This document shows, one piece after another, positions 1 through 64,000 of a stretch of DNA of 64,000 nucleotides. Under the pieces are notes generated by a model. It searched no databases. It had not been told where the DNA came from and saw nothing but the letters and a program-made list of their open reading frames with translations. Positions within the stretch are counted from its first letter, which is position 1; each line of letters starts with the position of its first letter. Origin of the DNA: Planctomycetota bacterium (GTDB lineage: Bacteria; Planctomycetota; B15-G4). The stretch spans positions 192,001 to 256,000 of the forward strand of contig JBBQUR010000003.1 in NCBI GenBank assembly GCA_038212275.1, written 5' to 3'. The position numbers and the translations under genes were made by a program.

Positions 1-410
1 TGATGCGGCGCACGGGCGACAGGTCGCCGTCGACGAAGACCGCGCCGAGCACGGCCTCCACGGCATCGGCGACGACGGACGCGGGCGTCCTGCCCGAGGT
101 GCGGATGCCGGGCCCGAGCGTCAGCAGCGCATCGAGGTCCCAGTGCTCCGCGACCTTGCTGAGCGCATGCCGCGAGACCACGGCGCTCTTGATGCGCGAC
201 AGCTCGCCCTCCTCGCGCTCCGGGAAGCGGTGGTAGAGATCCTGCGCGATGCACAGGCCCAGTACGGAATCACCCAGGAATTCCAGGCGTTCATTGGGGA
301 GCTGCGCCTCGCTGCGCGCCGAAGCGTGGGTCAGCGCCATCGCGGCGAGGCACTTGTCGTGGAAGACGTAGCCGAGCACGCGCTCCAGCGCGGCGATGCG
401 TTCCTCGTCG
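1..410 (-). other. rnc: RNase III nuclease domain, the C-terminal part of the fusion (partial)
   Basis: Contains LERVLGYVF, ALTHAS, the signature NERLEFLGDS (starting at 295), EGELSRIKSAVVS and ADAVEAVLGAVFVDG. Confidence 0.92.
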
Positions 411-1615
411 GCGGGCGTCGGCTCGGGAGCCGGCACCGCGTTGCGCGCGGCGGCGAGCCGGCGCCACTCGTCCATCGCGAAGCGGTCGGTCATGCCGGCG
501 ACGTAATCACACACGCTTCGGCCGAGGCCGTCGCGCTCGATGCGCCTGCGATAGTCCGCGGGGAGCTGGCCCGGGTGGCCCTGGTAGTGCGTGACGATGA
601 CGGCGATGGCCTCGCGCGCCGTGGCCGCCGAGCGCAGCACGCGCGGGTGCCGGTAGAAACGCTCCAGCAGGAAGCCCGCGAGCTGCCGATGCTGGGCGCC
701 GCGCGCCGGCGAGAAGCGCACGAGGCGCCCCGGCTGCGCGGCGACGTCCTCGGCGTTGCGCGCGCCGCACGCCGCGAGGTGCTTGCTGGACTGCGCGACG
801 ATGTCGTGCAGCGAGGTGCGCACGATGCGCGAGAGCACGGTCTTGCGCGCCGGCGGCACGCTGGCCGACGCGCCGCCCTCGCCGGCCGCGCGCGCCTCCT
901 CGTCGGCCTGGCGCCAGATGTCCAGGCCCTGCAGATCCTCCTCGCGCAGGATGCCGGCGCGCAGGCCGTCCTCCAGGTCGTGGTGCTGATACGCGGTGCT
1001 GTCCGCGAGGTCCACGCACTGCGCCTCGAGCAGCAGGCCCGCGGAGACCGGCGCGCCGAGGCCCGCATCGCCGCCGTGCTTCAGGATGGAGCGTCGCAGC
1101 GCGTGCGTGAGGTTGAGGCCCTCGCGGTCCGGGTAGGGGCTCTCCAGCACATCGATGATGCGCAGCGCCTGGCGATTGTGATCGAAGGGCACGCCGCAGC
1201 GCTCGTCCAGGATGCGCTCGCCCTCGTGCCCGAACGGCGGGTGGCCGATGTCGTGCACCAGCGCGAGCGCCTCGCCGAGGCCCTCGTTGAGGCGCAGCGC
1301 GAGGCACAGGTAGCGCGCCATCTGCGCGACCTCCAGCGTGTGCGTCAGCCGCGTGCGGTAGAAGTCGCCCTCGTCGATGACGAAGACCTGCGTCTTGTCC
1401 TTCAGCCGCCGGAACGCCCCGCAGTGCACGATGCGATCGCGGTCGCGCACGAAGGCCGGGCGGAATGGGTCAGGCTCTTCCGCGACGGGCCGGGCGTCGT
1501 TGGCGTCGGAGAAGCAGGCGAGCGGCGAGAGCCACTCGTGCTCGCGGCGCTCGGCGTCGGTGCGGACGGAGATCTCGGGCGCTGCGAGATCGCTCCCGGG
1601 ATGGGGCGTGAGCAT
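1..1615 (-). CDS. dgt: dGTP triphosphohydrolase (HD family) fused in frame to ribonuclease III; 3' end runs off the window
   Basis: Manual translation from ATG 1615 gives FVRDRDRIVHCGAFRRLKDKTQVF, RTRLTHTLEVAQ, HDIGHPPFGHEGE, DLADSTAYQHHDLEDG and DYVAGMTDRFA. It continues with no stop into ALTHAS..NERLEFLGDSVLG. The ORF is absent from the track because it has no in-window stop. Confidence 0.92.
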   Translation of the reverse strand, partial: MLTPHPGSDLAAPEISVRTDAERREHEWLSPLACFSDANDARPVAEEPDPFRPAFVRDRDRIVHCGAFRRLKDKTQVFVIDEGDFYRTRLTHTLEVAQMARYLCLALRLNEGLGEALALVHDIGHPPFGHEGERILDERCGVPFDHNRQALRIIDVLESPYPDREGLNLTHALRRSILKHGGDAGLGAPVSAGLLLEAQCVDLADSTAYQHHDLEDGLRAGILREEDLQGLDIWRQADEEARAAGEGGASASVPPARKTVLSRIVRTSLHDIVAQSSKHLAACGARNAEDVAAQPGRLVRFSPARGAQHRQLAGFLLERFYRHPRVLRSAATAREAIAVIVTHYQGHPGQLPADYRRRIERDGLGRSVCDYVAGMTDRFAMDEWRRLAAARNAVPAPEPTPADEERIAALERVLGYVFHDKCLAAMALTHASARSEAQLPNERLEFLGDSVLGLCIAQDLYHRFPEREEGELSRIKSAVVSRHALSKVAEHWDLDALLTLGPGIRTSGRTPASVVADAVEAVLGAVFVDGDLSPVRRI

Positions 1616-2382
1616 GGGACAGCCTCGTGGGGCTGCCCGCGGCGGGAAGCGGCCCGACATCGCCAGGTCTCGCGCCGCCGCGCCGCATGCGCGTGCCGAG
1701 CGTCAGGAGTCCGGAAGGGTCGCTTGCCGTCATGGGCAGGGCGGACAGGATAGCGCGATCGACGGGGCAGTCGGTGGTCCGGAAAGCCGCGGCAGTCCGG
1801 CCATCGGCAGGCGCAGGTGGCGGATCGCCGCTCGTCAGGTCACCTTCCGGGATGCAGGCATCCTCGATCCAGGGTCGGTGGGTGACGCACGTAGGCGGCA
1901 TCCCGGAGGTGCCCATCATGCGGCGCACCGGCCCTGACTGTGTGGCTGACGACGGCTTGCGCCTGCATGCCGGTGTCTGCGCGCCGGGTGGGCCGCGCGA
2001 GAGGATCCAGGCGCTCGTGCCCGTGCGCTGTCACGCCGGCTTCGGCTCACGCCGGGCGTGCGCTGCCTGCAGCCAGGTCCGCGTCTGCGCGTTTCCAGCA
2101 GGTTGGTGCACGTGTTGTAGCCGGCGCGGCTGATCGAGAGTTGTGCGCGCGCGAGGCACGGCAGGAAGTCGGGGCCGAAGGGCCGCAGCACGAACGGGCC
2201 GGTCGGTGGCGCCGAAGTGTTCCCCGAGGCGGGCAAATGCCGGATCGGCGTGCACGAGCACCGCGTCGAAGCCGTCGCGCGGGCTTGCCAGCACGCGCTC
2301 GTCGTCTGCGCAGGCCTCCTCCTGCCGCGTCCGCGGAGCGGCTGTCAATGCGATCGGTCGGCCGGTAGGCTCCGCGATCGCC

Positions 2383-3549
2383 GTGGCGCACCGATCCTTT
2401 CGCTACCTCGACAGCCGACTCCGCGTCCACGCGGATGACGAGACTCTGCGCTGGCTGGAAGAGTTCCTGACTCCGTCGTTCGTGGTGGGTGACGACGCAG
2501 GTGACGGTGACGACGCAGGTGACGGTGACGACGCAGGTGACACCGACGGGCCAGCGCGCGCGCACTGGGTCGTTCGACTGCAGCGCGATGCGGCTCGCTA
2601 CGCGGCACTCTCGGCGACCGCGCTTCACGAGGAGCGCCGGCCGCTTCCTGCCTTCGCGCTCGACACCGAGGTGCGCTGCTACCCGGGACACGTGCACGAA
2701 GGCCAGTCGGTGCTCTTCGATGAACAGGACGAATGCCTGATCCGGCTGCACGAGGACGGCGCCGACATCGTCGCGCCCCCGCACTCGGCGGGCTGTCGCC
2801 TGGCGCTGCTGCGCGTCGTGCGCGAGCTCGCCGTGCAGGCGCACCGGCGCGTGAGCGGCGGGCTGTCGCTGCACGCAGCCGCGTTCGCCGTCGGCGAGGA
2901 GGCCGTGATCGTCGCCGGCCCGAAGAACGCCGGCAAGACGACGCTGCTGGTGGACGCGCTGCGCGGCGGTGAGGCTCGCTTCATCGCGAACGACCGGGCC
3001 TTCGTCACGCTCGGCTCTCGCACGACCTCGGTTTCCGGAGTGCCCACGGTGGTGAGCGTCAGACCGGGGACGCTGGAAAAATGCCCGGAGCTGCTGCGCG
3101 GCATCGCGCGCGTGCCGCGCACGTCGCTTCACTCGCTGGAGGAGATGCGGGCTGCGCTTGCGCGGCACGAAGGCCAGGGCGGCGCGGAGCCGCTGCGGAT
3201 CTCTCCCGCGCAGTTTCTCGCGTCGCTGAAGGCGAGCGCCGTGCGCGGCGGCCGTCTCTCCGCGATTCTCGCGTGCGAGATCAGCCAGGACATCCGGGGA
3301 CACCGCCTCGATCGGCTCGCGATCGCCGACGCGACCGCCGCGCTGGAGCGCTGCCGCTACGGCAGCGGCGCGCAGCGCACCGTGTTCTCCGATCTCGCTG
3401 GTCGCGGCGAGCTGCCCGACGACACCCGCCTTGCCGGCAAGCTGGCCGGCCGGATTCCCGTCTTCCGCTGCCGCCTCGGGCGCGGCGCCTGCGCTCCGCC
3501 GGAGGGCGCTTCGGCGCTGCTGCGCGAGGTGCTGCAAGGCGTGTCGTGA
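2383..3549 (+). CDS. HPr kinase-like P-loop kinase
   Basis: LHAAAF..IVAGPKNAGKTT (Walker A) and FIANDRAFV, an HprK-like acidic motif. Start uncertain; the frame is open from 2143. Confidence 0.65.
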   Translation: MAHRSFRYLDSRLRVHADDETLRWLEEFLTPSFVVGDDAGDGDDAGDGDDAGDTDGPARAHWVVRLQRDAARYAALSATALHEERRPLPAFALDTEVRCYPGHVHEGQSVLFDEQDECLIRLHEDGADIVAPPHSAGCRLALLRVVRELAVQAHRRVSGGLSLHAAAFAVGEEAVIVAGPKNAGKTTLLVDALRGGEARFIANDRAFVTLGSRTTSVSGVPTVVSVRPGTLEKCPELLRGIARVPRTSLHSLEEMRAALARHEGQGGAEPLRISPAQFLASLKASAVRGGRLSAILACEISQDIRGHRLDRLAIADATAALERCRYGSGAQRTVFSDLAGRGELPDDTRLAGKLAGRIPVFRCRLGRGACAPPEGASALLREVLQGVS

Positions 3550-4286
3550 CGCGGCACGCGCTCGAGTCGGCGCTCGGCCGCTCGCTGGATCCCGTGCGCG
3601 CCGCATTGGGAAGCGAGGTGGTGACATGGACGCCTAACTCCCCGCTTCCGGCGGGCGGCTCGGCGCGGGCGGCGTACCGCGTGGGGCTGGCCGACGGCCG
3701 TAGCGTCAAGCTCAGGCGTCTGCGCGAGCCGAGCCAAGGGCGCCTGATCGCCGGCTGGCTCGCCGAGCTGAACGATGCGCATTTCGCGCGGATTCTGCTG
3801 CACCACGAGGACCTCCTCGTCGAGGAGTGGATCGACGGTGTGCCGCTCATTGCGGATGCCAGTCTGGCGCGCGAGCTGGCCGGGGCGCTCGATCCGGGCG
3901 CGACGGTCGCGGGTCTGTGTCACGGCGACTTCTGCGCGGAAAACATGCTGCTCGCCACGGACGGCCGGTTGCGCGTGATCGACAACGAATCCCTCGCCGT
4001 CGCGCCGATCGATCGCGACGTGGCACGCACCTTCGTGCGCTGGCCGATGAGCGCCGCCGTGCGGGAGGCCTTCCTGGACGGCTATGCGGCCCGGCGCGAT
4101 CCGGCCACGGCGTTGCGGCACGAGCGTTTCTGGCGGCTGTGCGTCTCGGTGCGGAGCGCTCACCTCCGCGCCGTTCGCAAGCGTATGGACGCGACGGCGG
4201 CGCTCGCCGAGATCGCCGCACTGCTGGAGCCGACAGGCCGACCCGCGAACCGCTTTCCGGAGGATGCAGGCGCGTCGTCGGTGTGA
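3546..4286 (+). CDS. Aminoglycoside/choline phosphotransferase (APH-like) family kinase
   Basis: Motifs VKLR, EEWIDG, CHGDFCAENML and VIDNE. The GTGA start overlaps the upstream stop. Confidence 0.7.
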   Translation: MTRHALESALGRSLDPVRAALGSEVVTWTPNSPLPAGGSARAAYRVGLADGRSVKLRRLREPSQGRLIAGWLAELNDAHFARILLHHEDLLVEEWIDGVPLIADASLARELAGALDPGATVAGLCHGDFCAENMLLATDGRLRVIDNESLAVAPIDRDVARTFVRWPMSAAVREAFLDGYAARRDPATALRHERFWRLCVSVRSAHLRAVRKRMDATAALAEIAALLEPTGRPANRFPEDAGASSV

Positions 4287-4407
4287 CGATCTCCGCGCGG
4301 CAGCCCGCGTTGCGGATGGCCAGGTGGTGGCTGCAGGGTTTTCCTCTGCGCCTCGCGCCGGCCGAACGCTCGGGCAACCCGGCCGCCTCGACGTCGCAGC
4401 GGTCCAG

Positions 4408-6336
4408 CTATGGTGCCGGTACCGGGGTCGGGGTCGGGGTCGGAGCCGAGCCGAGCGTCGAGCGGAAGGTCTCGAGGGCAAGCTTGCGCGCCTCTGGCGT
4501 GGCCGTGTTGCCCATGTGTCCGCCGGCTGGCCAGATCTGGATCCGGTTCCCGAAGACCGACCGCTGCCAGGCGCGGTCCTCCTCGGTCTGCAGCCAGTCC
4601 TTCTCGTTGGTGAAGACGTGGATCCTGTCGTTGGCGCGCAGGCCGGCTTCGACGGAGTGCAGGCTGCAGTTCTCGAACATCACGGTGTCGCTCGAGATCG
4701 CCGGATCGCGGCTGCGGAAGTAGGGCAGCGCGAAGGCATAGAAATACTCCATGAACGAGTAGTCGGCGATCTCCGCATAGGCGGGGCCGCGCTCGTCCGC
4801 CACCAGCGGCGTCTTCAACACGCCCATGTCGTGCCGGAACTGCGTGTCCCAGAGGATGTTCATCAGCGTGAGCCGGAAGCTCAGGCCGATCAGATACTCG
4901 GCCATCCGCTCGCCGATGGGAATCGGCTTGCCCGGCTCGAGGTCGCCCGACTCGCCGACCTTCAGCGCCATCTGCACCGTGCTCATCATCGCTTCCTCGC
5001 GCTCGTCCGGCGGCAGCACGAGGGCTGCGTTGTAGAAGCGGTCGAGCTGCTTCGCCGCGTACTCGAGGCGGACCGGTGACGCGACGGAGTAGTACTCGTC
5101 GAAGCGCAGCAGGTCGTTGCCTGGATCCCGCTCCTTCGCGGCCATGAAGAGCGTGTGCATGGCTCCGAGCGAGAGGCCGATGACGCCCTTCTTTCCCATG
5201 CTTCCCGGATGTCTCGCAGCGATGTCCTTCGCGATCAGGTCGAGCGCGACGTGCGTGTCGTGCGCATCCACCGGTTCGTAGCCGGGCAGGTCGACGGACA
5301 GCGCGTTCTGATAGAACTCGAAGTTCATCGAGTTGCTGATGGTCACAGCCGAGCAGCCGGCCGCCCAGGCCCACTCGGCCGTCGCCGTCGCGTGATTGGA
5401 GAGCCGGTGGCTGCCCGTGCCCGGCACCACGAAGACGATCGGCGCCGGCTTCGGCTGCAGCCAGAGCGTGTAGGGCAGCTCGCGGCCGGTCGACGGGATC
5501 GTCACCGTCTCGGTCACTCCTTCGCCCACGAAATCCGGGTCCGTCGGCGCGAAGAAGACAGCCTCCAGCGTCTCGACCTCCCCGCTCTCGGGCGCCGGAC
5601 GGTACTGAAAACGCACCAGGTCGGCGGACCGCTGCACGCTGTAGAGCACGTGCAGCAGCAGGTACACCGTGTCGTTGGTTTCGGCAAGTTTCTCGTACTT
5701 CGGCGTGAGGTCGCTGGACTTGTTGAGGTAGACGAGCGGCGCGACGAAAGGGATCCAGGTGCCGATGTTGAGCAGCGTGTCGGGCACGAGGCCGACGGTG
5801 TCGCGCGTGTCGTCGGGACCGAGGACCGGCACCACGAGATAGTTCGGGTCTTTCCAGCCGGCGGCCTCGAGGGACAGGCCCGTGTCCTCGGGCGGCGGCG
5901 CATGGATGCCCCACGAGTCGGCCGGATCGAAGAAGCCGAGCAGGCCGACGATCGTGTTGATCAGGAAGCGTCCGGTCTCCGTGCCCGCAGTCCCGAATTC
6001 TCCCTGCACGAGGTTGTTCACGCCGCGCACGGGGAAGGCCAGGTTGTCGCCGAACTGGGCGATGTGCTTGCGCACGGGCTCGCCGAAAATGAAGCGCCAG
6101 CCCTTGCCGATCGGCTCGAGCACGTAGCGCCACGTCCCGTCGTTGAATGTGGCCGTGCCGCGGTTCGTCGGCTCGAGAGGGTCCGGCATGAGCGGGAGGA
6201 ACGGTACCTCCTCCTGCTGGAAATAGCGGGCCCCGGGCCCGTCGTACGCCGACCAGTCGCGGCGCTCGGTCACGACCGTTGTGGTGCAGCCGGCAAAGAC
6301 GAGAACGGTGCCGAAGAGCAGGAGGCAGCGGATCAT
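4408..6336 (-). CDS. mlaA: MlaA/VacJ lipoprotein fused to an alpha/beta hydrolase
   Basis: Lipobox FAGC; VacJ motifs DPLEPTNR, RFLINTIVGLLGFFDPA, EDTGLSL and YLVVPVLGP; then GLSLG (nucleophile elbow) and a C-terminal GGHMGN. Confidence 0.8.
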   Translation of the reverse strand: MIRCLLLFGTVLVFAGCTTTVVTERRDWSAYDGPGARYFQQEEVPFLPLMPDPLEPTNRGTATFNDGTWRYVLEPIGKGWRFIFGEPVRKHIAQFGDNLAFPVRGVNNLVQGEFGTAGTETGRFLINTIVGLLGFFDPADSWGIHAPPPEDTGLSLEAAGWKDPNYLVVPVLGPDDTRDTVGLVPDTLLNIGTWIPFVAPLVYLNKSSDLTPKYEKLAETNDTVYLLLHVLYSVQRSADLVRFQYRPAPESGEVETLEAVFFAPTDPDFVGEGVTETVTIPSTGRELPYTLWLQPKPAPIVFVVPGTGSHRLSNHATATAEWAWAAGCSAVTISNSMNFEFYQNALSVDLPGYEPVDAHDTHVALDLIAKDIAARHPGSMGKKGVIGLSLGAMHTLFMAAKERDPGNDLLRFDEYYSVASPVRLEYAAKQLDRFYNAALVLPPDEREEAMMSTVQMALKVGESGDLEPGKPIPIGERMAEYLIGLSFRLTLMNILWDTQFRHDMGVLKTPLVADERGPAYAEIADYSFMEYFYAFALPYFRSRDPAISSDTVMFENCSLHSVEAGLRANDRIHVFTNEKDWLQTEEDRAWQRSVFGNRIQIWPAGGHMGNTATPEARKLALETFRSTLGSAPTPTPTPVPAP

Positions 6337-6785
6337 GGAACACTCACTTCTGCACGGTGGCGGACGATGGATGGGGCGCATGAGCGGCAGGCGCTCCCAC
6401 CCTAACCGGCGCCCGCAGCGTTTCTCCACCCGTGACCGGGCCGCCGCTTCGTCCTCCACACCGGACACGCGCGCCACGCGGTGGAAGATCGCCTGTGGTG
6501 CACCAGGAGGGCGTCCGCCGGACACGATCGCTTCGCAGTCGATCCCGGTTCCCGACGATGCCGTGCTGCTCCGATGCACGGTGCATCTCCAGGCGCTCGT
6601 GCTGGACGGGTTCGGCCCGAAGGGCGGCCGGCTCACGACCAACGTCGCGGTCGAGCTGCCGCAGGCACGGCCCGCGGCCGCCGCCGCCCTGAATTCGCGA
6701 CCTGCAGATGGAAGGTGTGCGAAGCTTCCGACACGCAAGGCGCACGCGCTGATGAGTGGCTGCCGCCACGGGAGAATCCTTCGTC

Positions 6786-7958
6786 ATGAAGACCATCGAA
6801 CGTCTCTTCACCTTGCTGGCTGTCGGCATGCTGCAGGTCACGGTGTGCGCGGGCGACGTCCTGCAGCGTGCTGCGGTCGCGCCGCAGCCGGATGCCTTGC
6901 GCGAACGCATCGAGAAGCTCGGCTGGGAACTCTGCGAGCAGCATCAGGTGCCGGGCGTGGCCGTGGCGGTGGTGCGGGAGGGAAAACTCGCGTGGGTGCA
7001 GTGCTGCGGCTGGGCGGACATCGAGCAGGAGCAGGAAGTCACCGCCGAGACGGTCTTCAACATCGGCTCGATCTCGAAGACGGTCGCGGCGTGGGGCGTG
7101 ATGAAGCTGGTCGAGGACGGCAAGCTGTCACTCGACACTCCGGTCGTGCCGAAGCGCTGGCAGCTGCCGACGTCGGAGTTCGACGCGCGCGGCGTGACCC
7201 TGCGCCGCCTGCTCTCGCACACGGCGGGGCTCTCGCTTCACGGCTACCCGGGCTTCTGGCCGCCCGCCGAACTGCCGTCGCTGGAGGCCTCCCTCGGCGG
7301 CGACACGCATGGCGCGGGCGCCGTGCACATCGAGCTCGAGCCCGGCACGACGTGGCAGTACTCGGGTGGTGGATACACGATCGCGCAACTCCTCGTGGAA
7401 GAGGCGAGCGGTCTCCCCTTCGCGCCCTTCATGCAGGCCACCGTGCTCGGGCCGCTCGGCATGACCCATTCGGCTTATGGCTGGACGCCCGAGGTCCTCG
7501 CGCACTCCGCCACGCCCTACGACGAGGACGGCAAGCCTCTGCCGCGCGGTGGACCCTGCTTTCCCGAGCTGGCGGCCGCAGGCTTCCAGACCACGGCGGC
7601 CGACCTCGCGCAGTTCGCCTGCGCCGGCATGACGCACTTCCGTGCGAACGACGCCGCGCACGTGCTGAAGCCCGAGACCATCGAGTTGATGCAGTCCCCC
7701 TCGCCGCCTGCTGCCAACTGGGGCCTCGGCTACGACGTGCGCGACGAGCGCGGCCTGCGCCTCGTCGGCCACGGCGGCGCGAATCAAGGCTGGATGGCGC
7801 AGCTGACGCTCGCTCCCGCCAGCGGCGACGCCATCGTGATCCTGACGAACGGCTCCAACGGCAACGCGCTGATCGGTCCGCTCCTGAAGGAATGGATCGA
7901 TTCCGTGGCCGCAGCCGTCGCCGCACGCGCATCACAGGGCGCCGACACGCCGCGCTGA
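6786..7958 (+). CDS. Secreted serine hydrolase, beta-lactamase class C/AmpC-like family
   Basis: Signal peptide, FNIGSISK (SxxK), LLSHTAG, YSGGGY and GHGG. Confidence 0.88.
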   Translation: MKTIERLFTLLAVGMLQVTVCAGDVLQRAAVAPQPDALRERIEKLGWELCEQHQVPGVAVAVVREGKLAWVQCCGWADIEQEQEVTAETVFNIGSISKTVAAWGVMKLVEDGKLSLDTPVVPKRWQLPTSEFDARGVTLRRLLSHTAGLSLHGYPGFWPPAELPSLEASLGGDTHGAGAVHIELEPGTTWQYSGGGYTIAQLLVEEASGLPFAPFMQATVLGPLGMTHSAYGWTPEVLAHSATPYDEDGKPLPRGGPCFPELAAAGFQTTAADLAQFACAGMTHFRANDAAHVLKPETIELMQSPSPPAANWGLGYDVRDERGLRLVGHGGANQGWMAQLTLAPASGDAIVILTNGSNGNALIGPLLKEWIDSVAAAVAARASQGADTPR

Positions 7959-8186
7959 GGACACGCGCGTTGCTGTTTGGAATGGACGCGATCGCCGTCC
8001 GCGGCTGCTGCCCGTCCTGCAGGAGCGAGGATCTCCCGGCGTTGGCCAGCGCGCGCTCAGAGTTCGCGGAGCGTCACGAGGACCTGCGAAAGGCGCTGTC
8101 TTTCCAGGAGGAGTCACTGCTCTTCGGCGGAGATGATCCCGAGGAGTTGAACGGGGCGCAGTCCGCGAGGAGCAGTGCCTTCCGCG

Positions 8187-10259
8187 TCAGTGGCCGCCGA
8201 CAGCGGGGGATGAGACTTCCCCGGACGGCGCCCGACCGGGGGAAGAAGCGTCGGTGAGCGCTGACTGAAGCACGTGTCCATCCATGCCGAGCGGGCCTTG
8301 ATTGCCTTTGTCGTGCTTGCCGGCGTCTCCCGCGCCGCCCGCCGGAATCAGCCCGACGAGCGACGCCAGCGTGGGCGCGATGTCCATCGGTGCAGCGGGG
8401 CCGGGGCGGATGCCCGGCGCGATGCCGGCGCCGTAGAAGATGAGCGGCACGTCGCGGTCTTCGGGATGGTGGGTGCCGTGGTCGGCGGCCACGTCGCGCG
8501 CCAGCAGCGTGCCGTGCGTCACCAGGAACAGCACGTCGCCGGAGCGCGTCGGATGGACGTCGGCGGCCAGCGCGCGCAGGTCGGGATTCGCGCCGTCATC
8601 GGCGAGCGCCGCGGCCAGTTCCGCGCGCGTCGCGGCCAGCTCGATGCCGGGCAGGGCCGACAACTCATAGGCGACGGCGTCCGCAAGCTCCGCCACGCTG
8701 TGCCCCGAGGCGAGGCAGGCGTCGCGATCGATCCACACCGACGGCTTGAGCAGCGCGGAGATCCAGTGGCGCGAGGGGGCGGCGGCATCGGCGCTGGCGC
8801 CAGCGGCATCGGCACCCGTCGCATCGGCGCCCGTGGCATCGGCGATGGTGCCGGCGGACTCGACGGGCGGCGCACCGCCGGCGTCGCCGGGCATCACCGC
8901 AGGCATGAGTGCGGGCGGCGCGCCGAGCACGAGCTGCAGCGCCGCTTCGAGCCGCGCGCGCAGCTCCTCCTGCGTCATGCGCAGGCTGCCGCTTTGTTCG
9001 GGCAGGTCGCCGACGCCGTGGTCGGACGTGAGCGCGAGCGTCCAGCGGCCGGCGCCCACGTCTTCGTCGAGCAGCGCCATGAGTTCCGCGAGGCGGCGGT
9101 CCAGCGCGAGGAACATCTCCAGCACTTCCTGGCTGCGCGGGCCGAAGTCGTGGCCGGTGTAGTCCAGCCCGGAGAAGCCGACGCAGAGCAGGTCGGGCGT
9201 GTCGTCGCGGCCGAGAGGCTCGTGCGCCAGCGCCTCGCGCACGGCGGCGAGCACCTCGAGGTCGGCGGCGGGCGTGCCGGCGAGCAGCCGGCACAGCGGC
9301 CGCAGCGAGCCGCCGCGCGACGCCGGCTCCGCGTGCGGCATCTGATGCGGGAAGACGGGGCGCGTGCCCGGATCGAAGGACTCGCCGGGCGCATCGTCGA
9401 TGCCCGAGAACTCCGTCGCCCGCTGCTCGTCGAGCGTGCGCTCCCACACGCTGTCGGAGGCCGAGGCGAGGTCGCCGCGCGCGTTGAGCGCGACGAGCCA
9501 GCGCGGCAGCGCGGGCCGCAGCGCGCTCGTCGTCACCCAGCTGCCGTTTTCGGACTCGATCCAGTAACTGCCGTCGCTGTCGTGGCCGCCCATGAGCAGC
9601 GCCGCGCGGTCCTTCCACGCGAAGCTGACGACGAGCGCCTCGCGGCCGAAGTGCGCTTTCAGCAGGTCGCCGAGCGTCGGGCGTTCGAGGCGGCGCGCGG
9701 AGACGCCGGCGGGGCGCAGGCCGGGCAGCGAGCCGACGAGCGTTGCGTCCGGATCGGCCACGCAGTAGGTGTGCACGCCGTCCTGCAGGAATTCGTTTTC
9801 CGGGATGCCGGCGCGCGCGGGCAAGCAGCCAGTGGCGATGGCCGCATGCCCCGGCGCCGTGGACGTGACGGTGTGCAGGTGCGCCGCGTCCGGAAACACC
9901 GCGCCCTCCGCGAGCAGGCGCCGGAAGCCGCCCTCGGGCAGCAGCGGCAGGAAGCGCTGCACGTATTCCGCGCGGCACTGGTCGATGCTCACGAGCACGA
10001 GCAGGCGCGGCCTCGGCGCGGCCTGCACCGGCGCGGCCTGCACCGGCGCGGCTTGCACCGGCGCGGACGTCGCCAACTCGGACGTCGCCGAGCTGACCCG
10101 CTCCGGAGCTCCGGCCTGCGTTGCGGGCGGCGTCTGGGCGCCGGCCGTCGCAGCCAGCAGCGCCATCAGCAGTGCCATGGAATGCGCCATGGAATACACC
10201 ATGCTCAGCACGATCGGTCGAAGGCGTCGTGGCAGCTGCATGCGCCGCAGTGTACGCAC
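8187..10259 (-). CDS. Alkaline phosphatase superfamily protein (PafA/NPP-like)
   Basis: Motifs SIDQ, TSTAPGHA (Thr nucleophile), KDRAA, DYTGHDFGP, TSDHG and DHG..DVPLIFYG. The true start is probably a downstream Met. Confidence 0.85.
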   Translation of the reverse strand: MRTLRRMQLPRRLRPIVLSMVYSMAHSMALLMALLAATAGAQTPPATQAGAPERVSSATSELATSAPVQAAPVQAAPVQAAPRPRLLVLVSIDQCRAEYVQRFLPLLPEGGFRRLLAEGAVFPDAAHLHTVTSTAPGHAAIATGCLPARAGIPENEFLQDGVHTYCVADPDATLVGSLPGLRPAGVSARRLERPTLGDLLKAHFGREALVVSFAWKDRAALLMGGHDSDGSYWIESENGSWVTTSALRPALPRWLVALNARGDLASASDSVWERTLDEQRATEFSGIDDAPGESFDPGTRPVFPHQMPHAEPASRGGSLRPLCRLLAGTPAADLEVLAAVREALAHEPLGRDDTPDLLCVGFSGLDYTGHDFGPRSQEVLEMFLALDRRLAELMALLDEDVGAGRWTLALTSDHGVGDLPEQSGSLRMTQEELRARLEAALQLVLGAPPALMPAVMPGDAGGAPPVESAGTIADATGADATGADAAGASADAAAPSRHWISALLKPSVWIDRDACLASGHSVAELADAVAYELSALPGIELAATRAELAAALADDGANPDLRALAADVHPTRSGDVLFLVTHGTLLARDVAADHGTHHPEDRDVPLIFYGAGIAPGIRPGPAAPMDIAPTLASLVGLIPAGGAGDAGKHDKGNQGPLGMDGHVLQSALTDASSPGRAPSGEVSSPAVGGH

Positions 10260-10268
10260 GGCGACGCT

Positions 10269-10997
10269 CTACCGATGGATGAGCGCGTCCTGCGTGATGC
10301 CCGGCGGCGCGGAGAGGACGCGGCCGGCGCCGCTTCCGTCGAAGGCCAGCTCGACCACGCCGTGATAGGGGACGAAGCGCGACATGGAGGTCGGCGCGTC
10401 CCAGCCGAGGAGTCGGCGCATGATGACGCGCACGACGTGGGCGTGGGTCACGACGACGACGCGGCGGCCTGCGTCCGCCGCCAGCACGCGCTCGAGCGCT
10501 TCGTGAACGCGTGCGGTGAAGGCGCTCTCGCGCTCGCCCTCGGGAGCGGCGTGCTGCTCCGGATCGGCGATCGAGAGGGCGAGTGCGCCGGGCCAGCGCG
10601 CCTCGACTTCGGCCTTCGTGAGGTGCGTCCAGAGGCCGCGGTGCATTTCGCGGAAGGCGGGATCGAGGACCAGCGGCGCGCCGCTGTGTTCCGCAAGCGC
10701 CTGCGCCAGGAGCGCGGCGCGCGACAGCGGGCTGCTGTAGACGCGCTCCGGTGCGCCGCGCGCCAGCTCCGCCGCGAGCAGCAGGCTGGCCTGCACGCCG
10801 TGCTCCGAGAGCGGAACTTCCGTGCCGCCGTAGAGCCTGCCCTTGTGCGCGGCGGCCACTTCGCCGTGCCGCACGAGGCAGACATGCGTCAGTTTGGCTC
10901 CGGAATGGCCGCGCGCCGCCGCCCCCTGCAGGGACGGCGGCGCGCTCTCGGATCGCCCGGCGCCCGGGGCGCCGTCGTTCGAGGGGCCGTCGCTCAC
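10269..10997 (-). CDS. Histidine phosphatase family protein
   Basis: Motifs [22 protein letters not shown] and VVTHAHV. GTGA overlap with the peroxiredoxin stop. Confidence 0.85.
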
Positions 10998-11641
10998 AGC
11001 GCGCCCGCGTTTTCCTTGAGGTACGCCGCGACGCCTTCCTTGCTGGCCTTCATTCCCTTCTTGGACTTGTCCCAGCCGGCCGGGCAGACCTCGCCATGCT
11101 TGGTGTGGAAGTCCAGCGCGTCGACCATGCGCAGCATCTCGTCGATGTTGCGGCCCAGCGGCAGGTCGTTCACCACCTGGTGGCGCACGATGCCCTTGGT
11201 GTCGATGAGGAAACTGCCGCGCAGCGCGACGGCGCCGCCCAGCGCGTAGTGGCTCGTGCCGTCCGTGTCGGTCACGCAGGAGTTGCCGATGAGGACGTCG
11301 TACTTCGCGGCGATGGTCTTGTTCAGGTCCGCGACGAGCGGGTAGTCGAGCTTGCCGATGCCGCCGTTCTCGATCGCGGTGTTGCTCCACGCGAGGTGCG
11401 TGAAGTGGCTGTCCACGGAGCAGCCGATGACCTGCGTGTTGCGCGACTTGAACTCGCCCGCGCGATGGTGGAACGCGATGATCTCGGACGGGCACACGAA
11501 GGTGAAGTCGAGCGGGTAGAAGAAGAGCACGACGTTCTTGCCGCGGTAGTCGCTGAGCTTGAAGTCGGCCTTGAAGCTGCCGTCCGGCATGAGTGCGGTG
11601 GCGGTGAAATCGGGGGCTTCCTTGGTCACGAGCACGGCCAT
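10994..11641 (-). CDS. ahpC: Typical 2-Cys peroxiredoxin (AhpC/Prx1)
   Basis: [14 protein letters not shown] and [16 protein letters not shown] upstream. Confidence 0.93.
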
Positions 11642-11738
11642 GGTCTTCTCTCCTGAAGTTGTCGGTGATGAATCGGGAATGAAAGGGAACGGGATCGGTG
11701 CCTGGCGCCGCGGCGAGGCCCGCGGCGAGGTCGGGCGG

Positions 11739-12221
11739 TCAGCTCTTCTCGTCCTCGAACTGCTGGTGGGCAAGCCACTGCGGCAGGCCCAGCTCCTCGA
11801 TCTTGGCCAGCTGCGTCTCGAGCCAGTCGATGTGCTCCTCTTCGTCCACGAGGATGTGCTCGAAGAGTTCGCGCGTGCCGTGGTCGTTGTGCTGGAAGCA
11901 CGCGGCCAGCGACTCCTTGAGCACGTCGATGGCGCGGTATTCCAGCGCGAGGTCGGAGGCGAGCATCGCCTTCACGTCCTTGCCGACGGCGATCTTCTCG
12001 TACTTCGACATGTTCGGGGCGCCGTCGAAGAACAGGATGCGGTCGATGAGCTTGTCGGCGTGCCGCATCTCGTCCATCGACTCGTCCCACTCGAACTTTG
12101 CCACGCGCCCGTAGCCCCAGGCCTTCGCCATCTTGGAATGGAGGAAGTACTGGTTGATGCCGGTGAGCTCCATCGTGAGCACGTGCTGGAGCGCGGCGAG
12201 GATGTCGGGCGAGGTTTTCAT
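11739..12221 (-). CDS. bfr: Bacterioferritin
   Basis: [21 protein letters not shown] (haem Met), DLALE and [12 protein letters not shown]. Confidence 0.95.
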
Positions 12222-12330
12222 GGCGCGGCGATCCAGGGGCGGATGGGGCTCTCCGCGGCGGTGAGCCACGAGTGCGCCCGGCCGGGCGCGTCTGCATAGC
12301 ACGAGCCGCGTGCCCGATGCCAGAACGAGG

Positions 12331-12366
12331 CAGGGGCGCGGACCCTGTGTCGGATCCGCGCCCCTG
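12331..12366 (-). terminator. GC-rich hairpin, putative terminator after the small lipoprotein gene
   Basis: Perfect 12-bp inverted repeat CAGGGGCGCGGA / TCCGCGCCCCTG; the U-tract is weak. Confidence 0.5.
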
Positions 12367-12422
12367 TCGGTGGCGCCGGAGGTCAGGCCGCGGAGCGACC
12401 GACCAGCGGTTGGCCAGCAGGC

Positions 12423-12665
12423 TCAGTTCTTCGGAGCTTCCTTGTCGCAGCAGGAGCCGGCAGCCGGCTTCTCGCAGTTCGCGGCCTCGTCCTTGGTGCA
12501 GTGGGCGGCCTGTTCAGCCGTGCACTCGCCGGACTTCTCGCAGGCCTTGGCGGAGGCATCGAAGCCGACCGAGGACTCCTCTGCAGCGGACGTGCTGGAG
12601 CTGGTGCAGCTGGTCATGGTGAGGGCGAGCACGAGGCTGGCGCAGACGGCAAGCTTGCGAAGCAT
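12423..12665 (-). CDS. Small Cys-rich lipoprotein
   Basis: Signal peptide with lipobox-like MTSC, then six Cys in the C-terminal ~40 aa. Coding-like codon usage and a GGAG RBS. Confidence 0.7.
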   Translation of the reverse strand: MLRKLAVCASLVLALTMTSCTSSSTSAAEESSVGFDASAKACEKSGECTAEQAAHCTKDEAANCEKPAAGSCCDKEAPKN

Positions 12666-12904
12666 GCGAGGGACTCCGATGAAGAAGAAGGAAGAAGGCA
12701 GGTGCGGACGATGGCCGGCACCCTGAGCGCCGACGAAGGCGGCAGCTTAGCACACTGGGGGGCAGGCGAGGGCTGGCGACGAGCTTGGAGGGGACGGCCG
12801 GACTCCATCCCGCGTGGAATCGCGCCGGCATTCCGGCAACACTCGGGACAGGTCAGGCGCCGGCTGCGGCCCCCGGGCTGCGAGCCTTTCTCCGAGGAAT
12901 CGCG

Positions 12905-14122
12905 ATGCCATCTGTCTCGTCCGCCCGCAGGGCCGCGCCCTCACCGCTCGCCGCGCACTGGGGTCTCGATCCGGACGTCACGTTCCTGAATCACGGATCC
13001 TACGGTGCGTGCCCGAAGGTGGTGCTTGCCGCGCAGCGCCGCTGGCAGGACCGACTCGAGTCGGAGCCGGTGCTCTTCATGGCGCGGGAGCTGGAGCCGT
13101 TGCTCGACGGCGTGCGCGCGGAGCTGGCGGCGTTCGTCGGGGCCGACCCCGAGGATCTCGTCCTCGTGAACAACGCCACGACCGGCGTGAACACCGTGCT
13201 GCGCTCGCTGCGGCTGGAGCCCGGCGATGAGCTGCTCACCACCAGCCAGGCCTACGGCGCGTGCCGCAATGCGCTCGAGGTGGTCGCGGCCGCCGCGGGG
13301 GCGCGCGTCGTCGTCGCTGCGGTGCCGTTTCCGATCGCGTCCGCCGAGCAGGCCGTGGCGGCCGTGCTGGCGGCGGTCACGCCGCGCACACGCCTGGCGC
13401 TGCTCGATCACGTCACCAGCCCGACCGGCCTGGTGCTCCCGATGGAGCGCCTCGTGCCCGAGCTTCAGGCTCGCGGCGTGGATTGCCTCGTCGATGGAGC
13501 GCACGCGCCCGGCATGCTGCCTCTGGACCTCCGCGCGCTGGGCGCCGCGTACTACACCGGCAACTGCCACAAGTGGATGTGCGCGCCGAAAGGCGTCGCG
13601 CTGCTGCACGTGCGGCGCGACCGGCAGGCCGGCGTGCGTCCGCTGGTCATCAGCCACGGCGCCACCGCGCCGCGCACCGATCGCAGCCGTTTTCAGCTTG
13701 AATTCGGCTGGACCGGCACCGACGACCCGTCCGCGCGCCTCGCGTTGCGCGACGTCATGACAGCCATGTCCGGGATGCTCCCCGGCGGCTGGCCCGCGGT
13801 GATGGCGGCCAATCACGCGCTGGTGCTCGCGGGCCGCGATGCGCTGTGCCGCGCGCTCGGCATCCCGGCGCCGGCGCCCGATGCGATGCTCGGCTCGCTG
13901 GCGAGCGTGCCCTTGCCCGACGCGCGGGGCTCCGCACCTGTCGGACCGCTCTTCCTGGACCCCGTGCAGCTCCGGCTGTGGGAACGGCACGGCATCGAGG
14001 TGCCTGTCTTCACCTGGCCACGCGCCGGCAAACGCCTGCTCCGCATCTCCGCGCAGCTCCACAACGCACCAGCCCAGTACGAGGCACTGGCCGCCGCCCT
14101 CCCGGAAGCCCTCCGAGCCTGA
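12905..14122 (+). CDS. Class V PLP enzyme (isopenicillin-N epimerase/EgtE-like C-S lyase family)
   Basis: Motifs FLNHGSYGACP, NATTG, DHVTSPTG, VDGAHAPG and NCHKW; GAGG RBS. Confidence 0.88.
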   Translation: MPSVSSARRAAPSPLAAHWGLDPDVTFLNHGSYGACPKVVLAAQRRWQDRLESEPVLFMARELEPLLDGVRAELAAFVGADPEDLVLVNNATTGVNTVLRSLRLEPGDELLTTSQAYGACRNALEVVAAAAGARVVVAAVPFPIASAEQAVAAVLAAVTPRTRLALLDHVTSPTGLVLPMERLVPELQARGVDCLVDGAHAPGMLPLDLRALGAAYYTGNCHKWMCAPKGVALLHVRRDRQAGVRPLVISHGATAPRTDRSRFQLEFGWTGTDDPSARLALRDVMTAMSGMLPGGWPAVMAANHALVLAGRDALCRALGIPAPAPDAMLGSLASVPLPDARGSAPVGPLFLDPVQLRLWERHGIEVPVFTWPRAGKRLLRISAQLHNAPAQYEALAAALPEALRA

Positions 14123-14505
14123 CCCGGCTCGGCCGCACACCGGCGGACCCGCACACGGGCAATGTCACATTCCAACAGGGCCACATATTGGCAGACCCGC
14201 GGATGTCGGCGGATGTCGGCGGATGTGTGATGTGCAGGCACTGCCTCAACATCACACACCCGTCGAGGCCGGGCGTGTCGAGCGTGGTCGGCTCATGAGG
14301 CAGGTGTCTCCGCACGACGCCGGGCCGCGCTCAGCGCCGGGGGCGCGGCGGGAAACTTGCCCGCTGTTCGCGCGGCAGAGGTATCGTGCGACCGCTCCGC
14401 CAGCCTCCGCCTCCTCGGCACCGGAGGACGGCCGGTCGAGCCAGCCGGCCGCACCCGACACCACCCGAACCCCAGCCCGCGGGGACGGCACCGGCGCATG
14501 GAGAC

Positions 14506-15243
14506 ATGAGCGTGGATCCCTCGCTCCTGGCACAGCGCGTGGCTTGCCTGCCCGGTTCCGAGGCATTGCCGTGCCTGCTCCATTTCGATCCGCGCGACGA
14601 CCTGCACCTCGATGAGGTGGCCTGCTTCCTGACCGAGCGCTTTCGCAGCGACAACGATGTGGAGGCGCTGGCGCTGCTCTTCGAGCTGGCCCATCGCCGC
14701 CTGCGCGAGATTGCCCGGCAGATCTGCCGGCAGCTCGCGGTGGCCGTCGATCCCGAAGACCTGGTCGCCGGATTCATGACCCACCTCTTCACCGACGTCC
14801 GCCGCCCGCAGCCCAGGGTGCGGCACTTTCTCGGGCTCGCGCACACCGCCATGCGCAACGACGCCCGCAACCAGCTGCGCCAGAGCGCGCGCGCCTGGCG
14901 CCGCAACCTCAGCTTCCACGCGACGCTGGCCCAGTCGGCCGACCCGTCGTGCGAGGCCGATGAGCGCGAGCAGGCGCGGGGCGTGGCGCGGCTCGGCATG
15001 TTCCTGCTCGTCGTCGTCGGCCAGAGCTTTCACAGGCTCTCGGCGCGCGACCGCCAGGCCCTGCTGCTGCGCGAGGTCGACGGGTTGAGCTACGAGGCGC
15101 TCGCGGAGGCGCTGTCGCTGCCGTCCAATCAGGTCGGCTGCGTGCTGCGCCGCGCGCGTGCGCGACTCATGCGGAGGATGGCCGCGACGCTGCTGATCGC
15201 CGATGACAGCGAACCCCGCGGGCGCCGATCGGAGGTGACATGA
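14506..15243 (+). CDS. ECF-type sigma-70 factor with N-terminal extension
   Basis: Region 2 DPEDLV..MRNDARNQLR and region 4 LSARDRQALLLREVDGLSYEALAEAL..VLRRARARL; GGAGA RBS. Confidence 0.8.
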   Translation: MSVDPSLLAQRVACLPGSEALPCLLHFDPRDDLHLDEVACFLTERFRSDNDVEALALLFELAHRRLREIARQICRQLAVAVDPEDLVAGFMTHLFTDVRRPQPRVRHFLGLAHTAMRNDARNQLRQSARAWRRNLSFHATLAQSADPSCEADEREQARGVARLGMFLLVVVGQSFHRLSARDRQALLLREVDGLSYEALAEALSLPSNQVGCVLRRARARLMRRMAATLLIADDSEPRGRRSEVT

Positions 15244-16085
15244 GCGACGACGATGAAAAGGAACGGCCTCTTGTCCGCGAGGCCCTCGGCTACCTCACGG
15301 GCGAGGGCCGCCCGCAGTCCGCCGCCGACTTGCTCGACGGCCTGTACGCGCGCTTCCGCGCCGCGGGCCGCGAGAAGCTCGCCGACCTCGTGTACGAAAT
15401 GACCAAGGCCTGCCTCGCGGCACTGCCGGACTTCTCCGTGCGCACGCTGCTGCACGACGAGCCGCGCACGCCCGAAGCGATCTCCGGCGAGTTGACCACG
15501 ATGTCCGAGTGCCTCGCCGGTGTGGACGAGCCGCCGGATCTGGCCTCCGTGGCGCGCCGCCGCCCCGAGGCGCCCGCGGCGCTGGCCGATGCGGACAAGT
15601 GCCTCGCGATCCTCGCACGCCTCGAGGGCGATTCGGGCCGGCAGCAGCTCGCCCTCGCCCTGTACGCAATTCACGCGCGGCAGCCCGCGCGCGCCGAGGC
15701 CCTGCTGCGCGAGCTGCTCGCACGGAAGAGCGAGCGGCCCGACGTGCTGCACATGGCCGACGTGAACCTCGCCTTCGCCCTGCTGCGGCAGGGACGCTAC
15801 GCGGAGGTCGTGCCGCTGGCGCGCGCGGCCGCCGTCCGATCTCCCGACGACCCGGTGCCGTGGTTCAACCTGCTGGCTGCCAGCGCGGAGCTGAACGATC
15901 GCGCCGGCTTCGAGGAGGGCGTGTCCGCGCTGGCCGCGCTGCAGGCGCGCACCGGCAGCACGCTCATCGCGCGCTGGTTCGAGCGCGACCTGCCGATGCT
16001 TGGCCGGCTGGCCGGGGTGCCGGGCAGCCGCTTGAAGGAACTCGCATCGTCGCCGGCGCCGGGAGCTGCGTCCGACGGCGACTGA
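15240..16085 (+). CDS. Soluble TPR-like protein coupled to the sigma factor
   Basis: ATGA overlap; TPR-like helices NLAFALLRQGRYAEVV..SPDDPVPWFNL. Confidence 0.7.
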   Translation: MSDDDEKERPLVREALGYLTGEGRPQSAADLLDGLYARFRAAGREKLADLVYEMTKACLAALPDFSVRTLLHDEPRTPEAISGELTTMSECLAGVDEPPDLASVARRRPEAPAALADADKCLAILARLEGDSGRQQLALALYAIHARQPARAEALLRELLARKSERPDVLHMADVNLAFALLRQGRYAEVVPLARAAAVRSPDDPVPWFNLLAASAELNDRAGFEEGVSALAALQARTGSTLIARWFERDLPMLGRLAGVPGSRLKELASSPAPGAASDGD

Positions 16086-16157
16086 GCTGCCGACGGCAGA
16101 GGGGCGGCACGAACGGCTATTCTCGGGGCCCGAATCCTGCCGGCCGCGAGACTCGCC

Positions 16158-19100
16158 ATGACACGCAACCACCCGACCCCGGGCAGCACCGCTGCCGACT
16201 CTCCTCGTCGTGAAGACCGCGCGGGCGCCGGCGGCAGGCGTCGTCGCTGGCCGTTCGTGGTGGGTGGGCTCGTCGTGCTGCTGATCGTGATCGTGCTCAT
16301 CGCGCCGATCATCGCGGCGAGCGTCGCGCGGGGCCGGATCGAGTCCGCCGTGGCCGACTCGCTCCACGCGACGGCCTCCGTCGGCGACCTGTCGCTGAGT
16401 CTCGGCGGCCACGTGCAGATGCGCGACTTCGCGCTCGCCGACACGGAGGGCCAGCCCGTGCTGACGCTCGCCGACCTGGACGTGCAGGCCGACGTGCTGG
16501 GCGCGATCTCCGGGAAGTACCGAGCGGATGTCGCGCTGCGTGGCGTGGTGCTGCACGTGCGCCAGCTCGCGGACGGCCGGCTCAATCTGGCCGCGCTGCC
16601 GCGCACGGCGCCCGTCGGCGCCGCCGACCGCACGTCCGACGCACGCGGCGCCAGCCGCACGCGCACGGGCAGCGGCGCGGAGGACACCGCAGGCCATGCG
16701 GCGAGCGGCGACGGCGGCGACACCCTCGCCGGCCCGCTGCCCGATGTCGGTGCGCACGTGCTGGTCGAGAATGCGACCGTCATCGTGCACGCGCCCGATG
16801 GTCGGACGACGCAGCTGGACAAGCTGAACCTGAAGTTCGACCTTCCGGGTCTCGAGCAGCCCGCCACCTTCGCGCTCGGTGCACAGCTCACCGGGCCTGC
16901 CGGGCCTGCCGGGCCTTTCGGAGCGGCGGGGGCGCTGCGGGCGGACGGCAGCGTCACGCTCGCGCACGGCGGTCGCATCGATCCGCAGCAGATCGCGGCG
17001 ACCCTCGACTATGCGCTGGAAAACCTCGCGCTGGCGGCGCTGCAACCTGCACTCGACACGGCGGCGAGCGGCGCGGTGCGCGACCTGCGCGGCACGCTCG
17101 CCGGCAGCGGCCACTGGACCGTGCAGGGACTCGGCCTGGTCAACGGAAAGACCGAAATCCGCGCCGACGGGCTGCACCTGCAGGGCGGCGCCGCCGACAG
17201 CCCGCCGCTGGACCTGCCCTCGCTCGTGCTCGCCGCAACGGCCTCGGTGGATGGTGAAGGCAGCGGCGTTCAGCTGCTGGAGCTGCGCGCCGGCGACGTG
17301 CTCGCGGTGCGCTGGGACGGCACCACGCAGCGGCTCGCGACGCCGGGCGGTTCGCTGTCGGGCAAGCTGGCGGTGGACAGCCGGCTCGGCGCTCTGCTCG
17401 CGCTGCTGCGCGAGCCGCTGGGATTGAAGCCCGGACTCGATGTCGGCGCGACGCTCGCGATCAAGAGCACGGTGGAGGCGGGCTTCGGCGCGGCGTCGCT
17501 GTCGAGTCTCGCCCTCACGTCCGAACTCACGCTGAAGGATGTCGCGGCGCGTGACGAGCGCGGCCAGCCGCTGGATCTGGGCGAGCTGACCTCGCTCGCC
17601 GCGGCACTCGATGGCCGCATGGACCTCGCCGCGGGACGCTTCGAGTTGTCGCGGATGACGCTGAAGGCCGGCCCGGTGCAGGCCTCCGCGCACGGCTCCG
17701 TGTCGGGGTTGCCCGTCGACGGCGCGGCCTTCGATGCCGGCAAGCTCTCCGTCGCGGACAGCGAGTTGCTGCTCGACGCGGACCTCGACCGGCTCGCCGG
17801 CACGCTCGGACACTTCATGGATCCGGGCGCGACGTCCTTCGGCGGCACGGTGCACGTGAAGGCCAGCGCGTCCACGACCGGTCGCCTGGTGGATGTCGTG
17901 AGCTCCGTGGAATTGGCGGGCCTGCGCCTCAGCGTGCCGCGCTCCGCGGAGGAAGCGGCGGCGGGCGCGGTGGCGCGCAGCGTCGGGCCGCTGGACCTGC
18001 ACTTCACGCAGGCTGAGCGCATCGATCTCTCGCCCGGCGGCGCCTTCGAGTTGTCGAGCATGACGCTGCGCTCGACCTTCGCGGAGCTCGACGGAAGCGG
18101 GAAGATCACGGAGGCCTTCGATGAGGCGCGCCGCGCCGGCAGCATCAAGCTTGCGCTGCGCCTGAAGCCCGGCGTCGCAAGCAGCCAGTTCGCCGGCCTG
18201 CTCGACGGCGCCTTGCTGGACGGCCAGGACGTGAGCGTCGACACGACGCTGCAGGTGCAGGCCTCGCGGATGGACGTCGTCGCAACGGTGCGGGCTCCGG
18301 CGCTCACGCTGCGCGGCGGCGCCGCCGAGGCCGAGACCCTGTCGCTCAGCGGCATCGCGCTGGACAGCGACCTCTCCTTCGATGCGCTCGCGCAGACGCT
18401 CGAGCTCAAGTCGCTGAAGCTGCAGGCGGGGCCGTCACACGCGGCGGACAAGGAACTGCCGGGACTCACGCTGACGGCGCGCGGCGCGTGGGACGGCGTA
18501 CGCGGCACCTTCGACCTGCCCGAGCTCGCGCTGCAATCGGGCGTGGCCAGCGGCGGCGGGAGTCTGTCCGTCGCCAATCTTTCGCAGCCGGACAAGGGCC
18601 TCGCCGTGCAGGCGGACGTCCGCTTTGCCGGCGATGTCGAGCCGGCGCGCGCGCTGCTCGCGGCCTTCGTGCCGGAACTTGCCGCCGCACGCGCCGCGGG
18701 TAGCTGGGACCTCACGTTGAAGGCCGACACGAGCGGCACGCTCACGCACGCCACGCCGCAGCTCGGGCTGCACGGCGTCACGCTGGACGGTTACGTCAGC
18801 AACGGAAAGGCGCTGCCGCTGAAGGACGTGGAGCTCGTGCTCGCCGCGGACCTCTCCGCCGACACGAGCAGCACCGGCAAGGCGACGCTCACGTCGCTCT
18901 CGCTGAAGGCGCCGGGCCTCACGCTCAAGGCCGACGGTCACGCCTCGGGCTACGCACAGCCCGTGTCCCTCGCGGCCCTCGACGCCCATGCGGTGGTCAG
19001 CCCGATTCCAGCCGGACTGCAGGCCGGCGTGCAGGCGGATTTCACGCTGCAGCCGCGCGAGCTGAGCGAGCGACTCGCGGCCTTCCTCGGCGGCCTGTCG

Positions 19101-21221
19101 CTGGGAGGGGAGACGCTCACGGGGACGTTCCATGCGGACGTGGCGCAGAGCGCCCTGGTGGCGAAGGCCGGACTCGCCTGCCGCGAACTGCAGGTCACGC
19201 TGCCCGCCGACGAGGCCGCGGGACGGCCGGTCACGACGCTCGCGCAGCGCGATCTTGCCGTGGATCTCGATGCGACGGCCGACCTGTCGCCAGGGCGCGA
19301 GAGCGTGACGCTGCGCACCGCGCGCTTCGCGAGCCGCACCGCCGAGGCCTCCGTCACCGGCACTCTCGGCGGCGTGCTGGCGCCGGAGAGCGCATCGGCG
19401 GACGTGGCCATCACGCTGCGCTCGGAGCTCGAGCGCGTCTTCGCGGATCTGGGCGCCTTGCTGCCGGCCGGCTGGTCCGGAAGCGGCGCGCTCGCGCTGG
19501 ATGGCACGCTGAAGGGCAGTGCGGGGCAGCTCGTGCTCAAGAGCGCGACGACGATCGACACGCTGTCGCTCACCGTCCCGCGCCCGCCGGCCGACACGGC
19601 CTCGGCGACGCCCGGCGCCGGTTCGGCTGCTGTCGCCGGCGCGGCCTCCGGCGCCGCGGCAGCGGGCGCGCCCGACGCGCCGCTCGTCATCACCGATCCG
19701 CACGTCGCCATCGACGTCGACGCGTCCGTCGCGACCGGCGCGATGGATGTGGATCTTGCACGCGTGCAGATCGCATCCACGTTCCTGTCGGGCAAACTGA
19801 CCGGCAAGCTGTTCGCGCTGAATTCCCCGACGCCGCGCGCCGAACAGCTCAAGGGTGATTTCACCTGGGTGCCGGATCGCGTCGGCGCGCTGCTCGGACC
19901 GATGCTCCCGGGTCGGGTCACGGGCGACGCGCCGCAACCGCTGCAGTTCACGCTGGACGGCCCGCTGCCCTCCGGCGACATGCCCGCGCTGCTCGCGGCG
20001 CTGAACGCCGGCGCGACCATCGGCCTCGGGAACTTCTCGATGCCGGGCCTCACCGCATCCGGCACGACGACGATGGACATGACGGGCGGCCGCGCACACG
20101 TGCTCGGCAAGCTCGTGCTCAACGAAGGCAGTGCGGATCTCGACGGCCTCTTCGACCTGCGGCCGGAGGGCACGGCCGCCGCGCCGCTCGGCACGCACCT
20201 GGACCTCAGCCTCAAGGGCATCAGGATCTCGCAGGAAATGGCGGACATCCTGGCGCGCGTCCACCCGCTGCTCGCGATGGGCGAAGGGCAGTCGGCAGGC
20301 GTGGTGTCGGGCGCGATCAGTGGCTCGCTGCGGCTCGACTGGCCCGCCGTGCTGCCGCTGCCCGCGGTGACTCCGACAAGCGCGAGCGCCGCAGCAACCC
20401 CCGCGACGGCAGCCGGAGCAGGCGCCGGTGCCGGCGGCGCAGGCGGCGCAGGCGGCGCGCACGCTGCGCCGGGCGCAGACCTGTTCGCCTCGCTGCCGCT
20501 CGAGAAACTCTCGGGCAACGCGACGCTGGACTTCGGCACGCTCAACCTCGCGAGTTCGCCGCTGCTCGGCGAGATGCTCGGCAATCTCGGCGTGTCCGGC
20601 ACGCAGCAGTTCACGCTCGCGCCGGTGAAGCTCGTCGTGAAGAACGGTCGCGTCGGCTACGCGGAGCCGTGGGGCTGGAACATCAAGGACTTCGCCACGA
20701 GCTTCAGCGGCTCGGTCGGCCTCGACCAGTCGCTCGATCTGGACTGGAGCGTGCCGATCACCGACGCGCTCGTCGCCAAGCACGGCTTCCTCAAGGAGCT
20801 CAAGGGACAGTCGCTCTCCATTCCGCTGCGAGGCAGCGTCGCCAAGCCCGACCTGCAGTGGACGGCCGCGCTGCAAGGCCTCGCCGAGCAGGCGCTGCAG
20901 TCGCAGCTGCAGTCCAAGCTCGGCGACAAGCTGGGACCGCTCGGCGGGCTGCTCGGTGGCAGCAAGCCGGCCCCCGGCGGCACGCCCGGCACGGACACTC
21001 CCGCAGCCGGCGACAAGGCGGCGGGCGACGAAAAGCCCGGCGAGGCGGCGCCGCCCGTCACCGCGGCCGACCTGCTCGCGCAGGCCGACGCGCTCTGGGA
21101 CAAGGGCGACAAGGAAGCAGCCAAGCCGCTCTACAAGCAGCTGAAGTCGGACTTCAAGCTGTCGCTCGAGTTTCAGCTCAACAAGAAGCGCATTGAGGAC
21201 CGAGCGAAGTGGAAGCCTTGA
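16158..21221 (+). CDS. AsmA/TamB-like large envelope protein (1687 aa)
   Basis: N-terminal TM anchor after RRRRW, DGRLNLAAL, repetitive amphipathic beta strands, and an AsmA-like C-terminus FSGSVGLDQSLDL..IPLRGSVAKP. Confidence 0.75.
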   Translation: MTRNHPTPGSTAADSPRREDRAGAGGRRRRWPFVVGGLVVLLIVIVLIAPIIAASVARGRIESAVADSLHATASVGDLSLSLGGHVQMRDFALADTEGQPVLTLADLDVQADVLGAISGKYRADVALRGVVLHVRQLADGRLNLAALPRTAPVGAADRTSDARGASRTRTGSGAEDTAGHAASGDGGDTLAGPLPDVGAHVLVENATVIVHAPDGRTTQLDKLNLKFDLPGLEQPATFALGAQLTGPAGPAGPFGAAGALRADGSVTLAHGGRIDPQQIAATLDYALENLALAALQPALDTAASGAVRDLRGTLAGSGHWTVQGLGLVNGKTEIRADGLHLQGGAADSPPLDLPSLVLAATASVDGEGSGVQLLELRAGDVLAVRWDGTTQRLATPGGSLSGKLAVDSRLGALLALLREPLGLKPGLDVGATLAIKSTVEAGFGAASLSSLALTSELTLKDVAARDERGQPLDLGELTSLAAALDGRMDLAAGRFELSRMTLKAGPVQASAHGSVSGLPVDGAAFDAGKLSVADSELLLDADLDRLAGTLGHFMDPGATSFGGTVHVKASASTTGRLVDVVSSVELAGLRLSVPRSAEEAAAGAVARSVGPLDLHFTQAERIDLSPGGAFELSSMTLRSTFAELDGSGKITEAFDEARRAGSIKLALRLKPGVASSQFAGLLDGALLDGQDVSVDTTLQVQASRMDVVATVRAPALTLRGGAAEAETLSLSGIALDSDLSFDALAQTLELKSLKLQAGPSHAADKELPGLTLTARGAWDGVRGTFDLPELALQSGVASGGGSLSVANLSQPDKGLAVQADVRFAGDVEPARALLAAFVPELAAARAAGSWDLTLKADTSGTLTHATPQLGLHGVTLDGYVSNGKALPLKDVELVLAADLSADTSSTGKATLTSLSLKAPGLTLKADGHASGYAQPVSLAALDAHAVVSPIPAGLQAGVQADFTLQPRELSERLAAFLGGLSLGGETLTGTFHADVAQSALVAKAGLACRELQVTLPADEAAGRPVTTLAQRDLAVDLDATADLSPGRESVTLRTARFASRTAEASVTGTLGGVLAPESASADVAITLRSELERVFADLGALLPAGWSGSGALALDGTLKGSAGQLVLKSATTIDTLSLTVPRPPADTASATPGAGSAAVAGAASGAAAAGAPDAPLVITDPHVAIDVDASVATGAMDVDLARVQIASTFLSGKLTGKLFALNSPTPRAEQLKGDFTWVPDRVGALLGPMLPGRVTGDAPQPLQFTLDGPLPSGDMPALLAALNAGATIGLGNFSMPGLTASGTTTMDMTGGRAHVLGKLVLNEGSADLDGLFDLRPEGTAAAPLGTHLDLSLKGIRISQEMADILARVHPLLAMGEGQSAGVVSGAISGSLRLDWPAVLPLPAVTPTSASAAATPATAAGAGAGAGGAGGAGGAHAAPGADLFASLPLEKLSGNATLDFGTLNLASSPLLGEMLGNLGVSGTQQFTLAPVKLVVKNGRVGYAEPWGWNIKDFATSFSGSVGLDQSLDLDWSVPITDALVAKHGFLKELKGQSLSIPLRGSVAKPDLQWTAALQGLAEQALQSQLQSKLGDKLGPLGGLLGGSKPAPGGTPGTDTPAAGDKAAGDEKPGEAAPPVTAADLLAQADALWDKGDKEAAKPLYKQLKSDFKLSLEFQLNKKRIEDRAKWKP

Positions 21222-21302
21222 GGGGCGGCTTTGTTTCGCGGTCGCGCCGGGGGGGCTGACCGCGTTGGGGCCGAGGCAGGGGTGAGTCGCATGGGGCGGG
21301 GG

Positions 21303-22084
21303 GTGCGCGGGGCGGGAGGATTGTCCGGCGCTGCGCCCCTGGGGCGACAGGACGCGTCACGGTTCCGGGAGCGGCGCCCTTCGCGCCGGACAAACCTCCC
21401 GTCCCGCGCTCGCCGAGGCAGGCTTTTCCGTGCCGGGCGAGGCGGTCAGCACTCCCGGCGCTTGCGCTTCACGACGCCGACACGCGCCGGCAGGGGTTGA
21501 ACGTTCGGACGGCGAGCGCGCCCGGCCGGTGTCTCGGGCGGAGCGGTGGCCCAGACGAATGACGGCGGTCCGCCGGAGCGTGAGCACTGCGAAGTCGCGT
21601 GCTGCCCAACTTCGAGTCGTTTCAGCTGACGCGTTCCGTCTCCGCCACGGCGTGACGCGTTCTCTGTGCCTGCCGCCCGTCATGTTCATCCCGCGCTGAG
21701 CAGCACTTGCTGGGAAGTACGCGTTGAGAGGCACGCGCTCGGCATCTCGTGCTGAGCGTCACGCGCCGAGCCTTGAACGCTTGCACGCTTGCACAGCGCG
21801 CAGCCGTGCATCGCGCCTTCCCCATCCCCGCTCAGACGATGCTTGACCGCATGGCGAGTCCATCACCACCTCATGGCGGAGAATGCGTTCCCCCAAAAGC
21901 CCACGCGTGAGGCGCAGCGAAGCGCCCGCCGGAAGCTGCCCCCCTCGCATGGCACGGAACCCCGTGCCTCGGCGTGTGCGCGGGACGGGAGGTTTGTCCG
22001 GCGCGAAGGGCGCCGCTCCCGGAACCGTGACGCGTCCCGTTGCCTCAGGGGCGCAGCGCCGGACAATCCTCCCGCCCCGCGCAC
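21303..22084. repeat. Element bounded by ~110-120 bp inverted repeats (21303-21420 and 21965-22084), each internally palindromic; REP/MITE-like
   Basis: GTGCGCGGGGCGGGAGGATTGTCCGGCGC...GCGCCGGACAAACCTCCCGTCCCGCGC recurs as a near-identical reverse complement. Confidence 0.85.
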
Positions 22085-22170
22085 TCAACGTCCCACGCGA
22101 CTGACGACCCCCTCGACTCGAAGGGGCAGCTCCCGGCCCAGCGAAGCCGCGCCCCGCTCGCGATCGCGCC

Positions 22171-23412
22171 TCAGCCTTTTGCCGCCACCCCGCGAGCCAG
22201 GGCGTCAACCAGCCGCGGCACGTCTCGCGCGGGCGTGCTGCACAGCGCGATGCGCACGGCGCCTGCGACCGGCACCACGAAGACGCCCAGGTCGCGCATC
22301 GTTGCCGCGGTGCGCTCGGGATCGGCAGCGAAGACCGTGACGAAGAAGCCGCCTTCGTAGCGCGGGTAGCGCAGGCCGGCGGCGCGCGCTGCGCTGTTGA
22401 AGGCGGAGACTCGTTCGTCGAGCAGAGTCCGCAGGCGGTCGCGCTCGATGTCGGCGACGGCGCACAGGGAGGGGGTCTCGAGCAGGTCGGTGATGGCGAG
22501 CATGCCGAGGTGATTGCAGTTGGACCAGGTGCCGCGGCACGAGAACGAGAGCGCGTTGAAGATCCGCGTGCGTGCGTCGACCTCCGGGTGCGCCGCGATG
22601 AGCGCCCCGACGCGCGCGCCGTACTGCGTGAAGGCCTTGGAGGCCGTCCATGCCACGAGCACCAGCGCCTCGCCGGCAAGCGACTGCACGTGCGCGATCC
22701 AGCCGTCCGAGCCGGCCGCGCCGAACTTCGCGTAGGCCAGGTCGATCAGCAGGCTGACGGGGCCGAGCTGCGCGGCGCGACGCACGGCGGCGGTGACGCC
22801 GGCCCAGTCGTGGTCGTCCAGCGTGTAGCCCGTCGGGTTGTTGCAGGGCGTGTTGAGCACCACGAGCGCGCGGCCCTGATGGCTCATGTGCCGCAGCAGC
22901 GCCTCCTCGAAGGAGACCGTGTCGAACTGCCCGGCCGCGTTGAACATCGGAAAGGTGTCGACGCGCCGACGCGTGTGCTGGGCAAGCGTCTTGTACGGGC
23001 CCCAGAAATAGCTGGCGGTGAGCAGCGCCTCCCCGGGCTCCAGGAAGTTGACGATGGCGTGGTGCAGCGCGCCGGTGCCGCCCGGCGTGGCGACGGCGAC
23101 GGATTGCGCGACGAGCGGCGAGGCGCCGAAGGTGTCGCGAATGACGGCCGCCAGGAAGCGCGCTTCGCCGGCGATGGGTGCATAGGCGGCACTGCGCTTG
23201 AACGGCACGCGCGTCAGCACGTCCTGCACGACGGGCATCACGGCCAGCGAGCCGTCGTCTTCCATGAGCGCGCCCAGCGTCGCGTTCAGCACGGACTCGC
23301 CGGCCGCGGCGCGCTTCATCGCCTCGGCGTTCAGCGAAAAGATGGGGTCGTCGCCCGGGCGCGCGGCGCAGTCGGGGATCAGGTGGCTCTTGCTGTCCGT
23401 GGTGGGTATCAC
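22171..23412 (-). CDS. PLP-dependent aminotransferase class I/II
   Basis: Motifs NATLG, TPGGTGAL, NTPCNNPTG, DLAY and ASKAFTQYGARVG. Confidence 0.88.
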   Translation of the reverse strand: MIPTTDSKSHLIPDCAARPGDDPIFSLNAEAMKRAAAGESVLNATLGALMEDDGSLAVMPVVQDVLTRVPFKRSAAYAPIAGEARFLAAVIRDTFGASPLVAQSVAVATPGGTGALHHAIVNFLEPGEALLTASYFWGPYKTLAQHTRRRVDTFPMFNAAGQFDTVSFEEALLRHMSHQGRALVVLNTPCNNPTGYTLDDHDWAGVTAAVRRAAQLGPVSLLIDLAYAKFGAAGSDGWIAHVQSLAGEALVLVAWTASKAFTQYGARVGALIAAHPEVDARTRIFNALSFSCRGTWSNCNHLGMLAITDLLETPSLCAVADIERDRLRTLLDERVSAFNSAARAAGLRYPRYEGGFFVTVFAADPERTAATMRDLGVFVVPVAGAVRIALCSTPARDVPRLVDALARGVAAKG

Positions 23413-23453
23413 GCGTGGCGGTCCTGAGCGAGGGGCGGGGATTGTACGGGCTG

Positions 23454-23600
23454 TCAGCCGGCGGCGCGCGGGTCATTGCCGGCATCATGCGGCGCGGCGC
23501 CGGCCGGTCGCCGGCGGGAGCGCACGAGCGTGACGCCCGCGGCCAGGCCTGCCAGCAGCGAAATCAGCGCGCCGGCGATGAACGAGTCGGGCTGGTAGCG
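23454..23600 (-). pseudogene. Orphan C-terminal fragment of a YfhO-family gene
   Basis: RYQPDSFIAGALISLLAG..VRSRRR parallels RYEPLWFRLGAAASAAG..ATRR at the end of the upstream gene, but lies in another frame with no start of its own. Confidence 0.55.
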
Positions 23601-23614
23601 GGCGTCGCGCTCGC

Positions 23615-26600
23615 TCAACGGCGCGTGGCGACCAGGGCAAGCAGCAGCAGCACGAGGGCGCCCGCCGCGCTGGCCGCTGCACCGAGCCGGAACCACAGCG
23701 GTTCGTAGCGGAAGACCACCGTGCGGTCGCCCGGCTCCAGCGCGACGCCGCGGAAGGCGACGTTGACGCGGGAGATGGGGCGTTCGGCGCCGTCCACGAA
23801 GGCCTTCCAGCCGGGAAAGAAGGTGTCGGCCAGCACGAGCGTGCAGGGGACGGCCGGCTGCACCGCGATGCTCACGCTGTCGGCGTGATCCGCGGTGATC
23901 ACGGCCGCGCCGGCCGTGCCGGCCGCGGCCGCGCACGGCACCCCGTCGGCCGCCACGATGGTGGTGGCGTGCGGAAAGTCCGGCGTGGCCAGCGCGTCCA
24001 GCGCGCGCTCGTCGTCGGCTTCGACCACGCGACCGGTCGTCAAGCGTGCGCGGGACAGGAAGTCCGGGTTCTGCACGAGCTCGAACGGCGCCCAGGCGGG
24101 AAGTTGGCGCGAGTCGCGGAAGGGGATGCGGGGCAGCTCGCCGGGCGCGTCGCTCCAGTTGGCGATGCAACGCACGCCCATGACGCCGAGCAGGCGCAGG
24201 TCGATGTCCGCGCGCGTCGGCAGGGCCTCGAGCGAGGAGACCCACGGCGCATGATCCGTGGCGCGCCGCAGCAGTTGTGCGGTGTGGAGCGGATGCAGGG
24301 CGTCGTAGCCGCGCACGTCACGCAGGCCGTACGCGACCGGGACTTCGGCCGGCATGTCGCCGGGCTGCATCGCGAAGAGTCGCGCATCGTCGCCGAGGCG
24401 GGACAGCGCCTCGAGCGCACCGGAGCGCGGATAGAAGGCCCACGCGGGCAGCAGCGGCAGCATGCCGGCGGTGAACAGCAGCAGGCTTGCGCCGCACGCG
24501 ACCATGAGCAGCGCGCGCGCGCCGAGGCGCACCGAGCCGCGCGCGTCGAGCAGCACCAGCAGCACGAGTGTCGACAGCACGAGCAGCGCAAGCTGTGCGT
24601 GCGCAGGCCCCGGCGCAGGCTGGGCCGGGAAGGGCAGGCTCCTTGCACCGGGGTCGTCGGGCGAGCGCAACGGCGTCGAGCGCAACGAGCGTCCGTCGCT
24701 CAGCGAGAGGCGCAGGCGCACGGCCGAGATCTCCGGTGGAAACGCGTCCGCGGGGACCACCGAGAGGAAGACGTGCAACGGCGTGCCATCGGCGGTGAGC
24801 CACGGAGTCGCCGGGTTGCCGTCGCGCAGCGCCGGCACGGTGAGCGCCTCGACGGAACGGTTGGCGCGCGAATAAAGCAGGCGCGCGCCGGTGATGCGGG
24901 CGGCGTCCGCGGTGCCGGCGGGTCCCGTCGGCGCCACGAACCACCCGGCGAAGGACTTCTGCGGACCCGGCAGTTGCTCGAGCGCCGCCGAGATCGGGCC
25001 GAGCAAGGCGTCGGGCAGCAGCGTGCGGACTTCGGCCGCGGGCAACGCGTGGACGATGAAGTCGTTGTCGCCGTCGGGAATGTTGGTGTTGTCGATGCGG
25101 CCGTCCGCCACGCCCCAGGCGAGTGCGCCCCACGCGCCGAGCAGGAGCGCGCCGAGCAGCAAGGCAAGGCGCAGGCGCAGGCGCAGCCTGGCCTTGCCGA
25201 GCGCATCGAGGCCGAAGCCCGCGAGCACGGCAGTGGCCAGCAGCGCCAGCAGCGAAAGGCGCGTGTTCTCGGCGAGGCGCAGTCCGGGCAGCAGGGAGAG
25301 CAGCTCCGTCAGGCCCGGAGCGCGAAAGAGCGCGAGCAGGCCCACGAGCAGCACGATGCCGGCCGCGCGCGTGACGCCGCGGCGGACATCCGTCGCAGCG
25401 CAAGCAGGAGTGGTCGCGCGGCAGCCGGCGAGCAGCCCGAAAAGGGCGAGCGGCAGCGCGGTTCCTGCGAAGGCTCCGTTGAGTTCCACGTAATTCACGG
25501 GGCCGAGCGCATTGTCCACGGGGCCGTACCAGTCGGGGCACAGCACCGCGATCCACGTGGGAGTCAGGCCGCTGCGCAACCCGGCGAGCAGGCCGACGAG
25601 CGTGGCGAGCAGCAGCCCCGTGGCGGAGAGCCACAGCCGGTGACTGCCGCGCGCGACGTGCCAGGCGCAGCTCAGCGCTACCGCGACCGCTGCCACGAAG
25701 CCCAGCGTCGAGGTGATGTCCATGGGGCGTCCGGCGTCGGCGCGCAGGTCGCGGAGGCGCAGGCCGTCGCTGTGCGCGATGTACTCGAGCAGCGGCAGGT
25801 TCTGGATCGCGCCGAGCAGCACGCCCAGTGCGAGCGCGCCGAGGAGCATGGCGATGCGTCGGCCGGCAGCGGGATGGCTCGACGCACTTCGCAGCGACCA
25901 GACGCGCGCGAGGCCGAGCGCAACGGCCGCGAGCTGACACTGGACGGTGGTCTCGGGATGACCGCCGAGGTGCTGCAGCCCCGCGACGAGGGCCAGTGCG
26001 GCCACGCGGCCTGCGCAGGGCGCGAACACCAGCCGGTCCACGCACAGCAGCAACCACGGCAGCAGCAGCGAGACAAGCGTGTGCGGGTGCTGCAGGAACA
26101 CGACCTGGAAGCCGCCGAAGCCGAAGACCAGTCCCGCGAGCAGCGCAGCAGGAAAGGTCAGTCGCAGATGGCGGGCGAGCAGGAAGGCCCCGAGTGCGCC
26201 CACGACCAGCGTGAACAGCGATTGCGCCGTGCCGAACCACGCCGGCGCGCCGAGCAGCACGCCGAGCAGGTGCGTCGGGAAGAAGAGTGCGGACTGTCCG
26301 TTGCCCACGAACGGCGCGCCGCACAGCGCGAGGCTCTTCCACAACGGAAGGCTTCCGTCCCGCGCGAGACTGTCGGCCGCGTAGCGCAACCACGGCGTGA
26401 ACTGGCTCACGTTGTCGGAGAGCAGGTTGATGCCGGGCGGCACGCGCGTGCGCAGCACCGTCGGGAAGGGGCCGTTCTGTGCCCAGAAGGCCGCCGGGGA
26501 CACGACGTCCTCTCCAAAAAGCGTTGACGGCACGAGCGACGCGCCGAGCACCAGATAAATGAGTGCGGCAACGGCCGCGAGGGCGAGGCCCGGTTGGCGC

Positions 26601-26635
26601 GAGGGGCGGGCCTTGCTGTCACCGGGCGGCTGCAT
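23615..26635 (-). CDS. YfhO-family multi-TM protein (GT-C-like glycosyltransferase)
   Basis: SLPLWKSLALCGAPF..GQSALFFP, many TM helices, DVRGYD and LVLADTFFPGWKAFVDG..RVNVAFRGV..RYEP. Confidence 0.82.
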   Translation of the reverse strand: MQPPGDSKARPSRQPGLALAAVAALIYLVLGASLVPSTLFGEDVVSPAAFWAQNGPFPTVLRTRVPPGINLLSDNVSQFTPWLRYAADSLARDGSLPLWKSLALCGAPFVGNGQSALFFPTHLLGVLLGAPAWFGTAQSLFTLVVGALGAFLLARHLRLTFPAALLAGLVFGFGGFQVVFLQHPHTLVSLLLPWLLLCVDRLVFAPCAGRVAALALVAGLQHLGGHPETTVQCQLAAVALGLARVWSLRSASSHPAAGRRIAMLLGALALGVLLGAIQNLPLLEYIAHSDGLRLRDLRADAGRPMDITSTLGFVAAVAVALSCAWHVARGSHRLWLSATGLLLATLVGLLAGLRSGLTPTWIAVLCPDWYGPVDNALGPVNYVELNGAFAGTALPLALFGLLAGCRATTPACAATDVRRGVTRAAGIVLLVGLLALFRAPGLTELLSLLPGLRLAENTRLSLLALLATAVLAGFGLDALGKARLRLRLRLALLLGALLLGAWGALAWGVADGRIDNTNIPDGDNDFIVHALPAAEVRTLLPDALLGPISAALEQLPGPQKSFAGWFVAPTGPAGTADAARITGARLLYSRANRSVEALTVPALRDGNPATPWLTADGTPLHVFLSVVPADAFPPEISAVRLRLSLSDGRSLRSTPLRSPDDPGARSLPFPAQPAPGPAHAQLALLVLSTLVLLVLLDARGSVRLGARALLMVACGASLLLFTAGMLPLLPAWAFYPRSGALEALSRLGDDARLFAMQPGDMPAEVPVAYGLRDVRGYDALHPLHTAQLLRRATDHAPWVSSLEALPTRADIDLRLLGVMGVRCIANWSDAPGELPRIPFRDSRQLPAWAPFELVQNPDFLSRARLTTGRVVEADDERALDALATPDFPHATTIVAADGVPCAAAAGTAGAAVITADHADSVSIAVQPAVPCTLVLADTFFPGWKAFVDGAERPISRVNVAFRGVALEPGDRTVVFRYEPLWFRLGAAASAAGALVLLLLALVATRR

Positions 26636-26794
26636 GCCCACATCACACCCTGAAGCGAGGCCGGTCTCCATGAGAGAACCCTCGCCCAGGACGCGGCGCG
26701 GCGCGGCCGGCGGCCGGTGGGCTCGCTCGGCCGGCGGGCGGCGGGCGCTCGGCCTGTGCGGTGGGCATGGCCGGCGCGGTGGGCATGGCCGGCA

Positions 26795-26870
26795 TGGAGC
26801 GGGCGACCGGGTTCGAACCGGCGACATTCAGCTTGGGAAGCTGACACTCTGCCAACTGAGTTACGCCCGC
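26795..26870 (-). tRNA. tRNA-Gly(CCC)
   Basis: GCGGGCGTAACTCAGTTGGCAGAGTGTCAGCTTCCCAAGCTGAATGTCGCCGGTTCGAACCCGGTCGCCCGCTCCA folds as a cloverleaf with encoded CCA. Confidence 0.96.
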
Positions 26871-26931
26871 TGCGTGTCGCGAAACCCGGGCCCTGGAAGG
26901 GCCGGGCGCCGCGTTCGTGGCACGGGGCGAC

Positions 26932-26960
26932 ACCATAGGCAGCGGCGCGGGGTGCGGCAA
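26932..26960 (-). promoter_or_regulatory. Putative sigma70 promoter of tRNA-Gly
   Basis: TTGCCG-N17-TATGGT on the minus strand, followed by a GC-rich discriminator. Confidence 0.5.
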
Positions 26961-27210
26961 GTGGTCGCCGCGCTGCAGGCATTCCGGTGACCGGCGCGGT
27001 GCGACATTCTCCAGCGGCGGCCGGGAAAAACCGGTCGCCGGGTGACGCGCTCGAGTGGCGGGAGAAGCCGGCGCCTCCCCGGAGCGGCTCGCGCCCGGCC
27101 CGGAATCTGCACGTGCGCAGGCTGGAATCGGCACGGGAGCGCGCGACCCGGTTGACCGGCGGCTCGGTCGGGAGCAGTCGGCAGGAGTCGGCTGCGGCCG
27201 GCTGCGCTCG

Positions 27211-27226
27211 CGGCACGGGTCTTGCA
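27211..27226 (+). promoter_or_regulatory. Putative sigma54 (-24/-12) promoter
   Basis: CGGCAC-GGGTC-TTGCA has the exact YGGCAC-N5-TTGCW spacing and lies ~70 bp before ATG 27296. Confidence 0.55.
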
Positions 27227-27295
27227 TCGGGGGGTGGTCTCCGGCGCGTCGGCGGGTGGGTCTGCGACGTGGCCCGACGGTCAGGGAGTCTGAAC

Positions 27296-28339
27296 ATGAG
27301 GGTCCAGGCGCAGGGCGAGCGCGTGTCACTTGTCTCCCGTTCGTGCGACCGCGAGGCGCCGCTGCCGCCAACATCTCCCTGCGCGCCGGGTGGGCTCTGG
27401 GTCGTCGTACTCGCCGCGGGTGAGGGCACGCGGCTCGCCTCGATCACCGCGGGAGCGGACGGCGTCGCAATTCCCAAGCAGTTCTGCTCCGTGGACGGCC
27501 GCCGCTCGCTGCTGCGCACCACGCTCGATCGCGCCGAGGGGCTTACGACGGACTCGCGCATCATGTCCGTCGTCGCGGCTCGGCACGCACGCTGGTGGCG
27601 CGACGAACTGGCGCACCTGCCTCCATCCAACGTGCTCGTGCAGCCGGCGTCGCGCGGCACCGCGGCGGGCGTGCTGCTGCCGGTGCTCTCCATCCTGCGC
27701 CGCGATCCGCGGGGGATGGTTGTCGTGCTGCCATCCGACCACCACGTGGCCGACGAAGCGGTGCTGCAGCACGAGCTGCTCGCGGCCGTGCGCAACAGCC
27801 GCGCGCACGACGGGCGCCCCGTGCTGCTTGGCATCGAGGCCGATGCTGCGGAGACCGGCTACGGCTGGATCGTCCCGGCGCGAGGAGCGCAGGGGCGCTG
27901 CGCACCTGTCGTGTCCTTCGTGGAGAAGCCGGGGCCGGAAGTCGCCGGCCGGCTGTGGCGCGAGGGGGCGCTCTGGAGCAGCTTCATGTTCACGGCCTCG
28001 GCCGAGTCGCTGGTGCACATGGTCGAGCGCACGCTGCCCGGCCTGCTGCGCGACTTCCGGCGCGCGATGGACAGGTCCGTGCGCCCTCACCGCTCCGACT
28101 GGCTGACCGATTTCTATGCGGATCTCCCGAGCCACGATTTCTCGCGTGATGTGCTGCAAGCCTGCGGCGGGGCGCATGTGCTCTCCGTGCCGCCCTGCGG
28201 CTGGTCGGACCTCGGAACGCCTGAGCGACTTGCGGCGGTGCCGGGCCTGCGCGGACCGCTCGTGGAACGCGCGCGTGCGTGGACGCGGCAATGCGCAAGT
28301 CATCCCGCGACGGTGGCCGCTCGACGTGACACACGCTAA
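27296..28339 (+). CDS. Mannose-1-phosphate guanylyltransferase-like nucleotidyltransferase without a cupin domain
   Basis: Motifs VLAAGEGTRL, PKQF, RGTA, LPSDH, GYGWI, FVEKP and WSDLGTP. Confidence 0.85.
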   Translation: MRVQAQGERVSLVSRSCDREAPLPPTSPCAPGGLWVVVLAAGEGTRLASITAGADGVAIPKQFCSVDGRRSLLRTTLDRAEGLTTDSRIMSVVAARHARWWRDELAHLPPSNVLVQPASRGTAAGVLLPVLSILRRDPRGMVVVLPSDHHVADEAVLQHELLAAVRNSRAHDGRPVLLGIEADAAETGYGWIVPARGAQGRCAPVVSFVEKPGPEVAGRLWREGALWSSFMFTASAESLVHMVERTLPGLLRDFRRAMDRSVRPHRSDWLTDFYADLPSHDFSRDVLQACGGAHVLSVPPCGWSDLGTPERLAAVPGLRGPLVERARAWTRQCASHPATVAARRDTR

Positions 28340-28369
28340 AGTGCGCGCCCGACTCGAGGGCGGCACGCC

Positions 28370-29563
28370 GTGCGGATCCTGCATCTCTTCGCCAATTGGA
28401 AGTGGACCGGTCCCGCCGAGCCCGCGCTGAACGTGGCGTGGAAGCAGGCCGCGGAGCACGAGGTGCTCTTCGTCAGCGGCAACTCGCCCGACGGGCAGCC
28501 GTCGCGCATCCTGCCGCATGTGCGCGACCGAGGCCTGGCCACGCGCGAGGGCTTCGTGCTCAGCAAGCACGCGCGGCTGCGCAGCAATCGCGCCGACATC
28601 GCGCGCTTGTCGGCGCTGCTTCAGGAGTTCCGGCCGGACATCGTGCACGCGCATCTCGACAACGACCATCGCATCGCGTCGCACGCGGTGAGTCGCACGA
28701 ACATCGGCCGCCTGGTGCGCACCGCCTATGACCCGGAAGGGCTGCCCTGCACGCTGCGCCTGCGCCAGGTGGCCCGCCGCAGGCTCGACGGAGTCATCGT
28801 CACCACGCGCAGCGGTTTCGATCGCACGCTCGCCGGCTATGGCGGCAGCGCGCGCAGCATCTCGGTGGACGGTCACCCGCGGCCGCTCGTACTCATCGAA
28901 GGCGGCATCGACCTGGAGCGCTTCGATCCCTCGCGCGTGGACCGCCCGGCGGCGCGCGCGAAGCTGGGACTGGGACCGGAGGACGTCGCGGTGGGCATCG
29001 TGGCGCGCGTGCAGGCGCACCGCCGTTTCGAGCTGCTCATCGAGGCCCACGCACGCGTCGTTGCCGAGTATCCGCAGTTGCGGCTCGTCGTCATCGGGCG
29101 CGGCACGCAGATCCGGCAGCTGCTGCTCGATCCGGTGGAACAGCGCGGGCTGGGGGGCAGCGTCCTGACGACGGGCTACCTGGCCGGCGAGGACTATCCG
29201 GCGGCTCTGTGCGCCCTCGACGCGTGCCTCTTCCTCGTGCCGGGAAGCGACGGCACCTGCCGCGCGCTGCGCGAGCAGACCGCGATGGGCCTGCCGGCTC
29301 TGGTCTCGCCCCGCCCGCCACTCCCCGACATGGTGGAGGAGGGCTGCTCGGGCTTCGTGGTGCAGGAGTCGGTCGAGGGACTTGCCGGCGGCTTGCGCCG
29401 GCTGGTTGCCGACAGTGAACTGCGCGCACGACTGCGGGCCGGCGCCATCGATGCAGCGCGCCGCCGCTTCGACCTGAAGCGCCAGGCCGCCGCCGTCACG
29501 GCCTTCTACGAGCAGGTGCTCGGCGAACGGGTTGCGCGGCCCGCTGACGGCGCGGCCCGCTGA
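28370..29563 (+). CDS. Glycosyltransferase family 4
   Basis: WTGPAE, PDIVHAH, GIDLERFDP, VARV and a GT-B C-terminal domain with AMGLP. Confidence 0.88.
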   Translation: MRILHLFANWKWTGPAEPALNVAWKQAAEHEVLFVSGNSPDGQPSRILPHVRDRGLATREGFVLSKHARLRSNRADIARLSALLQEFRPDIVHAHLDNDHRIASHAVSRTNIGRLVRTAYDPEGLPCTLRLRQVARRRLDGVIVTTRSGFDRTLAGYGGSARSISVDGHPRPLVLIEGGIDLERFDPSRVDRPAARAKLGLGPEDVAVGIVARVQAHRRFELLIEAHARVVAEYPQLRLVVIGRGTQIRQLLLDPVEQRGLGGSVLTTGYLAGEDYPAALCALDACLFLVPGSDGTCRALREQTAMGLPALVSPRPPLPDMVEEGCSGFVVQESVEGLAGGLRRLVADSELRARLRAGAIDAARRRFDLKRQAAAVTAFYEQVLGERVARPADGAAR

Positions 29564-29614
29564 CGGCGCGGCGCAGGATCGCGCGCGCCGGCAGGCCGGC
29601 GCCGGCACGCACGC

Positions 29615-30118
29615 TCAGCGCGTGAAGGTGTAGCCGCGCTCGACGAGCGCGACGGCGCGCGCCTCGATGCCTTCCGCCCGGCCGATCGGGCCCATCTTCT
29701 CGAAGGTCTTGCCCTTCACGTTGACCTGCCGCACCTCGATGTCGAGCGCGGCCGCAATGGACTCGCGCATCTGGGCGCGGAGCGGCGAGATCCTGGGCTC
29801 CTCCGCCATGATCACCGCGTCGATGCTGAGGATGCGCGTGCCGGCGATGCGCACGCGCCGGGCGACCTCGCGGGTCATGTCCACGCTGGAACGGCCGCGG
29901 TTGCGGTCGTCGGAGTCGGGAAAGAGCGTGCCGAGATCGGGCAGGTCCGCGGCCGAAAGCACGGCGTCCATGATGGCGTGCAGCAGCACGTCACCGTCGG
30001 AGTGCCCATCCATGCCCCGATCGAACGGGACGTGGATGCCGCCGAGCATGAGCGGGATGCCTGCCTTGAATCGGTGCACGTCGCAACTGGTCCCCACGGC
30101 GAGGTCCGAGATGGCCAT
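29615..30118 (-). CDS. ispF: 2-C-methyl-D-erythritol 2,4-cyclodiphosphate synthase
   Basis: DVHRF, GHSDGDVLLHAIMDA, DLGTLFPD and NVKGKTFE. Confidence 0.95.
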   Translation of the reverse strand: MAISDLAVGTSCDVHRFKAGIPLMLGGIHVPFDRGMDGHSDGDVLLHAIMDAVLSAADLPDLGTLFPDSDDRNRGRSSVDMTREVARRVRIAGTRILSIDAVIMAEEPRISPLRAQMRESIAAALDIEVRQVNVKGKTFEKMGPIGRAEGIEARAVALVERGYTFTR

Positions 30119-30828
30119 CAGTCACTCCTTTCGCTGAGCTGACCGAGCAAGGCCTGCGCCATGGCCAGGTCTTCCCCCGTCGTGATCTTGAAGTTGAGGC
30201 GCGATCCTTCCACGAATGCGACCTCCAGTCCAGCCGCTTCGAAGAGTGAGGCTTCATCCGTCACGTTGAGGGCGCGCGCTGCGGCGTCGGCGAGCAGCCG
30301 TTCGAGCACGGCGAAGGCGAAGGCCTGCGGCGTCTGCGCAGCCCAGAGGCGGTCGCGCGGAAGCGTCCGTTCGACGAGCGGAGCGTCGCCGCCAGGCCGT
30401 GCCTCCTTGATGGTGTCGGCGACGCGCACCGCGAGCAGTGCAGCTCCCGTGCGCTGCGCGCTCGCGATGAGGGCCTCGATCCTGTCGACGGGCACGAAGG
30501 GCCGGGCCGCGTCGTGAACGAGCACGAGACGCGTCGTGTGCGGCAGAGCGGCGAGGCCGGCGGCGACCGAGTCCTGTCGTCGCGCACCGCCATCCACCAG
30601 CGTGACGGGGCGTGGAAGCCGCGCGATGACCGCGGCAAGCGCCGCGCGATCGTCGCGGTGGCCCACGAGAATCACCGGATCCAGCTCAGGCAGCGCCAGC
30701 AGCGTCCGAAGGCAGTGTTCGACGAGCGGCCGCCCGGCCAACGGCACGAGGGCCTTGTGCCGGTCCGCGCCGAGTCGGTGGCCCGTGCCTCCGGCCACCA
30801 CGATGAGGGCCGCCCGCTCAGCCTTCAT
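30118..30828 (-). CDS. ispD: 2-C-methyl-D-erythritol 4-phosphate cytidylyltransferase
   Basis: AGGTGHRLG..K, GGARRQDSV, VHDAARP, AQTPQAF and NFKITT. Confidence 0.95.
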   Translation of the reverse strand: MKAERAALIVVAGGTGHRLGADRHKALVPLAGRPLVEHCLRTLLALPELDPVILVGHRDDRAALAAVIARLPRPVTLVDGGARRQDSVAAGLAALPHTTRLVLVHDAARPFVPVDRIEALIASAQRTGAALLAVRVADTIKEARPGGDAPLVERTLPRDRLWAAQTPQAFAFAVLERLLADAAARALNVTDEASLFEAAGLEVAFVEGSRLNFKITTGEDLAMAQALLGQLSERSD

Positions 30829-30876
30829 TCGCTGTTCCGCGCTGTTCCGCGCCGTGCCGTGCCGTAGCATGCGGGC

Positions 30877-31398
30877 ATGATCGTCCTCGGCATCGATCCC
30901 GGCAGCCGTCGCACGGGCTGGGGACTCATCGAGGAGCGCGGGACGGCGCTGGTGATGCGCGACATGGGGGTGATCCGTCCCGGCGATGGTCTGCCGCTGG
31001 AGAGGCGCCTCGCCGCGATCCACGGCGCCGTCGCGGAACTGCTCCGATCGTACGGGCCGGAGTGCGTCGGGATCGAGTGCGTGTTTCACGGCGTCAACAC
31101 GCGGTCTCTGGTCGTCCTCGGTCAGGCGCGCGGGGCCGTGATGGCTGCCGTGGGAGCGGCGAGCCGCACGCTCATCGAATTGTCGCCCGCCGAGATTAAG
31201 AAGGCGGTCACGGGCAACGGTCAGGCCACCAAGGAGCAGGTTGCGCACATGGTCGGGGTGCTGCTCGGCCCCGAGGTGCGCGAGAGAACGGCTGCGGCCC
31301 GCAAGGTCTCGGCGGCAGCGGACGCCACGGATGCGCTGGCCATCGCGATCGCCTCGTTGCACCGTCGCGCTGCACCACTCGGGCGCGCGAGAGAGTGA
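30877..31398 (+). CDS. ruvC: Holliday junction resolvase RuvC
   Basis: LGIDPGS..TGWG, IE, LGQARG, EIKKAVTGNGQATKEQV and DATDALAIA. Confidence 0.95.
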   Translation: MIVLGIDPGSRRTGWGLIEERGTALVMRDMGVIRPGDGLPLERRLAAIHGAVAELLRSYGPECVGIECVFHGVNTRSLVVLGQARGAVMAAVGAASRTLIELSPAEIKKAVTGNGQATKEQVAHMVGVLLGPEVRERTAAARKVSAAADATDALAIAIASLHRRAAPLGRARE

Positions 31399-32230
31399 AA
31401 ATCATTCAGCCGAGGATTCTTCGGGAAAAGGGGGAGGAGGTTTTATGCGCGGAATCCACGCAACCTCGGCTGAATGAATATTCACGACTTATCGACCGTG
31501 TTGATGGAAGAGCCAGCGTTCGGTTCGTCGGGCAGTTCGAATCCGAGGCCATCACTTCCCAGTCGACGGCGCCTAGACTAGCCGAAGCTGTGGTGTCTTG
31601 CACGACGGGGAGAAGAAAGCCTGCGCGTGCGAGCCAGGAATGTTTCCGGTTGCGGGGCGCGGCGAACTTGACGCCTCCGTAAAGGACTTCCGGCTCAGGC
31701 CTCCTTGAGCAGGAGGCCGGCTCCAAACAGTGATTCTGAGCCTGCCGAGGTGGTGATCCGGGTGTCCGAGGGGCCTGGCCGGGGCCAGTTGCCAGTCCTG
31801 CTGCCGGACCCGGCGCCCTCGTTTTCCGGCAGCGCCGCTGGCCTGCCGGGGGGAGGCCGTCAGGTCGCCATGACCAGTCTCCGCTTGCTGCGTCGTGGAC
31901 CGGAGTGCCGGCCTGGCGCCATCGGGCCAGCGGGCAGGGACGGGTGACCGGACGGCGCTGGACGCCAGTCCCTCCGCGTGACCTCGCCCGATGGCGCGGG
32001 GAGCCCGGACGCGCGGGTGGAGACTGGCGCCACGTCGCAGCCGCTCGGCGGCCTCGCGGCCACCACGGACGAGGGAGCGGCGTGCGCCCTGCGGCGCGCC
32101 ACGCGCAGGAACCCGCGCCCGCGCGGTCTCGCTGGACGCGGCGCAGACCCGGCCCGCTGCGGTGCGTCGGCCCGATGCTTCGCGCCGCGTGCAGCGCGTC
32201 GCGGGGACGCCGCGCCGGGGTGAAGCGGCC

Positions 32231-32260
32231 TTGCTCGTCGCGTTGCGGCGCTGCTATTCT
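32231..32260 (+). promoter_or_regulatory. Putative sigma70 promoter of tRNA-Met
   Basis: TTGCTC-N18-TATTCT with an extended -10 TG. Confidence 0.4.
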
Positions 32261-32283
32261 CCGCCCCCTCGCCGATCGGCGAC

Positions 32284-32360
32284 GGCGGAGTAGCTCAGTT
32301 GGTTAGAGCGACGGATCCATAATCCGTATGTCGGGGGTTCAAGTCCCTCCTCCGCTACCA
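32284..32360 (+). tRNA. tRNA-Met(CAT), elongator type
   Basis: GGCGGAGTAGCTCAGTTGGTTAGAGCGACGGATCCATAATCCGTATGTCGGGGGTTCAAGTCCCTCCTCCGCTACCA; the G1-C72 pair argues against an initiator. Confidence 0.92.
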
Positions 32361-32374
32361 CGCCGTCGCGCCGG

Positions 32375-34804
32375 TCAGCGCAGGACGGCCTTCCACCAGT
32401 CGGCCAGGCGCTGCTCGACTCCGGGCACGACGCCGAACATGCGCGTGCCGTGGATGGAGGTCTGGTCGAGCAGCACGAGGTCCGAGGCCGTCCACGGGTC
32501 GCGCGCGCGCAACGCTGCGTCCAGCACGCTCGCTCCGCCGCCGGCTTCCTCGCGGCTGCTGACCATGAGCAGCGGACGGCTGTCCCAGCGGCTGATGTCC
32601 TGCAGGCTGTCGACGCCCAGGTAGTCGGTCCCGGGCGTGAGCGTGGCCACCGCAGCGAGCTGGGCATCGTTCACGGCAGCGCGCAGGGCCACGGAGCAAC
32701 CCACGCTGGCTCCCATGAGGCCGATGCGTTCACGCGGGTAGCCGCGCAGCTCCAGCCAGGCCACCGCCGCCGCGACGTCCTGATCCATGGCGTTGAAGAG
32801 CGCGGGATCGCGCGCCGCCACGCGAGGCGCCAGCAGCCCTTCGGCATCCACGCTCTCGCCGTGGCCGCGCAGGTCGAGCGCGAGCGTGGCGATGCCGGCG
32901 CGATACAGCGGCTCACGCATCGTGTTCCATGCGCCGCGCTCGCTGCCGTACATGTGGAGCAGCACGAGGGCTGAGCCGTCCGCCGGCGCGCCGCTGGCGC
33001 CCATGAACCAGTCACCGTGCAGCAGCAGACCGTCGGCCGTGTGCAGGGTGGCGGGCTCGGGCGATCGATCGAGGTCTCCCGGGTCCCACGCGAAGAGAGC
33101 CGAGCGGGCCTCATCGCCATGCTTCCATGCGACCAGCTTGTGCGGCTCTCCCGTCGAGAGCTGCTCCGAGAGCGCGCCCGGCGTGATGGGGGAGCCGTTC
33201 ACGGAGACGAGCGTGTCGCCGCGCTCGATTCCGTGTGCGGCGGCCTGCGCTCCCGGCACGACCTCGCGCACGGTCACGCCGTCCCCGGCAATGAAGACGC
33301 CGAGCTGCCTGCGCTGCACGACCATGTGCGTGCGGTTCAGCAGGTCGGGCAGGTCCGCGAGGCCGAGCGCGGCGAGCGCGATGACGATGGACGAGTGGGC
33401 CTCGTAGTCGGCGCGCGCCGCGTCGAAGGTGTCGAACTGCGTGTGGTGCGTGTGGTTGTAGTCGGCATCGCCGGCCTGGTCCCAGAAGAAGCCGGGCACG
33501 CCGGCTTCAGTGAACGAGGAGTGATCGCTCGCGCCGCCGACTTCCAGTCCGTCCACGTCGTGCAGGTCGAAGCGGAAGTCCTGGCCGGCGGTGGCGACGA
33601 ACGCCGCCACGGGTGCAAGGGCCGTCTCCATCTGCGGGCGCATGCGCGGCGTGATGCCGAGGCCCGAGAGGTAGTTCGTCCCGCCATCGTGAACGAGCAC
33701 GGCAGAAATGGCGGGCAGGGCCTCGGGGTGCGCCGTGACCCACGCCTCCGAACCGAGCAGGCCCTGCTCCTCGCCGCTCCACAGCATGAAGCGGATCGTG
33801 CGTCGCGGCTGCGCGCCGGCGGCCGCGAGCAGGCGCGCCGCTTCCATCGCCGTGGCGACGCCCGTTCCGTTGTCGGTGGTGCCGGTGGCGCCGTCCCAGG
33901 AGTCCAGGTGGCCGCCGACGATCACGTATTCGTCGGGCAGCTCGCTGCCGCGCAGATCCGCGATGACGTTGTTCTGCACGATCGGACCGACGACCGTCCG
34001 GTTGTCGATGTCGAACTGCAGCTCCAGCTGTTCACCGGCCTTCACGCGCTCGACCAGCGGCTGGTACTGGCTGCGCAGGACGGCAATGCGCGGCAGCTTC
34101 GGCATCACCTCGAGAGACTCCGCCATGCGGCCGCTCATCACGAGCAGGTCGCCGTCCGAGCCGGCCTGCAGGAAGCCTGCGAGCGACAGTTCGGCGGCGC
34201 GGTTCTCGAGCGCGGTGCGCACGGCGCGCGTCGCGCCGGTCGATCCCTCGAACAGGACCCAGCAGCCGCGCAGCGCGTCGGTGCTTGCCTCGATCTCGGA
34301 CTCCTTCTGCGGGGCCAGAATGGCGGGGGCGCGGCGCGGGCCGTTCGTGCCCGGCGTCCACGCATAGCTGAGAAACGTCAGCGGTTCGGCCACCCAGTCG
34401 CCGCCTTCGGGAGGGCGCACGAAGGCCACGCCGCTGGAGGAACCTCGATCGAAGCCCACGGCGACCTCGCCCCACGGTTCGAGGTGCGCCTCCAGTCCGA
34501 ACGAGCGGAACTGCTCCACGGACCACTCCTCGGCCTGTTGAAGTCTCTTCGAGCCGGTGAGTCGCGGGCCGATGCCGTTCACCAGCCCGTCGAGATGCGC
34601 CATGACGTGGTTGTCCGTGCGCCCGAGTTGCACGATGCGTGCGGCCGCCTCGGCGTTGCGGTCCTCGCCGGCGGTCGATCGTCCGACGGCCTGTGCCTGC
34701 GCCTGCGCCTGTGCCTGTGCCTGCGGAGCCACCGCGGCGGCCTGCCCTCCGGGCAGCTGAAATGAACACAGAGCGGCGGCCAGCAGCAGGAGCAGGGCAT
34801 GCAT
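32375..34804 (-). CDS. M28 peptidase (carboxypeptidase Q-like) + PDZ + alpha/beta hydrolase
   Basis: IGPRLTGS, GGHLDSWD, DNGTG, SGEEQGLLGS, SDH and HHTQFD; a PDZ-like GIERGDTLVSVNG; then DLRGHGES, GASVG and HGT. Confidence 0.85.
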   Translation of the reverse strand: MHALLLLLAAALCSFQLPGGQAAAVAPQAQAQAQAQAQAVGRSTAGEDRNAEAAARIVQLGRTDNHVMAHLDGLVNGIGPRLTGSKRLQQAEEWSVEQFRSFGLEAHLEPWGEVAVGFDRGSSSGVAFVRPPEGGDWVAEPLTFLSYAWTPGTNGPRRAPAILAPQKESEIEASTDALRGCWVLFEGSTGATRAVRTALENRAAELSLAGFLQAGSDGDLLVMSGRMAESLEVMPKLPRIAVLRSQYQPLVERVKAGEQLELQFDIDNRTVVGPIVQNNVIADLRGSELPDEYVIVGGHLDSWDGATGTTDNGTGVATAMEAARLLAAAGAQPRRTIRFMLWSGEEQGLLGSEAWVTAHPEALPAISAVLVHDGGTNYLSGLGITPRMRPQMETALAPVAAFVATAGQDFRFDLHDVDGLEVGGASDHSSFTEAGVPGFFWDQAGDADYNHTHHTQFDTFDAARADYEAHSSIVIALAALGLADLPDLLNRTHMVVQRRQLGVFIAGDGVTVREVVPGAQAAAHGIERGDTLVSVNGSPITPGALSEQLSTGEPHKLVAWKHGDEARSALFAWDPGDLDRSPEPATLHTADGLLLHGDWFMGASGAPADGSALVLLHMYGSERGAWNTMREPLYRAGIATLALDLRGHGESVDAEGLLAPRVAARDPALFNAMDQDVAAAVAWLELRGYPRERIGLMGASVGCSVALRAAVNDAQLAAVATLTPGTDYLGVDSLQDISRWDSRPLLMVSSREEAGGGASVLDAALRARDPWTASDLVLLDQTSIHGTRMFGVVPGVEQRLADWWKAVLR

Positions 34805-34942
34805 GAGTCTTTCTCGCGACCTGGGGAGCGGCGCGTCCCGCGGCAGAGCTTGCCGACGCGCACTCCCATCGTGCGCCACGTCATCACTCCACGCCAGCGG
34901 CAGGTCATGCCGCGCGCGTGACGGAGCGCGGGGAGTCGCCGC

Positions 34943-37900
34943 TCAGCTGCCGACGCTCCGCGCCGCACGGCGCAGCCGTCGCTCCATGACTGCGCAGTAG
35001 AGGCACGGCGCGATGAACAGCGTGATGAGCTGCACCGCCATGCCACCGACGGAGGGGATGGCCATGGGCCGCATCACGTCGCTGCCGCGACCATCCACGA
35101 GAAACACGGGAATCAGGCCGATGACCGTCGTCGCCGTGGTCATGAGGCACGGCCGGATGCGCCGCAGCCCGGCCTGCACCACGAGGTCGCGCACCTGTTC
35201 CACGCTGGCCGGCGCGCGGCCCTCCGTGCGAGCCTCGCCAAAGGCCTGCTCCTGGTAGGTGAGCATCACGACGGCGTCGTCGTCGGCCACTCCCATGAGC
35301 GCGATCATGCCGACCCACACGGCCACCGACAGGTTCACGCCCGCGAGCCACAGAGCCAGGAAGCCGCCCGTCATCGAGACGGTGATGCCGAGGAACACGA
35401 TGGCCGCGAGCCACCAGGCCCCGAGGCCCATGTACAGCATGAGCAGCATGACGCCGAGCACGGTGGGGACGAGCACCACGAGCCGCGCCGTGGCGCGTAC
35501 CTGCGCCTCGAACTGTCCGCCCCACACGGTGAAGTAGCCGGTCGGCAGCCGCACGCGCCCGTCCGCGACGGCGGCGCGCAGGGCGCGGTCCGCGTCCTCG
35601 ACGACCGAGATCTCGTCGCGGTCGCGCGTGTTCAGCGTGACGTACCCGACCTTCGCCGTGTTCTCGCTCTTGATCTCCTGCGGGCCGACCTCGTAGTGCA
35701 GGGTCGCCACCGTCGAGAGCGGCACCTGCGCGCCGGACGCGGTGGGAATGAGCACTCGCTGCAGTGCCTCGAGCGTGTCGCGCAGTTCGCGCGCGTAGCG
35801 GACCCGCACCGGGAAGCGCGCCGTACCCTCGACCGTCGTCGTCGTGCGCTCGCCGCCGATGGCGATCTCGATCACGTCGTTGACATCCTCGATGGTCACG
35901 CCGTAGCGCGCGGCCGCTTCGCGGTCGATCACGAACTCGAGGTACGGCTTGCCGACGATGCGGTCGGCGACGACGTCCACCGCGCCGGGCACGTCGCGCA
36001 GCACGCGCTCGATCTCCAGTCCGATGCGCTCGATCTCGGCTTGATCCGGCCCGAAGATCTTCACGCCCATCATGGCGCGGAAACCGGACGACAGCATGAC
36101 CAGCCGCGTCTGGATGGGCTGCAACCACGTGGGCAGCACGCCCGGCATCGCGGAGGCCTGCTGCAGTTCCAGCAGGAGTTCGGACTTCGCGATGGCGCGG
36201 CTGTCGGGCCACACGGCGCGGAACGGCGGCTGCAACCACCCGGGCCATCCCGACCAGAAGCGCTCCTCGTGCACGCGCCGCCATTGCGACGGCGGCTTCA
36301 GCGTGACGATGGTCTCGATCATGCCGATCGGCGCGGGGTCGAGCGCCGACTCGCTGCGGCCCGCCTTGCCGACGACGTCCAGCACCTCGGGAACCTGCGC
36401 GAGTCGCGCGTTCTGCACCGCGAGCACTTCCATCACCTGGTCCAGCGACGCGGCGGGAAGCAGCGACGGCATCGAGAGAAAGCTGCCCTCGTCGAGCGGC
36501 GGCATGAACTCGCGCCCCAGGCCCGGAAAGGCATGCGCCGCTGCGACCCACGGGCGCGTGAGCCCCGGGTCGAGGCCGATGGCCGACAGCCCCGCGCGCA
36601 CGGGCGCGAGCATCGTCGCGAAGCCGAGCCAGATCACGAAGCCGAAGATCACGAGCAGCGCAGGCAGCACCATGAACGTCCGCTTGTGGGCGAGCACCCA
36701 GCGCAGCGATGGTTCGTAGGTGCGGTTGATCGCTCGGCTGACGACGTTGGCCTCCATCGGCAGGAGCTTCTCGCCGGTGATGCGCCAGACGGCGGCGCCG
36801 ACGATGATGCCGGCGGCCACGGAGGTCGGCCAGCCGAGCGGGCCGTCGGTGAAGCCGAGGCATCCGGCAAGCAGTCGCGTCGCGAACACGGCCGCGATGC
36901 CTGCGAGCAGCGTGGCGCGCCGGCGCGTCCTGGGCGTCACCGACACGTCGCGCAGCGTGACGAGCGCCAGCGCCGGCACGACGGTGAGCGCGAGCACGAC
37001 CGAGCCCGCGATCGCGAAGGTCTTCGCATAGGCCAGCGGCTGGAAGAGTTTGCCTTCCTGGTCCTGCAGGAAGAACACGGGCACGAAGGAAATCACCGTG
37101 TTGCTGACGGCGGTGAGGATCGCGGGCCCGACCTCGTGCGCGGCCTCTTCGACGACCCGCAGGTAGCCCTCGCGCGTGGCGGTCTCGTCGCGCCGCTGCG
37201 CGAGGTGACGGTAGATGTTCTCCGTCATGATGATGCCCATGTCCGCCACGTCGCCGATGGCGATGGCGAGGCCCGCGATGGACATGATGTTGGAGCCCAC
37301 GCCGAGTCGCTCCATCGCGATGTAGGCGATGGCCACCGACAGGGGCAGCGTGGAGAGGATCGAGATCGACGCGCGCAGGTGCAGCAGGAAGAGCAGCACG
37401 ACCGCGCCGGCGAAGAGCAATTCCTCGGTGATGGCCTCGCCGAGCGTGTCCATCGTCTCGTCGATGATGACGCTGCGGTCGTAGTAGGGGGCGATCCGCA
37501 TGCGCGAGGTGCTCCCGTCCGGCAGCACCCTGGTCGGCAGCCCGGGTTCCAGTTGCGCGATGCGCGCCCGGACGGCGTCGATGACCTCGCGCGGGTTGGC
37601 GCCGAAGCGGCACAGCACGATGCCGCCCACGGCCTCGACGCCCGCCTTGTTCAGCACGCCGCGCCGGAACTCCGGCCCCAGCGAGACGCGCGCGACGTTG
37701 CGCACGTAGAGCGGCGTGCCGCCCTCCTGGCGCACGACGATGTCCTCCAGGTCGCGCACGGACTTCACGAAGCCCACGCCGCGCACGAGGAATTCCGCGC
37801 CGTTCTTCTCCACGACCTGCGCGCCGACGTCGAGATTGCTGCGCCGCACGGCCTCGAAGACATCGGGCAGCGTCACGCGCTGGGCGCGCATCCTGTCCGG

Positions 37901-38473
37901 ATCCACGTCGATCTGATATTCGCGCACGTGGCCGCCGACGGAGGCCACTTCCGACACGCCGGGCACGGCCTGCAGCTGCAGCCGCACGAACCAGTCCTGC
38001 GCGGCACGCAGTTCCTGCAGCGAGAAACCCTCGCCCTCCAGCGTGTACCAGAAGACCTGACCGAGCGCGGTGGCGTCGGGGCCCAGCACCGGCGTGACGC
38101 CCTCGGGCAGCCGCTGCTGCGCGGACGAGAGCCGCTCCAGCACGCGCGTGCGCGCCCAGTAGTAATCCGCCGAATCCTCGAAGATCACGAAGACCATCGA
38201 GAAGCCGAAGCCCGACATGCCGCGGATGGTCTTCACCTGCGGCGTGCCCTGCAGCGCGGCAGTGAGCGGATACGTGATCTGGTCCTCGACGTCCTGCGGC
38301 GAGCGCCCGGCCCAGTCGGCGAAGACGATGACCTGCTTCTCGCCGATGTCGGGAATCGCGTCGACGGGCACCTCGTGCAGCGCCCAGACGCCCCAGATCC
38401 CGGTGCCGATCGCGAGCAGGCAGACCAGCAGCGGGTTGCGCAGGCTGAAGGAGATGAGCCAGCGCGCGATCAT
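34943..38473 (-). CDS. cusA: CusA-type heavy-metal RND permease
   Basis: VDAIPDIGE, GPDATALGQV and EGKLFQPLAY; the Cu(I)/Ag(I) Met triad positions are present (LSMPS, PIGMIET, LVMLSSG). Confidence 0.92.
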   Translation of the reverse strand: MIARWLISFSLRNPLLVCLLAIGTGIWGVWALHEVPVDAIPDIGEKQVIVFADWAGRSPQDVEDQITYPLTAALQGTPQVKTIRGMSGFGFSMVFVIFEDSADYYWARTRVLERLSSAQQRLPEGVTPVLGPDATALGQVFWYTLEGEGFSLQELRAAQDWFVRLQLQAVPGVSEVASVGGHVREYQIDVDPDRMRAQRVTLPDVFEAVRRSNLDVGAQVVEKNGAEFLVRGVGFVKSVRDLEDIVVRQEGGTPLYVRNVARVSLGPEFRRGVLNKAGVEAVGGIVLCRFGANPREVIDAVRARIAQLEPGLPTRVLPDGSTSRMRIAPYYDRSVIIDETMDTLGEAITEELLFAGAVVLLFLLHLRASISILSTLPLSVAIAYIAMERLGVGSNIMSIAGLAIAIGDVADMGIIMTENIYRHLAQRRDETATREGYLRVVEEAAHEVGPAILTAVSNTVISFVPVFFLQDQEGKLFQPLAYAKTFAIAGSVVLALTVVPALALVTLRDVSVTPRTRRRATLLAGIAAVFATRLLAGCLGFTDGPLGWPTSVAAGIIVGAAVWRITGEKLLPMEANVVSRAINRTYEPSLRWVLAHKRTFMVLPALLVIFGFVIWLGFATMLAPVRAGLSAIGLDPGLTRPWVAAAHAFPGLGREFMPPLDEGSFLSMPSLLPAASLDQVMEVLAVQNARLAQVPEVLDVVGKAGRSESALDPAPIGMIETIVTLKPPSQWRRVHEERFWSGWPGWLQPPFRAVWPDSRAIAKSELLLELQQASAMPGVLPTWLQPIQTRLVMLSSGFRAMMGVKIFGPDQAEIERIGLEIERVLRDVPGAVDVVADRIVGKPYLEFVIDREAAARYGVTIEDVNDVIEIAIGGERTTTTVEGTARFPVRVRYARELRDTLEALQRVLIPTASGAQVPLSTVATLHYEVGPQEIKSENTAKVGYVTLNTRDRDEISVVEDADRALRAAVADGRVRLPTGYFTVWGGQFEAQVRATARLVVLVPTVLGVMLLMLYMGLGAWWLAAIVFLGITVSMTGGFLALWLAGVNLSVAVWVGMIALMGVADDDAVVMLTYQEQAFGEARTEGRAPASVEQVRDLVVQAGLRRIRPCLMTTATTVIGLIPVFLVDGRGSDVMRPMAIPSVGGMAVQLITLFIAPCLYCAVMERRLRRAARSVGS

Positions 38474-40089
38474 GGCGCGCCGTCTCCGGCGCCCGTCAGC
38501 TCGAGCCCGTTCGGGTAGAGCAGGCTTGGTTGACCCTCGATCTGCGCCTGGCTGTCGAGCAGGAAGTTGCCGTGCACCACGACGCGATCACCTTCCGACA
38601 AGCCGTCGAGCACCGGATAGAAGTCGCCTGCACGCGCACCGAGGCGCACCTCCGCGGCGGCGTAGCGGCCTGGCTTGCGCTCGACCCACACGATCTGTCG
38701 CAGGCCCGTGTCGAGCACCGCGCTGGCGGGCACGGCGAGGAGTCGGGCCGCGACACCCGGCTCCGATCCCTCGTGGCCGGACTGCTGTCCGTCGCGGATG
38801 AGGGTCATGCCACAGACCGCGCAGCGCCCGGGCGCGTCCGCGGGTGGCTGGTCATTCATCGGGCAGACCCAGCGCGCCGGGCCCGGCACGGCCTCGGCCC
38901 CGACTGCGGCGTCCGCGTCAGCGTTCGCGGCAGTCGCCGCGGCAGCGGGCACCTTCTGCAGGTCCATGCCGCAGAGCGGGCACACTCCGGGCACGTCGGC
39001 GACGACGTCCGGGTGCATCGGGCAGACCCACTTGCCGGCCAGCGGCGAGGAGGCGCTGCGCGCTGCGGCATCGAGCGAGGCGCGGATCGTCGCGCTCGCG
39101 AACATGCCCGGCTTGAGGCGGCCGTCGGGGTTGGGCAGGTTCACGCGCACGCGCACCGTGCGCGTGGCCTCGCGCACGACCGGCTCGACGAAGGCCACCG
39201 TCCCGACGAAGCTCTCGCCCGGCGCGCCCTCGATGTGGACGTCGACACGCTGACCGATGGCCACCCAGGGCAGTTCGAACTCGTAGATGTCCGCGAACAT
39301 CCATACGGTGGAAAGGTCGGCGATGGTGTAGAGCGGATCGCCGACCGCCACGTAGGCCTGCTCGCGCACGCTCTTCTCGATGACCGTGCCGCCGACGGGC
39401 GCGTGGACGGTGAGCACCGTGCGCGGCTTGCCTTCGGCGAGCACCGCGTCGATCTGCGCATCCGTCACGCCGAGGAGCGAGAGTTTCTCGCGCGCCACGC
39501 CCTCTCCGCCGGCCGCGCGCGCCGAGATCAGCTCCTGCTGCGCCACGACGAGCTCCGGCGAATACAGATCCACGAGATGGTCGCCGGCCGTCACCGTCAT
39601 GCCCGTGAAGTCCGCGTAGACGCGCTCGACGCGCGCTGCGGTCCGCGCCGTGATGTAGGCCACCAGCGGTTCGGCGAAGTCGATGCGCCCGACCGTGCGC
39701 AGCTCGTGCTCGAGCGGCCGGCGCGTCACGGCCTGCACCTCGATGGAGGCCACGCGCTGACTGCTCTCCGAGAGCGTGACGCTGCCGTCGCCGGACGCAG
39801 ACGCGGTCAGTGGCACCAGGTGCATGCCGCAGATCGGACAGTCCCCCGGATGATCCTGACGGATCTGCGGGTGCATGCTGCACGTCCACACGGACGCGGC
39901 GGGCGGTGCCGCATCGTCCGTCGAACCGCCGGAGGCGTGGCCGGCGTGCAACGGCTTCGCACCGTCGTCAGCAGGAGCCTGCGCGTCGGGCAGCATGTAG
40001 CGGCCGATGAGCAGTCCGGCCAGCAGGGCGACGGCGAGGCGCACGAAGCGTGCTGAGCCTGAGCGGATCGGTGTGCGGGCAGTCTTCAT
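38470..40089 (-). CDS. cusB: CusB-type membrane fusion protein with three heavy-metal-binding domains
   Basis: CSMHP..CPICGM, CPMHP..CPLCGM and CPMN..CAVCGM; LYSPELVVAQQE and LKPGMFA. Confidence 0.9.
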   Translation of the reverse strand: MKTARTPIRSGSARFVRLAVALLAGLLIGRYMLPDAQAPADDGAKPLHAGHASGGSTDDAAPPAASVWTCSMHPQIRQDHPGDCPICGMHLVPLTASASGDGSVTLSESSQRVASIEVQAVTRRPLEHELRTVGRIDFAEPLVAYITARTAARVERVYADFTGMTVTAGDHLVDLYSPELVVAQQELISARAAGGEGVAREKLSLLGVTDAQIDAVLAEGKPRTVLTVHAPVGGTVIEKSVREQAYVAVGDPLYTIADLSTVWMFADIYEFELPWVAIGQRVDVHIEGAPGESFVGTVAFVEPVVREATRTVRVRVNLPNPDGRLKPGMFASATIRASLDAAARSASSPLAGKWVCPMHPDVVADVPGVCPLCGMDLQKVPAAAATAANADADAAVGAEAVPGPARWVCPMNDQPPADAPGRCAVCGMTLIRDGQQSGHEGSEPGVAARLLAVPASAVLDTGLRQIVWVERKPGRYAAAEVRLGARAGDFYPVLDGLSEGDRVVVHGNFLLDSQAQIEGQPSLLYPNGLELTGAGDGAP

Positions 40090-41525
40090 GGTTCGGCTCC
40101 GGTGGCGAGCGAGGCGGGTGTCTGCTGCGTGCGCGACATCGCGCGAAGCTCCGTTCCCGTGAGGCGTTCCAGGCGCGCGAGCCGCTGTTCGCGTGCAGTG
40201 CGCGCTTCCGCCGTGGCGAGCTCCACGTCGAGCACCGATTGCTGGGCTTCCACCCAGGCGGTGAGGTCGGCCTGGCCCGTGGCGTACGCGGTGCGCGCGT
40301 TGTCGAAGAGCGCGCGGGCGCCGGGAGCGATCTCGCCGGCCAGCCGCGCGAGGCGGCGCTCGTCGTTGTGCAGCGCTGCCAGCGTGGCAAGCAGCGCGCC
40401 CGTTGCGTCGCGACCGGACTGGGCCTGACGCGCACGCGCCTCGTCGAGGTCCGCACGCGCGGCCTTCACGGCAGCCTCCACCGCCGGCACGGTCGTCGGC
40501 AGCGTGATCATCAGGCCGAGCGACTCGGAGCCGCCTCCGGTTGCGGTGAAGTTCGGCGCAAGGTTCGGCTCGTGGCGCTTGTCGGCCAGCTCCAGCGCCG
40601 CCTCGCGCGCGGCCGTCATGGCCGCGAGTTCGGCCAGCCCGGGATTGGCTGCGACACCGGTGGCGAAGATGTCTTCGTCCGACGGCAGCGGCCGCGGCGC
40701 CGGTCCGCTGCCGGGTTCCGGCGGCAGCAACGGTGCGTCCGGCTCGCGTGCGAGCAGCGCGTTGAGTGTCGCGCGCTGAACCTGCAGTTCGGCGCGCAGG
40801 TCATCGAGTGCGACGCGCGCCATGCCGGCCTCGATGCCCAGTCCCAGCACGAGGCTCTGCCTGCCGCCGACGGACACCGACGCCGACGCGCTGCTGGCCA
40901 GCGATTCCACGAGCGCGACGCGCCGCTCCTGCACCGCCAGGCGTTCGCCGAGCAGCACCCAGTCCCACCACGCGATGAGCGTGCGCTCGCGCAGTTCGAC
41001 GCGCACGGCCTCGAAGCGCCGGCCGGCGGCAAGCGCTTCGGCGAAGGCCACCTCGCCAGCCTTCCGGACCTTGTCGGGCAGCAGCAGCATCTGCATCGGA
41101 TCGAAGCCGAGCGTCACGGCGCTGGTGTCCCAGAGGCCGCCGTGCTGCAGCAGCTTGTTGAGGCCGATCGCCGTGTCGGTGTTCGGCCAGCCGGAGGCGA
41201 CGAGCACGCGCTGCAGTGCGGCGCGCCACGCGTTGAAGGCCGCTTCGAGCTCGCCGTTTGCGAGCAGCGCACGCGCGACGACATCGTCCACGTCGGGCTG
41301 CTCGGACAGCTCGGGCAGCGTGCGTTCCCCGGGCGGGAGGCGCCACGCGGCGCCGGCCTCGTCGAGGCGCCGGAACTCGTCGTCCGTACCGGCCGGCGCC
41401 AGCGTGCAACCGGGCCACAGCAGCGCGCACGCGGCAAGCGCGCATGCACGCATCGCCATGCTCGTTGCGGTCGAGGACAGCGGGGATCGCATGGGAACGG
41501 ACGCTGAGCGGGATCTTGCGCACAT
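40086..41525 (-). CDS. TolC-family outer membrane efflux lipoprotein (CusC-like)
   Basis: Lipobox-like WPGC, helical OEP repeats (ANGEL, ANPGL, AYATG), first gene of the RND operon, GAGGTG RBS. Confidence 0.8.
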   Translation of the reverse strand: MCARSRSASVPMRSPLSSTATSMAMRACALAACALLWPGCTLAPAGTDDEFRRLDEAGAAWRLPPGERTLPELSEQPDVDDVVARALLANGELEAAFNAWRAALQRVLVASGWPNTDTAIGLNKLLQHGGLWDTSAVTLGFDPMQMLLLPDKVRKAGEVAFAEALAAGRRFEAVRVELRERTLIAWWDWVLLGERLAVQERRVALVESLASSASASVSVGGRQSLVLGLGIEAGMARVALDDLRAELQVQRATLNALLAREPDAPLLPPEPGSGPAPRPLPSDEDIFATGVAANPGLAELAAMTAAREAALELADKRHEPNLAPNFTATGGGSESLGLMITLPTTVPAVEAAVKAARADLDEARARQAQSGRDATGALLATLAALHNDERRLARLAGEIAPGARALFDNARTAYATGQADLTAWVEAQQSVLDVELATAEARTAREQRLARLERLTGTELRAMSRTQQTPASLATGAEP

Positions 41526-41687
41526 GGGCGCACCTCTGAAACGGGGTGCAGGCGGATCGGAGTGCCGGCAGAACGGAGTGCCGGCCGAAGGGCGCGCCGC
41601 CGAAGGCTTTGCCGTCGGCGCCGATGCCTTGGCGACCGCGCCTCGGCGCGATCGCGAACCAGGGACGGAGCGTCCCTGGTCAGCGCG

Positions 41688-42107
41688 CTAGATCAGGATC
41701 ACGCAGTGCAGCCGCAGCAGAGACACGGCGTGCTCGCCGCGGGCCGACACCGATGCATGCGAGGCTGCGACGCCCGGCGTGGCCAGCGAAACCTCGAGTT
41801 GCCTCGGCGGCAACGCGGCCACGTGCGCGGGATCGATCGGAGCACGGGGCGCGCTCTGCGCAGGCATCGCGGGCGGTGCCTGCGCCGAGCAGCCGCACGT
41901 GGCCTCGCTCAGCGAGGCGCCCGTGGCCTCCCGCGCGTCGAGGCACGCGGCGGCGACAGGCGCCGCGGGCCCGCAGCAGCACGAGGCCGCGGCATCCGCA
42001 AGACCGTCGCCGCACGCGGAGCCACCCTGGCGCATCGCGGGGGGCAGCAGCGCCGCCAGCACGAGCAGCACGCACAGTGCGCGGGAGATTGCAGAAGTCG
42101 GTGCCAT
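41688..42107 (-). CDS. Small Cys-rich exported protein upstream of the efflux operon
   Basis: Signal-like N-terminus, SCCCG, CGC and a C-terminal LHCVILI. Confidence 0.6.
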   Translation of the reverse strand: MAPTSAISRALCVLLVLAALLPPAMRQGGSACGDGLADAAASCCCGPAAPVAAACLDAREATGASLSEATCGCSAQAPPAMPAQSAPRAPIDPAHVAALPPRQLEVSLATPGVAASHASVSARGEHAVSLLRLHCVILI

Positions 42108-42210
42108 GCCTGATCTCGACGGGCCGCGGGCGGCCGGTCCCAAGGATACGCCTCGGAGCCCGGCCGTGTCTGCCCGAAGTCCTTTCGGTGCGTGAGTCGG
42201 CCGGACTTGA

Positions 42211-43149
42211 TCAGTCGCCGCGCCACCAGCGACCGCAGAGGCCCGCGGGCAGCAGGCGCTCGCTCTCGGCCTGCGGAATGGCCAGCTCGCCCGCCACGCG
42301 CTGCCCCGGCCCGATGTCCGCCAGCAGGTTGAGGAAGGCGAGCGGCGACGTGCCGACCGCGTAGCAGGAGATGACCAGGAAGGCCGGGCCGTCGGCGAGC
42401 AGCGCCGCGCAGTCCGCGAGCAGGTCCGCGATGTGCTCCTCGAAGGTCCAGGTCTGGCCGTCGGGGCCGCGTCCGTACGGCGGCGGGTCCAGCACGATGC
42501 CGTGGTAGCGGCGGCCGCGCTTGCGCTCGCGTCGCACGAACACGGCCGCGTCGTCCTCGATCCAGCGCACGGCGTCGGGCGCCAGTCCGGACGCGGCGGC
42601 GTTCTCGTGCGCCCAGCGCAGCGCCGGCTTGCTCGCGTCGACGTGCGTGACGAAGGCGCCGGCGAGAGTGGCCAGCACCGTCGCCGCGCCGGTGTAGCCG
42701 AAGAGGTTCAGCAGCGCGGGGCGCTCGCCCGCGGGCCATCCGGCGCGCAGTGCGGTCAACTGCCCGGCCGTGAAGGCCCAGTTGCCCGACTGCTCGGGGA
42801 AGACGCCGATGTGCTTGAACGGCGTGGGGCGCACGAGCAGGGTCGCGCCCCGGTGCTTCAACTCCCACTGGCGCGGCACGTCGCGTCGCGCCGCGGACCC
42901 GGGCTCCCAGCGACCGCCGCGATCGGACTCGCGCACGAAGCGCAGGTCCGCCGCCGCCCACGCGGCCTCGTCGCGCAGCGGTTTCCACATCGCCTGAGGA
43001 TCGGGCCGTCGCAGCAGCACCTCGCCGACGCGCTCGAGTTTCTCGCCGTGCCCGCAATCGAGCAGCGCGTAGCCGTCGATCGGCTCCCACGGAAAGACCA
43101 CGGTGGTCGGGGGCGACGACGTCGCGCGCTGGGCAGCTGCATCTACCAT
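42211..43149 (-). CDS. Class I SAM-dependent methyltransferase (RlmI/RlmK-like)
   Basis: YALLDCGHGEKLER, FKHIGVFPEQ, LNLFGYTG, HVDASK and LDPPPYGRG. Confidence 0.88.
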   Translation of the reverse strand: MVDAAAQRATSSPPTTVVFPWEPIDGYALLDCGHGEKLERVGEVLLRRPDPQAMWKPLRDEAAWAAADLRFVRESDRGGRWEPGSAARRDVPRQWELKHRGATLLVRPTPFKHIGVFPEQSGNWAFTAGQLTALRAGWPAGERPALLNLFGYTGAATVLATLAGAFVTHVDASKPALRWAHENAAASGLAPDAVRWIEDDAAVFVRRERKRGRRYHGIVLDPPPYGRGPDGQTWTFEEHIADLLADCAALLADGPAFLVISCYAVGTSPLAFLNLLADIGPGQRVAGELAIPQAESERLLPAGLCGRWWRGD

Positions 43150-44582
43150 CGCCGGTACATCCGGGCCAGGCGGGAAGGGTCCACGCCCAGACGATACAGC
43201 GGCGGGATGAGCTTCATCAGCAGCATCGCCTTGAGCGGGTTGACCTGCATGCGCCGGCCGCTCACCACGACGGGAACGGGGATGCGCGCCAGCGGCGCGC
43301 GCGCTGCAAGCCGCCGCGACAGGTCGAAGTCCTCCATGATCGGCAGCGCGCGGAAGCCGCCGACCGCCTCGTAGGCCTGACGCGTCACGAAGATCGCCTG
43401 ATCGCCGTAGGGATGTCGCGTCGTGCGCGAGCGCAGGTCGGCCAGACGCAGCAGCGGGCCGGCGCGATCGGGAAAGCGCGGGTCGGCGACGGTGCGGGTC
43501 ACGAAGGCGCCGGCCTCGCTGCCCGCCGCGAGCGCCTCGCGCACCAGCGTCGTGCCGCCCGCCGGCAGGCGTGCGTCGGTGTGAAGGAAGAGCAGCGCTT
43601 CGCCGGTGGCCAGCCGTGCGCCCGCCGCGAACTGCCGTCCGCGGCCCGCGGTCGTCACGGTGACGGTGGCGCCCGCGGCCACCGCGCGCTCGGGACTCCG
43701 GTCGCGACTGCCACCGTCGGCGACGATGATCTCCAGCGGCCCGGGCTGATCGGCCAGCGCGAGCAGGCAGGCATCGAGCGCCACGTTTTCCTCCAGCGTG
43801 GCGATGACCACCGAGAGCGGCGGCGGCCCGCCGGGCGCTCCGTTTGCCGGCAGCAGCGCAAGCGTTGCCGGCGCGCGTTCGGGGTCGGCGGCCAGGTCCG
43901 TGCGCAGGCGCCGCAGGTCGGCCTCGACGTCGACGTCGTACCAGTCGGGAGCGAGCGCGACGGTGAGGCCCATGCGCCGCGCGCGCTCCTGCACCTGCGC
44001 GAGCGTCCCGCTCGGCGCTGCGGGTGCTTCCGGACGCGGCGCGCGCGATCCGTCCGCCGGACTGACGTCCGCATCCCAGGCAAGATCGTCGAGCCAGGTG
44101 TTGCCCCACAGCGCCGCGGGTCCGCCGCGCACGCCGAGGCACCAGAAGCCGCCGTCGCGCGCGGGTCCGAGCACGACGTCGGCGCGCTGCAGCGCGGCCA
44201 GCGCGGCGACCAGGTGGCCTTCCGGCAGCGAGGGGCTGTCCGTGCCGAGCAGCAGCACCTGCTCGCGCTGCGCCAGGGCGCGCACGACGAGCGTGGCCAT
44301 GCGGCGTCCGAGGTCGCCCTCGGCCTGGCGCACGATGGTGGGTGTCGGCAGGAGCTGCGGAAAGTCCTCGGGGTTGCCGGCCTGCGCGAAGACGAGGTCC
44401 ACGTCGGGTTGCGCGGACACCCACGCGGACACGGCGGCCCACGTGTCCGCGAGGAAGGCTCGCGCGAGGCGGGCTGCGGCGCCCTCACCGATGCTCGCAG
44501 CGAGGCGCGTCTTGGCTGCCCCGCGCCGCGGCGGCCGGGCCAGCACCGCGATGCGGGTGCCGCGCGCGACCCCCTGGTTCAC
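43143..44582 (-). CDS. Fused rSAM-associated transferases (DUF2064/TIGR04282-like + GT2 TIGR04283-like)
   Basis: N-terminal AKTRLA, QAEGDLGRRM, GTDSP, GPARDGG and DVDVEADL; C-terminal ADGGSRD, FLHTD, YGDQAIF and PIMEDF. Confidence 0.85.
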   Translation of the reverse strand: MNQGVARGTRIAVLARPPRRGAAKTRLAASIGEGAAARLARAFLADTWAAVSAWVSAQPDVDLVFAQAGNPEDFPQLLPTPTIVRQAEGDLGRRMATLVVRALAQREQVLLLGTDSPSLPEGHLVAALAALQRADVVLGPARDGGFWCLGVRGGPAALWGNTWLDDLAWDADVSPADGSRAPRPEAPAAPSGTLAQVQERARRMGLTVALAPDWYDVDVEADLRRLRTDLAADPERAPATLALLPANGAPGGPPPLSVVIATLEENVALDACLLALADQPGPLEIIVADGGSRDRSPERAVAAGATVTVTTAGRGRQFAAGARLATGEALLFLHTDARLPAGGTTLVREALAAGSEAGAFVTRTVADPRFPDRAGPLLRLADLRSRTTRHPYGDQAIFVTRQAYEAVGGFRALPIMEDFDLSRRLAARAPLARIPVPVVVSGRRMQVNPLKAMLLMKLIPPLYRLGVDPSRLARMYRRW

Positions 44583-45640
44583 GCGCGCCTTACCGACATT
44601 CCCGCGGTGAGCGAGCCGGAACAACCGCTGCCCTGTCCGGCGGTGCAGCCCATGCAGTGATTGGCGGTGGTCACGCGCGCGCCCGCGAGCTCGGAGAGAT
44701 CGTCGAGCTCGAAGATGGACGCCGCGCCCGCACCGAGAGGCAGGTCCGCCATCTGGTGGAAGTCGCAGTCCGAGAGGCGCCCGTCCCAGTTCACGCTGAC
44801 GAGGTCGCGGCACATCACGGAGTCCGCGGCGGCGGGATTGAAGCTGCTCTGCAGCAGCTCCTCGTACTCGGCCAGCCGGCTGGTGCGGCGCAGGTCCTCC
44901 GCGAAGCGATGGATGGGCATGTTCGCCAGCGTGAGCAGCCGGTCGAAGACGATGCCGTGATCCTGGGCGAGGCGCACGCGGTAGTCGCGCTCGAGCTCCG
45001 CCTGCGGCCCGGGCAGCGTCGGCCCGAGCGGGTTGTAGACCAGGTCGAGGCGACGCGGACCGGCGCCCTCGTCGTCATCCTCATCGTCGTCCTCGTTCTC
45101 GTCGTCGCGCGGAGGCGGCGTGGTGCCTTGCGCGGCGCCGTAGCCGAGGCCGTTGAGCCGCTTCAGGGCGCGCAGGCTGGCGGCGAAGACGCCGTCGCCG
45201 CGCTGCCGGTCCACGTTCTCCCGCGTGTAGCAGGGCAGCGAGGCGATCACGTGCAGCTCGCGCTCCGCGAAAAACTCCGGCGTGTCCTGCTGGCCGGGCT
45301 GCTCGAGCACCGTGAGGTTGCAGCGCACGCTGACGTGCTTGCCGGCCGCGAGTGATCCGTTCACGAGCCGTCGGAAGTGCGGGTTGAGCTCGGGCGCGCC
45401 GCCGGTGATGTCCACGGTCTCCACGCTGTCCGAGCGGCGCAGCACGGAGAGCACGCGCTCGACCGTGGGGCCGCTCATGCGTTCCGTGCGCAGCGGACCG
45501 GCGTCCACGTGGCAGTGGTGGCAGGCCTGGTTGCAGAGCTTTCCCATGTTGACCTGCAGCGTGCGGAGCGTGCGGCGCACGAGCGGTCCATGACCGTTCT
45601 CGGCCAGCAGCAGGTCGAATCGATTGGGCGTCGGCAGCAT
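44579..45640 (-). CDS. arsS: ArsS-family radical SAM protein (TIGR04167-like)
   Basis: LQVNMGKLCNQACHHCHVDAGP, DITGGAPE, SLPCY, DCDFHQ and HCMGCTAGQGSGCSG. Confidence 0.88.
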   Translation of the reverse strand: MLPTPNRFDLLLAENGHGPLVRRTLRTLQVNMGKLCNQACHHCHVDAGPLRTERMSGPTVERVLSVLRRSDSVETVDITGGAPELNPHFRRLVNGSLAAGKHVSVRCNLTVLEQPGQQDTPEFFAERELHVIASLPCYTRENVDRQRGDGVFAASLRALKRLNGLGYGAAQGTTPPPRDDENEDDDEDDDEGAGPRRLDLVYNPLGPTLPGPQAELERDYRVRLAQDHGIVFDRLLTLANMPIHRFAEDLRRTSRLAEYEELLQSSFNPAAADSVMCRDLVSVNWDGRLSDCDFHQMADLPLGAGAASIFELDDLSELAGARVTTANHCMGCTAGQGSGCSGSLTAGMSVRRA

Positions 45641-45702
45641 GAAAGCGGCTCCTTCCGGGCTGCGGACTCTAGCAGCGCGGGGGCGAGCTTGCCCAGCGCC
45701 GC

Positions 45703-48069
45703 TCAGCGCAGATAGCCGAGCTGGACCATCCATTCGCGCAGCGCGGGGTCCATGCCTTCGGCGTTGGCGCCCTCGGCCGGGTGCAGTGGCCCGCGCGCGA
45801 GCCGCTCGCGGGCCACGGCCAGCAAGCCGTCGGCCTGTGCGGCGTGCGCGGCGAGTTGCACCAGATTGTTTCGCTCCGCGGGATCGGTCGCCAGGTCGAA
45901 GAGCGCGGTGGCCTTGCACGCACCCTGCTCATCCACCGTGGCGATGAGCTTGAAGGGCCACGCGACGACGGCCACCTCGTGCCGGATGCCGGGTCGTGGA
46001 GGCTCGTGGTAGACCACGTCCGCGAAGAGGGGCTGCGGGCGGGCCACGGCCGTGCCGGTACGAGCCGCGGCTTCCCCGGCACCGTCGGCACCGCCCGCGC
46101 GGCACAGAGCGGACAGGTCGCGGCCCGACCATTCCGTGGGCACGGGCAGGTCGAGCAGGCCGAAGAGCGTCGGCGCGAGGTCCGTCAGCGAGACCGGCGT
46201 GTCGACGCGCAGGCCGGCGGCCACCGTGCCCGGCAGGCGCATGATCCAGGGCACGCGCAATTCCTCTTCGTGCAGGCTCTGCCGGTGCTCCCACTGGCCG
46301 TGCTCCGCGAACGCCTCGCCGTGATCCGAGGCGAAGACGAAGAGCGTGCGTCCGAAGAGGCCGGTCTCCTGCAACGTCGCATCGAGGGCCGCCAGCGCGT
46401 GGTCGTTGTGCAGCACCTCGGCGTCGTAGTTCAGCGTGGACTCGTCGAAGCGCGCGCGGTTGGCCGCCGTGCTCGTCGCGCGCGGCGACGGGTCGCCCAT
46501 CAGCGCGCGCACGTCGTCGGCGAGCGGCATGTAGGGCGCGTGCGGATCGAGCGAGTGCGCGAAGACGAAGACCTGCTCGTCGGCGTGTCGCGCCAGGAAG
46601 TCGGCGATGGGATCGCGGATGAGGTCGGAGGTGAGCGTGGAGGTCACGTCCGAAGCGCCGAAGGCCAGCGGCTCGGCGTGGACGTCGAAGCCCTGGTCGA
46701 GGCCGGACCACGCGCCGGCGTGGTAGTTGGTGACGAAGGACGCGGTGAGGTAGCCCTGCGCGGCCAGCGCCTCGGGCAGCGTGGTCAGCGAGGCGGGGAT
46801 GCGCCGCGTGTGCAGCTGGTTGCCGTGTGCGACCGGGTCGAGCGAGGTGAGGATCGAGCTCACCGACGGGCGTGTCCAGCTGGCCGTGGCCCAGGCATGC
46901 GTGAAGCTGCAGCCCTGCGCCGCGATCCGGAAAAGCTGAGGCGTCGTCGGGTGGTCGTAGCCGAGCGAGGTCACGTGGTCGGCGCGCAGCGTGTCCTCGA
47001 CGTAGAGCACGACAGGCGGGCGCGGTTCGTTCGTGCGCTGCAGGCGCAGCACGCTGCCGACGAGCAGCACGCCGCGCGCGTCGTGCGCGCCCGTTGCCTC
47101 GAGCTCGAACTGCAGCGCGCCTCCGGGCAGCTCGATCGCATGCTCGACCCAGCCCTCGCCCGGCTGCACGTGCAGGCGCTGCTCGGGCAGCAGGCCGTGA
47201 CGCTCGCGCAGGATCACGTCCGCGGGCTGCTCGGCGCCGACGACGGCGAGCGCGAAACGCAGCCGGTCGCCGGCGGCGGCAGGCACGTCCAGCGTCGCGA
47301 CGCCGGGGAGGCGCAGCGCCATGCCCTGACGAGCAACGCCGAGCCGTTCGAGACGCCCGACGTGCACGCCGCGGTCGGAGAGCCCGTCGTAGTCGGAGAC
47401 GAGCGCGATCTGCTCGATGTCCACGGCGAGTTCGTCGTCGGCTGCGCCGCCGCGGAAGCGCAGACGGAACTCCTCGACGCCCTCGGCGGCATCACCGGCC
47501 TCGCGAATGCCGCGCAGGCTGGACATCGCGATCTGGTAGTCCACGAAGTCTCCCGTCGCCTCCAGCGACAGGTCGGTCGTGCTGCGGTCGGGCGAGAAGC
47601 TCTCGCCGGTGTTGCGCCAGGACACCGTGAGGCGATTCGCCGTCGTCGTGCGCACGCGGAACGTGAGCCAGTGGTGCACTTCCGGATCCACGATGCCCGC
47701 TCCCGGGCCGACGATCACCAGTTGCCCTTGCCCGCTGAGTGCCAGCACCGACTTGCCGCGGCGGGTGGCCTGCGTGCCGGCCGTGGGCGCCAGGGGAGTC
47801 CAGGCGCCGGGCGCGGCATGCGTCTCCCCGAAGGTCCAGGCCAGCGACAGCGGTGAGCGCGCCGGGTCCGGCGGCGCGCCTTCCCACAGGAAGTCCCGCT
47901 GCGCGACGCGGTAGCGCGGCGCGTCCTCGTGCGCATCGCAGCCCGCCAGCAGGGCGGCCAGCACGGCCGTCAGCAGCAGCCGGGTTGCCGCCCGGGTGAT
48001 GTCGCCGGAAAGGGCGGCCGCCGCGGGGCGATTCAGACGGCGCAGGAAGCAGGCAAGGGGGGCCGACAC
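45703..48069 (-). CDS. Sulfatase-family lipoprotein with long N-terminal extension
   Basis: Lipobox LAGC; DTLRADH, SWTRPS, DPHAPY, YDAEV, SDHGE and LGYL. Start uncertain. Confidence 0.82.
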   Translation of the reverse strand: MSAPLACFLRRLNRPAAAALSGDITRAATRLLLTAVLAALLAGCDAHEDAPRYRVAQRDFLWEGAPPDPARSPLSLAWTFGETHAAPGAWTPLAPTAGTQATRRGKSVLALSGQGQLVIVGPGAGIVDPEVHHWLTFRVRTTTANRLTVSWRNTGESFSPDRSTTDLSLEATGDFVDYQIAMSSLRGIREAGDAAEGVEEFRLRFRGGAADDELAVDIEQIALVSDYDGLSDRGVHVGRLERLGVARQGMALRLPGVATLDVPAAAGDRLRFALAVVGAEQPADVILRERHGLLPEQRLHVQPGEGWVEHAIELPGGALQFELEATGAHDARGVLLVGSVLRLQRTNEPRPPVVLYVEDTLRADHVTSLGYDHPTTPQLFRIAAQGCSFTHAWATASWTRPSVSSILTSLDPVAHGNQLHTRRIPASLTTLPEALAAQGYLTASFVTNYHAGAWSGLDQGFDVHAEPLAFGASDVTSTLTSDLIRDPIADFLARHADEQVFVFAHSLDPHAPYMPLADDVRALMGDPSPRATSTAANRARFDESTLNYDAEVLHNDHALAALDATLQETGLFGRTLFVFASDHGEAFAEHGQWEHRQSLHEEELRVPWIMRLPGTVAAGLRVDTPVSLTDLAPTLFGLLDLPVPTEWSGRDLSALCRAGGADGAGEAAARTGTAVARPQPLFADVVYHEPPRPGIRHEVAVVAWPFKLIATVDEQGACKATALFDLATDPAERNNLVQLAAHAAQADGLLAVARERLARGPLHPAEGANAEGMDPALREWMVQLGYLR

Positions 48070-48263
48070 GCCGCGGATTGTAGCGCCCGACCGCGCCCGA
48101 CAGCGCTCGAACGTGCGCGAACGTGCGCGAACGCGTGCGAGCCGGGGCGCCTTGCATGGCCGCGCACGCGCACTGCCTGCGCGGCTCGCGCACGCGTCGG
48201 GGTGTCGCGCGCACTCGTCGAAAGAGGCAGAATGGGGGGCTCAACCCATCGGAGCAAGAGACC

Positions 48264-49259
48264 GTGAGCAAGTCGCCCATCCGGGTCGCCGTCACCGGCG
48301 CAGCCGGGCAGATCGGATACGCCCTCCTTCCCCGCATCGCGTCCGGACAGATGTTCGGCCCGGACCAGCCGGTGATCCTGCAGCTCATCGAGATCCCGGC
48401 CGAGAAGCCGATGGCGGCGCTCAAGGGCGTGGCGATGGAACTGGACGACTGCGCCTTCCCGCTGCTCGCCGGCATGGTGCTCACGTCCGACCTGAAGGAG
48501 GGCTTCAAGGACGTGGACTGGGCGCTGCTCGTCGGCAGCAAGCCGCGCGGCCCGGGCATGGAGCGCAACGACCTCATCAAGGAGAACGGCCCGATCTTCA
48601 CGGGGCAGGGCAAGGCCATCAACGACCACGCCAAGCGCACGTGTCGCACGGCGGTCGTGGGCAATCCCTGCAACACGAACGCACTCATCGCGATGCGCAA
48701 TGCGAAGGACATGCCGCGGCAGAGCTTCTCCGCGATGACGCGCCTCGACGAGAACCGCAGCAAGGCGCAGCTCGCGGCGAAGGCCGGCGTGCACCACACG
48801 CAGGTCACCAACGTCGCGATCTGGGGCAACCACAGCGCGACGCAGTATCCGGACTTCGACAACGCGAAGATCGGCGGCAAGCCGGCCACCTCCGTCATCA
48901 CGGACACCGCGTGGCTGCAGGGCGACTTCCTCAAGACCGTGCAGCAGCGCGGCGCCGCGATCATTGCCGCGCGCGGGCTGTCCTCGGCCTTCTCGGCCGC
49001 GGCCGCGCTGGTGGACCATGTGCGCGACCTCTCTCGCCCGACGCCCGCCGGCGACTGGGTCTCCGTCGCGGTGTGCAGCGACGGCAGCTATGGCGTCGAG
49101 GAAGGGATCATCAGTTCCTTCCCGGTGCGTGTGGATGCCGCCGGCCAGTGGTCCATCGTGCAGGGGCTGCCCGTCAGTCCGTTCGCCCGCGGCAAGATCG
49201 ACGCGACCGTCGCCGAGCTGAAGGCCGAGCGCGAGGTCATCAAGGGACTCCTCGGCTGA
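48264..49259 (+). CDS. mdh: Malate dehydrogenase
   Basis: [34 protein letters not shown] and [11 protein letters not shown]. Confidence 0.96.
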
Positions 49260-52051
49260 TGGCTGTCCTCGATCGCATCGCTCGCCGGGCCATGATCCAG
49301 ACCGCGGCGATGATCCACATCGCCAATCACCGCGCCGGCGTGCGGCCGACGGACCCCAAGGTCGGCGGCCATCCGGCGGCGTGCAGCAGCAGCGCGCACA
49401 TCCTCACGGCGCTGCACTGCGCCGTGCGCGAGCCGGACGACTTCATCGCGTGCAAGCCGCACGCCGCGCCGCTCGATCACGTGCTGCACGGCATGATGGG
49501 CCTGATGAATCATCCCGACTTCCGCTGGTTCAACCAGGCGGAGATCGAGGCGGCGCTGCGCACGCTGCGCAAGTTCCCCGAGGCGGGCGAGGCGGTCTTC
49601 CAGAGCTACCACGCGCGGACGGACCCGGACACCTTTCACATGATGCCGTCGGGCAGCGTCGGCATCCCGCCGGTGGTGTCGGTGTACACGGCTCTGGCGT
49701 ATCGCTACGCGCGCGATCATGCCGTGGAACTGCCCGAGGTGCCGGAGCACCTGCACTTCTGGTCGCTCATCGGCGACAGCGAGTTCCGCGAGGGCAGCCT
49801 CATGGAGGCGATGCCGGACGTGGCGGAGCGCGAGCTGGGCAACGTGACCTGGATCGTGGACTACAACCGCCAGAATCTCGACGGCGCGCGCATGCCCAAC
49901 AAGAAGGGCCTGCACGGCACGGACGCGCACCGCATCGAGGCGATGTCCGCAGCCAACGGCTGGGAGGTCATCCAGGTGCGCCACGGCAAGCTGCGCCGCG
50001 AGATCTTCGCGCGTCCCGGCGGCGAGCTGCTGCGCTCGGTGCTCGAGGAAGGCTTCTCGGACTACGAGCTGCAGATGCACCTCTTCGCGCGGGACATGGA
50101 CGACACGCGCCGCGCGCTCATCGGCCACGACAGCCGCCTCGTCGGCCTGCTCGACGGCATGGACGACGAACTCCTCGAGCGCACGCTCACGGATCTGGGC
50201 GGCCACGACACCGAGGCGCTCGTCGACGCGTTGCAGGCAAGCAAGGCGGACACCAGCCGTCCGACGCTCATCGTCGCGCACACGGTGAAGGGCTGGGGCA
50301 TGGACATGTATGCCGCGCCCGGCAATCACAGCGAGCTGCCGCGCGAGGAAGAACTGGAAGGCCTGCTCGGCACCGAGGGCCTGTCGCTCGCGCGACCTTT
50401 CGCGCCGTGGGATCCGTCCAGCGAGGAAGGCAGCTACCTCTCTTCGCGTGGCGCCGCTTTCCGCTCGGCCATCGACGGCATCCGCATGCGGCGTCGCGCC
50501 AACCGCGAGGCGGTGCGCGCCAAGATCAACGCCGCCGGCGGCGTGCCGCGCAGCCTCGACATCGACACGCGCCTGTTTCCGCGCGCCCACACCCAGTGGA
50601 TGTGGGGCCAGCTCGCGGCCAAGCTCGTGCGCATCGGCACCAATGGCGAGCAGCGGCGCCGCGGGCACGACGTGCCTCCCGCGCTCTCCGCCAAGGAGCA
50701 GGCATGGGAGGCCTCGGCCGACCTGCTGCTCACCATGTCGCCCGACGTCGGCACGTCCACGCAGATCAGCTCGGCCATGGACAGCAAGGTCTACGGCCAG
50801 CGCAGCGAGAGCGAGGAAGGCGTCGAGGATGTCGAGGAACGTCTCGGCGTGCACAAGAAGCGCCCCGCGCTGCTGCCGACCACGGAGCCGTGGACGCGGC
50901 ACATCCGCTTCGAGATCGCGGAAGCCAACTGCATGTCGGCGGTCGGCGCCTTCGGGATGATGGGCCACCACGCGGGCGTGCCCTTCTTCCCGATCATGAC
51001 CGTGTACGACTTCTTCATCAAAAGGGCGCTCGACCAGCTCTTCTACAACCTCTACTGGGGCGCCGAATTCGTGATCCTCGGCACGCCGTCGGGCGTGACG
51101 CTGTCGCCCGAGGGCGCGCAGCACAGCTGGAAGTCGGACATCCAGATTCCCAACCTCATCACGTGGGAGCCGATCTTCGCGGTCGAAGTCGACTGGATCC
51201 TGTGCGAGTCCATCCGCCGCCACTTCGACGACGAGAACGACGGCCGCAAGGGCATCCTCATCCGCGCCGTGACGCGCGGCGTCGAACAGAAGGATCTGGT
51301 GCGACGCCTGCGGCGCCACCCGCGCTTCCGCACCAACCCCGCGGACCTGCAGAGCGAGCCGCTCGATGACGCGACCATTCTGGAGCAGGCGCGCCGCGAC
51401 TGCCTCTCGGGCGCCTATCACCTCGTGGATTTCCGCGGACAGCCGGACTACGAGCCCGGGGTGAACGTCGTCAACCTCTTCGTCATGGGCTCGGTGGCTA
51501 CCGAGGCGCTGGCCGCGAGCGATGCGCTGCGCGCCGAAGGCCTCTACGTCAACGTCATCGCGGTGAGCAGTCCGGAACTGCTGCTCGGCAACCTGGCGGC
51601 GGTGAACGACTTCGCGCACCTGCGGCACGGTCTCGGGCTGGACGGCAACCTGCACCTGTCGCCGCGCGGCACGGTGGACAGCACGGCGGAACTGGTCACG
51701 CTGGCCGGCCGGCGCGTGCCTGTGGTCTCGGTGCACGACGGCGAGGCCGGGCTGCTCGACAACATCGGCAGCATCCTCGGCGTGCGCCAGGAGACGCTCG
51801 CCGTGCGCAAGTTCAGCAAGTCGGGGCGACCCGACCAGGTCTTCGGCTACCAGCACCTCGACCAGGCCTCCATCATCGAGTCGGTGGGCAAGGCGCTCTC
51901 CGAGACGGCGCTGGAGGAGGTCGTCGTGAGCCGCGAGGCGCTTGCAGCGCTGCTCCAGCGGCCCGCCGCGCACGCGAACGGTGCGGACGCGTCGGGCAGC
52001 AGCGGCGACAACCGCTGGCGCGAACTCTGGGACGCCGGCCGCTCGGCCTGA
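49259..52051 (+). CDS. aceE: AceE-like homodimeric 2-oxoacid dehydrogenase E1 (TPP-dependent), short N-terminus
   Basis: KVGGH, FQSYH, SGSVG, TPP motif GDSE..NRQNLDG, HTVKGWG, EIAEAN and SGVTLSPEGAQH; TGATG coupling to mdh. Confidence 0.75.
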   Translation: MAVLDRIARRAMIQTAAMIHIANHRAGVRPTDPKVGGHPAACSSSAHILTALHCAVREPDDFIACKPHAAPLDHVLHGMMGLMNHPDFRWFNQAEIEAALRTLRKFPEAGEAVFQSYHARTDPDTFHMMPSGSVGIPPVVSVYTALAYRYARDHAVELPEVPEHLHFWSLIGDSEFREGSLMEAMPDVAERELGNVTWIVDYNRQNLDGARMPNKKGLHGTDAHRIEAMSAANGWEVIQVRHGKLRREIFARPGGELLRSVLEEGFSDYELQMHLFARDMDDTRRALIGHDSRLVGLLDGMDDELLERTLTDLGGHDTEALVDALQASKADTSRPTLIVAHTVKGWGMDMYAAPGNHSELPREEELEGLLGTEGLSLARPFAPWDPSSEEGSYLSSRGAAFRSAIDGIRMRRRANREAVRAKINAAGGVPRSLDIDTRLFPRAHTQWMWGQLAAKLVRIGTNGEQRRRGHDVPPALSAKEQAWEASADLLLTMSPDVGTSTQISSAMDSKVYGQRSESEEGVEDVEERLGVHKKRPALLPTTEPWTRHIRFEIAEANCMSAVGAFGMMGHHAGVPFFPIMTVYDFFIKRALDQLFYNLYWGAEFVILGTPSGVTLSPEGAQHSWKSDIQIPNLITWEPIFAVEVDWILCESIRRHFDDENDGRKGILIRAVTRGVEQKDLVRRLRRHPRFRTNPADLQSEPLDDATILEQARRDCLSGAYHLVDFRGQPDYEPGVNVVNLFVMGSVATEALAASDALRAEGLYVNVIAVSSPELLLGNLAAVNDFAHLRHGLGLDGNLHLSPRGTVDSTAELVTLAGRRVPVVSVHDGEAGLLDNIGSILGVRQETLAVRKFSKSGRPDQVFGYQHLDQASIIESVGKALSETALEEVVVSREALAALLQRPAAHANGADASGSSGDNRWRELWDAGRSA

Positions 52052-52120
52052 AACGCCGGCTGGTCGGCCTGAAACGCCGGCCGGCGGCCTGAAACGCCGG
52101 CCGATCGGCCTGAAACGCCG
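52043..52120. repeat. Tandem repeat, 4 copies of a ~20-21 bp unit
   Basis: CGGCCTGAAACGCCG repeats four times, starting across the aceE-like stop codon. Confidence 0.9.
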
Positions 52121-52253
52121 TCGCACGCGTCGGCATCTCACCCCCGACGGCCGGCCTCCGCGGTTGCTGCTCCGTCCGCCATGCGGGCGGCGCGATGTCA
52201 GCGAGGCGATCCGACCGGGGCCATGCCTGCCGCTTCTACCCGGAGTTCCGCTC

Positions 52254-53465
52254 ATGCGATCCTGCCTTGCAGCCCTCACACTTGTCTTCGGTGCGCTGTG
52301 CGCCTCGACCGCGCCGTCCGTGCATGCGCAGCAGGTCGCCCACGAGGCCGGCGGCTCGGCGCTCGCGTCGCAGGCAGCGCCTGCCGACAGCAGCCAGCAT
52401 CAGCTCGGAAAGGACGGTCTCGCGATCGAGGGTTGGGATCCGGTCGCGTACTTCCCCGAGGGCGGCGGCAAGCCGGCCGAGGGAAGCGCCGCGCACGAGG
52501 TCGCACTGAACGGCGCACGCTACCGATTCACGAACGCGCAGCACGCGCAGCTCTTCTCCGCGAATCCCGGGCGCTACGTGCCTGCCTACGGCGGGTGGTG
52601 CGCCTACGCGATGGCCCAGGGCGAGAAGGTCGAGGTCGATCCCGAGTCCTTCACGGTGCAGGACGGGCGCCTCATGCTCTTCTACAAGTCCTTCTTCAAC
52701 GACACGCGGGCCTCGTGGCTGAAGGACGCCACGCTGCTGCCCAAGGCGGACGCCCACTGGAAGACCCTCAGCGGCGAGAGCGCGCGCGGCGACGCAGCCG
52801 CAGCCTCGGCCGCCGCCGCGACCGCGACCGCGACCGCGACCGCGACCGCGACCGCGACCGCGACCGCCGCGACCGTGACTGCCGCGACTGCCGCTGCCGC
52901 AACTGCCGCTGCCGCAACTGCCGCCGTAGCAGGCGCCGCGCACGGGCCCGAGGCCCCGACTGCCGACGCGGGGATGAAGGCGACGATCGGCGTGGGCAGC
53001 GGCACGCTCGGTCCGGCCGTCGGACACGACGTGGGACAGCGTGCGCCGGCCTTCACGCTCAAGGACAAGGCCGGCGCCGAGCACTCGCTCGCGGACTATC
53101 GTGGAAAGCTCGTCGTGCTGGACTTCTGGGCGACGTGGTGCGGGCCGTGCAAGGCCGCGATGCCCGGCGTGCAGAAGCTGCACGAGAGCTTCAAGGACAA
53201 GGGCGTCGTCGTCATCGGCGTGGATGGTTTCGAGCGCAGCACGGAGGCGGACCCGGCGGCGTACATGGCGAGCAAGGGCTTCACCTACCAACTGCTGCTC
53301 GGCGGAGAAGCGCTCAAGGACTCCTACGCGCTGGAGGCGCTGCCGACTTTCATGGTCATCGACGAGGACGGCCTGGTGCTCGCGCGCGAGGTCGGCCAGC
53401 CGGACGACGAAACGCAGTTGACCACGCTCGTCTCGAAGCACCTCTCCGGCCGCCGCGGAGGCTGA
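52254..53465 (+). CDS. Exported YHS-domain protein fused to a TlpA-like thioredoxin by an Ala/Thr linker
   Basis: GWDPVAYF and PAYGGWCAYAMA; (AT)n linker; DFWATWCGPCK and LPT. Confidence 0.85.
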   Translation: MRSCLAALTLVFGALCASTAPSVHAQQVAHEAGGSALASQAAPADSSQHQLGKDGLAIEGWDPVAYFPEGGGKPAEGSAAHEVALNGARYRFTNAQHAQLFSANPGRYVPAYGGWCAYAMAQGEKVEVDPESFTVQDGRLMLFYKSFFNDTRASWLKDATLLPKADAHWKTLSGESARGDAAAASAAAATATATATATATATATAATVTAATAAAATAAAATAAVAGAAHGPEAPTADAGMKATIGVGSGTLGPAVGHDVGQRAPAFTLKDKAGAEHSLADYRGKLVVLDFWATWCGPCKAAMPGVQKLHESFKDKGVVVIGVDGFERSTEADPAAYMASKGFTYQLLLGGEALKDSYALEALPTFMVIDEDGLVLAREVGQPDDETQLTTLVSKHLSGRRGG

Positions 53466-53466
53466 T

Positions 53467-53519
53467 TCGCGCCGGTGACCTCGCGCCGGTGATCTCGCGC
53501 CGGTGATCTCGCGCCGGTT
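53467..53519. repeat. Tandem repeat, 4 copies of a 14-bp unit, between convergent genes
   Basis: TCGCGCCGGTGA(C/T)C repeated. Confidence 0.85.
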
Positions 53520-54154
53520 CAGTGTGGCGCGGTGTCCTGCCCGGCCCAGTTGGCCAGCAGGCCCGTGTCGCGCACGAGGTTTCCGAGCGAGGCCTCGTCG
53601 GCGGCGTAGGCGCCGCGCACGCGGCCGTAGCGGTCCAGGAGCAGCCACTCCGCGCCGGGGCTGCCGGCGGCGGTGCAGAGGCGCGTGAACTCGTCGCCGT
53701 GCGGATCCAGCAGGAAGAGGTTGAGCGGCTTGCGCGCCTTGCGCTCGTCGAGCAGCAGCGACAGCGCGGAGGGCTCGTCGCCACGGCACAGCAGCACGAA
53801 GGCCACGGCCTTGTCGAGGCCGCGCAGATGTTTGCGCAGGCGGAACAGGCCCGAGAGCGTCTCGCCGCTTGCGGTGGCGTTGGCCAGCGGCAGCGAGGAC
53901 ACCAGCACGAGATGACCGCGCAGGCTTTCCAGCGACACCGTCGCGCCCTTCTCGTCGGCCAGTTCGCAGATCATCGGCGGGCCGTCCTGGCCGGGGAGAG
54001 GCGGCGGCAGCGTCGCGGTGAGCGCCTTCACGAGCGGAAAGCTGAAGAGCACCGCGATGCCGAGCACCCAGAACCACGGCCGCGACAGGATCTTCGCGGG
54101 AGCCGCAGCCGCAGCCGGAGCCGGGGACGGGGACGGGGACGGGGACGCGTGCAT
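53519..54154 (-). CDS. Degenerate SCO1/SenC-like membrane-anchored protein
   Basis: TM helix, LADEKGATVSLESLRGHLVLV and LLLDRYGRVRGAY; lies at the end of the oxidase operon; no CxxxC. Start uncertain. Confidence 0.6.
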   Translation of the reverse strand: MHASPSPSPSPAPAAAAAPAKILSRPWFWVLGIAVLFSFPLVKALTATLPPPLPGQDGPPMICELADEKGATVSLESLRGHLVLVSSLPLANATASGETLSGLFRLRKHLRGLDKAVAFVLLCRGDEPSALSLLLDERKARKPLNLFLLDPHGDEFTRLCTAAGSPGAEWLLLDRYGRVRGAYAADEASLGNLVRDTGLLANWAGQDTAPH

Positions 54155-54234
54155 GTCCGCGGACTCGGACGCGCCCGCCGGCGGCTCCCCGCGCGCAGAC
54201 GACGCGCCGGGTGTCGGCGGCACGCCCGGCGACG

Positions 54235-54501
54235 TCAGTTCGACCCCTCGTTCTCGCTGGCGAGCAGGCGCTTGAGCCACACCCAGACGCCCGAGACGAT
54301 CACGTACGGCAGGAGCACGAACGCGGCGATGTAGACCAGCGTGTCCGCGCCCTGCGACAGCGAGCAGTAGGGGCACGCGGCGGCGGCGGGCGCGAGCCCG
54401 GAGAGCATGACGGCGGCCGCGGCGGCGATGCGCCCTCCGCGTGCGGCGGTCGACGGACGCGTGGCGCGCGAACGTCCTGCATGGGCCCGCGGGCTGCTCA
54501 C
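54235..54501 (-). CDS. Small membrane protein with CPYC motif
   Basis: GTGA overlap with subunit IV; signal-like AAAA-CPYC followed by one TM helix. Confidence 0.6.
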   Translation of the reverse strand: MSSPRAHAGRSRATRPSTAARGGRIAAAAAVMLSGLAPAAAACPYCSLSQGADTLVYIAAFVLLPYVIVSGVWVWLKRLLASENEGSN

Positions 54502-54875
54502 GAAAGCGTGTTCCGCCACGCCGTCTCGATCATGAGCAGGATCGCGGCGACGCCCATGTACGCCGGGACAAGCGCGATCCGCTTGAGCCACGGCGATTCC
54601 CACTTGAGGTGCATGAAGTACAGCGCGACGAGCAGGGCCTTGCTGAAGGCCAGGATCACGAGCAGCAGCATCTTGGTGTGCTGGTTCCACGGCGCGTCGT
54701 AGACGGACGGGATCATGACCTCGACCATCGTGAGGAACGCCAGCACCAGGAAGATGGTGATGAAGGTGCTGTCGGTCGGCCCGTGCGCGGCGGCGCCCAG
54801 AGGGGCATGACTGCCGGCGACCGGCTGCTCGTGGCCGTGGCCGTCGTGTGCGGAGGCGTGCTTGTGCTTGCTCAC
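54498..54875 (-). CDS. ctaF: Cytochrome c oxidase subunit IV
   Basis: FLVLAFLTMVEV and KALLVALYFMHLKWE. Confidence 0.88.
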   Translation of the reverse strand: MSKHKHASAHDGHGHEQPVAGSHAPLGAAAHGPTDSTFITIFLVLAFLTMVEVMIPSVYDAPWNQHTKMLLLVILAFSKALLVALYFMHLKWESPWLKRIALVPAYMGVAAILLMIETAWRNTLS

Positions 54876-54885
54876 TGGAGGGGCC

Positions 54886-55578
54886 TCACAGCAGGTAGAT
54901 GAAGGTGAAGACGAGGATCCACACGAGGTCCACGAAGTGCCAGAAGAGCCCGACCAGTTCCACCGGGCTGTGCGTGATGCCGCCCTGCGTGTACTTGCCG
55001 CGCAGCGTGCCGATCAGGATGCAGAAGAGATAGACCACGCCGGAGAAGACGTGCAGGCCGTGGAAGCCCGTGACCACGTAGAAGGTGGAGCCGAAGAGGT
55101 TGTTGATCGGCTGGCCTTCCCACGTGGAGGTCGCGAAGCCGATGCCCTCGCCGACAAGGTGGTGATACTCGTAGGCCTGGATGCTCAGGAAGCCGAGGCC
55201 ACCGAGGATCGTGAACGCCAGCCACTTCACGGTGGCGGCCTTGTTCGCCGCCTGCGAGGCCGCCACGGCCTTCACCATCGTGAGCGACGAGCAGATGAGC
55301 AGGAAGGTGGCGAAGGCCGTGAGGTTGATACCCAGGATGTCCGTGGGCCGCATGCCCGTGCGGGGCCAGTCGCCGTGCGCGAAGATGCGCAGGATGCCGT
55401 AGGCCAGCAGCAGCCCGCCGAAGGAGAAGCCGTCCTGCGCGATGAACAACCACATCGCGACCTTGCCGCCCGTGGCCTTGCCGACGTGCGGATCCTCGGC
55501 GATGTCGTCGTGGCCATGAGCATCGGCAGCGCCGTGCGCGCCGTGCCCACCGTGTGACACTGATGCCGTGCTGGACAT
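54886..55578 (-). CDS. ctaE: Cytochrome c oxidase subunit III (second copy)
   Basis: KVAMWLF, LICSSLTM, TGFHGLHV and GLFWHFVDLVW. Confidence 0.9.
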   Translation of the reverse strand: MSSTASVSHGGHGAHGAADAHGHDDIAEDPHVGKATGGKVAMWLFIAQDGFSFGGLLLAYGILRIFAHGDWPRTGMRPTDILGINLTAFATFLLICSSLTMVKAVAASQAANKAATVKWLAFTILGGLGFLSIQAYEYHHLVGEGIGFATSTWEGQPINNLFGSTFYVVTGFHGLHVFSGVVYLFCILIGTLRGKYTQGGITHSPVELVGLFWHFVDLVWILVFTFIYLL

Positions 55579-55600
55579 GCGGGATGGAATCCTGGGAGTT

Positions 55601-56188
55601 CTAGAGAGCGAAGAAGGAGACGAACAGCACCAGCCACACGGCATCCACGAAGTGCCAGAAGATGGCGACGCTGGACGCGGGCGTGGCGCGGCCGGCGTTG
55701 ATCCGTCCGGTCAGCGCACCGGCCTGGATGAAGCCGAGCGCGATGAGGCCGCACACGACGTGCAGCGCGTGGAACCAGGTGAGCATGTAGAAAAGGCCCT
55801 GGTACATGTCGGTGTCGGGCCGGCCGCCGGCCTCCCAGACATCGATCCAGAGCCAGCTCTGCAACGCCGCGAAAGCCAGGCCTGCGCCGAGCCCGAGTGC
55901 CCAGCGTCCCGCGAATCCCGGCTGGCCGGCGCGGAGCCGCTTCACCGCGGAGTGCAGCAGTGCGCTGCTCGCGAGCAGCACGGCCGTCGCGAGTCCGGCC
56001 AGCGGCAGCGACGGCAGCACCACGCCTTCCGGTGGCCACACCGGCTGCCGGTGCCGCAGGACGAGGAAGGTCAGGAAGAGTGTGGCGAAGGCCATGCTCC
56101 AGCTGCCGATGAACAGCACCATGCCGAAGGTCGCATCGACCCGCGCGCGGCGGCTTTCGGTCGGCAGTGGCAGGGCCAGGTCGCTCAT
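55601..56188 (-). CDS. ctaE: Cytochrome c oxidase subunit III (first copy)
   Basis: GMVLFIGS, LLASS, FHALHV and FWHFVDAVW. Confidence 0.88.
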   Translation of the reverse strand: MSDLALPLPTESRRARVDATFGMVLFIGSWSMAFATLFLTFLVLRHRQPVWPPEGVVLPSLPLAGLATAVLLASSALLHSAVKRLRAGQPGFAGRWALGLGAGLAFAALQSWLWIDVWEAGGRPDTDMYQGLFYMLTWFHALHVVCGLIALGFIQAGALTGRINAGRATPASSVAIFWHFVDAVWLVLFVSFFAL

Positions 56189-56256
56189 CGTGGGCTCTTC
56201 AGGGCCGGGGAGGACGGCTCACGCAGCCGCTGCGGGCCGCGTGCGCTGCTCTCGCC

Positions 56257-57975
56257 TCAGGTCGGCAGCTGCTCCGATTGGGAAATCCAGTCGCGGTCCT
56301 TGAGCGCCGGGTGGCTGTACTCGTGCGGGCCGGTGACGACGGTAGGGATGGTGTCGTAGTTGTGGTGCGGCGGCGGGCTCGGGATCGTCCACTCGAGCGT
56401 GCCGACCTCCCACGGGTTCACGCTGGCCTTGCTTCCCCACCAGCGACTCTTGATGAAGTTGAACGCGAAGATGAGCTGCGCGCCGCCGAGGAAGAAGGCC
56501 GCGACGCTCGTGATCACGTTGAGGTGCTGCAGCGAACGCAGGTAGTCCACGTCCGTGTGGTTGTAGTACCGGCGCGGCATGCCCGCGTAGCCGCTGATGA
56601 ACATCGTGCAGAAGACGATGGTCAGCGGGATGATCGTGGCCCAGAAGTGCAGCTTGCCCAGCTTCTCGGACATCATTTTCCCGAACATCTTCGGGAACCA
56701 GAAGTAGGTGGCCGCGAAGGCCCCGAACAGCGAGGACGCCGCCATGGTCAGGTGGAAGTGCCCGACGACGAAGTAGGTGTCGTGCAGGTAGATGTCCGTG
56801 GAGATCGTGGCGAGGTAGATGCCCGTGAGGCCGCCGAGGCCGAACACGAAGATCACGCCCATCGAGAACAGCATCGGCGTCGTGAAGCGCAGGTTGCCGC
56901 GCCACAGCGTGTGCAGCCAGTTGAAGAACAGGATCTCGCCCGGCACCGAGATGATCATGGTGAGCAGCATGAAGCTCTCGCCGAGCATCGCGGTCATGCC
57001 GGTCGTGAACATGTGGTGGCCGTACACCACCGCGGACAGCACCGTCACCGCGCCCATCGCGCCGACGGTCACCTTGTAGGCGAAGGCCGGCTTGCGCGCG
57101 AAGAACGAGAGCAGGTCGGAGATGATGCCCCACGCGGGCAGGATGAGGATGTAGACCTCGGGGTGGCCGAAGATCCAGAACAGGTGCTGGTAGAGGATCG
57201 GGTCGCCGCCGCCGCTCTGGTTGAGCGTGGCCGGCACGTAGAAGCTCGTGCCGAAGCTGCGGTCGAGGACCATGAGGATCATGGCGCTGCCGATGACCGG
57301 CAGGAAAAGCACGTTCAGGATGGCCGTGAAGAACATGCCCCAGATCGTGAGCGGCAGCTTGCTCCAGGTCATGCCCGGCGCGCGCAGCCGCACGATCGTG
57401 GTGATGTAGTTGATGCCGCCCATGATGGAGCTGGCGCCGATCAGGAACACCGCGATGGCCCAGAGCGTCTCGCCCGAACCCGGCGTGCCGATGGTGCTCG
57501 AGAGCGTCGGGTATGCGGTCCAGCCGCCCTCGGCCGCGCCCAGCGGCACGAAGAGCGAGTAGAAGCCGACCAGGCCGCCCAGCACCACCGTCCAGAAGGA
57601 CAGCATGTTGAGCAGCGGGAAGATCATGTCCCGCGCGCCGATCATGAGCGGGATGCAGAAGTTGCCGAAGGCGCCGATCAGCAGGGGAGTGAGCCCCAGG
57701 AAGATCATGATCGTGCCGTGCATCGTGAACAGCGTGTTGTAGCCGTCGGGCGGCACCGAGCCGTCGCCGCGCGGGTACAGCAGCTTGCCGATGAGCGGCA
57801 CCGGGCTGCCCGGGTGGGCGAGCTGCCAGCGGATCATCATGGCCATGATGCCGCCGACGAGCAGCCACACCAGGCCGAACCACATGAACTGTCTCGCGAT
57901 GACCTTGTGGTCCACCGAGAAGACGTGCTTGCGCAGGAAACCCGTCGGCTCCGCGTGGATGTGATCGCCACTCAT
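56257..57975 (-). CDS. ctaD: Cytochrome c oxidase subunit I, A1 type
   Basis: MHGTIMIF, GWTAYP, GHPEVY, HHMF, HDTYFVVGHFH and GMPRRY. Confidence 0.97.
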   Translation of the reverse strand: MSGDHIHAEPTGFLRKHVFSVDHKVIARQFMWFGLVWLLVGGIMAMMIRWQLAHPGSPVPLIGKLLYPRGDGSVPPDGYNTLFTMHGTIMIFLGLTPLLIGAFGNFCIPLMIGARDMIFPLLNMLSFWTVVLGGLVGFYSLFVPLGAAEGGWTAYPTLSSTIGTPGSGETLWAIAVFLIGASSIMGGINYITTIVRLRAPGMTWSKLPLTIWGMFFTAILNVLFLPVIGSAMILMVLDRSFGTSFYVPATLNQSGGGDPILYQHLFWIFGHPEVYILILPAWGIISDLLSFFARKPAFAYKVTVGAMGAVTVLSAVVYGHHMFTTGMTAMLGESFMLLTMIISVPGEILFFNWLHTLWRGNLRFTTPMLFSMGVIFVFGLGGLTGIYLATISTDIYLHDTYFVVGHFHLTMAASSLFGAFAATYFWFPKMFGKMMSEKLGKLHFWATIIPLTIVFCTMFISGYAGMPRRYYNHTDVDYLRSLQHLNVITSVAAFFLGGAQLIFAFNFIKSRWWGSKASVNPWEVGTLEWTIPSPPPHHNYDTIPTVVTGPHEYSHPALKDRDWISQSEQLPT

Positions 57976-57982
57976 CTCGCGG

Positions 57983-58870
57983 CTACTCCTTCCATTCCCA
58001 GGCCCAGAGGGCCTCGGGATCGTTGCTGTCGTATGCCGTGAGCGCGAGTGCGCCGGCTTCCTTCTCCCACGCCTTGAAGGCCTCGGCGGGCAGCACGTTC
58101 ACGGTGCCGTGCATCTGGTAGTGCGCGTAGCCGCACAGTTCCGCGCAGAGGATGTCGTAGCTGCCGGCGACGACGGGCTTGAACCACACCTGGTTGATCG
58201 CGCCGGGGTTGGCATCGCGCTTCACGCGCATGTCGGGCACGAAGAAGGAGTGGATCACGTCCTTGCTGGTGACGTTGAAGACGGCGGGGCGGTCCATCGG
58301 CAGCGTGAGCGTGTTGATGGTCACGATGTCGTCGGGCGTTCCGAACTTGCCGTCCTCGCCGGTCACGCGGAAGTTCCACGCCCACTGCTGGGCCAGGACC
58401 TCCACCTGGTAGGCGCCCTTCTCGACGTTCGGGATGTTCCACACGACCTCGCGCAGGTCCTTCATGGTCATCACGAGCACGGAGGCGTCGAGCACGAGGA
58501 ACACGATGACCGACACGATCGCCGTGAAGCGCTTGTCGTGCAGGCTGCTGCCCTCGTCGTAGTGGGCCTTGTGTCCGGGGCGCGCGCGGTCGCGCAGCAC
58601 CGGCACGATGAGCATCACCAGCACGATCAGGAAGCTCACGCTGATCATCGTGGTGATCAGCCAGAAGAGGCTGTCCACACGGCCGCCGTTGGCGCTCGCG
58701 GGGGCATTGGGGCCCCAGCGGTCGGCCAGTTCCTGCGCGGCGAGCGACGGCGCGCAGGCCAGCGCCAGCAGCGCAGTGAGCGTCGCCAGCCATGCACGCG
58801 CGGGCAGCCGGGAGCGACCCGTGCACCCGATGAGGAGAGAGTTCAAGGGTTTCACTCCGCTGGTGGTCAC
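57983..58870 (-). CDS. ctaC: Cytochrome c oxidase subunit II
   Basis: QQWAW, DVIHSF and the CuA motif CAELCGYAHYQM; GTGA overlap with the upstream cytochrome c. Confidence 0.94.
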   Translation of the reverse strand: MTTSGVKPLNSLLIGCTGRSRLPARAWLATLTALLALACAPSLAAQELADRWGPNAPASANGGRVDSLFWLITTMISVSFLIVLVMLIVPVLRDRARPGHKAHYDEGSSLHDKRFTAIVSVIVFLVLDASVLVMTMKDLREVVWNIPNVEKGAYQVEVLAQQWAWNFRVTGEDGKFGTPDDIVTINTLTLPMDRPAVFNVTSKDVIHSFFVPDMRVKRDANPGAINQVWFKPVVAGSYDILCAELCGYAHYQMHGTVNVLPAEAFKAWEKEAGALALTAYDSNDPEALWAWEWKE

Positions 58871-60003
58871 GGGGCTGCTCGCAGCGCGGCCATGAATGCG
58901 GCGCGCGCCGGCTTGTCCTTGTAGGTGTCCGTCAGGTGGCGCACGTAGTGAGCGATGGCCCACAGGTCTTCGTCGGGCATCGCGCCCTTCCAGGTCGGCA
59001 TGCCGGCGCCGCCGATGCCGGCCGCGATGGTCTGGTAGGCCTCCAGCGGATTGCCGCTGTAGCGCAGCGTCTGCCAGGTGAAGTCCGGCGCGAGGATCGC
59101 GACCTTGTAGCCGAGCACCTCGTAGCTGCTGTCCTTCTTGAGCTTCGGATACGTGACGTCGGCGGCGTAGGTCGTGGTCTTGTCCACGCCGCGGATCTCG
59201 TTGAGCTTCGCGGCGGTCACGTAGGCCGGGTGGCAGCCGTAGCACTGGTTCCGGTGATAGGCGATCTCGCCGGCCGCGATGCCCTGCGCTTCCTTGCCTT
59301 CCCACGGATCCGCTCCGGTCTCCACGACCGCGCCGATCTCGTTCACCGCGTCGCGCCAGCCTTCCTCTTCGGGCGAGAGCGACTTGATGTACTGCACGAT
59401 GTCGCGCAGGCGCTCCTCGGACACGGCCCACGGGTACATCGGGGTGCCGCCGAGGCCGTGGCGCACCAGCGTGACGAGCGCGTCGTCGTTGGGCAGCTTG
59501 TCCGAAGGCACTTTGGTGAACTTGAAGCTGCTCTGCTTGAAGCTGCGGGGCGGCGGGCGCAGGTGCTGCGCGGAGCGGCCGTAGCCGTCGCCCTCGAGCC
59601 CGTGGCAGCTGGAGCAGAACTGCACGAAGTCCTGCCGGCCGCGGGTGAGCACGTCGGCGGGCACGAGCTGCCAGTAGATCTCCTCGTCATCGTCCCAGGT
59701 GAACTCGCCGGTGGCGTCGGCCCAGTGTTCGCCGTCCTTGCGGAAGCGCTCGGGATGCGCGGCGGCCAGCGTCTCCACGAAGTCCTCGCCGGGCGAGACG
59801 AGCTTCGCGGGCTCCGTGATCACCAGCGGCACGTGCAGCGGCGCACGGGCGAAGAGTCCCACGGCCTGCTCGACCGGGGGATTGACTGTTTCGTGGTCGT
59901 CTTCGGAAAGGCTGCCTTGATGCTGCAGGCAGGCAGAGAGCGGGCCGGCCAGCCCCGCCAGCAGCAGCAGGGCCATGGCCGGGCGCAGAAGGCTTGGCGT
60001 CAT
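58867..60003 (-). CDS. Dihaem cytochrome c lipoprotein
   Basis: Lipobox LSAC; CSSCH..GTPM and CYGCH..GAGMP. Confidence 0.88.
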   Translation of the reverse strand: MTPSLLRPAMALLLLAGLAGPLSACLQHQGSLSEDDHETVNPPVEQAVGLFARAPLHVPLVITEPAKLVSPGEDFVETLAAAHPERFRKDGEHWADATGEFTWDDDEEIYWQLVPADVLTRGRQDFVQFCSSCHGLEGDGYGRSAQHLRPPPRSFKQSSFKFTKVPSDKLPNDDALVTLVRHGLGGTPMYPWAVSEERLRDIVQYIKSLSPEEEGWRDAVNEIGAVVETGADPWEGKEAQGIAAGEIAYHRNQCYGCHPAYVTAAKLNEIRGVDKTTTYAADVTYPKLKKDSSYEVLGYKVAILAPDFTWQTLRYSGNPLEAYQTIAAGIGGAGMPTWKGAMPDEDLWAIAHYVRHLTDTYKDKPARAAFMAALRAAP

Positions 60004-60187
60004 GAAAGCGCTTCCGTGGGAATGCGGGAGAGTCGAGGAGCGGGCGGCAGCAGGGCAGGTCTGGCGTGCCGCAAAGTGGCTGCCGGAACCACCGGGCATG
60101 AATGCTGCGGAGTCTAGATGAGGCGGACGGGCCGCCACAAGCGTGCTTCGCCGCTCGGAAGTCGGCTCGGCATCGCCAGTCAGCCGG

Positions 60188-61354
60188 TCAATCGTCGCGC
60201 GCGCGGCGCGGCCCGCCGTAGTGGTGTCTCGTGCCGTCGGGCGCCTCGATGCGCAGGCTGCCGGAGGTCCCGGGCGACACCCACGGGTAGTCCAGAGGCA
60301 CCTTGCCGTGCCCGCCCGGCACGTCGAGGAGGTAGTGCGGAAGCGCGTGTCCGGGCAGCGTGCCGCGCAGGGCGCGCAGCAGCGCCCGGCCCTGCTCCAC
60401 GGTGGTGCGCAGGTGCGAGGTGCCCGGCACGAGGTCCGCATGGTGCAGCGCATACGGTCGGATGCGCGCACCGACCAGAGCCCAGAGCAGCTCGCGGTGC
60501 ACGTCGGCGTCCGCATTGATGCCCGCCAGCAGCACGGACTGGTTGAGCACGCCGACGCCGCGGTCCACGAGGCGGCCGGCCGCCGCCACCGCCTGCGGCG
60601 TGACCTCTGCCGGATGATTGAAGTGCGCGACGACGAGCACCGGCGGCCGGATCGCGGCCAGGCCCGCGGCCAGTTCGTCGGTGATGCGGAACGGGTTGAC
60701 CACGGGCATGCGCGTGTGGATGCGCAGGGAGCGCAGGTGCGGGATGGCCGCGAGGCGGGCGAGCAGCGTCAGCAGCCTGCCGTCGGCCAGCGTGAGCGGA
60801 TCGCCGCCGGTGAGGATGACCTCGTGGATGCCGGGCCGCGCCGCGATGTACGCCAGCGCCGCGTCGAGTTCCGCAGCACTCACGGCGAAGTCGGGGTTGC
60901 CGACGAGCCGCTTGCGGAAGCAATGCCGGCAATGCACCGAGCAGACGGGCGTGGGGTAGAGCAGCACGCGGTCCGGGTAGCGGTGGGTGAGCGCGGCCAG
61001 CGGCCGCGTGTGCGCCTCTTCGTCGCCGATGGGGTCCTCGCGCTCCTCGGGCAGCAGCCGCGTCTCGCGCGGCGAAGGCACCGCCAGCGCCCAGATGGGG
61101 TCGTCCTCGCGGGCCTCCCGCGCCAGCGAGAGGTAGTAGGGCGTGGCGCGCATGCCGTAGAGCGCGATGGCGGCCTCGATGCCGGGCTGGTCCAGGCCTT
61201 CCAGCGCGAAGCGCCCCGGGAAGAGGCGCTCGATGTCCGCCAGCGAGGTCGCCGCATGCCGGTGCTGCCAGAGCCAGTCCTCGTGCCGGACGGGAAGCGT
61301 CGGTGCCGAGGCGGATCCGGGATCGTGGAGGGGGCCCTGCGTCATGCGGCGCAT
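60188..61354 (-). CDS. KamA-family radical SAM (lysine 2,3-aminomutase-like)
   Basis: THRYPDR, CSVHCRHCFRK, LTGGDPL, HFNHP, NQSVLL and GGHGK (PLP Lys). Confidence 0.9.
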   Translation of the reverse strand: MRRMTQGPLHDPGSASAPTLPVRHEDWLWQHRHAATSLADIERLFPGRFALEGLDQPGIEAAIALYGMRATPYYLSLAREAREDDPIWALAVPSPRETRLLPEEREDPIGDEEAHTRPLAALTHRYPDRVLLYPTPVCSVHCRHCFRKRLVGNPDFAVSAAELDAALAYIAARPGIHEVILTGGDPLTLADGRLLTLLARLAAIPHLRSLRIHTRMPVVNPFRITDELAAGLAAIRPPVLVVAHFNHPAEVTPQAVAAAGRLVDRGVGVLNQSVLLAGINADADVHRELLWALVGARIRPYALHHADLVPGTSHLRTTVEQGRALLRALRGTLPGHALPHYLLDVPGGHGKVPLDYPWVSPGTSGSLRIEAPDGTRHHYGGPRRARDD

Positions 61355-61367
61355 GGTAGCCGCGGCG

Positions 61368-62372
61368 TCAGTGCGCCTGCCCGTTCGTGATCACGACCTC
61401 CAGCAGCCGCTCGGCCTGCAGCCGGCCGGGACTCAGCAGCAGCTCCAGCTCGCTCGAGCCCGGGACGAGCGTGCTCCCTGCCTGGACGCCGAGGGCGATG
61501 CGCTTTCTCCCGTCGTCGCCGCCATGCACCGCGTCGGGCGCGCTCGCTGCGTCCGCGTTCCAATCCGGGACGATGGCCCAGTAGCCCGTGATGCGCTTCT
61601 CGTTGAGCCGCCGCTCGACTTCCAGGACCGGCACGGTGATGCGCGTGGCGGGGCCCGTGTCGAGACTCCGGTTGGCGGCCAGCACGCCCGACAGGCAGGC
61701 CAGCATCACGGCGGCGGGCAGCAGCATGGCCATGCCGGCGAGTTCCTTGTGCGAGGTGCTGCGGCCCGCGAAGGGCACGATGGCCGCGGCCAGCACCGCG
61801 AGTGCGATCGGCGCTGTCGCGAGCAGCGTCGGCAGCGCAAGCTCGGCCAGCTCTCCGTCCACGAGTTCGCGCGACCACTGCACGGTCGCCGCCAGCGAGA
61901 GGATGAACAGGGCTGCCGTGCCGGCCATCACGCCGACGAACAGGCGCGCCATGCCGGGCCGCTGCGGAAAGCTCCGCGACTCGAGCACTTCGCGGCTCTG
62001 TTCGTGCAATTCGCGCAGGTGAGTCTGCAGGGCCCGCTTGTGCTCCGGCTGCCGCAGCTTGCCGCGCTGGCCGGCACCCATGACCACGGCGAGACGCTTC
62101 GGCGACTGCGTGATCCACGTGCCTCCCAGGGCTTCCAGCGCCCTCACCGCGGCGCGGGTTGCGGGCTGTCGCAGGAGCGCCTCGCCGAATTCGACGTCGT
62201 CCGTCTCGAGTGTCCAGCGCGCGTCGAAGTCTCGGTCGAGGGAGAGCGGCCGGCGCACGAAGCCACGCTCCGTGAACCAGCGCGTGCCGCGCCCGATCGG
62301 CACGATCCGGAAGCGATGCGGACAGCCAGCCTCGATCCAGACCTGCTGAGCGTGATGCGATGCCGGAATCAT
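61368..62372 (-). CDS. Hypothetical membrane protein (about 3 TM)
   Basis: ATGA overlap with the Arc gene; hydrophobic segments; coding-like codon usage. Confidence 0.6.
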   Translation of the reverse strand: MIPASHHAQQVWIEAGCPHRFRIVPIGRGTRWFTERGFVRRPLSLDRDFDARWTLETDDVEFGEALLRQPATRAAVRALEALGGTWITQSPKRLAVVMGAGQRGKLRQPEHKRALQTHLRELHEQSREVLESRSFPQRPGMARLFVGVMAGTAALFILSLAATVQWSRELVDGELAELALPTLLATAPIALAVLAAAIVPFAGRSTSHKELAGMAMLLPAAVMLACLSGVLAANRSLDTGPATRITVPVLEVERRLNEKRITGYWAIVPDWNADAASAPDAVHGGDDGRKRIALGVQAGSTLVPGSSELELLLSPGRLQAERLLEVVITNGQAH

Positions 62373-62737
62373 GGAGAGTCTTCTTTCCTGCCGGCGCTCC
62401 GGCGGTGCCGGCGCACGGCGTCGCGCAGAAGGAATTCGAGATGTCCGTTCAGGCTGCGCAACTCCTGCCCGGACCACGCACGCAACTCGGCCATCAGGTC
62501 GGGAGGCAACCGCAGCAGGAAGGACTTGCGGCGCGCCGTGCCGCCGGACTCCTCCTCCGCGTCGGTCGCATGCGCCCCGTCCCGCGCTCGTCCGGCGCCG
62601 GCCGCCCCGGCGCCCACCTGCCCGCTACCTGCTGACCCGCTATCTGCTGACCCGGTGTCCGCCGGCCCGGCGCCGGGCGCGCGGGACGGCGGGATCGGGT
62701 CGGGCGGAAGGTCGGCGGGTGGGTGGGGGCCGGGCAC
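62369..62737 (-). CDS. Arc/ribbon-helix-helix DNA-binding protein
   Basis: RKSFLLRLPPDLMAELRAWSGQELRSLNGHLEFLLRDAV directly after the SPFH gene. Confidence 0.82.
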   Translation of the reverse strand: MPGPHPPADLPPDPIPPSRAPGAGPADTGSADSGSAGSGQVGAGAAGAGRARDGAHATDAEEESGGTARRKSFLLRLPPDLMAELRAWSGQELRSLNGHLEFLLRDAVRRHRRSAGRKEDSP

Positions 62738-62747
62738 GTCGGAGGGC

Positions 62748-63671
62748 TCAGGTGTACATGCTGCCGGTGTTCAGCACGGGCGTCGGCGCCGAGTGACCGC
62801 ACAGCACGACGAGCAGGTTGCCGACGAGTTGCGCCTTGTGACCGTCGTCCAGCTCCAGGATGTGCTTGGAGGAGAGGTCGGCCAGCGCGTGCTCGACCAT
62901 GCCCACGGCACCCTCCACGATGAGGCGCCGGGCCGCGATGATGGCCGCCGCCTGCTGCCGCTGCAGCATGGCCGAGGCGATTTCCGGCGCATACGCCAGG
63001 TGGCTGATGCGCGCCTCGAGCACCTCGATGCCGGCGCGGTCGAGCCGCTGCTGCAGCTCCGCCGTCAGCTCGGTGACGAGCTGCTCCGTGCTGCCGCGCA
63101 GGGAGAGCGCGCCCGGGTCGGCGTGTGATTCATCGTAGGGGTGCGTGCTGGCGAGGTGCCGCACGGCCGTCTCGATCTGCACGTCCACGTAGTTGGTGAA
63201 GTCCTCGACGTCGAAGGCCGCCTGCGCCGAGTCGCGCACCTGCCAGACCACGACGGCACCGATCTCGATCGGATTGCCGATGAGGTCGTTCACCTTGATG
63301 TTCTTGCTGGCGAGGTTGTGCGCCTTGAGCGAGATCTTCCGCTTCGTCGTGAACGGGTTGGTCCAGTAGAAGCCGTCGTCGCGGACGGTGCCGCGATAGC
63401 GGCCGAAGAGCACCAGCACGCGCGCGTTGTTGGGCGTGACGATGAAGAAGCCGACCGGCAGGATGACGAGCAGCAGCGCGCTCAGCAGGAAGAATCCGAC
63501 GAGCGCGCCGATCTCTGCGCCGTGGAGCTGCAGCCGCGTGTTGCCGAGCCACACGATCGTGGCGATCACGCCGGCCAGGTAGAGCGGAAGCGAGATCAGC
63601 ATCAGCCAGCCCGAGACGGCTGGAAAACGGACCTCGCGCGAGGCTTCGCGGCGGGGAGCAGGACTGGACAT
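62748..63671 (-). CDS. SPFH/band 7 domain membrane protein
   Basis: Two TM helices, LFGRYRGT, KVNDLIGNPIEI and HLAYAPEIASAMLQRQQA. Confidence 0.92.
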   Translation of the reverse strand: MSSPAPRREASREVRFPAVSGWLMLISLPLYLAGVIATIVWLGNTRLQLHGAEIGALVGFFLLSALLLVILPVGFFIVTPNNARVLVLFGRYRGTVRDDGFYWTNPFTTKRKISLKAHNLASKNIKVNDLIGNPIEIGAVVVWQVRDSAQAAFDVEDFTNYVDVQIETAVRHLASTHPYDESHADPGALSLRGSTEQLVTELTAELQQRLDRAGIEVLEARISHLAYAPEIASAMLQRQQAAAIIAARRLIVEGAVGMVEHALADLSSKHILELDDGHKAQLVGNLLVVLCGHSAPTPVLNTGSMYT

Positions 63672-63704
63672 TGGCTCGGTTCCTCGAAGAGAAGTGAAGA
63701 GATC

Positions 63705-63726
63705 AAAGTGATATCACATCGCTATC
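63705..63726 (-). promoter_or_regulatory. Putative operator for the Arc protein
   Basis: Perfect palindrome GTGATATCAC (63708-63717) plus a degenerate neighbouring copy (GATAGC on the minus strand), in an AT-rich patch ~40 bp before the SPFH start. Confidence 0.55.
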
Positions 63727-63919
63727 GTCCGCCAAGCCCCTGTGTCGGCGCCCGCTCGCGCGGACAAGCGGCTGGAATACCAGCTGCATGCCCGAAAACG
63801 GCCAGCAAAGGCCAGATCCCTGCGTGGCAGAGCGGGACCTGGTTGGAGCGTGGCGGGAGCATGGCGGCTGGAAGGGGGCTCCCGTGGAGGCGAGCCGGGC
63901 CGGCCGCGGCGCGGCCCGC

Positions 63920-64000
63920 ATCCAGCCGCCCCGATTCAGCCGCCCCTATCCCGCCGCCCCGATTCAGCCGCCCCTATTCAGCCATCCCTATTCAGCCATC
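63920..64000. repeat. Degenerate ~13-14 bp tandem repeat running off the window
   Basis: About six variants of ATTCAGCCGCCCC(T/G). Confidence 0.8.

Follow-up and report, generated by a model that had tools for sequence, protein, structure and literature searches.

A lineage-specific in-frame fusion of a dNTP triphosphohydrolase with RNase III in one family of an uncultured Planctomycetota class

Deoxynucleotide triphosphohydrolases (dNTPases) and RNase III are textbook enzymes. In the 64,000-nucleotide stretch of DNA analysed here (the window; positions C3:192001-256000 in genome G000), a first-pass annotation described the two as joined in one minus-strand frame starting at ATG 1615. Is this frame real, does it yield one protein or two, and what could such a protein do for the cell? 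For the last question the annotation had left two readings side by side, namely a coupling of dsRNA binding or cleavage to dGTP depletion in defence or stress, and two housekeeping genes that became fused in a single lineage.

Translation of window positions 1-1615 on the minus strand gave 538 stop-free residues, beginning with MLTPHPG and running through DYVAGMTDRFA, then AAARNAVPAPEPTPADEE, then NERLEFLGD and ADAVEAV. These are residues 1-538 of a 689-aa protein, the stop codon of which lies at C3:191546-191548, 452 nt past window position 1; initiation at an alternative upstream ATG at 1660 would give 704 aa. The fused ORF is missing from the default ORF list because the frame exceeds the left window edge, and an open-ended listing reports it as 2..1660 ('3open'). 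The protein opens with an HD + HD_assoc dNTP triphosphohydrolase; a short linker joins this to a complete RNase III, made up of catalytic domain and dsRNA-binding domain (dsRBD), and an acidic, disordered tail forms the C-terminus. Pfam places HD at residues 89-208 (window 992-1351), HD_assoc at residues 299-386 (window 458-721), both on the minus strand within the dNTPase module, and RNase III at residues 420-531, each exceeding its curated cut-off. Translation and domain content thus both bear out the annotated fusion from ATG 1615, and extension of the contig, as the annotation had proposed, supplied the dsRBD and the stop codon beyond the window (C3:191546-192000). An AlphaFold2 (AF2) monomer model of the whole protein reached a mean pLDDT of 85.6 and a pTM of 0.66, with about 9-16 residues between the structured modules. 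Co-prediction of the Dgt module (residues 14-392) with the RNase III module (residues 402-630) from 46-row alignments scored 0.00 against a mark of 0.32, which is neutral on docking.

The dNTPase module (452..1507, minus strand; residues 37-388) aligns end to end with Thermus thermophilus TT1383 (PDB 2dqb; residues 22-375 of 376, E 1.5e-76, about 40% identity), which, according to PMC11071499, is activated by dNTPs and hydrolyses each of the four. The fusion protein scores 245.6 with TIGR01353 (cut-off 152.35), 73.9 with PF13286 (22.2) and 53 with PF01966 (22), which places it in this enzyme family. The score with the equivalog model NF002326 is 338.7 and lies under the cut-off of 390, so the dNTPase half is a member of the subfamily but no named equivalog. 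H92, H121, D122 and D202 align with identical residues of 2dqb and form the metal-ligand pattern H...HD...D. Among 48 fused proteins, H121, D122 and D202 of the HD motif are present in all, and the whole ligand set is kept in 47-48. The predicted fold matches 2dqb in Foldseek with a target-normalised TM of 0.91 and an rmsd of 2.2-3.0 over about 375 columns.

A stop-free linker, AAARNAVPAPEPTPAD (404..451, minus strand; about residues 389-404), leads into the RNase III catalytic domain (2..403, minus strand; residues 405-538 in the window), which carries NERLEFLGD and ADAVEA. The acidic residues E442, E445, D449, E471, D517 and E520, which we take to be the equivalents of E. coli E38, E41, D45, E65, D114 and E117, are all present. 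E445, D449 and E520 occur in 48/48 fused proteins, E471 in 47, D517 in 46 and E442 in 45. Alignments with 2dqb and E. coli RNase III and the comparison of the 48 fused proteins hence agree with the annotation that the catalytic residues of both parts are intact. Residues 411-625 cover positions 2-219 of 219 of the TIGR02191 RNaseIII model (score 200.2, cut-off 166.25), and residues 408-626 match 7-224 of the 226 aa of E. coli Rnc (7r97), with which NERLEFLGD, ADAVEA and the dsRBD are common. Against RNase III structures, the AF2 model gave target-normalised Foldseek TM values of 0.78-0.83. Beyond the window, within C3:191549-192000 on the minus strand, follow a single C-terminal dsRBD (about residues 555-628), which the alignment with E. 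coli RNase III runs through and which is modelled as alpha-beta-beta-beta-alpha at residues 559-628, and an acidic, low-complexity, disordered tail of about 60 aa (residues 631-689). PF00035 is recorded for fused relatives. The two modules are conserved to the same degree, with mean identities of the fused proteins to the query of 69% and 67%; the linker reaches 32% and the tail 16%. Among fused orthologues the linker differs in sequence and spans about 20-65 aa.

The genome is a metagenome-assembled draft (MAG), and a stop codon or indel missed at the junction would turn the fusion into an assembly or sequencing artefact. A Logan contig from a public run (4763 nt, depth 28), the product of a second assembler, showed 0 differences from window 1-1700, although this best-matching run may come from the MAG's own source sample. 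A divergent 312-nt contig, which comes from another study, spans window 381-692; it shows 26 substitutions as well as -1/+1 indels at 397/399 that compensate each other, so that the frame is kept through the junction. A further public run (X2) covered part of the stretch only, with no junction-spanning piece. From the one RNA run located (X13, share 0.06) came short contigs that match conserved segments only, at about 90%, which is neutral on transcription of the gene. Moreover, 13 other genomes show the same stop-free junction, as do about 47 independent metagenomic protein clusters (54-81% identity) from several sources. The artefact reading, to which we assign next to no probability, is effectively refuted.

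How widely is the fusion shared? By direct translation, it is stop-free in 13 of the 15 other genomes of the family. Of the remaining two, one holds a fragment at a contig end and one (84% complete) has no match, and the fused state is thus found in 14/14 complete family loci. For the class, 26 genomes outside the family were compared, and dgt and rnc are separate in every one. Translation verified this for 11 loci, all split, two of them by one in-frame TGA: in G025 and G028, dgt, the TGA, about 15 codons and rnc follow each other in a single frame, and this arrangement is the pre-fusion state. The search for the combined HD and RNase III architecture in relatives, suggested by the annotation, found it kept in every complete locus of the family and split in the rest of the class. 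In the sample of the phylum, none of 146 non-family genomes has both genes in one frame.

Large automated open-frame values had suggested independent fusions in G043, G108, G137, G082 and G162, but on direct translation all of these loci proved split or unrelated. We relied on such translations because the automated value also disagreed with direct ORF reading for G015 (1810 aa against a real ORF of 642 aa). A pattern scan of contigs with the fused alignment, using patterns of the Dgt part, kept 80 loci, mainly stand-alone dgt from many phyla, and close fused relatives were absent from the loci kept. The only three that matched both modules (L053, L063, L085) have stops between them. Three long or multi-stretch database matches (P0246, P0259, P0260) turned out to be tandem RNase III proteins with no Dgt part. 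Among the best 150 matches of 1.84 billion representative proteins, one covers both modules. The fusion is rare overall.

Fused forms are monophyletic in trees of both halves (support 1.0 for Dgt, 0.935 for Rnc), and the fusion has a single origin and has been inherited vertically within one family. The locus is also the sole dgt-type and the sole rnc locus found in the 91%-complete draft genome: PF14622, PF00636, PF13286 and TIGR01353 each match here only, so the second rnc or dgt that the annotation advised looking for did not turn up with these Pfam and TIGR profiles. Split dgt and rnc are often direct neighbours in a dgt-rnc-mfd array, and mfd follows directly downstream in 12/14 fused loci, as it does in the majority of the split loci inspected. 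The other neighbours of the fused locus encode MlaA, a beta-lactamase-family protein, a peroxiredoxin and a phosphodiesterase; this is a housekeeping neighbourhood and no defence island. In hand comparison, dgt and rnc were adjacent in at least 12 of the 146 non-family genomes, from several families. Persisting across families, this adjacency is a hint that the two genes are functionally linked and not neighbours by chance alone, and a purely neutral view of the fusion leaves it unexplained. The pair has the signature of a composite ('Rosetta stone') protein: one ORF in the family, separate and adjacent genes in related genomes.

A promoter and terminator scan of the fused locus returned 0 sites, and Rfam at E <= 0.1 returned 0 matches on the 5-kb locus, which argues against an rncO-like element there. 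The 285-nt leader before the ATG folds slightly better than its shuffles (z -2.24; 3/200 shuffles equal), a signal too weak for an autoregulatory hairpin.

A frame fused in the DNA may still give two proteins in the cell, if RNase III is made from an internal start or the linker is cleaved. Indeed, all 13 fused loci surveyed (the 14th gave no motif match) have an in-frame GTG or ATG between the GMTD motif and the N-terminal helix of RNase III, and in nine of them a GTG-encoded Val lies about 18-22 residues past GMTD. However, across the 13 loci no candidate is conserved in position and accompanied by a consistent SD-like sequence, such sequences being sporadic, and with the GC content seen here GTG would in any case be frequent among Val codons. 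The stop codon, moreover, is absent from 14/14 complete loci through a radiation at family level, which would be unexpected had selection favoured RNase III as a separate protein, and the full-length protein would be made even with an internal start in use. We therefore consider production as two separate proteins improbable.

The fusion is genuine and vertically inherited, and the likely reading is a lineage-specific stop-loss fusion of operon neighbours that produces a bifunctional housekeeping enzyme. The event would date to the ancestor of a single family within an uncultured class of the Planctomycetota. There, the gene for a TT1383-type HD-domain dNTP triphosphohydrolase, directly upstream of rnc in the conserved dgt-rnc-mfd array, would have lost its stop codon, and the short stretch between the two genes would have become a flexible linker, leaving the whole dNTPase and the whole class-1 RNase III on one polypeptide. 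By homology, the N-terminal module probably trims dNTP pools, and the C-terminal module probably dimerises and cleaves dsRNA, for example rRNA precursors. The main effect of the fusion may be fixed 1:1 co-expression and co-localisation. Since this is the only copy of either gene found in the draft genome, the fusion protein, to judge from its sequence, most likely does both ordinary jobs. The open frame, the domains, the conserved catalytic residues, the phyletic pattern, the single origin, the synteny and the sole-copy status are observations, whereas the two activities, the oligomeric state and a lack of cross-regulation are inferred.

The variable linker, in both length (about 20-65 aa) and sequence, is as expected of a passive tether and not of an allosteric connector. 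It bears directly on the competing proposal of a sensor-effector, in which dsRNA from phage, antisense transcription or R-loops is bound or cut by the RNase III arms, and these in turn act as an allosteric switch on the dNTPase core, depleting dNTPs in defence or stress; joint action with the co-transcribed Mfd could form part of this. Some points can be adduced in favour of such coupling. Nucleic acid allosterically activates hexameric dGTPases, the E. coli dGTPase being activated by ssDNA according to PMC9257424; the structured modules are modelled only about 9-16 residues apart; operon neighbours that become fused are often interacting partners, by the 'Rosetta stone' logic; and the dgt-rnc(-mfd) linkage is kept well outside the fused family. 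The PADLOC dGTPase model matches with 266.7 bits (E 1.1e-79), and although this model has no cut-off and may match housekeeping Dgt too, the match leaves a defence role of the dNTPase module conceivable on sequence alone. On the other hand, the scores with the NCBIfam models fall far short, 186.7 against a cut-off of 400 for the anti-phage dGTPase model NF041026 and 145.9 against 383 for NF003701, and the monomer model has a pTM of only 0.66. An accessory, patchy distribution in defence islands or on mobile elements was not seen in our data, which instead show a sole dgt and a sole rnc, vertical monophyly, conserved synteny in a fixed housekeeping context and no defence genes nearby. On balance, coupling of this kind appears unlikely. 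The two proposals of the annotation have thus fared differently: sole copy, vertical descent, the ancestral array and ordinary neighbours favour the lineage-specific housekeeping fusion, and the defence or stress coupling finds no positive support, with NF041026 well short of its cut-off.

A bolder version, which we regard as rather far-fetched, pictures the dNTPase as a hexamer built from three parallel dimers, the arrangement of solved homologues, with RNase III dimers, also three in number, on its outside. Binding of dsRNA by these arms would tune dNTP hydrolysis, and the co-transcribed Mfd would complete a nucleic-acid surveillance module. If true, it would be a bacterial counterpart of the nucleic-acid-regulated SAMHD1, serving phage defence or handling transcription-replication conflicts, and the conservation of the dgt-rnc-mfd array would reflect an unrecognised link between RNase III and the dNTP pool, split genes included.

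Taking the housekeeping fusion as the preferred reading, the locus is a clean, datable case of stop-loss fusion, with the pre-fusion state, one codon away, alive in sister families. Together with the wider dgt-rnc-mfd linkage, it is a testable hint of coordinated dNTP-pool control and dsRNA processing in Planctomycetota; if the two are uncoordinated, the fusion is a tidy curiosity. At present it amounts to a modest evolutionary curiosity and no new defence system. Public records name the fused proteins by one half ('ribonuclease III', 'dGTPase' or 'dNTP triphosphohydrolase') or as 'hypothetical protein'; annotation by one half under-describes them, and a genome may wrongly seem to be without rnc or dgt. 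The first-pass annotation knew of no described Dgt-RNase III fusion, and our full-text literature searches likewise found no description.

Among known systems, the stand-alone TT1383 of about 376 aa is the nearest dNTPase comparator, but in the fusion the C-terminus of the dNTPase runs on into RNase III. For the other half we used class-1 RNase III comparators (E. coli 7r97, Aquifex aeolicus 2ez6 and TIGR02191). Unlike stand-alone RNase III, the fused half lacks a separate start codon; a 390-aa dNTPase precedes it and an acidic tail follows, and the gene is not in an rnc-era operon but has mfd downstream instead. Era fusions, with RNase III or YbeY, are a precedent for rnc fusing with an operon neighbour; there, however, the partner is a GTPase of ribosome assembly and obviously works in the same pathway, whereas here the partner acts on nucleotide pools and is not known to have a pathway in common with RNase III. 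The HD dNTPase superfamily is common to the fusion, the anti-phage dGTPases (Tal et al. preprint 10.1101/2021.04.26.441389; PDB 9p8w; NF041026) and SAMHD1, a dNTPase that also binds nucleic acids according to PMC7854603. The anti-phage 9p8w is a weaker fold match to the fusion model (TM 0.58, 21% identity), and the fused gene differs from defence-island cargo in being fixed, syntenic and present as the sole copy.

Direct translation of the minus strand of window positions 1-1615 gave 538 stop-free residues, and recovered everything that the first-pass annotation had described for an in-frame dgt-rnc fusion reading without interruption from ATG 1615: DYVAGMTDRFA, the linker AAARNAVPAPEPTPADEE, NERLEFLGD and ADAVEA. 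The gene had also been called invisible in the ORF track, which holds for closed ORFs; with open ends allowed, its in-window part is listed as 2..1660 ('3open'), and it is absent from the track solely because the frame leaves the window at the left edge. Extended past that edge into the flanking DNA of the contig (the window being G000:C3:192001-256000), as had been proposed, the frame runs for 151 more codons to a stop and includes the RNase III dsRNA-binding domain (dsRBD), the product being 689 aa long with ATG 1615 or 704 aa with the alternative ATG 1660.

Pfam matches above the curated cut-offs were obtained for HD (residues 89-208), HD_assoc (residues 299-386) and the RNase III domain (residues 420-531). 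The NCBIfam models TIGR01353 (dGTP_triPase; 245.6 bits, cut-off 152.35) and TIGR02191 (RNaseIII equivalog; 200.2, cut-off 166.25) also matched, and since the latter is covered over positions 2-219 of 219, the RNase III part is complete including the dsRBD. The last ~60 aa (residues ~626-689, G000:C3:191549-191740) translate as an acidic low-complexity C-terminal tail with GDLGDLGD followed by four to five ASD repeats. The closest solved structure to the Dgt half is Thermus thermophilus TT1383 (2dqb; E 1.5e-76), residues 22-375 (of 376) of which align with residues 37-388 of the fused protein, and the two share the motifs RLTHTLEV, HD(I/L)GHPPFGH and VDL(A/S)D. Residues 7-224 of Escherichia coli RNase III (7r97) align with residues 408-626. 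In an AF2 model built from an alignment of 46 fused sequences (mean pLDDT 85.6, pTM 0.66), a coil at about residues 392-400 joins the last Dgt helix to the first helix of RNase III; the dsRBD has the canonical alpha-beta-beta-beta-alpha fold, and the tail (residues 631-689) is disordered, with pLDDT below 50. When the model was used in a Foldseek search, target-normalised TM-scores were 0.91 against 2dqb and 0.78-0.83 against RNase III structures, and no solved chain spanning both parts was found.

The frame at the junction (window 400-500) is intact in contigs from two public sequencing runs. A Logan contig from run X1 (4763 nt, depth 28) covers window 1-1700 with no differences, but X1 is perhaps the source sample, so this contig represents an independent assembler rather than an independent sample. 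Run X3, which belongs to a different study, contributes a 312-nt contig over 381-692; it differs by 26 substitutions, and a -1/+1 indel pair at 397/399 leaves the frame unchanged. Much stronger evidence for a real junction comes from the relatives. A single match across both modules is present in 13 of the 15 other genomes of the family, so that the relatives do not all carry separate genes, and the junction is stop-free on direct translation in all 14 complete family loci, our own genome included. The two remaining genomes are G006, with only a contig-end fragment (residues 4-222), and G010 (84% complete), with no match. There is thus next to no chance that the fusion is an artefact. In the 91%-complete genome itself, PF14622, PF00636, PF13286 and TIGR01353, run as the annotation had asked, detected no second dgt or rnc locus.

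Outside the family the genes are separate in all 26 genomes of the class's other four families, and the 11 loci translated from this set are all split. In most of the 26, rnc directly follows dgt on the same strand, although in family f4 the two mostly lie 1.5-5 kb apart. Two genomes, G025 and G028, read dgt-TGA-about 15 codons-rnc in one reading frame, an arrangement one point mutation short of the fused state. Loss of a stop codon between operon neighbours would have joined dgt to rnc. In a phylum sample of 151 genomes, none of the 146 outside the family has both modules in one open frame, and by manual coordinate comparison dgt lies immediately 5' of rnc in at least 12 of them (G016, G020, G043, G108, G082, G132, G137, G159, G177, G113, G052 and G134). 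Automated open-frame lengths overshot in two genomes (1810 aa versus 642-669 aa by direct ORF reading in G015; 2059 aa versus 641 aa in G004), so that where GC content is high a fusion call needs more than this value. In the split locus L034 (G082:C545:6300-10542) the rnc match falls in two frames (query 405-485 and 495-650), and this rnc may be a frameshifted gene or an assembly error.

Database searches gave about 47 clusters (90% identity) with HD, HD_assoc, RNase III and dsrm, 54-81% identical to the query and nearly all from Planctomycetota MAGs. In an exhaustive HMMER search of 1.84 billion representatives at 50% identity, P0049 (693.6 bits) was the only both-module protein among the best 150, and the next hit, a single-module protein, fell to 311 bits. 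One fused protein, P0047 (locus L027, G013:C35), carries the submitter label 'Pseudohongiellaceae bacterium', a gammaproteobacterial family; this is probably a taxonomic mislabel, as G013 is placed in the fused Planctomycetota family.

The 14 fused sequences formed one clade in midpoint-rooted FastTree trees of both Dgt (32 loci; support 1.0) and Rnc (29 loci, the other three lacking an Rnc part; support 0.935), from which G006 and G010 were left out. This monophyly fits a single fusion event at the base of the family. All 48 fused proteins keep H121, D122, D202, E445, D449 and E520, while H92 is kept in 47 (a gap in the other), E471 in 47, D517 in 46 (N in two) and E442 in 45 (Q in three). 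Identity to the query averages 69% in the Dgt module, 67% in the RNase III domain and 68% in the dsRBD, as opposed to 32% in the linker and 16% in the tail, and the linker varies from ~20 to ~65 residues and is Gly/Ser-rich in some relatives. From these patterns we infer purifying selection on both enzymes, with the junction acting like a tether. All 13 loci examined have in-frame GTG/ATG codons close to the linker, which could allow the two halves to be translated separately, but no candidate is position-conserved with an SD sequence among these loci, and separate translation, or cleavage into two proteins, is very unlikely.

The gene immediately 3' of the fused one, in the same orientation, is mfd, for the transcription-repair coupling factor (L001:1046-1197, equal to G000:C3:191546-191697, just left of the window; L041:8221-11697). 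Its product has UvrB_inter, CarD_TRCF_RID, DEAD, Helicase_C and TRCF domains, and its longest ORF overlaps the acidic tail. Of the 14 fused loci, 12 have mfd after rnc (no hit in L017 and L018), as do most split loci examined, two of them outside the class; we know of no reason for linkage of a dNTPase, RNase III and Mfd. Around and upstream lie an unassigned ORF, an APH-like kinase, MlaA, a beta-lactamase-family protein, a phosphodiesterase and a peroxiredoxin. Defence genes are absent from the neighbourhood, and scans of the locus for promoters, terminators and Rfam elements gave no hits. The unassigned ORF (2143-3549) has no Pfam match, and contains a short tandem repeat (~2480-2560) reading DDAGDG three times on the plus strand and VTVTTQ or VTCVVT in other frames. 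The 285-nt leader preceding the start codon (window 1616-1900, minus strand) is slightly more stable in its fold than shuffled sequences (z-score -2.24, with 3 of 200 shuffles folding equally well), which at best hints weakly at a hairpin for RNase III autoregulation of the kind seen in E. coli rncO.

The annotation had offered two readings, a coupling of dsRNA to dGTP depletion in defence or stress and a fusion of housekeeping genes. The NCBIfam anti-phage dGTPase score is 186.7 against a cut-off of 400, and the gene is sole-copy, syntenic and vertically inherited, so that dsRNA-coupled dNTP depletion is unlikely. The PADLOC dGTPase model does match the fused protein (266.7 bits). A housekeeping operon fusion is most likely, and stop-loss between neighbours, yielding a bifunctional housekeeping enzyme, is the best-supported reading, which we hold with good confidence.

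The fusion is genuine and conserved, and it arose once. As the annotation had supposed, no description of it was found in the full-text-searchable literature; the HD plus RNase III architecture may be listed in subscription-only papers or in domain databases such as InterPro and Pfam. Among known systems, passages in PMC11071499 describe TT1383 as hydrolysing all four dNTPs and requiring dNTP activators with Mg, and give Caulobacter Dgt a housekeeping cell-cycle role. Hexameric dGTPase homologues are described in part of PMC9257424 as three parallel dimers, with ssDNA at the intradimer interface activating the E. coli enzyme; by analogy, a hexamer bearing three RNase III dimers would be geometrically plausible. 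With the Era model TIGR00436 no clear Era was seen in our genome, the top matches being a pair of GTPase domains within a single 617-aa frame (G000:C31:23021-24031) that looks like Der/EngA, and a passage in PMC10582724 places era in only some Planctomycetota. Fusions of Era to RNase III or YbeY, presented in that passage as a class without explanation, are the closest precedent for the Dgt-RNase III fusion (PMC10582724).
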